Source of the DNA: Albugo candida
Taxonomy: Eukaryota
Assembly (NCBI GenBank): GCA_040437565.1
Contig: JBDOQK010000069.1
Span: 1-64,000, forward strand
Reading direction: 5' to 3'
Length of the DNA: 64,000 nucleotides
Shown: in pieces, positions 1-64,000 of the stretch
Numbering within the stretch: position 1 is the first letter of the stretch
Layout: every line of letters begins with the position of its first letter
Made by a program: the position numbers and the translations under genes
The notes under the pieces: generated by a model
The model's database searches: none
The model's input: the letters and a program-made list of their open reading frames with translations, nothing else
Told to the model about the DNA's origin: nothing

Positions 1-36
1 AAACCCTAAACCCTAAACCCTAAACCCTAAACCCTA
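1..36 (-). repeat. Telomeric repeat tract (TTTAGGG)n, C-rich strand shown
   Basis: Five perfect AAACCCT units plus A at the very start of the window, with the C-rich strand at the 5' end as expected for a left chromosome end. Confidence 0.97.
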
Positions 37-570
37 CTTCGCCGATACTTCTTGCAAACACCGCTAAAATAGTCTACAGTGCTTTGTTGGACAGCTTTGG
101 ACATCAGCACCGAAGCTTGCCAGAACTTCGGCACACAACCTTCTCTGGGTAATCAACGGGATTCGCTGCGTTGTACGCAAGACTCTTTGGATGGAACGAT
201 ACAACACCATCTTTCGGACCAACCCTGCTACAAGCGTTCATGACCTCAACAACATTGGAATATCAGTCACTCGTCAAGCGACCTATTAAATCAAAGCCCA
301 CCTTCAACGCCTTGGACGTATCAATATATTAAACACGCGGCCTTTTCAGCTTTTTGCACGCTACATCGACACAGGGCAGTGTACTAGTGTCAACACCCCA
401 CAGCAACAGCTTCTTCTTCCCTTACCGAAGTTCCCGTTCTACAGTTATGTCTTGTTCCGTTCAAACTCGTGCTTAGCACATACTTGAATGGACAGACTCG
501 TAGGACTACTCTCAGTTAAGGGTTGTTTAAGTCAGTAAGATAGATAAAGAGTGTAATGAAATATTTGACA
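37..570 (+). mobile_element. 5'-truncated LINE fragment (ORF2 C-terminal tail and probable 3' UTR) abutting the telomere
   Basis: Frame +2 from 68 reads ...NLLWVINGIRCVVRKTLWMERYNTIFRTNP..., with LWMERYNTIFR at 185-217. This resembles the W-x-x-R-N-x-x-x-F motif at the end of L1/Tx1-type ORF2. The frame continues past a TAA at 287 (IKAHLQRL...) to ~486. The 3' boundary is approximate. Confidence 0.6.
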
Positions 571-750
571 AACCAGACTTGCCCTCCACTTCTAAATTTG
601 CTTTCTAGTGCGCAAGTGATATTCACACCGGACTTTTAAGGAGCCAATCAGCAAACTCCCCTTACACCCACTCCCCGGATTTTTTACAGCCTTTCGGCCC
701 CCTTTACCAACCTTTCCCAGCCTTTCCATCCCAGAAGCCCGTCTTAACCA

Positions 751-951
751 GCCTTTCCGTCTTCGAGGGATGCGAAGTCAGTTCTTACTCGTCTTTCCTT
801 CTTCGGAAGTAGCAGAAGTCCGGCTTTATTAGCCTTTCCTTCTTTGGAACAAGCAAAGACCAGGCATCTTGGCCTTTCCTCCTCTGCATTAGTCAACTTC
901 AGCCTTTACAAGCCGTTACTTCTTCGGAAGGAGTAGAAGCCCACCTTTATG
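751..951 (+). repeat. Degenerate ~40-bp tandem monomers in the LINE 5' UTR
   Basis: Units start GCCTTTCC/GTCTTTCC at 751, 791, 832, 872 and GCCGTTAC at 912. The core TCTTCGGAAG-(T/G)AG(C/T)AGAAG is shared by the 791 and 912 units. Confidence 0.7.
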
Positions 952-2475
952 GCTTCCACCAGACCGCAGTCTAATGTTGACACATCATGGCGCATCAAAT
1001 TCCTGGAAAATCACCCCCACAAAGTCTGTTATGTCCCAAATGAGGACGTATCTCAAGCATTTGAAGATGCCGTAGCATCATTCAAAATTCTGGCTTTACG
1101 TGAACTACAAAAATCGCGCATCGATCCATGCGACAAGATCGAAATGTTTATTCCGGCCCCAAGATTAACAACAGCATTTCGTCTGGATGAGATCCTACTC
1201 TCTCTACACCTCGAAGCACAAACGGCCACTTGGACTATGGCCTTGGACTCTTTGTGCGACTTTGTCAGCATCAAAAATAGAGGTATCATGTCTCACTGTC
1301 TCGACAGAACTGTGGCCCAAAAACTCGGCGGCACTGCAGTGCAATGTATGGGAAAACAGTTTGTGGTCCAACCATACCGTCGCTTTGGTGACTGGTACTT
1401 TGTCGAACTCAACAAAGTGCCAATGGGTCTACCAAACGACCCGATCACTTCCTTCCATCCATTAGGCATCCCCTTTGTGGTGACCCCGAGCACCAAGCCA
1501 GGCCTTATAGAATCAAGTGATCGGGTCGTTTGGTTCCGGTCCAAAATCGCCCCAAAAGGTCTCTTTACGGACACACAACAACCTTTACGGGAAATTTACT
1601 TTGCTGGTTTGCCTGACCCAGTTTACGTGCACCACAAACATCGTGCGCACAACCAAGTCACTCCACGCACAATATTGGCTAAGAAAGCAGCAATCAAAGC
1701 CGCTAAGGGATTCAAGCCATCGAAGAACACACTTCGACACATTGACCTTACAGCCACGCACACCCCCGCGGAAGTCAGCTCTTCCAACAACTTCCCCTCT
1801 TTGGTATGCCCCACTACCAAGGACTCTTTCGACACTTGGATACAAGTCTCGAAGTACATTAATTGTCGTAATCGACTACCCATTCCAACAGCAGAAGTGA
1901 TTCCAGTATCACCCTGCACAGACGAGGAAGAATCGTTCTTCGACATCCCGTTTACTCCCAGTCAATCTCAACTCGCCTTCTCTCCTATGGACGATGATGG
2001 TGGGCACGATATTACATGTATTGTCATGGGTCCCAACGGCATAGTTCGCAGCAACCCACTTTACCCCTGCGAGCCGATCGCACGTATGTTGGAGGAACAA
2101 TGCCTCCACAAAGACCCAAAGAAACTGGTCTCCAAAAGTGCCCGACGAAAGCACATCAAGAAGACCCAAGTCACCTTTAGGGGTCTTGGTGACCCCGAAA
2201 CACGTCTTGCTGCCATTGCAGCACAACCCTCCATTGTGGCTCCTACTTTCTTGGTTCACACTATCGAAACCCATGCAATGTTCCGGGACCATGCAATCCT
2301 ACGGGCTATCAGCTTCGCCCCTAACAACACTCATGGACACGCTTCCAGTCTGGTTAGTCGACTCCATCATCACTATGGAGAAAACGTACCATCAGGTGGC
2401 GTTCTCTTCGCTACGTTATTCCCTGATGAAGAAACACAAACACTTGCTTTGGCTCTGGCTATCTCCGACCTTTAA
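949..2475 (+). CDS. LINE ORF1 (gag-like nucleic-acid-binding protein), 508 aa open; ancestral ORF probably ran to 2796
   Basis: Long ORF directly upstream of the APE-RT ORF2. The same frame resumes after two TAA codons (2473, 2500) as ORF 2503-2796. Segment SDRVVWFRSKIAPKGL..REIYF resembles TWIVYFASSTCPESL..KKIAF in the ORF1 of the LINE at ~46.4 kb. Confidence 0.75.
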   Translation: MASTRPQSNVDTSWRIKFLENHPHKVCYVPNEDVSQAFEDAVASFKILALRELQKSRIDPCDKIEMFIPAPRLTTAFRLDEILLSLHLEAQTATWTMALDSLCDFVSIKNRGIMSHCLDRTVAQKLGGTAVQCMGKQFVVQPYRRFGDWYFVELNKVPMGLPNDPITSFHPLGIPFVVTPSTKPGLIESSDRVVWFRSKIAPKGLFTDTQQPLREIYFAGLPDPVYVHHKHRAHNQVTPRTILAKKAAIKAAKGFKPSKNTLRHIDLTATHTPAEVSSSNNFPSLVCPTTKDSFDTWIQVSKYINCRNRLPIPTAEVIPVSPCTDEEESFFDIPFTPSQSQLAFSPMDDDGGHDITCIVMGPNGIVRSNPLYPCEPIARMLEEQCLHKDPKKLVSKSARRKHIKKTQVTFRGLGDPETRLAAIAAQPSIVAPTFLVHTIETHAMFRDHAILRAISFAPNNTHGHASSLVSRLHHHYGENVPSGGVLFATLFPDEETQTLALALAISDL

Positions 2476-2814
2476 CTCCGCTCCTATGGTGCGTCACTGT
2501 AAATGGATCCCCTCAGCGTTGGGGCTTTAATCACAGAGCCTCAACCTTCGTTTATCCAGCAAAGTCTTTTTTTACTTTGGGATGATAGCGTCCTTATGGC
2601 TTTGGCCGCATCAGAGCTGGACACATCTCTGCTTACGACAGCACCAAAATTTGTGGAAGACGCGTGTGGTCTCCCCCACTTCACGTATTCGTGCGCGGAA
2701 GACAATATGGCGCAGTCTAGTACTTCTTCTGGCATGGATCTTGCAGAACACTCCGACTTAGTCGTCTCTAGCTCGACATCTTCCCCTTGCCTCTAAGCAG
2801 CCTTGATCCTTCTC

Positions 2815-5800
2815 CGGTCTTTCACTCAATGTGAACGGACTGAATCATGAGAACCCGGCTTTTTATCGCAAACTTCTACCTCAACACCAACTTATATCCT
2901 TTCAAGAAACCCGTTTCAGTACTGAAGGCAGCAAAGACCGCAACACTTACCTCATCAACACCGTGGATTCTGGCGCTACTACGTTTTACTCCCCCTTGGA
3001 CAATCCTCATGGAGTGGGCCGTAATGGACTTGCCTTAATCTTACCATTCAGTCACCCCTTTGAACCCTTGCTCGACATTACTTCCCAGTATATTCCAACC
3101 ACCAGTCGCACGCTACCTCCTGATCGATACCACATTGGATCAACAACCGCTTTGGATTCATGTGGTTTATGCACCGGCATAACTAGCAGCCAGAACTTCT
3201 TTCTTCGATTCTCTACCAAGCGATATTCCGGACGGTATTCAGCACATAGTCTTAGGGGACTTTAATGTTCCCTTCGATCCTGTTCTGTATTCCTGCACAT
3301 CTCTCTCTCATGCATCATCATCTACGGCATTACAATAATACGCTCTACATTTAGGCCTTGTTGATGCTTGGAGAGAAACTTCCCCCAACATACAAGAGTT
3401 TACCGGCCCGAGACGCCGAAATCGCACTGACTACTGCCTCTTATCATCGGATCTCTTTACCAACAACTTAGTTCATATGAAACATGACTCGGAAACTCAA
3501 TATCATCTAGCGGATCACTTGCCTGTCATTTTTCGATTACAACATGCTGCCTACACCGTTTGTTCACGCCTACCTTGGAAATGCCCTACTTGGCTTTGAA
3601 AAGTGCCTTACGTCCAAGACGTCCTAAAGACTCGACTTTACATCTAGTGGATCGACTTCGCTTTGGAGGAGAGGACAACCCTGGCGCTTTTCCGAAGAGC
3701 ACAAGCGTTCCAACCTTCTTTATCTCCGGCATCAATTCCAAACAATCAGGACTCACCAGCAACTACAACTTACACAGTTACGGCGTGACTACCACACTGC
3801 CGCCCATCTTGGAGCTCTCCCTACGACTTCCAACACAAATCACGCACATCTTCTTCTCACGGAAGTTAACGAGGAAGAAACCAGGCGCAAAACACTTGGT
3901 TCGTGGCATCATTTCGACAATACAATCCGATACAGTGAAAAAGCTACCAAACCCTTTCTCCGACCCCCTACTCCAGTTTTATGCCAAGTATGCATTCCAT
4001 CCACTCAACGTATCGACGGATCTCAAGCCACTTCTCCTGATGAAATGACGGCGATCCATCGTGATTACTGGTCACAAATCTTTCAATTACCTTCAAAAGA
4101 ATATTCCTCCAGTGTTCATTACCGCAGACATGGCCCAGTTCAGCTAAGCTCTTTTCTACAGCATACCACACAAACCCTTACCGATCACGATCGCGCATTT
4201 CTCGATGCCCCTTGTACGGCGAACGACTTTTACTGGGCAATCAAGACGTCACTTCGAAACAAAGCTCCCGGATATGATGGCCTTCCAGTAGAATATTATC
4301 AATCTTCCACATCGACTTGGGCGCGGCTCTTTGAGTTAGTTTACCCCGCACAACGATCCAAAGGACGAATGACCATGTTCCAACGAAAGCTACAGTTACA
4401 CTTCTATATAAGAAGGGTGACAGAAGCCTTCCAAGTAACTACCAACCTACTACTCTCCTCAATCATGACGCAAAGCTCGGTCCCAAGTTTCTTACTTACC
4501 GCCTTCGCAACGTCCTACCGAAGCTACTCCACCCCGATCAAAGTGGCTTTGTTCAAGGCAGATCAATTCGACATAGACTAGTGCGGTTTCAAGACATCCA
4601 ACAACTCTGCCTGCAACGATTTCCCAATGCTGGTGCTATCTTATTGGACTTCGCCACGGCTTTTGACAGTGTGTTGTGGCCTGCTCTTCACACTGTCTCA
4701 AACCATTATGGCGTTGGGGCTACCTTTCGCTCATGGATCAAGCCCTTTTAACAAGATAACCTTATCGCTATAATGGTGAATGGTCGTGCAAGCAAGTTCT
4801 TTCAACTCGGAAGCGGCGTTCGTCAACGTGACCCCCTTTCACCTTCTCTTTTTGTGCTCTTCCTGTAACCCTTAATGAATTATCTCCGCGCAACGACAGG
4901 TCACCTTAGCATACCCGTCCAAGGTTCATCAGTACCTCAACACCTTACCGCCTTTGCGGACGATTGCACCGGTTTTCTCAAAGATCTCCGAGACACACCT
5001 CGCTTTATGACCAAGGTCAAAGATTATACACAAGCTACTAGGCTCCAACTCAATCCATCCAAAACTCAGTTATTTGGCTATCAAGTATCTTCTCCGGATT
5101 TAGTGGATTCCTTGGCATTACTCCCTCGGACGTTTTCTGCAGTGTTCCCCAAAGTCACATTTCTTGGTGTGAAACAATACCAAGACCTCAACATATCTTC
5201 ACGCTTCCCTTCCTTGCTCAGCAAACTTCAAGCTCGAATTGTAGCATGGAGATTTCGAGACAGGACACTGCATGGCCACGGAGTGATCTTACGATCTATT
5301 GTTTATCTCTTCTCTGGTACCCTGCGGCAGTTACGCCTCTTCAATCCATCACTATCGACTCGGCATGGAAGTTGTGCAAAGCCTTCCTATATCAACGGCC
5401 AACCGAATTACGTTACAGACAGCATGCGGTGGTTTAGGCCTACCTTGTCGCCAAGATTTCTTCCGGGCAATGCATCTTTGCCTTATAAGGGACGGTATTA
5501 AGGTTTTTTTAGCCTGTACTCCCCCTTCATGGTTCCTACCAGCAATTCAATTAATGACGGAATCACTTGATGGTACCGGTGTTGGTTTGGACTTACTCTA
5601 TTCTCTTATTCATCTCTCAGCTATACCGCAACCTCGTTGGTCGTGCCTTGGTTCCCTATGGTATTCAACGTTTCAACAATGGTATCGTCTCCTCCAAGGA
5701 CCTTCCAACACTACTACCCATACTACCCATGCAATACAAGCACCTATATGGCGCCACTACCAGCGCGTGTTTGGACCGAAACAGCGCCCTATGGAACATG

Positions 5801-6100
5801 CAAGTATTCATACTCGACTGCTTTATCAGCATGGATGTTAACATCTTTCCGACTTTATCGGTCGCTTCGGTTCCCTGACTACTCACAAATTCCTCAAAGC
5901 AGTCCTTCCAGTTACAGCTTTTCACCGGCAAAGAGATTACATGGCAACACTCAACCTTTTCACCAAGTACTTTGAGACACTTATATTCACTCCTTTTTCA
6001 CTCCCTTTGAGTCAAGTGACCAGAAAAGTTATATTGACTTGCTTTCGATTGAAGTTCACTCCCGTCTACGTGTACTCTTAAGATAAGAGAACTTTTTGCC
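2815..6100 (+). pseudogene. LINE ORF2 (AP endonuclease + reverse transcriptase), frameshifted and stop-disrupted
   Basis: APE motifs: SLNVNGL (2822), FQETRF (~2900), VLGDFN (~3250), LVDAWRE (~3360), ADHLPV (~3510). RT motifs: KAPGYDGLP (4261), LLHPDQSGFVQGRSI (~4525), LLDFATAFDSV (~4641), GVRQRDPLSP (~4815), AFADD (~4950). Motifs are spread over several frames. Confidence 0.92.
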
Positions 6101-6399
6101 CTCTCCGCGTCTTACCATCCACCAACTTTAACTATGCATGGTGAAATTGTACTGTAAAGAGAGCGCTCATAGTAGCAAGGCAGTAGTGATAGAATGGAGG
6201 CAAATCGTAACTGACGCCACACTTTCTGTCTCTTAGATACAACAGACGCAACCGACTTGTCTTTGACATCAATATTGGAGGGTTTGCATCCGCCGCGCGA
6301 CAACGGTATGTAAAGAGATGCTGACAGTCACGTAATAATAGAACTCTGACGAGCAGCAAATGCCACACTTTTCCGCTTAACTTACGCGATTAACCCTTC

Positions 6400-7310
6400 A
6401 GCAATTCAAGAGGCCGAATAAGGTAGCCGTGAAGAATTTTTTTCCGAGGCACAGAAATGAGCTCTTGGTCAGGGATGCGCAGTGACTATCAAACGTTCAG
6501 TTACCGGAAAAAATGCATACTTGAAATGTAACCGTGGTGGCGCACACCTGTCTCAAATATCAGAACGGAAGCGACAGACAACATCTTGGCGCATTGAATG
6601 TCTTTTTCTCCTCTCTGCGAATTATCAAAAAAAGTGAATGGAAGTGAAAGACGATACAAAGCTAGCACAATCACGGATGTTCTCTTCATCCCTCCGGGCA
6701 TTCAACCCATAGAAAGCTCACCGAAGAACAGGCAGAAGAACTGAAGAAAAGGACAAATGAGGGTGTCAAACCGACTGTAATTTTGCCAGCGCTAAGGATG
6801 ACGAAAAAGAACACCTTCGCAATTCTGCGCACAATGCATAAGGCTCGAGTCAAAGTTCGAAGCAACCAACTCGCGGGAGAACTGCCCTAGGAACTCTTTT
6901 TGATGATCTTCGAGAAAGTGACTATGTGCACCATATCAAAGCAAATAAAGGCGGAAACATTACTGGCCTATTTTTTGCGCATCCGGACAGCGTGAAGCTG
7001 GAGAATCAATACAATCACGTTGTTGTGATAGACTGCACGTATAAAGCGAATCGTTACCGAGTCATCTTTCTTCACACCATCGAAATGACCGCGTTCAACT
7101 AGACGTTCACCATAGGTTTCTGCTTCCTCGCCGGGTAGAAGGTGGAAAATTATGTGTGGGTAATGTCGAAAATTGTCAACAGTGTGGAAAAATGGATCTG
7201 CGTCAAAGGTAATCATCACGGACCGGGAACTGGCCCTTATGTCGGCCATCGCACAAGTCCCCCATCGTCCTCGAATCTGCTCAGCATTTGGCATATCAAT
7301 AAAAGAAGAT
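6400..7310 (+). mobile_element. Mutator-like (MULE/FAR1-type) transposase remnant, 3'-truncated
   Basis: N-terminal FAR1/WRKY-like segment (AVTIKRS..YLKCNRGG..RKRQTTSWRIEC..HNH). MULE DDE-domain segment FFAHPDSVKL..VVVIDCTYKANRY..FTIGFCFL..ENYVW..VIITDRELALMSAI..NLLSIWHINK. Contains stops and frameshifts. Confidence 0.85.
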
Positions 7311-7326
7311 TTTGGAGTTACTGAGT

Positions 7327-8941
7327 CATTCTACTTTGACCTTCACAAATGAGGAGAAGAATGTTGCTGGCGAACCATTGGTGACCTAATTACTCGCTTT
7401 GACATCATCTTACTCGCAAAAGATCATTCAACTGGAGGAAGAGATAGATGCGCTTACGAAAGATGAGAAGAAACTTCCAACAGCCATTCATAGTAAAGCC
7501 AACACGACAATGCGCTTCTCAAGATTACACGAACAGCTGTAAAGTCTTCAGCAGCAAGTTGGCTTTGCCCGTGGTGCCGAGCGGTAAGGAAAAAGACTCA
7601 CTTTACAGCTCAAGAATGGTACATTGAAAATCACACCATTAGAGAACAAAGTATCTTCGATGAAAAAACAAAAGGCGAATTTACAGCGTCAATTAAAGGA
7701 AGAATCCGAACGTCATCAGAAAGAAAAGCGCCAGCAACAACTGCGGATACTTCGTCTCAACCGTCAGGAAGAGCGAAAGCAGTACCAATTACAGAAATTG
7801 TCGGAATTACATGCTAAGCAGAAAACTGTTTTGAAACGGAAGACTGAAGAAGTTGCTGCTGCCAAGCGAATGCTCATGATGCACAAGTCTTCCACTTTAA
7901 AAAAGTCCAAAAGCGCATTATGCACTTCGAAACTCCCACTTCGTTCAGCCCCTGAAGCGATGGCGTCTCCTGTTCCCGTATAGGCAAGTAGCCTAGTTCG
8001 TGAGATTCTCGACGTACAAATCACTCTGCTGGGAGCACATAGTGATATTCGGACGTATCAAGACGAAAGGTTAGAACTGGCCTTGAAAATAGCTCAAGTC
8101 GAGAAATCGGGATGTGCAAGGACTGAGGATTTAAAGTCTCTCGAATCATGGAAGCGTCTTCTTCGCGAGAAAGATGAACTCATACGAACGCTACAAGCCA
8201 AAGTTGCTACTGTGGTAAAATAGAACCCGGTTCCCGATGAACTGTGAAAGAACAATTGTGTCATTTTATTATTAAATCTCTTTTGGAAGAAGCAATCGGT
8301 GGCAAAGCTACGAATTCTGAGCTGAAATCGTGTAAAAAAGATCTACGTTAGACAGAAGAAAGACTCGTTCAAGCTTTGGGAGACCTTGACCATCTCCGTG
8401 ATCATGCACATACCAAGACAATAGCTCCCAGTAACGAGACGATGCAAGCAAGACAAAAATTTGTGATATAGCCACTACACCTTGCTGTGCACGATGTGAA
8501 AGAGTCTCAATCGGAATTGAAGAAATTGAAAACCTTTTCGCAGAAAGAAAAACGTATGAAATTCTCAGTGACGACGGGCTCGAAGACTGGATATCGGAAA
8601 AATGGAGTGCTGACGACTATGATTATGTTGAAGGTGAAGAGCAACTGAGAGCGGTGAAGAATCGGAAGCGTCTTGAGCAGAACGCTCGAGCTGATTCGGT
8701 CACGTGCCTCGAAAAAGCATCGGCTGGTCCTAGAGACAGTATGGAAGAGATTGATCGGCTTTTACTGCATGTCTCCGAGTCCAAATCTGATTGCTGTCAA
8801 TGCAGTGGAAGATGTACGACAAAATTGTGTGCATGTCGTGCAAATAAACAAGACTTTGGAAATAACTGTTCGTGTTATGCTCTAAAATGTCATAATCGTC
8901 CTGAGAAGAGACTTCGACTTCAAAAAAAACATTTTGGATGA
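7327..8941 (+). pseudogene. Kinesin-4 (KIF4/chromokinesin-like) stalk and Cys-rich tail remnant; motor domain absent
   Basis: Coiled coil MKKQKANLQRQLKEESERHQKEK..KQYQLQKL..KQKTVLKRKTEEVAAAKR (7624-7983) matches the conserved KIF4 stalk (..VLRRKTEEAAAA..). C-terminal CCQCSGRCTTKLCACR..CSC..KCHNR (~8790-8900) matches the KIF4 CXC tail. Multiple in-frame stops. Confidence 0.82.
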
Positions 8942-9051
8942 ACAGCATGAAGCACCAGCTGCGTCTCTGAGTCTCTGACTTCAAATCAGCAAGAAAACGA
9001 CATCGGGTTGAGCGTCGCGTAATAAAAACGATCCTTTCTCTCCACTTCATT

Positions 9052-9801
9052 TCAGGTGTTTTGATCGCGATTATTTCTACTTCCTCTGAATTGTATGTTT
9101 TTCTTTTTCAACACCTCGATTCCTTCAACATTTGCGAAATCGTAATGATTTATAATATCTGCAGTGAATGTGTACTGATATAAATCACTCATATTGTCAT
9201 CGATATTACTCAACTGCATCGTAAACGCTTGCATTTCTTCGGGTTTGAATGGAAGAACAACATATAGTGGGGAATGGAAGGCGTGCACGGGCTTCCTTGT
9301 CATAAAAACGTGCTTGTAGTTGTCCATATTCGTAAATGCGGCAAAGTAGCAGTGGTGTGCTAGTGAGCGCAGAGACGCGTTCTTTTGAGTATCCTTTGCA
9401 ATCCTCAGACAGAATGTAGAACTGTGAGCTAGGATGGGTCTCAAATCATACGAGGCGATGCAGTTGCAGTCTAGCCACACCGCATACATACGCAAAAGAC
9501 CTCGTTCTAAACTCAAAGATGGAACTTTATCGTCCTGAAGAAGAAGTACTTGGGCCAAAAGGTTTCGAGTATGACTTTGCTGAAAAGTATCCTGATAAAT
9601 TTGTAAAATTCGACGTGAATGGTGATATCTGCATTCCTCCCAATCGAAAAAGCCTTTTTGAAAGAATGCCAGACCCATTCCAGCACAATCGTGTCCTTCA
9701 ACACTTTCCTTAAAGCCACAAATGAAGTACCTGAATGCGTTGCCTATACTATTCACAAGCTCGCAATCTCCCGGTGCTGACTTGATACATTTTATCGTCA
9801 T
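9052..9801 (-). CDS. Hypothetical protein, 249 aa, intact and intronless
   Basis: ATG-started 750-bp ORF with plausible globular composition, in a region where other ORFs are short or broken. No family recognised. Confidence 0.55.
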   Translation of the reverse strand: MTIKCIKSAPGDCELVNSIGNAFRYFICGFKESVEGHDCAGMGLAFFQKGFFDWEECRYHHSRRILQIYQDTFQQSHTRNLLAQVLLLQDDKVPSLSLERGLLRMYAVWLDCNCIASYDLRPILAHSSTFCLRIAKDTQKNASLRSLAHHCYFAAFTNMDNYKHVFMTRKPVHAFHSPLYVVLPFKPEEMQAFTMQLSNIDDNMSDLYQYTFTADIINHYDFANVEGIEVLKKKNIQFRGSRNNRDQNT

Positions 9802-12800
9802 TTTGTCGTATTTGAGATGTAATTCTTAGTGTCAGTGGTTTCGCAGTATAAAGACAAGCCGACGATGGGTTTCACACATTTTCAGCAAGATCAATTGGGG
9901 AGTGTGGGCAAAGACGCAGCGTTGTGGCTTCAAGACTTTTGGCTTGGTTTCCAACGTCAAGAGCACGAGATGGAGAATTTACAGCTGCATGAAATCAAAT
10001 GAACCACAGGAACTGAAGCCAGTTTCCTCGATATCTTTGGCGGCAATCACAAAAAAGTGTATATTATTTCCAAAGCTGCTGTATACCGCATATCAAATGG
10101 GAGTGATGTTAGGTGAATGAACGGAACAGTATTGTGGCCACACAAACGGGATTTAGTAAAGTGATTCCGCTGCCGTGTCATACGTATTCGCGAAAGTTAG
10201 ATTACTTTGTATTAACGCTGCTTTCTGGCATTGCTCAATTCGCGTACGAGTTGTCGGGTATGTCTGTCTGACTCTGTCCAATCTATTCACACAGCACCTT
10301 GTGCTACAGAGGAACGCATCTCACTTCAATCACTGAGAGGACCAATGCTATTTGGATTATTCGTGAACATTGGCAACTATTAAAGCTCGATCAATTCTTA
10401 TAAAAGCCAAATAGCACGTAACATAAATTCACCGATAACAAAGGTTGATAATGAAAATAATACTTGATATGAACGTAATGTCAAAAAGAGGTCATATTTA
10501 TTTATGAAACATTTTACCATCGTAATGAATGTTGAGAATTTGGCTAAATATTCTACATATAAAAAGCGAATAAAAATAAACAAAATAATGCAATAGCTTC
10601 AATTAACGCAAAGCCTAAAATAGCAGCTCCATGTGGATGATCTACAGGAATTTACTGAACTCCTACATTGGGTCTTTATTCCCAACGAAGTTGTTGGATG
10701 TGAGCAACAGAACGGATACGCAGATAAGATGCGGATAGTTTTTAAAGGCGTAGATTAACTGTTACGTGAACTAAGGACCTAATATAAAGTACTCTCGAAT
10801 TCAAGCTCGCTAGGTCTCTTTGGTTAGAGATCGTCTACAGAGCTCTAATGAATATCTGGAACTGTAGAATGCAAGAAACTAATTCTACTTGATCGTGAAC
10901 TTGATTTTATATTCGCATGAGCTCAGGTGTCACATGATGTACTTTCACTTTCACGATAGACTCGATCAGTGCTTCACATAAACAAAAATATTGAGTAATT
11001 CCAACAAAAATATACAAATTACAGGAACTATTTTTTATCAATAGCTTTGTATGCTAAGAAATCTCTTCGATTACATTTTTTTTCATCTTTATTAACTTTT
11101 ATCGCTTATTATACGTTAGTAAACGTAGAATATTATCATCTATTCAACGTAGAAAAGGTTGAAAAGGTTCTAGGAAGGTTTGATTCATTACAACCTTTGG
11201 CAGCTGGTCTATAACTCTTCACTATAAACTATACCACCGTGTGATGCAGATACTATTGTATTATTATTATCCGAGTTATCACCTCGTTACAAGGTGTATT
11301 GCATGCTAGCTCAAGCCAGCTTTTCATACCTCACGTTAACGTTCCTGTCAATTGTAGACTTACTCGCAATGTGATCTTAGCGGCGAAAGAACGCTCCAAT
11401 CATCAACACGTCGCTTGGGCTTGATACCGCCCGCACTGATGATTATGGCGACTTTTGCTATCGTACGACGCGAGAAGATGGTTGAGCAATCATTCTTACT
11501 CCTTCAGGTCATCTTGTCTATCGGTAAGTCTGTGGTTGAAGCAAGCAGCTCCATTAAAATGATGCTTCGATGCGGTCTAATATGAAGGTGGTCCCAACAC
11601 TATCTTGCGAGCTATTCCGAAGTCTTGGTCAGTGTACAAAGTGCCAGGGGAAAATGTATTTTGATTCCAAAGCAGATCCAGCGACAATTAGATACTTGCG
11701 CTATGACGAATCATTTTAGACACAAGTAGATAACATTGAAGATTTCTTAATTTACTTCGATGTATTTCGAGCTTTCGCAGAGTAAAACTACAGGACAACG
11801 TCACGGCAGCAATATCTCAGTCTTTTGTTTATGCCTTGTCGATAGGATGATCGCACTGCAGGCCAATATGAATATGATCACGGAAACAGCAGAAACGTTT
11901 CCAAAATTTTGCTTTGATCCTAGAGGACTCGTATTGGCCCTGTTTTTGAGTCTTGATTCCGAGAGATGATACTGGTGTATGTGAATTATCATGCTTTAGT
12001 TTTGGTCTTCAATCTCATCATTAGATGTTTGGTAGTTCGGACAATCTTCGTCGATAAATTCCATTGCGACCATGAGCACGATGCCATGCGGTACCTCCTA
12101 TAGTATCTGAGTTTTTTAATGTAACATTGGTCATATTACCTCGATTTGACTCGATAGATAAAGATTTTGGTTTTGTGAAGCTCGAGATCCCCAAAGCTTC
12201 TAAAAAACTATGATAACTACTTACAGACGCTATAACAAAAATTACCAAAGTGGCAGAGATTCGATGCGCGCGATGGTGAAGAAAACGTGGCTCGATTTGA
12301 AAGCAGAAATGAACGAGATATTAATATGGATCCTGCATCACTTCTTCATACAAATACATTGGAAGAGGTTCAAAGTGTCAAAAAAACATATGAGGCATCT
12401 ATATGGAGTCGGAGACGGGATCTGGATCATCAGTGAAGGCTCGCAAATCGATTCCAATGATAAGAATCTTGACGCGAATAATCAATTATAAAGAATCACT
12501 CATATGTCGAACGCAACAGCACCGATGCGACTTAAATGATCAAATCACTGATTCTCATCAGCATTTAGTATCGACTGGTCCTGTTTATATTATACCGAAA
12601 AGAAACATTAATAAGGCAGGTCTGACAATTACACCGTTATCTGTAAGGTGGATTACATAATTTGAAGTATTGTAACAGCTCGGACGCGTGGCAACTGTAG
12701 GATGCCCATATAGCGAGTGTTGGTATTGAATACCGCGCATATCAAATCGCATTGACTAATAAGTCTTCATTACGCAGAATCTTGATGCGGCGTTGGTAAT

Positions 12801-14393
12801 TTGTGTCTTCACCACGACAGCTGTGGATGCACTTTCAAGCTAAAAGTACATATCGCTTCCTGTGATTTATCACGACGGAACAGGGGAAGACCTTGTTAAT
12901 CAACATGTGTACATACATCGTTTTATTTTCTTCGGGGCGAAGCTGTACTATAAGATGTTTATAGTTTGTATGTATCTCTCCACTTTCGATGCTACAAGTA
13001 GCACTCAGATTCTAGAAATCCTTGAGAGCATAGTTATTTGCTCGGAAACTATTGACATCTCTCGAGCTCCGCATTGCATAGAATAAGAAGTGTGATATAA
13101 GATTCAGCTTCAGCTTCATCGACGCCAACACGTGACTTATCCCATTGGTAGCGCTAGTAGTATGTGCAATCAGGGAGTTAGGCGAGTAGCTGCAGGTCCA
13201 GCTAGGAGAGTCGACGCAGGCAGTGCGTGCAAAGCTTCTTCTCATAAAACGCTGCATCCTATTCGTATTCACAAATTGTCACTCTCGATGTCCGAAGCCG
13301 CATAATATGACAAGAATGGCTACATTTCGTTTCTGTGTCAGCTTGCTTGCCGCTATATCTCATGCAAGCCACCAAACTGGATGTAAGATACTCTCGGCTC
13401 CATCAAGAGGTCTTTCTTTCATCAAGAATGCTGTATTTTATGACTTCTCTCTGGTTACTTAGTTTCTCCTCGTGTAATATTCTTCTGGCCTTGTTCATCG
13501 AAAATTGCAACGAGCCATTTGAGGCCACTTTAGCATTTCAACAGTATGGGTAGCATTAGTTCTGCAAATTTATCCATTAAAGTCACCTATGGCGAGAGAA
13601 ATTTGAAGAGTGTCAGAAGTTCACGCTATGCTAAGCAAAGTTGACATTGAATTTTCTTACATGAGACGAAAAGTTTAAAGTGTCATCCGGGTTTCCCATT
13701 TCGGATGGGTGCCTTGTGAACTAAAATACGCATGCACAGGCTTTGCTGAATGATCTTGTTAATTTTCAAGGTATGTTGACTCATGGCGCGCATTGATAGA
13801 CTTTTATCTTACTTTTGGAATAGTAATTTTCGTCTCCTATTGTCGGCCATAATACCTCAGTGGTGAATACTATATCTTTCGGAGAGATGAAAAGTTTTTT
13901 GCTTTCAACAGATAAACTTACAATAAGATGATTAAGGGGGTTTACTCCCCGGTGCTGGTGGGATGGACGTCTTAATGTTCACAGTTTTTTTTTGCACTAT
14001 ATGGCGTCATTAAACATGCTTGGGAGCTGTCGTGGGTTCCCGTCAGTGTTACTTCAGCAGCATCTGTTATGGATGGCATGTGCTGATGTTATCAACCAGC
14101 AAATCTTTCTATAGCGATCCCAACAAACGCACGAGTCGACAGACTAGAATTAGATGGCTTTGAGAACAGTGCAATGGTGGTGGTTGATACCAAAGCATCA
14201 TGACGTAGCATCCGTCTATTGAACACGCTATGGGAGTTGCTTGTTAGGCGACCATTGTCATCGGTGGCACCAAAAGCCATTCTGGGAGAAATTGAGTCGT
14301 CTAATCACTTCTAGAAGATGACAAAAAAATACATTCTAACTAAATCTTTCGACGGAATCAAACAAGAAGAGAATGGTCTGGAGAAAGTAAAAG

Positions 14394-14493
14394 NNNNNNN
14401 NNNNNNNNNNNNNNNNNNNNNNNNNNNNNNNNNNNNNNNNNNNNNNNNNNNNNNNNNNNNNNNNNNNNNNNNNNNNNNNNNNNNNNNNNNNNN
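14394..14493. other. Assembly gap (100 N)
   Basis: Run of N. Confidence 1.
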
Positions 14494-15012
14494 TTTTTTT
14501 TCCTGTGGAGTCTCTGTACGGATTGCTTATGTTAGATACCAGCTGTATTTGTCTTCTTAGTTTATTGAAGCTGGCTCGCTATTCAACGTACAGTACTTTT
14601 TGATGGTCGAATGATGAAGCATTTCGCAGACACCACTTTCCGCTCGATGAGGGAATGTTATACGGTGCTTTGCGTTCACATGCTTTTGAAAGCTCTTCCT
14701 TGGTCTGATTATCGTTTTCGTGAGCATTGCATTGTTAGTTCTTGATGGGATGACAAACCATCAAGAACTAACAATGCAATGCTCACGAAAACGATAATCA
14801 GACCAAGGAAGAGCTTTCAAAAGTATGTGAACGCAAAGCACCGTATAACATTCCCTCATCGAGCGGAAAGTGGTGTCTGCGAAATGCTTCATCATTCGAC
14901 CATCAAAAAGTACTGTACGTTGAATAGCGAGCCAGCTTCAATAAACTAAGAAGACAAATACAGCTGGTATCTAACATAAGCAATCCGTACAGAGACTCCA
15001 CAGGAAAAAAAA
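14494..15012. repeat. Near-perfect inverted repeat (fold-back): 255-bp arms, 9-bp loop
   Basis: 14494-14748 is the reverse complement of 14758-15012 with one mismatch that I found (G14682 / T14824). Loop is GATGACAAA. Confidence 0.97.
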
Positions 15013-18000
15013 CAATCCTCTGATAGGAATTTCAGAGGAGTCTTTCATACTTAATATTAACGAGGAACTTACATAAAAGCTATTGTATAGGATGTCACGC
15101 ACAATTACCAGCTACGAGTTGTCTTCTATAGTTTACTGGGTACCAATCTTGCTCAGCAGCGCTCATATTTGAATCTCATGTACAATTTTCGTGTCCACTT
15201 TATATGTTTGCTGTGATACGCTGAGTTTCATTGCAAACATTTGAGTACTATACCTTTCTGAGTAGCAACTTTTTCATGAATGACCTCTACATAAAATATC
15301 AAAGGCTGATAGAAACTCTTGTGAACTAAATCAATTTTGATCTCTACTATATTTTTTTTCTTGGAACATGTAAATACAGACTTATCGTATATTTCGTGAT
15401 ATGAGCGAGAAATATATCACAATGAGTCGTTCTTAATTGATCTGATTCATTGCAACTGCGCCATACACATGATATCTTGAATATTGGTGCATAAAACTCC
15501 GCAGATTTGGGATCTATTGTGCTTCCATAAATGTTTTATTACAAGCTTTAGGACGAGTACAATTCCGTGACCTATGTATCGTCAAGCTATCACTGACCAT
15601 AATGTACCACACACGCGCCTTACAATATGTAACGTGATCTTGCGATGGAACTCTCGATACAATTACTATTCATATTGATGAATGGAGCTCTGCTATAATG
15701 TAAGAGGATAATCTATCAATCTAAAGGAGATATCGCTCACTAAATGAAAATAGGTTTCATTGTCTATAAATGATAAGACTCCCGGTAATAGGTTTCGGAA
15801 CGTAATAGGACGTGTACTTGATCCTTGGCTATAAGAATCACCATGCATGTCTTTCGGTTTGGAAGGAGGAAGGGCTTTGCGATGAACTTATGTCCTGGGA
15901 ACAGAAATATCATCTTGCGTGATGACTGCTTATGCTCTTGAAGCTTTCATTATTTGGAAACGTCGTGATGAATTCTACACGTCTGCAAATTGAGGAAAGA
16001 AAGGTAGCCACAGAAAGCAATATAAATTAAGATGTGAATAAAGATAGCTTTTATAGCGTCTTGATTGTTAACAAAAGAAAGCGTCTGATTTTCCATCATA
16101 TGCACGAGCTTCTTGATCAACCGACGAGCATGATTATAATCGAAACATCGTTGTGCCATCTAGATAGGATGCGTGTTACATGTGATCAGGAACTAGTCTA
16201 CAAGCTCGTAAAGATTCATGGCTCTACTTTCAATCCTTTCCGAAAATATTACAAATACATGCATCAAGTATCCAGGAACGCCCACCTGGTTCCAAACATT
16301 TCAGCACGTCAGACTACTGTGCAAGCACAAATGGTCGCATACAGAGAAGTGGACAGAAGCCAATCTCTATTAGCAAAAAACACTAAAATACTTTACTCCC
16401 ATGCAATCTCGTCAACACAATGCTTCTCGAGTTATTTAAGGAACTCGCTTTCAAGTATAAGTGTCCCTCCATCAAAGTAAATACCATTTATTCAATAAAA
16501 GAGCTGTTTAGTTCCAATAAGCACTATACTATCATTCCTTGAATTCAAAGCTCAACGTCAAAATTCTCTTCCTTAATTTCTCTATTGTTATCCTCGATAG
16601 ATGATCTCGCTTTCGTGTCTACATCCACTCGAGTGACCTCTGATATCAGAGCTCCACGATAAATCTTCTTCTCGCACCTCGTACGTGAGATAACTCATTT
16701 ATCCATGAAATAAGGAGAGAAAGCGCACAACAACGTCTCCAAATTCATCCTACAAAATATTCTTGACACACATTTGATGACGTAGTGTGTTGTAGGCGAA
16801 GTAGAACCGATGAGGTAATTTGAAAGAAGTGGTATGCTACAAAATTGCTTGACCTGTAGTGGAGGCTCTTGGAAACAGGCGAAAACAATCGGAATGATCT
16901 CAGTCGATGAAATCCTTCAAGTGAATGAGAACGATGCTCTGTCTATGCCGTACACTGAACTAATGAATGTGAAACGGAACTCTCTGGCTGAGCAAGATTG
17001 GGAAAAAACGTCGGGCAGCACTCTCAACCACATGTTTACTTGAAGGGTGTAAGGCTCAACTCTTTTCCGAGATAGTGGCTATTGTGGGAATGCAAATGCC
17101 GTATTTGGAGAACATACACCTTCGCGTACAGCTTTCTGCGAATGATTCTATCGGCCAACTCGCAAACGATTTTGCAGTCGTGCCTCATAGAAGGGTTTTC
17201 AAGCTTCATCGCATGCAACTATTTTGTTCGCGTTGACGATCGTGTCCCTCGCATCCGTGCGCTTGCCACCATTGCTGATATTGATTGCTGTGATGCCAAT
17301 TGATGGTAGGCAAATGAAGTTTCACCGCACGCACAATCGTTGTTGCAAGCTCCTATCCATGTCATTCAAAATTGTCACTGACCTCTACAGGAACAAGGAA
17401 CGACAGCTGTCGCAAATGATGCGATATTATGTGGAGTAAGGTTCGATCCATATTACGGCATCTGTATTTATTGCAGAGATGTACCAGTTCATGCGAGTGG
17501 ATCAGAAATAAGCCTTTTGCAGGAAAAGTCGTCGGGACCGACTGCCTTAATTGGTCGAGGAGCGGGTAATGATTGGTTTGTAAATAATGCATGATAGGGA
17601 AACACTGAGACTCTATTGTAAATACAGCGAACCGGAACACTAAATGGGGCAGATATCCTTTAAGCTCCTCAATTCTGCGTCCAAATTGGTCCCTTCTTGG
17701 AAACGACTTTGTACCATATTTTCATCATGTGATTCCTCCTCTAATTACAGCAAATACCGAACCCACATCTACAAACCTGCTCTTAGCAATCATGACGATT
17801 ACGTTGACAGTATTGTGGACGATATTGTCCTAATCACTCAGTTTCTCGATAGCGGGAAACACGAAGCTCATAAACATACCAGTGCATTGTAACCAAGACG
17901 AATGCCTTCAATATGCTGCACCAGTGCGCATTACATGTCAAAGCATAATATATTCTTACGTTGATCAGTCTACTCAAGTGATCATTTAATTTCTAGGCTT

Positions 18001-20983
18001 TGAGTGGGCCGCGGATTTTCGCCTAGTTAGTTTATTGCCAGTGGCAACAGCTCTAAAAGCCGCATTACATGGGGGCCTTCTTTACGGATTTGGGAAAAAC
18101 GGCCCACAATTCCCACGAAGACGTTTTCATTTTCCTTTTACATTCTTACATTCTTATAAGTCATTGCATTGATTTTTTGTGGACGCAAAAGCATACTTTC
18201 TTAAAGTTCGTGGAGATGTAGCTTATATTATGACGAAATTTCCTTGCATATCGGGAGGGTCTCTGTGGTCATTACTAAGTTTAAACAAGTATTTTCTTGA
18301 ATGCATTGAAGGACGACGAGCACGACACTTGCTAGAAAGTATACAGGATCTGTCGGCTCTCATTATACAAGCGGCCGCCGGTAATATTGACGTCGCGGAT
18401 AAAAATGCCAACCAGGATTTTTTGCCTTTACCATTCGCGCCGTGTAATTAGCAAAAGATGATTCAATCGATTTTGGTGCTGAGTGACTGTCTCGGTGATA
18501 AGAACACTTATTATGAAACGGGTGGATTACGAAACCTGCGTCAGCGTGTATAGAAAATAGTGTTTACCAGCCAGCTTTCGCTGACACGAAGGCGATATGG
18601 CCACTTTGATTGTCTACGTTTCTACTAGAAATAGACGTTACTGAGGTGCCAGACAAACGTGACCGCTTGTTTTATCTATTTAGAACCAACTGCAGAATTG
18701 TATTGATCCGAGTAGTACAACTTACCGGATAGTGTCATTGTATTTTCAGTTATAAAAGATATTTCGATGAGTATGTATGCGCTTCATGCGAGTTCATTTT
18801 GCAGACTTTCCTGGAGTTTCTGTAGATGAGGACGTCACATTAAACGATGGAGCCATGTTATCCATTCATTCAATGACGGCGAAAAATCAAACTCATGCCA
18901 TATTCCTCAAATACAGAAACAAAATTGATGAATATGTTCTCGTTAAAGCTTGGGTGCATTGAAAATGGAGGAACTAGCGAGCTTGGAACGTTCGTGCAGA
19001 TATGCTGAAAATCAGAATAGGGAGAATTGAATTCTGTGTTATAAGATCTATGACATGAAAAATGCGAAAATAAAACCCCTCAGCGCCCGTTCTGTTCACT
19101 TATCGATGTTATTGTCCCGTTCAATCATTTGAATGACAGAAAGCCATAAATTTCTGTAATCTTTTATTATAGCGTAGCTATTTCTCAGAAAAACGTGCAA
19201 TCTGTCGCCCGATAACTGACATTCTGAAAATACAGATGAGGTTCTAGTTTCGAGAGCCTGTGAAATATTCCAGCAAGTCTACAATTAGATCCAGTGCGTT
19301 GAAAGAAAGTGGTGTTCTTAAGACACGCTTACAAAATGCTTCCTCACAGTACCCAGCCTGACTTTTCTTGATGCTTCCTGCTGGCTCTATCGCTTTGCGA
19401 CGTTTTTTACGGTTTTGGTCAAAATGAGTTTTGTGGTGTCACATTATTTTGATGGCATTCAAATTTGTTACTTCGATTCCACTTTATTCTCTACTTCCTA
19501 AATCGACAACGGGAACTACATGTTCACTTTCACAAAAATTCTGCGAATACTCCAGCACGATTCAAAACTCCTGTTGGTAAATTCACAATATTCTTCTTGG
19601 CCGAATTGAACAAAGTGTAACCGAAGTCACTGGTCAATGTTCTTTAGCTTGAGAGAATCTATTACACTTTCATGGATCATTGGAATTCAATCCTTTCTTG
19701 ATGCTTTGATAGAATATGTCAACCATACCATAATTCAATAAGGTTTTTCCTCGATTATATACTTTCATAAATAGAAGGGAACGTAAAAGAACAGCATCAA
19801 ATGAAGTTGAAGGCTTCACTTGTGCGATTCTTTTAACTGATAAGAGTATTTATAAAGACTTTTGATGGATGCTTTGATAAAGAGTCTTTTCTGGTGGAGA
19901 GATCCAGTTGCTGTAACTTGACCAAGGATCGTATAGTGCATGATAATATGGGAATGAAGCACTAGGTTTTAGGCTGCAGCGGGTAAAGTTGTGACGAGTT
20001 CGCAACCATAAAATACTGATGCTTTTCTGGTTGAGAAGTAATAGAATCAAACCACACGTAGCATATCCTGTCTTATATCCACGTGTCGATGGATAAAGGA
20101 TAAGCAGATCTGAGCGTATAAATAGTACGTCAACCTTCTGGTATTCGGGCTGTCCGAAACGATACTAATTAAGATGCTGAAATAGAACTTAACTTCTGTC
20201 CGACGACAGCGATGGCTCGAGGAGATGATGACATTTGATTTCGTGGCTTATCAGCGACAAACCGAAACCACAAATACGGAGGTAAACATTCAGGGGCTAG
20301 GAAAGCTCTGAAGATTCAACTTCTCAGCTCAGAAGACGAGGAATTACTGTGCGGACGTACGTACTAAAGGTCGGTCAAGTTCGTCCCTTAAATGAATTAA
20401 ATTTGAAGATACAAGTGAATATCATAAAATGAAGAAGAAGTGAAAACACAGAGAATCAAAAATAAACAATGCGGCGCATCTCAATGAAGAGGGTGGAAGG
20501 AATAGATTACAAGGTGACATTAGGAAAAGCGAATTTTAGCACAAAAGGAGAAAAAAACAGTGAACAGGATTGCTATGTTCCAGATGGATGACTGAGTTTG
20601 TTCTGATTAGTGAGAAACTGAGTCAGTTGTAATAAAACACGACATAAGAGTTATAAATGCTGCATCTTCTTGAATAGGTGACACTCCAGACATAATATTT
20701 GGGTCACAAAAAAGGTTGTTGTAGAAGATGTGGTATTTGCTACAAGAACGTTCCTAGAAGAAGTATATATACAAGAAGACTATATGTAGCAAAGGGATTG
20801 TCGACTGACGATTAAACGTATTCGCCGCAACTTGTATACCTGAAGAATAATCAACGAGATATGTTGGGCAAGCGTAAGTTCAGCATGCCGCATTGCCGCG
20901 GATGACGTGTTTGATTGGCCGAATTGTAATAATGGCGGAATGAATGCGACGATTGTGTCGTTCTTTCTCAACTAATTTTTTAA

Positions 20984-21795
20984 ATGGCGACACGTGCTGA
21001 TATGGAAGAAGAAAAGCAGTCCGATGTGAATAGTAATTCACTCGATCCTCTATCGTATGAAGGTAATGAGGGGATGCATGAAACAATTGTACCGATCACG
21101 ACCAATGATCAAAGTGAGCGCTCATTGGTCAATGCGTCATATCAGGTTGAAGTAAGAACTGCGAAACATTCTGATAACCTAATTAAGCTGAATTGAAAAT
21201 GTAGATGGAAGAGAACGTATTGTGCGACTATTTTCCAATGCGTCGAGTTCAAGTAACGGATGTATACGATCCCCGTGAATTGCTGAGCTGCATCTTTCAA
21301 TTCTATTGTCGCTTTGGACGAAGTACCAGCGTCAAACAAATTTCCAAAACACTTGGTACATAAAAATCGTATAATAATGCAGCAGCTTCATGTTTGAAAT
21401 GTAGATAGTACAAAGTTTGGCAAGCTGTGCCGGGACTGCCCAAAACTTATGAATGCAAATTTGACGCAGGCGGTAGTTGATATCATATTCATCAAAGCCG
21501 TGAGAAAAACAGAGCACCGCATGAACTACGATAGCTTCTTGGACGCTCTTCGCATGGTTGCGATTAAAAAATATCATCTGATGGTACGTCAGCAAACCCG
21601 TTTCTAGACAAAAATGAAATTCATGAAGGTGTAGCCTGTACATCAATCGCTACCAAGATTGATAGTAAGTCATCTATCACGACTACCGTGTCTTTATGAT
21701 CTCAAAAAGGATGAAAAGGTATGAAGTGCACTCAAATTTTGTTGCTTGCTGATAGCACGTTATTTCAGCTACAAGTAGTCTTCTTCGTTGAATGA
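20984..21795 (+). CDS. Spliced gene encoding a p25-alpha (TPPP, tubulin polymerization-promoting) domain protein, ~202 aa
   Basis: Exons 20984-21151, 21205-21355, 21405-21583, 21635-21718, 21769-21795, joined by GT..AG introns of 53, 49, 51 and 50 bp into one open frame. The frame contains IFQFYCRFG..TLDSTKFGKLCRDCPKLMNANLTQAVVDIIFIKAVRKTEHRMNYDSFLDALRMVAIKKY, typical of p25-alpha. The last exon is uncertain (alternative stop at 21722-21724). Confidence 0.85.
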
Positions 21796-24120
21796 ACATC
21801 TACCAGCGCCATTTTCTTACAATCGATATCGAAGAATAAATTGTGATAAGCGTTTTCTTGACCAAGTAATCACATGAATACATTCTTTATTTTCTATTGC
21901 TGTTGTTTTTGATGAACTGCCAGACAGAGGATATACACAAACACGTATCCATCGACTTTTATAAAAACAGGACACTTGGTTCGCAGCTGTTAATTTGCTT
22001 GCGTGCGTGCTGTCGTACAATCAGTGATGACTAAAAGTCACCAACGAGAACTTTGTACGAGGTAGTAAAAGAATAGCAGAAGGGTCTGAGACACGACTCA
22101 TAAACAGTTCTCTTGTTCAGGTTGTATATTCGACCGCAGTTGTGCCAGGATCTTGGTTCACGTTCAATCGCCTTCGGGTGGCGCCGGTGGTCGTGATTGA
22201 CTTGTGTCAGCATGCGATCACTGTCTTTCCCATTATTCAGGCACGTCTACTTTTCTTGTGAAAAAAGTGGCCTTTCCAAAATACCAAGTATCACCTCAAC
22301 ACAAATCAGTGAAATGTAACTGAGTATGATCATGTTTTCATTGAATTCGTTGCTATAATATGCTACGTGCGTGCTTCCATTCGAAATTTCCCGCACATCT
22401 TTTGTCTGCGCAGTATTGCCAGCGTGATAAAGAGAACATTCTCAATAGGACCCTTCTATTTAGAAGGCAATGCGGAAAAAAGATAGGCATATCATTGACC
22501 TCATTATAAAAAGTGATGATTGCCTAACACCATATTTTCTGACGTAACAATGATACATTGGCTAACATATTTCGATTGTTTGTTTGCATTGGCACTTATC
22601 ATTTACTCACCTTTTACGTACTATATGTATGTGAAATTGGACAGCTCAGACGAAAGATTGTTAGTAGTCGTGCGTCCACTAACTTTCCACATGTATAATA
22701 ATCAGGCTAATCAACCATTGAAACCCAAAGCATTAAAGGGAACAATTTAGGATGTGGTACTTTGAGTTGTAGAACAGGCATTGATATTCTCAAAGCAACC
22801 AATTGTAACGCGTTTGCCTCACTCCTATGATCAAATATTCCATACACGTGTTCGCGATGCGAACCATTTTGATTTCCGCATCTTATTCCATTATTCCATC
22901 ACTGAGTGATCTTCTTACCAATTACCAGCAAGCTGGGCTGAAAAAGCTTGATGGAAGGTCAACGGAATGTCAAACAAGGGCTGATCTTGATGAATAGATA
23001 CCACACGCTTTTTAAGCGGGCATCTCATTGCTCCGAACAATGCGATACAACATATGTTTCATTGAATATGGTTCCATATAGTCAGAGGTACAACTTATGC
23101 GTAGACCTTTAGTAACTAGGGCACCGAACGGAGAAGGCGACTTCCATCAACAGAACCAACAGCAAAGAACCAGTTGTCTTTATACGATACGTGACCACTG
23201 TAACACGTCATGCAATACTTCATTCGCTCCATTGGATAAGATGAAAAACACCGCAGAAAAGAGAGTTAGATCACATAAAAATTCGGACTTATTAGAAAGA
23301 TAGACTTCGGTGAGTACTTGCATCCAAATCGGCACCTACGACAGATACATTAGAGCTTCAATTGCAGTGTATCACGATGAGCTCTGAGGCAAAGGTACAA
23401 AATTTAGATTCCGTCCGATTTTCGAGGTCGTTATGTTATAAATGTATAAACTCGAAATGTTAATACGAGAGCACGCTTATTTGGCTATAGGCAAACGAAT
23501 CCAACTTCTTTTCGAACACCACTTCGCAATTTCGTCAGACCTTTCAATCAGCCCAAAAGCTTTTCTGTTGTCTCAGACATATGCCTCATTTCATTACGTC
23601 CTGCGCTAATCAAACTGAAGCTCTCTAAGAATTTAATCTTTATAATATTTGAGTACAAAAAAACAGACGACATATATGTGCTCGTTTAGTACCCTGGTAA
23701 CCGTCATAACGACGGTAGAGAACTTTAGCGTCCCAACTCCCTAATTTTGTGGTATCTGAATTGCTTCTCTTGACACATACTACTAATAAGTGAACGTGGC
23801 ATTTTCATACTAACGCAAGTAAAATTCAAGTCAAATGATTGGTTTGGAATGCTTGATGCAAGATCGCCATGCCAAGGTGATAATTGTGTTCTTCGCTAAG
23901 AATAGATACGATTACGCCGGAAAGGTTCCTCCATGTCGAGATATTACACTTACTAGCCTCCAAACAATCTGGCCAAGGGCCTACGGCCCAACAGAAAATC
24001 TCATATCCGTCCGCACTAGCGGAGATATACAAGTCTGATCATTTTTTGGACAGGACGACGCTAAATGCAAAGTTTTGACTCAATATTAAGCCAGGAACTG
24101 ATGAGATGGAATAAAGAAAT

Positions 24121-24183
24121 AGGCAGGTGTAAGCGGATGCTAGATTCCAATATTACGGACTCAATGCCGCCGCGGAAACGCTC
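24121..24183 (+). repeat. Dispersed repeat, copy 1 (homologous to 28091-28154)
   Basis: Shared core GCTAGA.TCC.AT..TACGGACTCAATGCC.CCGCG.AAACGCTC. Confidence 0.75.
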
Positions 24184-27100
24184 ATGATTTTTTAGGAAAA
24201 CTTGGTTTCCACCTTCGACAGGTAGAAATTTGCTCGGAAGGAGCTGAATCGCATACTACAATTGTAAACGAAGTAGCCATATTTCTTTTCGCCTAGGCAA
24301 CTAGAGAAGTCAGTTAGTCTAATTCTAGTAATGTAGACATCAACTAAACTAAGCAGTCAATTAGAGGATATGTAACTTCTCATCTCCGGCAAACCATACT
24401 ACCTCGTTTTTTTCTTCATGAATTCGATTTCCACGAAGAGCGATCCCCTGGTGCTGTTGATCAGGAATACAGTCATGAAATGAGAGCTCATTATTGGATG
24501 AGTAGGTAACAAGGTAGTTTAATAAGGCCCTAAGTCAAATTTTTACCTATGAGGTAGGATATTACATCTCTTGAGTATGATAGTAGCGCTGACCTTGTAA
24601 AAGAGTTCCGTTCGATTATAATTGAGGCATATAAGGTCAACTAAAGGCAGAACAGATGCAATTAACTTGTGTTCTGATTCGTGATAAGCGAAGATACTGA
24701 CAAGAAAACTGTCGAGGTAAATCTTCGAGCATAAATAAACATCAATGCAATCAGCTACAATTGTCTTATCATCCCTTTTGCTACCGTTACATTTTACAAG
24801 ATGCGGTCGTATAAGATACGACGCATGCATATCAAGTTATTAAATCCGCTTCACTTGATTGTTAATAAAGAAAGTTAATCTCATTACTCAGCATGACGTT
24901 GATGTATAGACGAAGCTTTCATCACTTTCTTTTATGTCTTATTCTGCATGTACACAATGAGCTTTTTTTATCAATTCACGTCTAGGGATGTTCTTAAATG
25001 CTCAATTGTACACAACTCTACACGGGATAGTATCGACGCTAGAGGTTTAATTGCCCTGCAGTACATTAGAAAATGTAAACGTTTGCAGTTTTAGAACGAA
25101 AGCGATGCCTCACATTTATTCTCAAATTTCTTATCCAAACCCATTGTGATCTTAAAAGAATGATAGTGAGTGTTCCATGATGAAAGAACATTGAATGTGG
25201 AAATGTAGAGCGTGGGGGCCCAATGCAGAGAATGTGTAGAGATTTCGAAATTACTTTGCAACTCATAGTGTTTGAGATGACATGCGGTGATGCTTGAGTT
25301 AATAAGTAAATTGGACAATGAGATGATTGAGTGAATGAATTTGGTGGGCAAGTTGATCTCCTGAAGTCCTGGAGGTGACACTTGGAAGCATACGAGGGCA
25401 GTAGCAAATGATTCGATAAAAGATTCAGCAGAAAATAAAACATGGACGCAGCTGTTATTGGAAGAAATGCGATTCTCGACTAAGTTTAGAAGCTACTACT
25501 GGAGGAAATGCGACCATGGACCATGTTATGAGGCTGCCAATTGTCGCGTTGAGCAGCTTTCTAAAATAATGACTGGCGCTATGTTTGTCAGCAAAGAAGG
25601 GAAAATCCTTTAGTCTTTGAAATTCGCTTTCGATAGCTAAATTTCACGCGCAGTGTCGTTGTACGTTTCATATGCAGCCCGAGCACTTGCTATCTTTTCC
25701 TAATTGAACATTGCTTTAACGGATGGATTTGTAGAGATATCATGTTCTACTTTATATGGTGCTCCCACAAAAGTCGAAATTCGTAACAAACCTCTAAAAA
25801 GGTTCCTTTTACGATTCAAACAATACGGAGTATCAGCTGTATGCGCACCACACTCTATTTTAAAACTATTGCTTCATGCCACACATTTGTGTCAACAACT
25901 TTCTAACTTTATGAGTAAGCTCTTAAAAATGTGCTTTCAGAGACGTGTCGATCCTTTTTACTTGCATTATTATTAACGATGTCAAATTGCTTTCACCATA
26001 GGGACAATGCAATGCGCCTTAATGTAGCACGATTCCATTCGTCATTGTCTCTCACTGGTTCTTTGATATGGTATTTATGGGCGTCAAGTTGCGTTGCGGT
26101 CGATCTGTCCCCTTTTTAAAGGAGTCCAAGCAGGAAGAAAGATGTCATTTTCTGCACTGATAAGGGTCTCAAACTTCAATTGTCTCCCAATTAGGTAATA
26201 TTGATCATTTCAGGCGCGGCGACCCGACCTCGTTGGGTGCTGGTCCGGAACGACTTTCAAACCCTTCGTCCGGAATAGCACGATATTTTAGCATGTACAG
26301 AGTATACGAACACAGGTTCTCAATGAGGGTAATATATCGAAACCGCAAGCTCCGTCTTCATTGCAAGAGAGAACGTCGTCACGAGAGCAACTGAGCGCGC
26401 AAGAACTCGCGATGCAATCTGAGCAAATTGAATTCGTCGTGGCACTATCCCGTCTCCAGTCATGCCTGCTCCAAATGACCATAGACTTTATAATCTTCTA
26501 ATCAATTGTATCAAGCAAAGAGACTTGGCCAGCAGCGCAAGGGTTAAATTACATTTCTTGCGATAATGAAGGAGCCGCTTTTCTGTCAGGTATTTGGATT
26601 ACATATGTACGAGGCGGTGAATGAAGCATCTGAAAAGGCGAAAGAAAGAGTATGACTGTCATGACAATGTAGCTTATATAGCGTCAAGGAATGTTCTCTT
26701 GATCCAAAACGTGTATATATTATAATGCTAATGATAAACAGAAGACTTGATCTTCGTTGTGTTTCACTGCAAGCCTCTTTTCATATATATTGGCCAGCAA
26801 AGATGAACACTGCTTTGTCAATATGTACTCTAATTGGTAGTTATAAACGATTACTTGTGTTGAATGATCTTTACTCCGCACTCCACAAAGTGGTCTACCT
26901 CGTCGATCACGGGATCTTTCAATCCGACTTGGACCAGCTCGGTCACCTCGATATTCTTCCAAGATTCATTATAGGGGATATGATGTGATACATGGAGAGC
27001 TAATCGATAAAGGAGTAAATGTGATAGACGATGTTGTCAATAGGTGTACTGGCGAATAACCATTCTTTGGACGGAAGCGACACTCATCACCCAATAAATG

Positions 27101-28090
27101 TACGTCTGGCGAATTAAATGAAATCGTTGACAACAACTGCCGCCAAATTTAGCATTTTATATACTTCGGCAGCACACAGGGTTGAATATTTTATCTACTT
27201 TATCCACATCTGTATCTTACTTTTTACATCTGTAGCCATGATCACTATACTGAATTGGAGTGTTTAGAATAGCTCAAGTACTTGAATGATGGAGGATGGA
27301 AGGTAAGTTGATTCGGATTCCGAATAACGCGGTAAGAGTCGAAAAGTACGTTTTGGAACCGGTTGTGTACGTGGTGAAAATTCGTATACAAGGTAAACAA
27401 TTATATAAGGTACTAAACGATGATAAGGTTTGGACATGAGGAAATGACGTTTACGACGAAATAGCAAAGACAAGCGAAATCAGCTATCGAGAAACTAAAT
27501 TTAAGATGATACTTACTTGGGATAGGTGACTTCTGAAAAATGAGACAGCAATGTTATCATCGGTCAAGTAGAGCTACAATGGTAAACATTTTACAACGCT
27601 GATCTAAATAACATTTAATGGAGTTGATTTTACAAACGCTTCGTAATGTTATAAGTTTCAAAGCGGTTTTGCGACGTTGGTAGACATGTGAGCTTAATCT
27701 CATACAATCCTACGCTCATAAGCACTCGTTCCTATCATAACAATGATGTCAGCATCGCAATATGTGTGGATGTTTCTAAGATGCTATGTTGAGTGATTAA
27801 TCAAGTAGGTGACCACCGGTAGCTATGCTACCAGAATCGTATTATGAGTTTTTAACCTTTAATGTATCGGAGATTTTAAAACGCTTCAAATGAATTGTGA
27901 ACCGAATAAAGGAGATCAAAGAACGTCGTTCGAGTATTTTTTGCAAGTTTGTTTCTTACGCTGTGGTCCTAACACAATCGGTGCCCGGATTTCCACAGAC
28001 AACAATCTAATCTGTGAAGGATTTTCCGCAAGCGAGTCACAAACGTATTCTTCGCACATCGATTTGAGTTAATTTACTCGAATGAAGACA

Positions 28091-28154
28091 AGGTCAGGCG
28101 TCAGTCGAAGCTAGAGTCCGATCATACGGACTCAATGCCACCGCGAAAACGCTC
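28091..28154 (+). repeat. Dispersed repeat, copy 2 (homologous to 24121-24183)
   Basis: Same core as 24121-24183, in direct orientation. Confidence 0.75.
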
Positions 28155-31100
28155 CTAATAATAAAAATAATCGAGTTGAGTGGTGCTTTGAGACGTAACA
28201 CCCGAGACTACAAAACACGGAAACACCTCAGAACAATAGATTGGATCTTATTTTCACCTGGCACTGTACCCTTTCAAGTACATAATTGTTCATCGATATA
28301 CATGATTGCTGGACACAATCTTGTACATCAGCAATGTAGCTCAAAAAATAGGTACATTGGATCTATTTGGTCTGAGCTTGACAAGCCGCTTGTCAGAAGA
28401 GAATAGAACGCTTCGCAACAGGTAGGTATTCTTCTCTCATACAAGTATGATTTTCGGTAAAAGCTCATGTGAACTACTCACTCCACGGCTCATCAACTAC
28501 TCATTTTTATGACCAAGAAGCTGTTTCGCATGAAAATTAAATCTTATTGCTCTAAAGACAAGTGGCTGGTGCCTTGCCAGCTTGATGTACAAAATACCAT
28601 GTCTTCCGTGCTGATGAAAATATGCAGTTCGAGGTGATGTAACCATTATGACATACCACTCCTACTCTATGCTGCGATCACTAACTGCATTGCCAGCGCT
28701 GAGGATATCCAATAGGAGAAGTTGACATGTACCAGTTTCCTGATACTTCAGAGGCGCTTATAGTCGCACTTCTACCTCTATTCATGACGCGTCATCTCAG
28801 CTAATTACGTTTGTACAAACATGAAAATGGAAATTGACTTTACCTCATGCCAAGAATCATGCTCTTTTCCGATACAAATCACGGACTTTGTTTGGATCGA
28901 TTAAGTTGAATGCTGACTACGATGATGAAAACTCAGAAATTGTTTTCGAATGTGAAGCAGGGGATGTTGTTGTGGCTGGGCGAATTTACTTACTCTGGAT
29001 CCAACCTTAAGCCAGCTCTGTGCTGATTTCTTCGTTCGAACCAATTGATTGAGTTGTGCTAAAAAGTGCGCGATATTATGTCCTTTCCGTCGAAACAGGC
29101 GTAGAGTTGTTTTGCGGTCTGCGATGATAGATCCATAATCTATGCGTCGCCTACATAGTGTACTGGATTCGGCTTCAATTGGTATGATGTTTTTGATTGA
29201 CACTTTGGCAATCTGGTCGATAAATGTCAGATTTTGATCACTGGCACTCAGAATCATGAGAATACTCTCCAAATTGTGTCGTAATTGTTTCTTGGAACTA
29301 GCTTTACTCTTTCAGCATTCAAATTTGCTGACAGCTGTTCAAAAATATTGTCCACAATATATCTAAAATTGACTTAAATGGCTTCGAACATGCTTATGAG
29401 GATAGAGCTTCTCGATTTTCCGAAGCCGCATTGGAAGCAAAATGGAGCTGCCTTATACGATCCGAAAGATTAGTGTATTGAAGTGAGTATACTGGATGTC
29501 TGCGCATAAATAAATTCTGATACTCTTATGACTTCAATCTACAACTGAAGCATTGTATTTTGAACGAAAACTGCATCGTCACCATAAGATATGGATTTAT
29601 ATGATGCTTCCAGATACTTTGGTAGCATTTGCTTCTGATCCGATTTTTCGTGAACGTTTTCGTGAGCGAATACTTCCGAAAAAGCTTCGTCCCAGCTATC
29701 ACCTTTTCGGAAGGTTGATTACTGCAATGGATTCTACTCACTACCTCCGTCTAATTAGACTGACCCTTCTCTCATAGACGGATACATCGGCAACCTCTTC
29801 ATTTGCCGTAGCTATTCCACTCTCGGTAATGAATAAACAAGGCTCGACATGCTGACGCTTGGATTAGGAGGATTGTGCTTTGTACATTTGATATGGATGA
29901 ACATAGAGAGAAAAAGTAAGTGAGCCAAGCGTGTCATAATAATTCGACTTCAAAAAATTGAAAATCAGGTCTCCTTCTCTTACAATTCCCGGATGAACAC
30001 GTCACACATAGAAGAACGTATGAGTCATTTCAAATCGATTAGATTTGCTCGAAGTAGCGCGTCGTTGTACGATATCGCTTTTCAGGAAAAAGTACATAGG
30101 AATTAGGTCTGGCTGGACGAAATTAGGTAGTAAACCAATTTTGACTGCTTGGAAAGGGTAGGAGTAGGTATCCAAGTGGGACTTCTTCACTGACTGTGAT
30201 GAGAAACCGCATCGATCCTTCATGTTAACAAATCTCCTATCACAGCAATTGCCGTATATCATCCGCTTTTCTCTGCTTTTTACCTTCATTACATTTCAGC
30301 ATAAATTCAGAAGAGATCATACCAACTCCTTTTCATTCTCCGGATTGCTCTTTTAGACACATCTTGTTCGTCTATATGGGCACTTCTGTTTCAATTCCCC
30401 GTCTCTGCCTTCTTCATCTTACTACTGCCTATGGGACATCACCAAAACGACACTAATCGTATCAGCGGCGCTAGACACAGAACAGGATGTTTGCAGTATT
30501 ACCACAGGGGCCTAATTTCAAGTTAGGAACGCTAAACGCAGGTGCATTTCATAATTTAGAGGGGCGATCAGAGTAAAATTCAGCATATCATCCAGTCGTT
30601 CGATTTCACCAAAGAATGGAAAAGCGCGTAACGGGATGCAGTACAAGTTCAGACGTAATTGTTTCAACTCGGAGAAATCGCAATATACACAGTTTAGTTT
30701 TTAGCCGCTAGCTTCTATTCTGACCGAAATAAATAGTGCTGGGTAGTTTCATACTATGTTTTGATGTTTTATTATAGTGACTCTGATGTTCTAGCTGGTT
30801 AGGAGCTCTTGCGCGGCGATGTTGAGTAAATAAGAGCTACCTGCGCTTGGCTCTTATTTATTCCTAATGAAAAAGAATTCTGGCTGATGCAAATCTGATC
30901 AGTGATCTTTTTACATCCATCACTTCGCTGCGCTGTTATGGGAAATGGCAAAAAGATTTTCTATCCAAATCGATCTATATAACTTGTTAGCAGTCATTCT
31001 CCCACTTTAAATTTACGGTAATGAGATTTGTGGAAATAATAATTACAAACGACTAAAGATTGGGCCGAAGGCTGGCAAGAATGCTTCGATGACATCAAAT

Positions 31101-33339
31101 ATTAACAGATGCAGACAAGGATAGATAGCTATACACTGGTCCGAAAAGAAACCCGGTGTAGGTACAAAGGTTTTGGCAAAGGCAATTTTGTTGAGGTCAT
31201 TATCTAAGTTATAGGATAGTATCTAGCTGATTTACAAATTTGCGACGAATTTTTGTAACGTTGGGGCCAAAGAAATAGTCTATCTCATCAATAGTGTAGG
31301 TGCCGGTAAAGATGGCGGAGTAGAATTGCATTCTACGCATATATCTTAACTTGGTTCAAATGAAGCTAGAACTAGAACTATTTTGGACGGCAATGATGGT
31401 CGCTACATCCTGCTGATTTCTATCCATAAAATTTACATATATGGCTAAACTTGCTCTAGTGCGACTGTCACAAAAAAATTGACAGAGTTAGGTACGATGT
31501 AATAATCCACCTCTTTTTACCAGGAATATCCACCTATTCCGTTTTGCACGAATAAAACTAAGAATTAATAAATTGGTTCTAAACCTCCTTTTTACTAGCA
31601 ACCACCGTGAGTTTATGGGCTGCATTGACTAGAGGCTCGGCAGATACTCAGCTGCGCACGGTTGTTTTTTAGATTTAGTCGCTTGGCTAGTTTAGTGTAA
31701 CCCAAAGTGTATTCTGATGCTGTGCGGGTCTTCAGTAAGCATGACCAAAAAAGTGAAGGTGAGCGTTACAAGGACCGCTCCTATGTATGGATCTAATGTG
31801 CGCATCATTCTCTTTATTAACGGATAATACCAGCGGACATTGATTTTCCCGCTCTCTTCTCCAAGATTCTTTGTTTTTCGTTTTGTGAGATAAGATCGGC
31901 TATGACTCAATGACCATGGATAATTTGGTTTACCAATTTTTGCATGACAGCCAATGGGCTACTGATACACAACTAAGAGATAGCGTTTCCTGACCATGTC
32001 TCCGAAATACCGACTAGAGAGAAGTATCAACTTTCTGTCAAAAATCTGGCTATATAGATTAAAGAAGAAGGTAAATTTCGATCTTAGACTGCCGATGGTG
32101 GCTTAGATGGGAGACAGATGTTCTGAGGCAATCATTGCTATCTAGGGCTTGGAGAGGAAAAGTGAAGCGCGAATGCAAGAATCAAGTTAGCGATCTATTG
32201 ATTATAAGATGATTAAGCTTTCACCATGTCGTTATACTGCACTTGCAACAATGTAGAAACGTCTAACGCAAGCAAAAAGTTGCCTATAAACAAACTCTTC
32301 GTTTAGATCCCACAGAAACGCTCAAGACTAGAAGCTCCAGTCCATTATTGATTGTTACCCTTTGCCTCGTATATCAAGCTGGCAGGTTCTGGTAAGAATG
32401 TCGAAAGGAAAATCACGAGAAAGAGTTGCTCAGCTAAGCAGGCTGATTACAGCAAGTTCAGGGGGGCGTCACGATTAGAGGACGCGTATGCTAGAGGTTG
32501 GTGATTAGAATGCTTGTTCCTGGATGGTAGAAGCGTTTTGCTCACCAAATTCACATTACTTCAATCATTGCAAAGTCCATGGATCTTCAAACCATGATTT
32601 TGCTTATTAAACACGACATCCGGTCAAGCAGAAAAGAAAACAATAGTCTGAGTGGAAAAATGAGTAAGATATCTGGCAAAGATATTCGAGAAAGTCTATC
32701 GTTCGAAACCGCTTCTCGTACATCAAGAAGCATGAGAGGAACACACGGGTGATACTCTCAAATATAACAACTAGAATACAGGGGATAACTCCATAACTTG
32801 TTGGGATTACATTCTTGCATAGTGTCCTATGTTACGATATGCTCAGAACAATGGGTTAGACGAGGTGAACTGCGTCGACAAACACTTTCAAACAATTATC
32901 TTGAAAGAATCGTAATTTGCTAGCCGACCGTATAGACTCCAAAAGTGGTTCCCTCTACACGAAGATCTTGATTGCTCTCTGCTTAGAGATGTGAGATCAG
33001 GAATTTTCACGTTATAGTTGAGTAGAACTGAAAGGTAGTACTATTTTACCTGCAGAATATCTGTTCTCTCTTTTGGATCAAAGTATTGTCAACCCAGTCC
33101 TAAAGAATGGAAACTTATCTACCGTGAGAAAGCTTTACTCCAAGATGGCATCGGTGTAGTTGAGACGGTACTAGAGATTGAAATATAAAAAAATATAAAC
33201 CCCGCCATCTTTATGAAAGTACCTAAGTGTCTCAAAGCCCGATTTAGATCCATACGGAAAGAGTGATGGTGTATTTTTTGTAGTTATTATTCGTGTGAAA
33301 GAAAGAGAAGCGAGAGTATGGAAGCATTCGAGGTTAGCA

Positions 33340-33420
33340 TGAAGCCACGCCAAGAAGTATCCACCAAAGATATGCAAACTATGTAAGAAAACGGGTTATT
33401 GACGATTTTGGAGTAATTCT
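33340..33420 (+). pseudogene. Possible gag/ORF1 zinc-knuckle remnant
   Basis: KKYPPKICKLCKKTGY* (ICKLCKKTGY at 33370-33399) resembles a decayed CX2CX4HX4C knuckle. Flanks are not interpretable. Confidence 0.3.
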
Positions 33421-33826
33421 AGGATTTTTCAAGGTATCATAGAAGCCTTCCACAGAAGGAAGTAGAAAAAGAGGGATCGAGCTGATATCAGAGATTCCAA
33501 CTGGGTCAACTAGATATCGTCTGTAAGAAATTTGGGAAGTCGTTTAATCTGTATGCAATATCGCACACCAAAACCAAGCATTCCCCCTCATGATGAAAAG
33601 CTCCACCCACTTCAATGATCCCAGTCACTGCATCGCAAAGAATAGAGATCGAGTGCTAAGGCCCCAAAGTAAAACACGCTGCCTATAATGGAAGGAAACG
33701 TCAAAAAGGCAAGCTTGATAGATTACGGAAAACAAGAGATTGTTTCGGGCATATATAAAGATCCTCTCTCCTCTTAGCATCATGCCGCTTATTCTTCGCC
33801 ATTCGAGCTCAAAAACGTCTATTATT

Positions 33827-34152
33827 ACAAGGTTCGAATGATCCATCTTACCCCACAATAAAAAGATGTCAACATGCTTATTATCGTTTGCCTAAATAGA
33901 ATAAGTGATTTAATATTAATATTAGGTATTTTAATTATTTTTCATCATCTGGACTCTGAACTGAGATGAAGATTGAAGTACGTTTGCGTCAATGCATTAT
34001 AAAAAAGAGATATCGATCACAAGGTTCGAATGATCCATCTTACCCCACAATATGGAGACGTCAACATGCTCATTGTCGTTTGCCTGGACTCTGAACTGAG
34101 ATGAAGTCTGAAGTACGTTTGCATGAATGCATTATAAAAAAGAGATATCGAT
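33827..34152. repeat. Diverged tandem duplication of a 134-bp unit; first copy carries a 57-bp insert
   Basis: 33827-34017 aligns with 34019-34152 apart from the AT-rich insert 33892-33948 and several substitutions. Confidence 0.92.
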
Positions 34153-34261
34153 TTTTTCTGACAAGGAAGCGTACATAGTAGGGGCAAATAGAAAGCTGAA
34201 GCACAAAAACGACCAAAGAGTGCGGTAGACGTTATAGAGGTAAAAAACATTAACATTACGG

Positions 34262-34361
34262 NNNNNNNNNNNNNNNNNNNNNNNNNNNNNNNNNNNNNNN
34301 NNNNNNNNNNNNNNNNNNNNNNNNNNNNNNNNNNNNNNNNNNNNNNNNNNNNNNNNNNNNN
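34262..34361. other. Assembly gap (100 N)
   Basis: Run of N, with AACATTACGG repeated on both sides. Confidence 1.
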
Positions 34362-37300
34362 AACATTACGGATGCTCTAGCCAAGATTAACCCGTGCAAG
34401 CTAGTATAAGTTGATGTAGATCAATCATTTGACCAAGCGTATTCTATCTCTCTTGGTTATTGAATATACTGAAAAATTCATTCGTGAGTCTAACAACGTT
34501 ATGCTTGCATGCAAAAAAAATCGAGGTAACGATACTAACTTAGAGTGGTCTACTTCAAAACAAGTGTGATCTGAATCTTAAGCACATTAGATAAAATTTA
34601 GAAAGTGAGATATATGAAATGTAGGAGGTTCTTAGTTCACTCTACTACCTAGTGTAAGCCTTCTCGTACTAGACACCCACAGCCACTAATTTATTGTTAA
34701 ATAGCTGAAAGTTTATTATCCTGATTTGTTCCACACTGGTTCAGGGACATCAGCTTCAGCACTAATTGCAACGTCAGTAAATAATGTGCGGCGTAGTGAA
34801 GCTGAATTGAACCAATTTGCAACGATGGTGTGACACTTCAACTATTATTACTTAGTAAAACACGTCAACTTCGAGAGCCACTTGGAGTAACTCAATAAAC
34901 AAAACGTTTTGTGGAGGCAAAAGCTAAGCCTGCTCTGCCTGCACCAATGCTATCCATTCATTTTAAAACAGGCGTCGGGCGAAGTGAAGAACTTGTGATT
35001 TGTAGTATCAGCAAGTCCATAGTTTCCACGTCAAGATGAAGAAACAAAGCTGATGGATTGATCTCACCATATAAAAACAAAAATTCCTGCAACTAACTCA
35101 GGTGGGCACTAGCTGCAAGACGTCAGGTTGTTTGTTTATCAAAGATAGAAATGATACTTCCCTTTATCTGCAAGTTCGATCAAAATTTATCTTCTTGCTC
35201 ACATGAAAATTATTTCGCGACCACAGTTAATTAACACGCAATGCAGCCTCTATTGAATCCTGTGTACGATCGCAATAACTAGAGCAATGCGGCGGCAGTA
35301 CTTACATTGGATTTAATGTTCAATGAGATGACAATATTCCTTCACAAATCATGCCAAATCATTGCGACATTTACGTTCACATAACACTGGGATATCTCCG
35401 CACAAATGCGCCGATAACGAGCGATTATGCAGTACCCACTTTGCAGTGATTTCTTCAAATTACTGGAGACGGCTTGAAGGAATTTCGCGTAGAGGGAAAG
35501 CTTTGATTCCGCACCAGATTCATTATAAATCACTTCTAAGTACATAGGTCGTATAAACGGACACATTTTATCAGTCAGCGCTGCCATTTTCCAAATCGAA
35601 GACTTGCGTCATCGGTGCACCTGTTGTGACATAATATCAGAAGATCCTCGACCTTATCGAAAAATTGCCTTCTGTCGCGACGAGCAACTTTCTAGAATAA
35701 GGACTGGCGCCATGTATGCAAAGTAAGTAAGGAACATCATTTGATCGACACAATTCGCTATCGATAGCTGGATTTCATGTAGAGTATGGATGTACTATTA
35801 AGCTGCTACCCGAGTACTTGCTACCTTCTCATGCTCGAATGTTGCTTCAGGGGGTGTACACGGAGAGGTATTTAAGTTCTACTCTGAATGGCGTTTCCAC
35901 ATTATCTTTCATCATCTGATGGAAGAACTTATTGTAATTTTTATTAAAAGCTACTTTTGTTCAATGTAATCGTTCATACCGATCTAATAATGTGTCGTTC
36001 GGCATGACTTATACTCGATTTGGCCTTGTCATAACTGGTCATAAGCGCGACATTGCGTCCAAGCTTGAGACGAGCGGATACAATAAACGCTGAATTGGCA
36101 TTGACGGGATGTTCAATTTAATGTAGAGCTGTGTCGAATAGCTTAGACAAAGAAGGGGCATATTTTAAATGCCCATCACACTTTGTTACTATATTGTCCA
36201 ATAGCGAATTTTTACTCGCTCTATGATTAACATTGTTCAAATACTTTGTCCGATATATCTAAAGTATTTGAAAGGGGCAAATGAATTGCGCCTATAAGTG
36301 GCACAATGGTCCAAAAGATTTCTTTAATTGAGAGGAGACTGATATTCTGCTCTTGAAATTTGTACAAGAGACAGTCGAGTGATTGCCTCTCACATGCAAT
36401 ATTGTAGTGACAGGGTCAGCTGATTGTGGAAGGGGCTGTATATTTAGATGGACGTGCGTTCTAAGAAACGAGAGCCGTGATGATGCTATCACTTTCATCA
36501 GAAGCATTGTAATCTCTTCTTAGATGAAACATGCCTCATCGTCATATGTGTACTTCTCAGAATTTGAAATGGACTTATATGAAGAGATTTGCAGCTTCGC
36601 TACTTTTCCTGTGATTGTACTAAATCTTTGCTTCCTACAGAAACAATCGATCCATAATATTCTTCTGCGGCTTCTTATCCCACGTTGATGGCTTCCTCGA
36701 CACTGGAATTTACCAAGAACTTTCGGTCTTACTTTCGGTATCGATTTTGAACTTGTCTTTAATCGACTTGAAGTAGCTATCGTGACCGTACCAGAGTGTT
36801 GGTACAAAGCCTCTGCCCGTAGCAGTAATGCATTCTAGGGAAATAGAACATTCCTCACGTTTGAAATCCGAAATAATAAGCTAATGCGCGTGTAGATCAG
36901 GAGAAGTTGCGTCTTCATGGTGAACATGCAGCATGCTTTCTGATGCTATGATTAATCTGGCAACGAGCCATATGTAATGAATGAGTTATTGATGTGATAG
37001 ATCCGGGATCACCATAAAAACAGGACGCCAGTTTGCGATAAGTAGGACCAAAGAAGGATTGAAAACGATCTTATTGACTGAATTAAGTTGATCAATAGTC
37101 GGATTGCAATGTCGTGCTACTTTGGACATACAGAATACATAGTTAACTCAGGAATGAAATATTCGCGAAGACTTAGTGAAATCAGTAAGCTAACTGTAAA
37201 TACTTACAGAAAACAGGCTTCTGCGACATGTAAGTACAAGCGTGAAGACGGATAAGCGTTGTTGCATGTGGGCGTAGAAACATTGACCAAAATCAAGGGC

Positions 37301-40300
37301 TCTGGGATGACATATTACAGAATTGTCGTTAAGTAACCACCTACCTATGTGTTGCAATCGCTCTGTCATCAAAGTGCATACGTTTGCCATACACATACGA
37401 TCTAGAACAAACCCAATGTTGTTACTATTCCTGGATTGTATGGTGGGATTGTTGACCGCGTTTTCGCATTTTTGTAGGTGCCCTCTGTCAAACAGCCCAT
37501 GCTCAGGAAAGCACACCTATCCAAAGATAAGTTCCTTCGTTGTTGAGACGCGACAGTGCGTAATGTAAGCTATGGATGGTGATCCACTGCCCAGAAATTT
37601 TTTATGTATCCTACACGACACTGTCGAATTGACTCATGGACGTCGCACCACGACAATTTTCACGCCATTCATTTGATTGATTGTTCACAGAAGTTGCCTT
37701 CTCCGGTCCGAAGGGAAGCTATTGATTATGCAACAGAGACAGCATCAAGAACTCAGATTATGTTGATAATAGTCGAAATATGCTTCAATGTTATTGACAT
37801 ATTCATGAACCTCTGAATTGTAGGACAGGTGCTCCAGGAAGCACTATATTGCCTTTTTAAAACCCATTATGCGAACGAATACGACATTTTTCTCCTTCCT
37901 ATTGGTAGTATTTGCTTGAGGGAATAAAAGCATTCCTGTCTCTAAGAGTGGTCAAGTGGTGCCGGGTTCGCAGAACCTTTTGTCAGAGTCGGGGTTACAA
38001 CGTGCGCACACAATCTTCACGCTACTTTGGTTTAGAGTCGTTGGAGAAAGTCTTCAGAAAATATGCGACATATATACAAATGACATGCAGTTTGAATATC
38101 GAGAATGAAGCGCACATTGATCGTAACGTATGCTAGGAAGAAACAACACATTGATATGCATTTTTAACTTACTGAGAACAGTCTTACTCGCTAATCAAGT
38201 CCAATCTCAGCAATTTTGGTCCATGTAGGAGCAGAACACGACTCGTTTCATGCGTGTCCTGAACGATAGTTAATAACGTATCATGAAAATCTTATGTCTC
38301 CAAAGCGATGCGGCGAATCAAGAAGCGACTTCGTTCACAGCAGAAGCGCTTCCACTTCGCAGAGAGAAGAACCGGTAGTGAAGGCACTATTTCGGACCAC
38401 AAGCTTATTCTGCATTTGCGGGAAGAGCGCGGCGTTGGGGACAATTTATCGTAACTATACACCCGATATAGTTTCTTAGTTGTGGACGCGAAAGCTTAAA
38501 AAAAAACTGCAAATATGTTTCTTCCAGTATTGCATTCCGGTGCAACCAAGTTTCGATACCGTATCAAAAAGTACTACTTACCATGGAATTCGTGTGTGGG
38601 CTCCGTATGTGTGGTTTTCGGGTGAGTTCATGCGCTTGACTGGTTGAGGATCCGATTTAGCTTCTTTGAGCGGTTGATATTTTCTTTCCCGATTCGATGC
38701 ATGCATTTCATATCGTGCTTTTACATAATTGCCATCAACTTTCTTTGAAAAAATACTCAAGTTTTCATGGTCTTCGACAGCCGACGCACAACAATGGTGG
38801 CATGATGTGTACAGTTGTTGAAACATCTCATCCATTGCTTTGTATTTTCCGCGATTCTTTGTTCTAACAGATGAACTATGACGTAGATAAGATGCTCCTT
38901 TTCATCATCGTCTCACGACTTGTTAAAATTAGCAATGTTCGCCTTCCGTGCTTCGAGTACCGCTACATTGAAACTCACCTTGTCGATAAGCTCGTACAAG
39001 GAATCGAAATGAATGCCCACGATGTGTCTGTAATTAGATTAACATGCCGACTATCGTGTTTTCGGGCTAATGAAAATGGTCCTTGTAAAGGTTGGTTCTA
39101 AACCGACATAGTTGGTATTCTTTGGCGAGATTCTGCAGTCTCAAAACATTTATCGCGCTGTCTTTTTCTATCGCATTTCTTTATTTCTCTTAACTGTTCA
39201 GGTTGTGGAACAAAGAGTATTCTTTGATATGATTGCAATGAGATCTTAGCGCAATTCAGTATTGCCAAAGCTTTATTCTCTGATACTGGTGCTATCTTCT
39301 GGATGAGCTCTGAGACGCAAAACGGTTTGTGGAAATTATAACATAGATTCAAGGTTGTATTCCGAGCAATAAGTATAGGTATTGCAATAGCTATACACTG
39401 TGTGCAACTCACAGAAAGAGAAGGTTGGAATCGATTGCAGTTTATCCCCTTAAGGAAATGTAAATCCGCAATGACGACTTATTGGAAGCGTTTGATCTTA
39501 TGAAGTATCGCGAATCAACGAAAGAAAGTTCCAAACTACTAACATTCTCATTGAATCTGGTCCCCATTCTGAGAAGACTTCTCATGCTAATGACACGTCT
39601 TTTGTTCATAAAAAAAACTGGATTTGGACTATGACATCATCGAAATGGGAGATATAACCATCCTAATGAAGCAAAATTTATCATTACCACATCATTTCAC
39701 TGATGTTAGGAACCATATTGGAAAGATCGCTCTGGATATATTTGTGGCTTCCAAAGCCATATTCACGCATGGATTTGTTTGTACTATTGAGGTGCTTTGA
39801 ATGTAAAAGTGTGCTCAAAGGCACCATATGAAACCATCGGTACATCGTCGGCTACATTTTGAAGCACTTTTCATCAATGATGAATCCTCAGAAGGTAAAT
39901 ACGAGTCTCGGGAAACACTTTCGACATGTTGGCTCATACTTTCACGGAGATGAGAATAAAAAACACCAATAAAATAGTGAGGTGCCAAAATGTTAAGCCA
40001 GTCTCCATTCAAGAAGCGCTATATTGAGGGGGTACTCATCGATTTTGCTAGCGTGTTGTACGATACACTTGATAACTATAATTTTCTGTAGGGTTTATGT
40101 GATAAATATGCAGAGCATGAACTTCTACGATGCACTAAATTATAAGTACGTAACAGTTGAGTTTATTCTAACAAAAAGGATATGTTCCTAGAACGAATCA
40201 CCTCGACTGGTTTCCACAAAGCTTTCAGTCGGCTGTTCGCAAGGACGACCTCAGATTGGACCAAAAAGTATTCGATCGCTCAACCACATCCTAGGCACTT

Positions 40301-40699
40301 GATTGAATTCAACCTCCCAAACAAGCGCTCACAATAGAGTTACTGTTTGGTGAGATATCAGCATTTTATGTAACATCCACATAGACTAATTTGATAGAAG
40401 TTCTCGCATCCGATCGGAATTACGTGATACTAGGCAATACATAGTATCCAATCTCTATTTATATTACTTCACATACCTGTACTTGCCAAAACGTCTTCTA
40501 TAAAGAGTAAATGAAAGAGCGCGTCTACAAGCGCCCCGCAAGTATATGTTTTCTTCTCTTGCAAATATCGCCTGCGCTCTCCATGTAGTAGGTGATCACA
40601 GCATAAACCCCCATCTTACACGACAATCTCTCATTGCAAGGGAAGATATTGAAAACATCTTTTTAAATGCCCAGCCTGTCAAACACGAGTGTCTGTTGC

Positions 40700-41100
40700 A
40701 ATGTGACCGCATGTCTATACGAAGCACGTATGTGATCATAAAGGTGGTCACTCATGAAGAGCTTTGAAGTGGCTAATTCTCTTCAGCATTTTACCGATAA
40801 TCATATCAGTAACTGTAGCCAAAACAACGGAATGGCTGCATATGGCTACAGACGGTCTACATTTTTCAAGTCAGGACTGCTTGTCATGCTGAATAGGAGC
40901 CATATCCGTCTGGGTCACTGATTAAGGTCCATCTACTATTTTACAAAAGTATGTCGAACAGTCATATGGATCGTGTGCGATTTACTTAATTCGTTGACGC
41001 ACAGCAATCTAAAGCACCAGGAAAAAGACCGAGAGCTCTATTCGAAAAGCTATCGTTCAAGGACACATGAAAGTCGTGGAGTCTTCAATAGAAGACTTTT
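40700..41100 (+). pseudogene. Possible decayed ankyrin-repeat gene fragment
   Basis: Ankyrin-like segments KGGHS*RALKWLI (~40740), HIRLGH (~40900) and IRKAIVQGHMKVVE (~41040-41081), broken by stops and frameshifts. Confidence 0.35.
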
Positions 41101-42699
41101 CCTTTCGGAGTGAGCCAATTGGTATTATATCAATGGTTTCGTTAAGTCACGCCACCAATTTCAGTCAGAACATCATGCGAATGAACTCTTGCAACAGCTT
41201 TGATAACCATACACTTTCTTCTAGTTGTATCGATACCGAATTCTGATGAATATTGAAACGGTATTTGAGTATAGGCTAACAAAAACAACGAGGAATACCC
41301 TTTTTTACACAGCAAAGACCACCTCTCCGTCTCCGGCTGTCATTACCAACAAGCGTTAATTGCGCGATACATGATAACGTGAGAGTCTAGATTCGATAAA
41401 AACTGAAGATCACGATATAATGCGGATACATTCCGACTAGTCAAACATTTCACATAATTGGTCTATGATAACCCAATTACCTGGCAGAAAGTGGTTCGCT
41501 CTGTATCGCAAGAAATAGATTGCACTGCTTGATATTTGACGAGCTGATTTCCGTCACTTATAACTGCTGCAATACTCTTGACAAGCCGACTTTTTTATTC
41601 AATTGTCTCGAGCAAAGAAATCTATAGAGAAGTCAGCGCTACAACTTAGTCATAAAAGACGATATATAAAACAGAAGACGCATGGGGCCAACCTGACAGG
41701 ACACATACGCTACTTCACCATAGGATCTTTGGTTGTAATAAAATGACCAACATTGTACGTGTACTAGGGCATCGATTATCGGTATTCCTTCGCTGCAAAA
41801 CAATAGCTCTCGATATTCGACCACATGAAACAATGCGAGACCTCGATACGACAATCTATTTTCCACCAGTCTTAGCGCAGATTTCCCTATAAGCTTATAC
41901 GGAGATAGCGTCGCGAGGGAATCTGCTTCTTCGCGACGTTCGAAACTAAACAGAGTAAGTCGAAGAAACAGATAAGTTTAATTGTATGCATGAACCCTTC
42001 CTCTCCCTATGATGGAGATGGAGCTTGTCGTGTGCATAAACTATCTCCAGTAAAAATTTGACCCCTTATTTATTCAAAGCGTCAAGTACCGTGCTGACAC
42101 GTATAAAGTTGCCGATTCGTAGCAATGGGTTGATGGTATTAGCATTTTATGTAACGATGTGAATTGTCATCCAGGAGCTGCATGCAATTAGATCGAGTCA
42201 GGCCACATGAAGCGGTCAGATTACTTTCATTAGACCCTATTGCTGAGTAAGATACTTGCGAAGCTGAATTATGTGGAAATATAAAGTGCAGGCTGAGCGT
42301 TTTGTCTTCGCAAGAATACTTCAGCATAAATGAAAACCTCAATCTACTTCTCTTGCAACCTCGTCACATGTATAGAAACATTTTTATGAACATCTTCTCA
42401 CTTCGATGCTCGGTTGATTAGGCGTAAACATGGCGTGAGTCCACTCCGTGGCTACCTTGATAGATGGAGCTGATCAGGACCCAGAAAGCGACGGCCAATA
42501 ATGAACAGAAACAGAGTTTTTTGTTAACATAATGTCTTCGGGAACACAATAAGATGCTCGACGAAGACCATGTCCTATAATAAAGAGCTTTATGGAATTA
42601 TTCCGAGGTATCCTTTGACCATTACTTTGGTCAATTAGTTTTCTTTAGCCATAGCCGATGTGTTAGCACTTCATCGTTTTAGTGGTGGTAACTCCATGC

Positions 42700-45600
42700 T
42701 TGCTTTGTTGACCATATTGCTTGCTCGAAGAAAGTCTTGAACACTTTGGATCACAAAAGCTACAGAGAACGATTTCAAGATGTGGTTCCCTTACCATGTC
42801 AAGATTCTACCACAACTTTTGCATACTTGAATTTCGAGTAGAACCTTCGTAGTGTAGATTTTCAATCACAATGGAACCACATGGGTTGTTTCATAGTGGT
42901 ACAGACGGCGTTGGAGGATATTCGAATATGAAATTATAATGCCTAATCTATCTGATGCCACATTTGGTCGACGCATCGGATGCAAATTGCTGGAGGAACT
43001 GAATGCGTTGTCGCTTCAGTCGTCCCACCAAAAACAGAAATTGTAGTCCACCATCTTTTGGACAAGAATATAAAACCTCTTTGCTGATCAGATGAACGTG
43101 TTTTGAATCCTTTTTGATATTTCCGACCAACCACAAATCGATTCGGTATCGCCTACCACTGTCGAATAGTGCTCGCTGGTATGTCCACGTGCATCGTGTA
43201 ATGCCACAGACGTGATATAATGTACGTATGCGCAACCACTAGTCGACCACGGATAATTCGTGCACGTCACCACAGTACACCAAACGCAGCGTAAACGCTC
43301 GTCGAGAGTTGCAATGACCATCGAATGAGTTGCTGTCTGGCCGAACGGAGTAACCGAATCCTTGACCGAATATACCAGTGAGATATCGAATTTGGTGATG
43401 CATCGACCGTCCTTGCACAAATGCTTTTTGATCTTGGATCAATTTCGGCAAAACCCAGTTGCAATCGATATGCCAACAACTTTGAAAGTACTTTTACATC
43501 GACAAAACGTAGTTCGATTGGCGATAGTTGCCAGGATCACCTCGTGCTCCTTTTTTTGTGTAACAAGGTGATTGCCGAGTGACGTTGTGATCGAACTAAG
43601 ATACTTCTTTCCAGATGATATTCGAACACGATCTCCCGACAATCGCCAAACATTTCCGGGTGAAGCTGATAGAATGTAGCTGGTAGCGTAACTATACGTG
43701 GAGTGGAAATACTCCGCATGTGCTTGATCGCTTCGCCATCTGGGTCTTACTTATGCGAGTTGATAGACGATCTTGCACTTCTGGCAAAAGGAAAACTTAA
43801 ATCGAATCCGGTAGCTTTTTTTTCTTTCACTGGATCAGTTGAGTCGCTTTCGGATACATAGAGAAAGTTTATGACACCACCCCAATGATCTCTCAGGTGC
43901 ACAATAATTTCACTCGGGTTCGATGTCGTGTTGCCACATTTTTTGTTGACGTTTCGATCGGCACGCGACGACAATTTCTTCCCGGAGGGCGAAAAAAAAA
44001 TGCTTGGATGACTTCTCCATATGCATACGTGATGCTCGAAGCCTTCACCTTGCTGTATTTGGCATTGTTTTCGACCGAAATTTTGGATTTTTCGACTTAA
44101 TACGTAAAAACGCCGTGACTGATCGGTATCTTGAGTGCTATATCGAGATGTTATCGCTTCCAAAACACTTTAGAGAGACTCAACATCACGTCAGATACCT
44201 TCTGAGATCTTGTTCTCAATTCCTGAATGCAGTTTCTTGATTTTTGTCTTTTTACTTTCCCACATTTTTCCGGGCTTCGAAGCTACCGGAACCTTCAAGC
44301 AATGAAGTCGCCTTCAATTGGATTGCTTCGACAACTTGACGATATTCAAATAGGCGTAGTAAAGATGTCTAATATTCTCGCCCCGCCCCGGAGATTGGTT
44401 TGGAGTCGTTAAAGGTACTTATTGTGCCAGGTGATCTCCTCCATGTCGTGGACGAAAATATTCAGTCTTTGTATACCGTATCAAATAGTTTTCTGTCCTG
44501 CTGATATAATTTAGTCAATTGTTGCCCGGCAATGGTCCTGTAAGAACTTTTCCATTCGGATGTTGCACTCGCCAAGCGTCTACCAAATCCAGTGCCAAAG
44601 CTATTCCAAACACGCTAATCGAGTTAATTCTTGTCGAATTGTTCCACTGGAGAAATCATAGAGTGGTGCGTTGCAAATACGAGATTTGTTGCGGCCGATA
44701 CGAAAGTGCTGAAGAGCAAAGAATATTAGAGAATTACTCTTTCCTCGACCTTGACCGGTGTCTATACACTGTAAGTATACACCGGTGCATCGTGAATGAG
44801 AAGACGCAAACGAACTAGCGATTGTAAATACTTCGTTCGGTAAGTTCTTCACCCATTGTAAAACCAAGAGAGTCCGAACGGAGAATTATCAACACATTGC
44901 CGCTGTGCATTTGAGTTGTATGTAGAAAAACACTGTTGTGGTCGTTGATTAACATTCTGTGCTGCATTTCTGAATTTATTTTAACTCAAATGATTCCAGC
45001 TGGTTGTGATCGTGAAACTTGGTTTCTTCATCACAGCTAATCGGATGTTTTGAGAGGACGTGGTCGATAAAAAGATAATCATTTGATCAATAGCATCAAC
45101 GTTCGCCTTGAGTACTGAGATGTTGTTTCACGTTGATATGAAGGCGACCAGCGCAGCTTGCATAAAGGTAATGTGTTGCATACTTATTCAAAGAAAAGTA
45201 AGTATTGCAAAGTCAGTCTTGCTGGACTGCTCATCTATTTCACCCGAGAGAACGCCACTTTTAGTCCGTTTGGACCAGCACCTAATGTTCAACTCTGAGT
45301 GTGACAATACGACAATGCCAGTAGCATATTGGTGATAAATAAGCGACAATGAGGATCCGGAATGCAAATAATTGTCCCTTAAGCTAGATGATGAATATTT
45401 ATGTATAGAGTGGGGGGGGGCAGTACACATCATAGGTTGTCCATAGTAATTCGTCACCGCTAAAGCTCTCATTTCCGGCACCGACCTCCACCTGGAGGCT
45501 ATTTTCTCAAGTACCACGTCACGATCGATGGAACTTTCCCACTAACATATCAACCCCATCATGCTGAAAAAATTTAACACCTCACTAAGATCACGAGGAG

Positions 45601-46620
45601 GGAATACTCGATTGATGATCAATTATTTCACCACTTCGTCCAAAGCTTCATTATTTGACTCCATACACTCTAATAGCACACCGTTTATATAAACGGATGA
45701 TCCAGTGTAGCTGGGATGCTTTTGTATGTATTGGTGCAGAACTAGACTAACCTGGCCACATGTGTGATGCAGGCGTCTGCTTCGAATGTGGCGTTTTCGA
45801 AAATAGTGGGCAGACTCTTCTAATGTGTAAGTCCATAGTTGCGTGACCGATAAGAAAGTACTCGTGGCCATTTTAGGTAGAGCATGAGGGCGTGCCTTCG
45901 AGACCATCTGCGTGAAGAGCTCCACACGGTGACGTTTTTCGTATGAACAAATAAACCTGCATGGCTATATCCTTATAACACTCTACTGATTCCGTTAAGA
46001 CTCGTAGAGTTGGTTTACCTCTAGATTTAGAATTGGAAGAGATGTTTCCGAACGTTGCGTTGTGCCCGATGATGTGATATCCGGAGGAAGCTTGAACTCT
46101 AGCGAGCTTTGGTTGGATCGTTCCCGTTCGACTTTCTTTGTCGCTTCTTTTTGATTTGAATTCGGCATATGAATGGTTTTGGAGGCGACCACTGATGCCG
46201 TTTTTGCTGGTCTTTTTTGTTTTTCGAGCTACAGCCGGTCGAGTAGCAATGCCTCCTAAGTCCAAAAAGTATGGACTACGTTGAACGAAACGTGGTCGCT
46301 CTGTAGAAAATGGAGCATTCTTACCCACGCAAAGGGATGAGTTGTTTGCCGAATGCGATTTTCTTGCATACCTTCCCAACACGCACCAGTGATTCTGGAC
46401 ACGTGGAGGACGCAAAGTAAACTATCCATGTCGACATAAAAACTCCTTTGAATAAGTTTGCTTCTCGAGAGTATCGAGAAGAACGCCACTCTTCTTTTCG
46501 TGGACGGATTTTGAAACACATCCCTTTCGACCTCAAGACCGACATCGAATACATCCAAATGGTATCGACGTTGTAAGGTATCGTACTCTTTGGGGATATA
46601 CTTCAATAGGAATGTTGTCT
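42700..46620 (-). mobile_element. Degenerate APE-RT LINE (family B): ORF1 and ORF2 remnants
   Basis: Minus strand: ORF1-like 46256-46606 / 46321-46554; APE start ~45110; LDLVDAWRVQHPNGKVLTGP (~44535-44595); RT region TPRIVTLPATFYQLHPEMF (~43650-43705) and PKLIQDQKAFVQGRSMHHQIRYL (~43380-43450). DNA similarity to 61.1-63.1 kb is visible. Boundaries are approximate. Confidence 0.85.
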
Positions 46621-47032
46621 TACTGGCACTCTAGTTGTTCATGTGCGTCCGTGGACGTTCCCTTCACGCGCACATTTCTCCCTGGTAGTTTAACACCTGG
46701 CCAATGTAAGGACTGTTCAGAAGAGACTCAACCACGGGGTTGCCGTGGTCCAGAAGGAGTGAAGTCAGTAATTTTTCTCCCATTGGAAACGCGGGCCAAT
46801 GTGTGGCCGGTTTCCAGAATCATCGGAAAAATTACATTCGCAATCTGGTAAAGCCTGGCGGCCACAGCTTACCAATCCTGTTACTACTTTATTCTTCATA
46901 AAGTGCATTAATTGCAGCAATATCCGATGCTTTCGGTTATGGTAGTTGTACGCGTTATTGCGCCTCCACTCGAGTGTTGTCTTTGCGCAAGGACTCTTGT
47001 GACTTGATGAGCTTTACCAAAGAGTGACGGTT

Positions 47033-47132
47033 NNNNNNNNNNNNNNNNNNNNNNNNNNNNNNNNNNNNNNNNNNNNNNNNNNNNNNNNNNNNNNNNNNNN
47101 NNNNNNNNNNNNNNNNNNNNNNNNNNNNNNNN
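47033..47132. other. Assembly gap (100 N) flanked by an identical 135-bp overlap
   Basis: 46898-47032 is repeated at 47133-47267. Confidence 0.98.
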
Positions 47133-48989
47133 ATAAAGTGCATTAATTGCAGCAATATCCGATGCTTTCGGTTATGGTAGTTGTACGCGTTATTGCGCCT
47201 CCACTCGAGTGTTGTCTTTGCGCAAGGACTCTTGTGACTTGATGAGCTTTACCAAAGAGTGACGGTTCGTCGGTTTACACTTACAGTTGCGTTGACACCA
47301 CTCTATACCGTCACAGTGGGGTCGGTGTTAGTTTCGATGTCATCACACAGGGGTGATTACCCATCAAAAATCATGCAATCACACAAAACTGGGTGGCTCA
47401 TGAGGATTCCCATGTCACTACAGAGTAGATAGTAGAACCCGGGGTTGTTTCGATGTGTCGATGTGTCGATTTAAACCATTTTGTTGGAGAGGAAGGTTGA
47501 AAAGGTTTTTTTTCGTGCTTTTTTTACTAAATTGGCGGGTTACGTAGTAGCCGGCAAACTGAGAAGTCCTCTCATCAGCACAGTGCCACCTACACCCTAA
47601 TGAAGAACTGTCATGATTGTGCTGCACAGAACTAAAGAATAAAAAGGACGAGGAAGAAGTCAAAATGCTCAAGATCTATAAATTGTCGTGCAGGTTTAAG
47701 CGTGTGGTTGAAAAAAGGCCAAAGTATTCTTACATGATGAACGCTATCGAAACGTGTTCTTCGGATAATGGAAACCAACATGTTGGAAAAAAAGGTCAAG
47801 AGATCGAGAGATGTCGACCTTGAGTCATGCACTTGACTTCAAAAGTGAAGCGATAAGAGCACAAATTACACCGAAGAAAAAATTTGCAGAAGGTTTATAT
47901 ATGATCGATTTAGAGCAATTTCAATTCAAAATCAACTGTGAGTGAAAATCGAGGAGGATCCTAAACAACTTGAAAAAAAACGATGCAACCCTCACCAACC
48001 ACACAAGTTAAAATAATCATCAAAGACATGCTTGAATTTGTGCTCGTGGATAGATATTCAAACAAGAAGAAAGAGCTTGTACAGGTTACTGTTAGTGTCA
48101 AAGCAATTTGATTAATTCTTGTCAGATCAAGAAAAGAACAGGAGCCGAAGCGACATCAATTGAGTCATATCAGTGAGGGTGACAGTACTCTGCAACCGGA
48201 TGCCTTGATTCAAGATTTGGATGGGAGACAAGTTCATTGCAGTGTGCTCGGAAGTTTGGTATCGGTATTGAAAACCCGTCCTGATTTGCTAAATAAGTCA
48301 TGCACACCCACGCACGACATTAACTATGATAAGGTATGAGGATCGCTGCAAAGTGCACATGTATTAAGGTAGCGCAACTAGTCACTTATCTGTATTTAAA
48401 ATTCGAAAGAACAAAGAAGCATGTTTCTTATGGCTGCGAAAGCTAGTAACGCTATAAACTGGAGTGCAATCTCTTCTATCCACACAAATAATGTAGTATG
48501 AAATCCAGGGACTTATGCAAAGGCGTGAGACCACTCGAATCACTACAGATACTGCTAGATAAACACATAGAAATCCCCAGAGAATTCAAACCTTGGCCGT
48601 ACAGGTGTATCAGAATTGGGGCATAAGCTTTCTTGCATTTGGATGTCGGACTTAAATACTGCTCGGGAGAATTTCCTTATACGTCATTGCGCTTCTCTAA
48701 GACCAGGATCATGACGTAGAAAAGTTCGTATCGCTTAAAATGAGGTAATCATAGTTCAGTGAATGAATAAACAGATGGCAATGGAGACTAAGAGAGCCTT
48801 AAGAATCTGAAGAATTACGGATACAAAAGCTATTTGATTTTCATGATGCTCGATCAGACGCTGATGACTTCCTGGGTATCAAGAGTGTAACGCATCCGAT
48901 GAGTTTACGTGTTATTACAACCGTATGAGGTGATCTGTATTTTCCAAACTGACAAGCGTGTCTTGAATCAAGTTTCGATTATGATGGCG

Positions 48990-49560
48990 AACAAAACGAT
49001 GAGGTTGCTTGGGAGACGGTTCGGTATAACGAGAAACTTGGAGAACTTGTTACACAGTGAAAAAGCATTTTGTTTTCACAATATCAAGTAATTCAGAGAC
49101 CCCAGCATTGATTACCGTTGCTCTGCTAATTGACTATACTTTAGAGGTTCATCACACGCCTTAATAAGACATGGCTTCTATATATCCTGTAACACTTTAG
49201 TGGTCGCAAAATGGTTCATGTAGCATCATGTGACTTGTGGCAGCACGAGTAAGATACGAGGTTTGATGCATTACAAATGCCACATCGTACAACCAGGACG
49301 AAGATTGGTAAAACCTTGAATCTCTCCACTACCAGATCTTAGTAAAGAATAAATTTGTACTGCTCTTATATTGGTATGACTGGTGGGTAATCGAGCGCAT
49401 GAACATCCAACTGAATCGGGTGACTTCCGAGTCGGGCACAACCGTGCCTCTCACGGGACTTGTACCGAATCGGCAATCACTTATGTGACACCATACGTTT
49501 CTCGATATGTAGATTCGTGCGAGCTTCACAGAAATACCTATTCCGCCTCGAGCTCATCCA
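48990..49560 (+). mobile_element. Ty1/copia reverse transcriptase C-terminal remnant
   Basis: LLGRRFGITRNLENLLHSEKAF (~49005-49070) resembles copia FLG.EI.R....L.LSQ..Y. GTCTESAITYVTPYVSRYVD (~49455-49514) resembles ATCTRPDIAYAVSYLSRYM. Order and spacing are as expected. Confidence 0.5.
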
Positions 49561-52500
49561 GCATTTCCGATGTCTTGTTGATGTCACATTAGGAGAAAAC
49601 TGGAATGACACATTGACTGCTCATGCACAAGTTGGAATTCATCATACTGAGTTGAGTAAGTTTTCCTTCATGACTGGGTGGCAAGCAATGTAGCTGTCAA
49701 ATACACTCAATTGAGCTTCGACACGGTTATCAACATAATAAGCACCGATGATTTTCCTTCTTCTGTAGTAATTGAGAAGAGTGTGTAACTATTCAGATGC
49801 AAGCCCAGGCCTGAATGAAGCTTTCTCTCGAGACAAAAGCTGGTAGTTTCTTGATAGAAAAATCAAGTAGAAAGAAGGTACTTTGGAAATGATCCTGTAC
49901 AAGTACGTCTACGTTCGGTAAAATTCGAGCGTTTCGAAGCGAAGCGATATTTGGAATCGTGCATCATTTTTTTTCCGGAGAATTTGTTTTAGTTATCACT
50001 GAATACGTACATGGCTGTTTTGCAACCTCGATTTCCTCATTGTTGAAGATGGGGATATTAAAAACTCCTTTATGGTAAATACTAGTTGATTAAAGCTTTA
50101 CTGCCGTAAGGATGCAAAAGTGAATCTGTCGACGGGCATGCATGATGTGGGGGCTCTAGGATCAGCCTCAAAAACATTGTGATATCTCGATTCTATTAAA
50201 GTGAATAGCTCAGATGCAAGTTGTTCTGCAACATTCGGACCTTACTACGTTAAATAGATGATAAGATTCTCCGCTCTACTAAACTAAAATAAATGACAGC
50301 AACATGAACCAAAATAAGTCATTTCTGAAGTGAAAAATAGCTATTTACCATCTACACTCCGATGTTTGTGTCGGATGTATTTGACTCGAGTGACAATATA
50401 TCTACAGGTATGCCTTTTGCATCACGAGAAAGATACTTGTAGCACCCACTTTCATGTACATCAATGCTAGAGTTATTTCTCAAAGTGCGATCTGTTACAA
50501 CTTTACTATCAACTCAACTCGTGGGAAACGTTAAGACGGTGGGACCATAGACCCTTTAACTTCATCGACACTTACCGCAATACCAATCTTTTTACCGACA
50601 ACATACTCCTATCATTATGGGCTCCTGAATTGAAAGATATTGATTAACATCCATATTCATACGTGATAATAATTTAGAAACTTTGATTGTTTCTCGTATC
50701 TCTGTAAAACGCGATATCCGGTATGTCCTTGTTTTTGTAACGTTCTCATTTCAAATATGATGTTCCATCCTCCCTACTTAGGCTTGGATGGTTCTATGAT
50801 ACACCCGGAATCCTTTGATGCTCGTAGACGAGTCGTAGGAGGCAGCGAAAACATTGAGCAATTTCGCTCAATGACCATGACACTCATCATTTTGAAGAGG
50901 TGAAGTGAAAATCGGCTTGATTTATTTACAGACGCAGATCAAAGTATGAATTCAGACGAGCGATCTCTTCCGTAGCGATACGCTGGCCCAATCAATCTCT
51001 TTCGCGCATCATAAATTGGAGTCAGCTTCACTCAAGCCAAAATGAAGCGAAAGATTGTCGTACATAACGGAATTATGTGCGTCCATCATTGTTGATTTCT
51101 TAGATAAGCGATTCATTGCGTCTATCTTGTTCAGACAGCTCATATCGTTTTGACGTTTTTGCTTGGTAAGATAAAAATCACAGTCAGATGTGATATTTAT
51201 CTTGTTTCTTCTCCGGAATAAGAGGGTCCCACTCGAATTATCACGAATTCAATAGCACTTTCCTTCTCCATCAGCGCTTCGCAGTTGCATTTAAATCTTT
51301 GACACTTTATCATGTTCATTTGCGGAGATACTGACAAAAACCTCAATACTCATAGCTCCGTGATTTCTCAGCATGATATTGATTTTGTCTATGGTGAATT
51401 ACCACTATTCCCTGCTTCTTCCTCGCTCTATCAGCTAGTTCTATTATATAAAAAAGAATGCGACTAATCTAAACAATAATATACTCCATCGATTTGGAAG
51501 ACACCTATATTGCCGTGCGTACTAAAACGATTCTGTAATGAGTGACTCCAAGTCTCATCACACTAGGTAAATGTTCGTTTTATTAGCTGCATTAGTTGAC
51601 AAAGATCGCGTTAGTTTGGTACGGAAAGAATAGATTGTGTTTCTACAGCCGCAAGAGATATAAAGGTACAACTTGAGCACGGTATTATGCGTGAACATGG
51701 GATAACAAAGTTGCTATTTGTCTCTCTTCGTTTCCTTTACATTATGGCATGACGGGAAGCTCCAATAATACTCCACAACCTCCCATTGTCCTGTGGAGTG
51801 CAGCGCGTTCGTGTCCGTATTGAGGACGTGGACATGAAACGTTTTGACTAGTTTAATAGCATCGCTAGCGCCGATTTCTGAGGCTGAATATATTGACAGG
51901 TGATTGCGCCATATTACTGCACAAATATACGTTCCTTGAAACATGAAGAGTCTCCTTGCTCAATGATAAAGGAAGATTGAGCTTGCATAAAATATCATTA
52001 CAGGACATGGTGTGTGAGTATCTTGATGATGATGGGTATGACCGTGCATCGATGAACACTAAAGATATTCTGCTGTTACGAAGCCACTGGATTGAATAAT
52101 GCAGTGCTTCCATACAATTTAGATTCTCTCTCTGATCCACTTTGAAAAAATACAACACTCGACAGACTGTAATACTATTCATGACAACTTGATCAGCGTC
52201 GTCGTTTCTAAATCCTACAAAGAAAATGCTCGTGTATATCAGCGACGAGAAGCTTATCTGATGATGTCTATTGTAGTTGTGTGTACATCTGTCGAATGAT
52301 GGAGTCGGGTCGATTAACCTCCGGTGAAAAAGTATAGCATGGTGGTGAAACAACTGCACTTGTTGTAAGAATGCCTAGACCGAGAAGGATTGCTAATGTG
52401 CGTTTTTGCTTTGACCTCTTCATTCGTAATAGTGTTCAATGTTGAGACGTCACCAATTCAGAAAATTGATGAATTCGAAAGACCAACCGATCCCATTGCA

Positions 52501-55500
52501 TCTCAACAAAGCCACGAAAATACCTTATGACATTTTTGTTGGCTTCTGCGCTTTAATATAAGAGCAGAAATCTACGTTGCATATAAGTAAGGTGCACGTC
52601 CTACTTTACTAAGAGACACGAGAATTTGTCCGATCCACGTTCGGCAGCCTAAAGAGTAGCGAGGAACAATCATAGATTGTGAATTAGATAGGAAAAACGC
52701 AAGAAAGGAATCAATATAAGCAAAGCATATTTTAATACGTGCGCTTCTCAGTTTTTCCAGTGTTTTTGCTTCTGAATAGCACCAATGACTGACTATCACA
52801 TGTCCTCCTTGTTGTACGTTTAGTAAAATCCTACATCCTCGTCACAGCACGCTTTTCAATCACTTCCATGAACTACTGAGACCGTTCTTTCTTGCTTTCA
52901 TTTCATTATACTGCAAAAACAATGAGTCTCCTCTCTCTACCTTTATATACGACCATCAGCTTGCTAGAATACTCATGATCAAGAAATATACAGGATTTGC
53001 TACTCGTAATATCGATATAAGAGTTGTATCTTCTTGACTTAGACTTAAGCACGATCGTACAAAGAGATCAACATTAGAAAATCATCATATACACCTTACA
53101 TTCGGAAAGCGCATGACCGATTCTCGAAAGCATCGTGCAACTGGTGGTGTTCCCACCAGTAAAGAATTTACTTTTGCAATGGAATTGGTGGGGCAGGAGT
53201 ACAACTGCTAGAGTCGCTTGGATATTGCATTGGATGGAGCCGACTGCTTCAGGCGAATGAGACGATTGAGAATCCATACACGAAGGAGTTGTATCGCTTT
53301 TATTGCCTGAAAGGATATTACAATGATCTCGCATCGCTTTTGTGTCTTCCAGAGAAGTTGCTAGAAAGCCTCTCTTTCACGCTCCTTTAAACGTGAATAA
53401 CTTTTTATTGAATCGATTGTACCTAAATTTGAAACTTCTTTACGTTTTGATCCTTTTGTATTCTGTACGAACATTGATAAAGATCATGTCGTGACGTGAC
53501 TGTTCGTGCACTTTTTTAGCTATCTTGACAATGTATAGGCGCGTCGAATCAATTAATTTAGTCCTTACCTCTTACTAGGATGTCTTGGAACTTAAGAAAT
53601 ATTACGATGCCTTAACGCTTACACGGCACTGCAAATTCGAGCGCTATAATAGGCGAATGAAATGTCAAATGAAGATTGGGGAACATAGCAACCAAACGCT
53701 AAGAAGATTGACATATACATCTTTCTTTATATGAAAGGCGAGATATGCAAGTGTATCGCTGAATTCGCAGCACAGTGTCGAGAGTTCTGCGGAATGAATT
53801 GAAGCCGTAAGTATTGACAAACGAATCTTTCATCGTAAGACAGCAAGAGCAAAAATTTAGATAATTTGGCATACCAAACTCCCCATCGTTCGGTGATCAA
53901 CTGAAACATAAGAACAGCTTGGATCTCTTACAGTAGCAACCATCATTCGAAATCTTCTGTGAGAAATTCTAGAAATTTATCACGGATGGGTATATAGGTT
54001 TTATCGATAAAATTCTCCTTCTCGATTGAAAAGGGCAAGTGGTCTATCAATCCTCGAAATATTCGTTCCTGATCACATATGGGAAACATCCACACACAAG
54101 TCGATGGATTAAACGAGCGACCGCATTGCCGTCAGCGAATGCTATTAGACCATGCCGTTCAGCCTGGATTAGATATTGGCCGTCGTTAGAGTTGCTCGCC
54201 ATAAGAATTAAGACGAGTTTTGTTTGTAAACGCTTCAAGTAATTCGACTGCCAGTACAGAGACAAAAAAGGTAGGATGCATAAACATCCGAAGAAAAGAA
54301 CGAATGATTTGCTCTAATCAAATCTGCAGAGCTACCCAGAAAAAAAACACGGTACGGGATGGTACCATACTCATCCGTTCATGTGGAGACTTCCGATTGC
54401 TGGTCTCGTCCAGGTCACCCACTTTTGAATCAGCGGTCCTATGAATATCATGGAAAACCTTCGCTGAGAACCTTCTTTGTTCTCCTGATAAACAAAGAAT
54501 CCAAGTGTGATCCACTCAGGATTACATGCGAAGCGTCCAGCATAGTTATCATAACATCTTATGCAAGTATCGTCAGCTATGATACTTGAATTAAGCGCTG
54601 ATAACGCTTCTCAAATCAGTCAAATGAAAAGAGATGCCAACTGAGCGGTGTTATTCTACGTGTTTTGCTTGATATTTTGAATCACTTTCAGTTGACCACA
54701 GCAACGGAGCAATTTTCTCAAAGTCTTTCACGTCATACCAGTAAAGCTCTTTTGATTCTTACGACGAAGATGCTCATTCCTTCCAGGAACCTTTTTTAGG
54801 GAGTCGATCTCGAAATGAATTTATATGGTAACGAGCACTATCGTTTCATGTCCGTTCCAGCAATATAAATGCAAGTAAAGAAGAAATACTGCTTTAAAAA
54901 ATTCAATACGAGCTTACACCAGTAAGAATCAATTGATTGATTAAGCAGCAAGAAATTTGTCATCAAACACTAGTCGCTCACGGACGCGTGATACAAACGA
55001 GAAGAAATATCTCTGCAATGGTAATTTATGATTGATGTATGCAACGATCAAAGTTGCTTTGTGCTTTTTTGCCATTCTGTAAATTTGCGATATTTGCTCT
55101 TTCTACTCTAGGAGCTCTTCGCCGTTTTGTTTGGTAATCATTACCAGATCTTGACCAGGTGATACAGCGACAAATTGTCGAGCATGGAAGAGGGAAGGAG
55201 CGCCTGACGTTTATTTCCAAATAGGGTTGATAAAAGCGTATGATACTAACCAGAGATCTGAGCAAAAATACTAGTTTATGGAGACTATCTTGCTCGAGAA
55301 GAGATTCCGTTCTTCGTAAAGCCTTTTGTCTGACGCGTTCGCGAGCTTTTGTCGACGGCGTTTTTGCGACCTGTAAGATAATTGAATTGTAAAAAATCTA
55401 TTACTGCTACATTTTCTCGCAAAGAAATGGCGGTTTCCACCTTTCTAGTCTTGCAGAACGGCTAGCTAAAGTTTTTTATGTGTCCGGAATAGTTTGTCAA

Positions 55501-56290
55501 TAACAGCGAATTGTAGAGCGTACATAGGCTCTGAAATGAACAAATACCTTAACTAAGTCATTTACCACAGTGCTATCGTTTGACGAATGGCTAATCGAAA
55601 ATATGCAAGTTTTCTTTCCCCCTTCTTCTTATCGGCTCCAGTGAACAATGGTCAGATGAAAATGGTTCTTCGCTGTATTTCGCGCAGATAGTAGAAAGTA
55701 ATTATGGACCGCTTTTTTTGCTTTCTTGGCGATGCGGTAACTACATTAAGTGAGGCGCATACTAGACGAATTTCGTGACTTTGATTGGCTTATGTAAAAA
55801 GAGAGCAAAAACGAAAACAGACTATCTAAACAAAGTTTCCCCCCTGAGATTTCGAAGTATCTTGACGTAGTTTAGATTTGTCTTTTATCCTCGCTAGGAG
55901 TGTGATCTCAGCATTCACAATTTGGGTGAAAATTAGGATTGCGTCCATCCACGAAGGTGTGATTCTTTATTCATTATAGACATATGCTAATTGTAAGTTT
56001 CTGTCGCAACATTCTATTATATCTACTACCTTCAACCGAAACTAGAAAAGCATCAAAGCTACATATCTCATTCTACGAACAATCAGACTGAATAACATTT
56101 CTCACAGCGGTTCTGATAGTTATAAATGAATTGGCCCAGGATGTCTTAACCAGCATATCAATGACGCGACTGTTAGGTCCGATAGTCTTACCTGTAACAT
56201 CGACATATGATTTCTCTTTTGCATACAACCCTGCTGTCGAAAAAGTATACTCTGTCACATTTGCGAACACTTACAAGCTTTCCGGAACGC

Positions 56291-56323
56291 GTATACTTTA
56301 ACTGTATACTTTAACTGTATACT
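56291..56323. repeat. Short tandem repeat, 13-bp unit GTATACTTTAACT x2.5
   Basis: Read directly. Confidence 0.9.
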
Positions 56324-58199
56324 CCAAGGGATGAAATATCAGCCACAACACGGTACGACTACTCACCCACACTTCTGCTTCCGATGAAAAGTGTAGCGCG
56401 ATAGGTATGTTCAGCAATGAAAAACGTAGATTGCACTAGAGTACAAAAAAGGAATCAAGGTCCAGCATAATAGTCATTCTGTGGAGCTCACATCATGAGC
56501 AGCTAGTTTATCATACTGGAAAAGATTACTCCATTTTTTTAATTACTGCTACTGATATCTCTTGCAAATTTTCACAGATTTTCTTCCTCTGTCAATAAAA
56601 CAAATTTTCTTGTAATAATTCCTCAACTATGTATACCGTCCGGCAACAGAGTATCGGCGTGAATAGTGTAATGGCTTCACGCGCTTTGATACAAAATTCC
56701 ATATGATGCAGTTATTACGATACCATTGCAATGAAATTTATACGAAAAATCTAATTGGAATCGAAGATACGCTGTCCAAGAATCCCATTTTGGTCATTTC
56801 GTGTATTATCGGCCATCACCATATTCAGTGTCTTATTTTGTACCAATCGGTCCACCAGATCATACGATTGTTTCTATGATTTGCTGAAATGTCGCTGCAG
56901 CGCATAGCGGATTTCAAAGCAGAACAAACAAGCGGTATAAATCGTGAAGGCGCAAGTTCTGAATATCGACTTTGGTTCGAACTGCATCAGCAAGCGTGTG
57001 ATCGGTACCAATAATTGGACCACTTTCGATGGAATCTGAGTCCTTTTACTCGCTATATCAATCATCTCTGCTGTGACCGCCACACTCACGGAATCTCGAA
57101 GTTTCCTAAGTGCTTGTTCGGAAGGACTAGAAGTCGATTGAATTTGAGATGCTGCTAAATACTTCTTTAATGAAGTAATGAGTTCAGAGATAGTCATTTA
57201 TTGAGCGATTGAAGAAGAGCTTGGAGAAAGTCCGCGATCCAGTTTTGGAAATGACAACAGTATGTTGTCATCCAAGGTGCCTCTTCGGTGCAATGTGGTT
57301 GATAATGGTGACATGACTGTATTATGAACAGTATACAGGGATGGTTCATGGAGCTTTGCTTCCCATGGAGTCCAGCAATGTGATATGCGCGTTAAATATA
57401 TAACATTCACGGATGAGCTTTATACATATTTTAGTTACAATGGTATGGATAGGATTGCTAGTACTTTGCACTGATAATCTTATTATCACATGGTCTCTGT
57501 GGACTTTTGTTTACCAAACATTGCTGCAAAACGTACTGCTTTGATCCTTAACATCAGAGGGCTCAATATCTGCAAGCTCACAGAAAAGGTTCTTTTTAAT
57601 CCTTTTTCGAGCTTGAAGGAAAAGGTTCCTAAGACTCTCACACGTCACGACCCCATAATCGCGATTCATCTTTGCTTCATAGCCAGTCAAAACGTCATTT
57701 ACTATACATCCCATTGTTGTTGGCTTGTTGATATACAATCCTCTAGATTCCTTACATAGTATCTACTACGTGTACGACATCGCCATAGCATAACTTGATT
57801 CGACTAGACACATCTTTTGTCTGCAATAATTTAAACCAGCTTTTGTGATTTACATCTGCGATACACCCATGCATAAGTGACATTCCCCGCTCGTTTCTAT
57901 ATCCTTACTCAAAAGAATCAAGAATTTTCTCACAATCTTCTTCCACATGTCTTCTCAGCCTTCCGCGGAGCATCGGGATTGTGTTATCCTCCACAATAAC
58001 ATTGGATATTTGAGTTTAGTATTCCTCTTCCGCTTTTATTACTCTCTCAAATTCCCCATTGCTTCCCCCTTTTCCTTCTATTTTATTCTAACACAGCAAA
58101 AGTGTGTGATCTTTATTCCCTGAACGAGTATTAAACCTTCATTTCAAGTACATTGCTGATCGGCCTTTATATTTTCGAAAGAGCGATAAAGACGTTTCA

Positions 58200-58420
58200 T
58201 TTGTTGCTAAATTACGAGCGAGTACATTGCTTCTACTCTCCAACAATGAAATTCATTACCACCGAATACCGAATTGGATCATTCTTTCTCACACCTGTAT
58301 GTATTATTTACCGTGCCCAGCGAAGCAAAACCATAGTATTTTTCTTCTTGATTTCTCCAAAACTTCTGCTTCATCTCAACGTATAGCATTGACATGAATC
58401 TCGTCAATTTTTTCTCCTGT
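58200..58420 (-). mobile_element. Possible IS630/Tc1-mariner DDE transposase remnant
   Basis: The minus strand gives DE..F followed by YYGFASLG (~58311-58376, frameshifted), resembling the first-aspartate region DE(S/T)GF...YGWAP.G of IS630/Tc1. Confidence 0.3.
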
Positions 58421-60399
58421 AGGCTTGTAAGTTTTTTGTGGTCGACTTGTACGCTGGATGTGGTATATCATGGTACATTCAGTATGCCAGAGCCACCAAA
58501 AATCATTGCGAAAGTTTGTTTATGCAAAATCTCAATGTCGAACAAGACCAAAACTTTCCGAAATTGAGAAGTGAGTAGTGACGCCAAATGTAACACTTTT
58601 CTAGTTTTATTATCTTGAGAGCTCAAACAGTGAATAGGCCTAGGCAAAGGGCATTAAAAACACTTACGATGAAATGCGATGGGAGCATGGATTTTTTTAT
58701 TCTGACTTAATTGCTCAAATCAGCTGAAGGATAGAAACTAGATCGACATATGTCAGGAAGTGTTTATTCAGAACAGTAATCAAATCACCGCTATCAAAGA
58801 ATCTTGTCAGTATGGGTATTAAGAACACTCGCACTGTTTTGCTGCATGAGTTTTGCTTATTTTTCACCAGTTGATGAGTGTGACGTGCTAAATACTCGGG
58901 GTTCGTGACTATGAAGGTTTCACGTTACCTGTCCCTATACCAGCAACTTTGATCTCAATGGATAGAAACAATTATTGCTTTTTGCCGTTGTTCCAGCTAT
59001 CGTACAATACGTCCAATTTTTGTTATATCACCATTTACGAGCAATCGCATGGAAGATGCTCTCCCGAACGATCATGGTACAATGATATCAAACGTTATAG
59101 TAATAATGCATTCAGCTTCATGTCAACACAGTATAATATGAATTCAAGAATACTTCGGCCTACCCATTGTGTATCGATTATATTGATATGGCAGAAATCG
59201 TTCTGATGTCATTTAGGTGATCGGTGTAGCCTTTTCTTAGATGCGATTATTATTATATCTAATACTGCGACATATAATGATTAGAGTCAAGCAGCTTTCC
59301 AGCGAAAGCTATAAATAGGTCCACCGGTTTGACAAAATTTTGCGAGGCTGTGTAGTCGTTGTTTTTACAGACTGCAATCGTTATACATACTACATCGCGC
59401 TTGTGAATTGAATGTAGGCCGAGCTTGGAGTTCACCCATGTAGTATAAAATTACATACTTTCCGAGAGTTTAATAAGATTGTAATATTGTAATATTATGA
59501 TATCATATTGAGAACAAAAACATATTATCCTGCTACCTCTTTTTATCAAAAGAGATCAGATGTTTATGATATGACGGGTTGCACACTTGGAAGATTCTAA
59601 CTCGTTGAATAAAAATGAGTAGAAGTGATAACTTCCTCAAATAGGCTAAAACCGAAGGAGCGATATAATTGCAAACTTATCTCATACTTAAGTGACAATC
59701 TAATTTATTTCCATCTCGAAACTAACCTTATATCTTGGACAGATGTACGCTGCGCTGTCACATACAATGTTGTGCTAGCAAAAACAACGCATGTAAATAG
59801 AAATGACTTTTGTAGACAAACAAGGTGCCCAACTTTGTGATATCAAGTAGCAAGAAACTCGTTTATGATACATTTACGGGGCGGAAATTTCTCTTCGCCT
59901 CCTCAACATCTCTAAGTTACAAGCACTATTACTCCATCGCCCAAGCATGAAAAAATGAGAAGTTGCACATGCACAAGTACAGGATTTGTTGATTAAAGTA
60001 TTCCAGTATCTTTTTTTTCCAATTTGGATGATAGCTGTGAAAGGACCATTGAATCCAAGTCTGTCACAATTTTTTGATGTGTTGCTTCCATGACCTGATA
60101 CAATGATGATTAGCTTTTTAAACACCTATTGCCATAGGAGAAAAACAGCTTATTTGGGAACAATTTAAAATCTTTATAGTATACACATCAGGACCGTGAA
60201 CCTTTTAAGTATGTGATGATTTTTTATATCATGTGGTAGTGGCTAGATCAGCAGAGTACCTCTTATGAAAGATAGTGCGACTAGGATATGTTTGATTCTG
60301 CTGGTTTCTTATGTATAAACAGACTCCTCGAGCAAGCCAAGACAGAGCTTTTGTCGCGATAATTGCGGAAATGATAGAACCAGCACTATCGAAAAAATA

Positions 60400-63300
60400 A
60401 AAAATTAGTAAATGAAAACTTATCACATATCGTCGAAAAGGAACAGTACGAGATCGTGGTAGGTAGAGATGGAGGAAGTAGAAGCGGTTGAAAACCCGGT
60501 GCAAGGAAACCACATCCAAATTACCCGCGTGAAAACATAAAGGCCAAAAGCGGTGGCCACATTGAAAAAGCCGCACACATTTTTAGATAACGTCACACGA
60601 GTTGAAAAAGTGGAGCGACCAACCAAGCTGGTTAGGCTGGAGAGATCATGAAAGTTGATTCCGAATATGGTATACACACAATTCGACCGGACAAGATGAT
60701 CCAAGCTGACGCACTGATTGAAAATGTCCGCAGGCTAGCTCAGCTCGCATAAATCTGGGCAAACTAGTACGAGCAGCACTTTATTGGCACTTTATTATCC
60801 GACCGCCATCAGTCTTGTCCTATTAGCGTGTATGGAGTCAAATGATAAAAGGTTGGACGAATTGGTGCATTTGCTGATGATCAAGCGAGTATTTGCTGCA
60901 CGTGATCTCAGCGAAGACGTACGGTTTCTGCGGGATGGGGCGACGTGTTGGTGAGAAAGTTCCATCGAGACGTGACTTGATGTTCAAGAAAATTGCCATA
61001 TGGTGGAGGTAGGTGCCGGAGATAGTTGTCAGTTTGAAAATAGAAGCATGTGCTCTAGCGTTAATATGGATTAGTCCTGACGTGTACTTCCCCCACCCTT
61101 TGAACCACTGAAAGAGCAGTGATTTGAATTCCGGGATATCATTGTTGCTTATTGCCCACCAATATGTTACTGTCATTGAGCATTCAGAGGTGGGCATTTG
61201 GTATCGGTCCCATGGATTGAAGTTGGCGCTCTCGGGTACATCGATGAGCTATCCGGAAAGACTTACTTTTCTTCGACAGCAATTCACCTCTATGCAAGAT
61301 GCACTGGTCGAGTTTAGCAATAACGTTAAGGGCTCCTCGATTACGTCAGCCTGGAACAATTTTAGCACTCACGGTAAATGTTAATGGTATTCATGAAAAT
61401 GTTTTGCTTTTTATCGACCACACCCTATCAAAGCATTCGATTAGCTGTTTTGAAGAAATCAAATTTCGCGATCACAACCAACTGAAATCGTTTCAGTTTT
61501 TAAATCATTCAAAAATGCAGCATGAAAATATTCATCAATGATCAAAAAAATTTCGTTTCTACTTCTAACTAAAATACGCAGTGGCGATGTGATGTGATGA
61601 TATTCCTCCGTTCGGATATTCCTGATTATACAGCAGCTACATAAATCAATGAACGAAGAACTCGAAATTTCTACTTGGTTTTGTGTCTTCTTATGCACGA
61701 TGCACCGGTGCGGTCCGAGGAACGAGTGGGTTTCTTTGAGTTATTGCTGCTCAGAACAATTTAGTCGGCAGCGACACATTCATAGTATTTGGCGATCAAG
61801 CACACCACTTGATCCAGTTGTCGATGCTTAAAGTTGAACGCTTCGAAACGAACCCAGTCGGTTAGCGTGTTTAGAATGGCTTTCGTAGTTGCGTGTGGTA
61901 GAGGCTTAGCGAATCCAACATCCTACTGATAGAGTATTTACAGGGCCATTACCTCACAAAAAGCAATGAATCACATCTGTATGTCAGAAGAGCTACCATA
62001 TCTTTTATACAAAGACGATAGATGTTTTCGATCATGACATGCGAGAGATCATCTGGCACAAAAAATAACTTTTGCAAAGATAACTCAATCTTCGGAGCGA
62101 GGATATTTGAAATGTTCACTACAACTATTACAATATTCTCAAGTTGTCAGAGCAATCAGATTAGAAACGATTTCGGTGCTCAAAAGTGCCAACAACTTCG
62201 AATCCGAAAAAATGGGGAAAATTTGGAAGACGAAAAGCAAGAAACAGTTTAAAGGAATTCACACGATAGTCGACCCGATGTTGAGTGTGACCAGCGTGTT
62301 TTGCAATCACCAACAGCTCGATACCGCAAGCAAGACACCATGCAGTCATAACATTTTTTCGAACGATTCAGTAGTTCAGTCGAAAACAATGCCGAATACA
62401 GCTACGATGAAAGCTTCCTTCATCACGGTAAGCATATGGAGAACTCTTCCAAGCATTTTTTTTCACCCTCCGGAGAGTATTGGCGTCGTGTGCCGATCAA
62501 AAATGTCACCATAAAATGTGGCACTGTGTCATCGCATCGAACCCGAGAGAAATCATTGACGTTTTAGGAATCAATAGGGGGTGTCATGGGTCTCTCTGTA
62601 GCTCCGAGCCCGAATCAGTCGATCCATGTGAAAAAAGATCAAATGTACTGGATCCGATTCAAGTTTCCTTCACGGCAGAAGAGCAAGACCGTCTCTGTAC
62701 TCTCTTAAGTACGACCGATATTGCGGAAGCGATCGAGCGAAGTAGTTCCTCTCCAGGTATCGATGGACTGCCGGCTTCATTCTTTAGGCTTCATCCGGAC
62801 CTGTTTTGCGCGTGTCTAGAGATCGTGTTCGAATACTTGCTGCGACAATAATGTCCCTCGGGAATCGCATTGTTGTACAAAAAAGATCACGAGGTCATCC
62901 TGGCAACTATCGATTCATCCCATTTTTCTGCATCGATGTGAAAGTACTTACAAAAAGTTTGGCGCATAGATTGCAACGTTTTTTGCCGACATTGATCCAT
63001 CAAGACCCGAAATCACATGTGCTAGGAAGGTGGATGCATCAACATATTGGACATCTCACCGACACACAAGACTTGCTCACGCATCGTGTGGAAGATGCTT
63101 GTGCGACTTTTCTCGACTTCGGAAAAGCTTACGATCGAGTCAATTGAACGTACACGTTTCGCGTTGTGAAAAATGGGGTTGGGAATGTTTCATCGACTGG
63201 TTCGGCTTCTGTACAACAACACAAAGCCGCAGTTGATAATCAATGGCAATATCACACCACGCATTACCCACAACGTGGAGTTAACAAGGCAATTCCCTCT

Positions 63301-64000
63301 CAGCATTTTTTTCCTGATGACGATCGAATCTATGGGAAATCTACTTTGCCAACATGAAGCACATGGCGTTTTGAATCAATGGCACGACTGTCGGTAAAAC
63401 GTTTCTTCCAGAAACACCAAATGTTGTTTTGACGCGACTAGAACTTGTCCAAGCCTGCTGAGATGGATCAGGTACAAAACTTAACTTGAGCAAATCATCC
63501 TTGCTCACGTTCAATCGTACCATGCCGTTTCCTACTCTTTGAAATCTGACCATTATGGGTCCGGAGGGTTCGTTCAAGTATATGGGTATATGCTTCGACC
63601 AGAGACCGACTCATTCGATGGTCATCTCTACCATCGAAAAGCGATTCTATGCCACGTTTGGTGTATGTTTTTTTCCTGCGTAAACCGTCCGTGGTCGTCA
63701 GATAGTCTTCGACTAAGTGGAAGACTATTTGATATGAAAGTATATAGCAAGGACAGGAAGCATTTCTTCCCTCTATTCTACACAGAAGACTCAAACAAGA
63801 GTCGTCCAATGGTGGCACATTGGTCATCACGGGAGAGACGGGACGCACTGGATACAGAATGTGCTCGAAATCTACGGACTAAACCACGGCATCTCTCTAA
63901 ACGTGTCTTACCGATATTGTATCGACAGTTTTGTTAAGCAATTTGGATGTTGGCATTTTTCTCTCCTTTTTTTGGTTTTAGAAGGATATTCAGTTCGACA
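60400..64000 (+). mobile_element. Degenerate APE-RT LINE (family B): ORF1 tail and ORF2, running off the window end
   Basis: LTVNVNGI..FEEIKF (61370-61465), VEA*RIQHPTDRVFTGP (~61900), SSPGIDGLPASFF (~62750), PGNYRFI..DVKVLTKSLAHRLQRFLPTLIHQD (~62900-63005), FLDFGKAYDRV (~63110). The 5' boundary is approximate. Confidence 0.9.

Follow-up and report, generated by a model that had tools for sequence, protein, structure and literature searches.

Priming of retrotransposition on a free chromosome end has its models in HeT-A/TART of Drosophila, in GilM/GilT of Giardia, and in the endonuclease-independent capture of L1 at uncapped mammalian telomeres. In Giardia lamblia, GilM/GilT units reportedly lie head-to-tail, with an outermost unit that is 5'-truncated and capped directly by telomere repeats; these arrays consist of many near-identical, intact and apparently active units with complete 3' ends, and occur at chromosome ends only. 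In Chlorella, Zepp copies are 5'-truncated, end in poly(A) and are nested within one another in clusters. The element is described as exclusively subtelomeric (PMC1635262) and is classed as LINE/L1, while Zepp-like elements of other green algae are centromeric (PMC11005252). In the excerpted text of PMC10088271, Zepp and Tx1-1_ACar of the anole lizard are both given as telomere-associated, and several telomeric retroelements are described as having a G-rich strand that runs in the same sense as the telomeric G-strand. Excerpts of PMC2861651 place Drosophila HeT-A/TART/TAHRE in the jockey clade, and describe Hebe of Adineta vaga as subtelomere-enriched and as the proximal member of a chain of head-to-tail retroelements at a telomere; loss of 3' ends, deletions and stop codons, and not 5' truncation, have inactivated its copies. 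The initial annotation of the DNA analysed here had cited the Drosophila elements, GilM/GilT and Bombyx TRAS as precedents; that list is missing Zepp and Tx1-1_ACar, both of which appear in the same excerpts of PMC10088271.

The window, i.e. the whole 64-kb stretch of Albugo candida DNA, opens with a telomere tract to which the remains of two LINE units are joined. These units, called A (distal, next to the telomere) and B (proximal), lie head-to-tail on the + strand with their 5' ends facing the telomere, as the initial annotation had proposed, and are composed of the following features:

1 to 36, no strand assigned: telomere repeat tract, (AAACCCT)5.1 (TRF: period 7, 100% matches, score 72)
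37 to 476, + strand: unit A, LINE ORF2 reduced to its final ~146 codons (tblastn with P0153 and P0002; family C-terminal profile)
477 to 575, + strand: presumed 3'UTR of A, ~100 nt, after the ORF2 stop; 3' limit approximate
576 to 948 (start about 576-600), + strand: presumed 5'UTR of B, tandem monomers up to the ORF1 ATG
949 to 2796, + strand: ORF1 of B, gag-like (alignments to P0003 and P0005)
2807 to 3614, + strand: ORF2 of B, AP-endonuclease region, broken (alignment to P0001 residues 318-530)
3628 to 5401, + strand: ORF2 of B, pre-RT and reverse-transcriptase region, broken (RVT_1 matches, P0002 alignment)
5428 to 6081, + strand: ORF2 of B, post-RT region, ending prematurely (P0002 and C-terminal profile)

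The tract, which occupies the window from its first base, holds five perfect AAACCCT units and is the C-strand read inward, in the orientation that a left chromosome end should show. No other tandem telomeric run of two or more units occurs in the 64 kb; single CCCTAAA heptamers number six in total (5.0 are expected by chance), four within the tract and two isolated outside it, on the - strand at 2176 and 54795. The repeats are 100% perfect through nt 36 and coding homology to LINE ORF2 begins at nt 37, so that the boundary lies inside ORF2, with neither degenerate repeats nor a subtelomeric satellite between the tract and the ORF2 codons. An abrupt junction of this kind is characteristic of de novo telomere addition.

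The remnant of A comes from ORF2 beyond the zinc knuckle, and its 5' truncation point coincides exactly with the telomere junction. Its identification relies on tblastn with the related protein P0153 (joint E 7e-45; 77% identity over 96 aa, 74/96), residues 75-105 of which align with nt 37-135 in frame +1, residues 106-201 with nt 134-421 in frame +2, and residues ~189-219 with nt 381-473 in frame +3. Two frameshifts (at ~nt 135 and ~nt 400-420) and two in-frame stops (70-72 and 287-289) thus precede the natural ORF2 stop, a TAG at 474-476. Residues 1099-1165 of P0002 give a second line of support (nt 116-340, E 4.6e-5), and a profile built from the last 320 positions of 14 family proteins, searched against the six-frame window, found its best match anywhere in the window at nt 122-319 (iE 3e-5); no Pfam family was assigned to any of the three ORFs of A. 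These matches bear out two statements of the initial annotation, namely that nt 37-570 is LINE-derived and that the telomere tract is joined directly to a C-terminal ORF2 fragment. The presumed 3'UTR is purine- and A-rich, and cumulative GC skew shows a short plateau at nt 500-600; its putative 3' boundary lies at about 575. The poly(A) or simple-repeat tail typical of L1-like LINEs does not follow the stop codon of A, since neither poly(A) nor a microsatellite was found there by TRF or in the sequence itself.

Within the presumed 5'UTR of B, a repeat search recovered a degenerate tandem array at nt 735-950 that reaches the ORF1 ATG and that TRF, at score >=30, missed; its five monomers measure 40-41 nt, recur at spacings of 40/41/40/40 and are 71-100% identical to the reference copy. 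ORF1, in which Pfam recognized no family, is open at nt 949-2475 (508 codons counted from the ATG), and homology to longer relatives runs on to ~nt 2790, past stops at 2473-2475 and 2500-2502: residues 3-603 of P0005 align in a single frame with nt 991-2790, and relative to P0005 and P0007 the ORF carries two nonsense codons. Compared with P0003, the A. candida protein ABG067_006988, it is 97.8% identical over 508 positions, that is, identical bar one 10-aa gap, which supports the oomycete source that had been surmised. The endonuclease and reverse transcriptase of ORF2 align with P0001 (A. laibachii F0WGB5) and P0002 over nt 2639-5883. The endonuclease region corresponds to residues 318-530 of P0001, a Pfam Exo_endo_phos domain (E 1.4e-8), and is broken by a switch from frame +2 to +3 at ~nt 3111-3154 and by three in-frame stops (3180, 3336 and 3597). 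The RT region (52% identity to P0002 over 318 aa) keeps its FADD motif and is interrupted by frame changes at ~nt 3614-3680, ~4386-4398 and ~5303 and by in-frame stops at 4749 and 4866; RVT_1 was found in two of 13 scanned ORFs, at nt 4335-4751 (E 4.2e-9) and nt 4869-5501 (E 9.4e-5, below the cutoff). In all, ORF2 of B shows at least five frame changes and six in-frame stops, and both units are dead. Downstream of the RT, residues 747-899 of P0002 align with nt 5428-5883 and positions 2-64 of the 320 in the C-terminal profile match nt 5827-6009; homology is then lost after ~nt 6009-6080 and GC skew stops at ~nt 6020-6140. Judged from these alignments, B is 3'-truncated and lacks ~250 ORF2 codons and its 3'UTR (~1.2 kb). 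The earlier description of B as near full-length thus holds for its 5' side and fails for its 3' side, where the unit ends at about profile position 64 of 320.

These features also bear on the possibility of an artefact, in which an interstitial telomere-like tract or a mis-joined read end, or a collapsed or chimeric A/B assembly of dispersed LINE copies, would have produced the arrangement. The visible repeat is only 36 nt long, and the scaffold holds three 100-N gaps (nt 14394, 34262 and 47033), so the assembly is not gap-free. Such an origin is nevertheless considered very improbable: the tract is perfect, placed at the first base and correctly oriented, nt 1-14393 are without gaps, the ORF1 of B is annotated with identical residues on a 159-kb A. 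candida contig, and A is diverged from its closest database relative and matches nothing else in the window.

Considered on its sequence, the lineage appears to be an L1-like LINE with an AP endonuclease, a reverse transcriptase and a zinc knuckle. An N-terminal AP-type endonuclease precedes the reverse transcriptase in ORF2, and both Exo_endo_phos and RVT_1 are present in the relatives P0014 and P0018. In a PDB search, the closest structure was human L1 ORF2p (E 4e-41 for P0002, 6e-27 for P0001); R2 reached only ~1e-11, in a database without Tx1, RTE, I or jockey RTs for comparison, and the endonuclease chains of TRAS1 and R1Bm gave no match at E <=0.01. The C-terminal Cys-His knuckle is defined as CX3CX7HX4C. 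It occurs in relatives P0002 and P0153, and sub-threshold zf-RVT matches were obtained in five of the six relatives scanned; the knuckle stretch is absent from the window, as it falls in the gap between the end of B and the start of A. ORF1 relatives have also been annotated elsewhere, both on further contigs and in further oomycete species, among them a second A. candida protein (55-66% identity, 83-kb contig) and proteins of Bremia lactucae (1.23-Mb contig) and Phytophthora cinnamomi.

Whether A and B belong to one family had been left open by the initial annotation. They probably represent one lineage, because their base composition is near-identical and atypical (none of 1014 control windows was equally close) and P0002 is the closest relative of each. 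On the other hand, when 14 shared relatives were ranked by their similarity to A and to B, the ranks were uncorrelated (Spearman rho 0.07, p 0.80; rho -0.17, p 0.57). On their antisense strand, both pieces are rich in G (G 0.29 vs C 0.18), so that this strand continues the polarity of the telomeric G-strand. The remaining 58 kb of the window hold no further copy of the lineage; they contain a weak MULE/ZSWIM-type remnant (nt 6842-7102), a kinesin-like fragment (nt 7588-7983) and two unrelated LINE RT fragments (nt 43462-44655 and 62549-63141), and the neighbourhood is a transposon sink in a transposon-rich subtelomere.

At the junction of the two units, the complete 3' end of A abuts the 5'UTR of B. 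Neither CCCTAAA nor TTTAGGG occurs at nt 477-735 or nt 6000-6200, which cover this junction and the end of B, and no poly(A) is present at either place; the cautions voiced earlier, that ORF2 is decayed, that no telomeric repeat or poly(A) separates the units and that the two pieces do not overlap, all stand. Insertion into telomeric repeats in the TRAS/SART mode is excluded, since no such repeats flank A or B internally. A different kind of targeting would be a tail- or site-directed tandem insertion, in which an endonuclease preferring a sequence recreated at or near the element's own 3' end placed B just downstream of a resident A, as in several target-specific L1/Tx1-type LINEs, proximity to the telomere being incidental. 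It agrees with the meeting of a complete 3' end and a 5'UTR, and with short collinear matches, TAAGATA..AGAG and TTGCCCTC, near the junction and the end of B. However, these matches are within chance (p 0.066 in 1000 shuffles; among 713 real control windows, 17% reach such a score), no target was found among small-RNA genes (Rfam at both boundaries, whose sole match was a sub-threshold miRNA inside ORF1), tRNA genes (ARAGORN, none) or microsatellites (TRF at the junction), and the missing 3' end of B is left unexplained, which makes this route improbable.

A third explanation, end-directed retrotransposition, ties the pair to the telomere itself. The lineage, or its RT without the endonuclease, would have primed on the free 3' end of the chromosome: B would have been primed internally on its own RNA at a former end near nt 6100, which would explain its missing 3' end, A would then have been added onto the 5' end of B, erosion would have trimmed A, and telomerase would have re-capped the end, the family coexisting with telomerase as an occasional end-healer. 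The architecture agrees with this route for each unit: both lie on the + strand with the 5' end distal, the 3' end of A is complete and joined to the 5'UTR of B, and the distal unit is 5'-truncated and capped by repeats. Internal priming on a free end would yield a 3' truncation without poly(A), as in B, and properties of this sort have reportedly been described for endonuclease-independent insertions. The shared composition and closest relative, the G-rich strand running toward the chromosome end and the want of other copies in the window point the same way. Against it stand the number of units (n=2, at one locus only), the heavy decay of both, which leaves no sign of recent or recurrent addition, and the retention of the AP endonuclease by the lineage; a literature search found no oomycete telomeric LINE, so the idea is novel but gains no support there. 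Taken together, we regard it as possible but unlikely.

The reading that we lean towards, at slightly better than even chances, is that of a relic head-to-tail pair of L1-like LINEs in a transposon-rich subtelomere, at an end that was cut back and healed by telomerase; it includes the proposition that the contig start is a genuine A. candida chromosome end. The pair could have arisen within a single insertion, when the RT reached the 5' end of one RNA template and jumped to the 3' end of a second, or by insertion beside a resident copy. The chromosome end would then have broken or eroded inside the ORF2 of A, leaving only its last ~540 nt, and telomerase may have seeded TTTAGGG directly on the broken end, so that the G-strand would read ...CGGCGAAG-3' followed by TAGGGTTTAGGG... 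B would have kept its 5' end and lost ~1.2 kb at its 3' end by a later deletion or rearrangement, and both units would have decayed after these events. The relic pair is favoured because the telomere repeats sit straight on ORF2 codons, because both units are old and dead, because the lineage has kept the AP endonuclease by which ordinary target-primed insertion is recognized, because ORF1 relatives on other contigs and in other oomycetes would fit a family of ordinary dispersed LINEs, because the surroundings are a transposon sink, and because the A/B junction and the end of B are both free of telomeric heptamers. The excerpted account of Hebe (PMC2861651) adds a precedent for subtelomeric LINEs killed by 3' truncation and deletion. 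Several observations weigh against it: a same-strand, 3'UTR-to-5'UTR pair with 5' ends outward is uncommon as a chance arrangement and is what end-directed addition predicts, the 3' truncation of B is atypical of target-primed insertion and requires an extra event, the G-rich antisense strand recalls several telomeric retroelements, and the rank test of A against B was null.

If only a relic, the locus is an ordinary subtelomere, rich in transposons, in which telomerase healed a break, and its value lies mainly in annotation. ABG067_006988 is a LINE ORF1 product and the 'pol-like' F0WGB5 of A. laibachii a LINE ORF1/ORF2 product; neither is a host gene. A broader and rather doubtful proposition is that an oomycete-wide L1-like lineage adds itself to free chromosome ends and builds 5'-outward head-to-tail chains alongside telomerase in Albugo; for a telomere-dwelling element, a single locus with two units is a lead, not proof. 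Should it be true, stramenopiles would have their first telomere-associated LINE, an APE-bearing element of L1 type that would be the counterpart of HeT-A/GilM; its G-rich antisense strand would extend the telomeric G-strand, and its monomeric 5'UTR promoter would face the chromosome tip. Chromosome ends of plant pathogens often carry effector genes, and enrichment of the lineage at ends would bear on how ends are rebuilt after breakage. If the copies were enriched and oriented at ends, stramenopiles would join the short list of groups with telomeric non-LTR elements alongside telomerase, given in the excerpts of PMC10088271 as insects, Giardia, Chlorella, Pyricularia, the anole lizard and rotifers.

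Set beside the known systems, the pair shares with TRAS/SART of Bombyx and Tx1-1_ACar of Anolis an APE-bearing LINE alongside telomerase repeats, but in those the repeats lie on both sides, whereas here they are distal to A alone. As in Drosophila HeT-A/TART/TAHRE, 5' ends are distal, units are head to tail, the terminal unit has undergone variable 5' loss and the G-rich strand runs toward the chromosome end. Drosophila, however, is without telomerase repeats and joins its units via oligo(A); here TTTAGGG, as (AAACCCT)5, caps the end and has not been replaced, no oligo(A) is present, and among solved structures the lineage is nearest L1 ORF2p, where the Drosophila elements belong to the jockey clade. 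Like Zepp of Chlorella vulgaris, it is a LINE/L1-type element beside (TTTAGGG)n in a telomerase-using protist, though the pair is without nesting or poly(A). Chromosome healing is matched by perfect telomerase repeats set abruptly, with no transition zone, on unique non-telomeric sequence inside an ORF, and accounts for the telomere/A junction only, not for the head-to-tail pair. GilM/GilT are paralleled by head-to-tail units at a telomerase-maintained end and by a 5'-truncated distal unit joined straight to the repeats, but here two dead units take the place of the intact arrays, and B is without ~250 codons and its 3'UTR. Hebe of Adineta vaga differs in belonging to the jockey clade and in an enrichment that was shown by library screening, according to the excerpted PMC2861651; like the present pair, it is a two-ORF APE-RT LINE that lies in the subtelomere and has died by 3' truncation, deletions and stop codons.

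At its left end the window carries a telomere tract, a C-terminal fragment of a LINE ORF2 (piece A, nt 37 to ~570) and, on the same + strand, a second LINE unit (piece B, nt ~600 to ~6080). This succession of telomere, LINE 3' end and LINE, as described in the initial annotation, was confirmed and sharpened by matches to P0153 (a 219-aa ORF2 relative), by a C-terminal profile of the family and by repeat searches. The features are as follows:

nt 1-36: telomere tract, 5.1 AAACCCT units, all perfect (tandem-repeat search, TRF)
nt 37-135, frame +1: first P0153 match (tblastn)
nt 134-421, frame +2: second P0153 match, 74/96 residues identical (tblastn)
nt 381-473, frame +3: third P0153 match (tblastn)
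nt 122-319: C-terminal profile match in piece A, profile positions 222-280
nt 5827-6009: C-terminal profile match in piece B, profile positions 2-64 of 320
nt 43462-44655, - strand: LINE RT fragment of a more distant family, 22-34% identity to P0001 (A. laibachii F0WGB5) and P0002 (a 1214-aa ORF2 relative)
nt 62549-63141, + strand: LINE RT fragment of a more distant family, 22-34% identity to P0001 and P0002

The C-rich strand of the tract runs inward, which is the polarity expected of a left chromosome end, and nt 1-14393 are without gaps; the visible tract is only 36 nt long. No second tandem telomere tract was found elsewhere in the 64-kb window, where single telomeric heptamers occur at chance level (six vs 5.0 expected, four of the six within the tract). 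That the tract is an assembly artefact, or is interstitial, is the least probable of the readings considered here. G-quadruplex motifs are confined to the tract, with none in A or B. The scaffold gaps of the window are three 100-N runs (nt 14394-14493, 34262-34361 and 47033-47132).

With the 73-aa ORF of A as query, one protein was returned among four candidates, namely P0153, and its coverage of A in three frames (joint E 7e-45) identifies A as the final ~146 codons of a LINE ORF2. Residues 1099-1165 of P0002, a protein recovered via B, match nt 116-340 (E 4.6e-5), and P0002 was the sole match when 152 proteins were compared with nt 1-700 by tblastn; a Pfam scan of the three ORFs of A gave no match. 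The LINE derivation proposed for nt 37-570 is thus upheld by P0153, by P0002 and by the family profile. The fragment bears two frameshifts and in-frame stops at 70-72 and 287-289, and its natural ORF2 stop (474-476) is followed by ~100 nt of purine-rich 3'UTR without poly(A). A Cys-His knuckle of P0153 (sub-threshold zf-RVT, E 5.8e-4) lies just upstream of the portion kept in A, and the zinc-knuckle stretch is absent from A, from B and from the rest of the window. Since ORF2 homology starts at nt 37, directly after the tract, the telomere repeats are joined within coding sequence, and the direct junction described initially stands. This junction is best explained by telomerase, which would have seeded repeats once recession or breakage had left the chromosome end inside element A.

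The 5'UTR of piece B contains five degenerate tandem monomers of 40-41 nt (nt 735-950) that reach as far as the ORF1 ATG, a layout resembling the monomeric promoters of mouse L1; a small palindrome, CTTCTTCGGAAG, is present in two of the five. The open frame of ORF1 (nt 949-2472, about 508-512 codons) encodes a protein identical to A. candida ABG067_006988 (P0003) bar one 10-residue gap, which bears out the supposition that the host is an oomycete, and has 58% identity to an A. laibachii protein. Seven proteins were obtained at E 1e-3 or better from 8000 scored, including proteins of Bremia lactucae and Phytophthora cinnamomi. The ORF1 family is conserved in Albugo, Bremia and Phytophthora. 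No Pfam domain was found in ORF1; a structure prediction from the 7-sequence alignment was too poor for a fold search (mean pLDDT 39.8, pTM 0.28), and top scores in an ESM Atlas look-up (0.86) were under the useful range. Two longer relatives, P0005 (604 aa) and P0007 (634 aa), align past the ORF1 stop to ~nt 2790, and relatives carry Tyr or Phe at the positions of the nonsense codons 2473-2475 and 2500-2502; ORF1 of B is therefore shortened by these two codons. The hypothetical protein ABG067_006988 is the ORF1 product of a dead LINE, shortened relative to its 604-642-aa homologues. Selective preservation of ORF1, with 512 open codons vs a lesion-rich ORF2, was considered and rejected because ORF1 itself carries two nonsense codons; the difference in lesions (two vs at least 11) is not significant by a rough Poisson estimate.

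ORF2 of B aligns to P0001 and P0002 across nt 2639-5883 and is decayed, as had been reported, with at least five frame changes and six in-frame stops. RVT_1 was detected by Pfam in two of 13 scanned ORFs. P0001 itself contains Exo_endo_phos and the start of RVT_1; this 'pol-like protein' (vs window 1507-4655) is a gene model fusing the ORF1 tail, APE and RT start of the same LINE lineage. The C-terminal profile was built from 14 of the 20 family proteins sharing the region, six partial or weak ones being omitted, and gave only two credible matches in the six-frame window, two more rows having E above 1. As the match in B ends at position 64 of 320, B stops ~250 codons before the end of ORF2 and is without a 3'UTR. 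Its description as near full-length holds for the 5'UTR, ORF1 and APE-RT on one strand, but not for the missing ORF2 codons and 3'UTR. Piece A begins ~150 codons beyond this stopping point, and the lack of overlap between the pieces is borne out by their profile positions (222-280 vs 2-64).

Full-length relatives carry Exo_endo_phos, RVT_1 and a weak zf-RVT. Among solved structures the nearest by far is human L1 ORF2p (E 4e-41, vs about 1e-11 for R2); L1 endonuclease chains also match, and no TRAS1 or R1Bm chain was found at E 0.01 or better. Judged by this comparison, the lineage is an L1-like element. Its pre-RT region is family-specific: a search of 1.84 billion representatives gave 144 proteins at E 1e-3 or better.

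Because A and B do not overlap, they cannot be compared directly. DNA self-comparison of nt 1-6600 with the window returned the self match only, so no second copy is usable to define element ends, and Smith-Waterman alignment of nt 37-700 with nt 5701-6500 found no nucleotide similarity (score 19, under the shuffle mean of 21.3). Base composition is as follows:

Piece A: A.261, C.291, G.182, T.266
Piece B: A.254, C.291, G.183, T.272
Rest of window: C.199, G.206

The composition distance from A to B is 0.0096, vs a minimum of 0.030 among 1014 same-size control windows on both strands, and in dinucleotide composition likewise no control window is as near B as A. Cumulative GC skew declines linearly between nt 1 and ~nt 6100 and levels off beyond that point. 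On the sense strand of nt 1-6100, C exceeds G strongly and uniformly (GC skew about -0.22; 120 CCC vs 29 GGG runs), a bias that ends abruptly at ~nt 6100 and is not seen in the two other LINE fragments of the window. The closest family protein is P0002 for A (of 14), for P0153 (of six; 45% identity) and for the post-RT region of B. Over the 14 shared relatives, similarities to A and to B showed no rank correlation (rho 0.07 and -0.17), A being too short: P0002 alone aligned to it convincingly, the alignments of four other family proteins (P0018, P0025, P0052 and P0063) were at homologous positions but weak, and those of the rest fell at non-homologous ones. Composition, skew and nearest relative agree, and on these sequence comparisons A and B probably belong to the same or to sister families.

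Tandem insertion directed by a tail or a target site is an unlikely origin of the pair. Neither a telomeric heptamer nor poly(A) nor a microsatellite occurs at the A/B junction or at the end of B, in line with the earlier remark that no telomeric repeat or poly(A) separates the units, and a search there for small-RNA targets gave no tRNA and no usable Rfam match. Target-site duplications or shared termini (nt 470-745 vs nt 5990-6260) were rejected, the two 8-mers found being unexceptional (112 of 200 shuffles contain matches of at least 8 nt); gapped alignment between the A/B junction and the end of B was discarded (p 0.066 on shuffles, 0.17 on real windows), as was truncation of B at ~nt 6100 by a DNA transposon, for which no terminal inverted repeats were found. 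Just inside B lie a weak remnant of a MULE/ZSWIM-type transposase (6842-7330, E 0.0027) and a KIF21A-like (kinesin-like) coiled-coil fragment (7588-7983, E 6e-7), both below cutoff.

We lean, with modest confidence, towards a relic pair of elements followed by telomerase healing. The pair could have arisen by a single insertion, the RT having switched templates from the 5' end of one RNA onto the 3' end of a second, or by a new insertion beside a resident copy. Addition directed to the chromosome end, by successive priming on a free end as in HeT-A, GilM and endonuclease-independent L1, is possible, with a chance well below even: internal priming would account for the missing 3' end of B, and both the orientation of the 5' ends, which face outward, and the presence of a G-rich strand directed to the tip match. 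The heavy decay of A and B, the endonuclease kept by the lineage, surroundings rich in transposons and the single locus seen all speak against an active telomeric role. The proposal of a telomere-resident family, drawn from one window, is a reasonable lead.

Full-text literature searches found no telomere-associated LINE described from Albugo or from any other oomycete. Telomere-associated elements named in a 2023 survey are SART/TRAS, GilM/GilT, Zepp1, MoTeR1, Tx1-1_ACar and Athena (PMC10088271). In Pyricularia, transposons of subtelomeres also occur genome-wide (PMC1635262), and Hebe shows that ordinary APE-LINEs can build up in subtelomeres and be inactivated by 3' truncation (PMC2861651). 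Zepp of Chlorella is described as an L1-type LINE adjoining TTTAGGG telomeres (PMC10088271, PMC1635262, PMC11005252), so that there is already a precedent for a LINE coexisting with this repeat.
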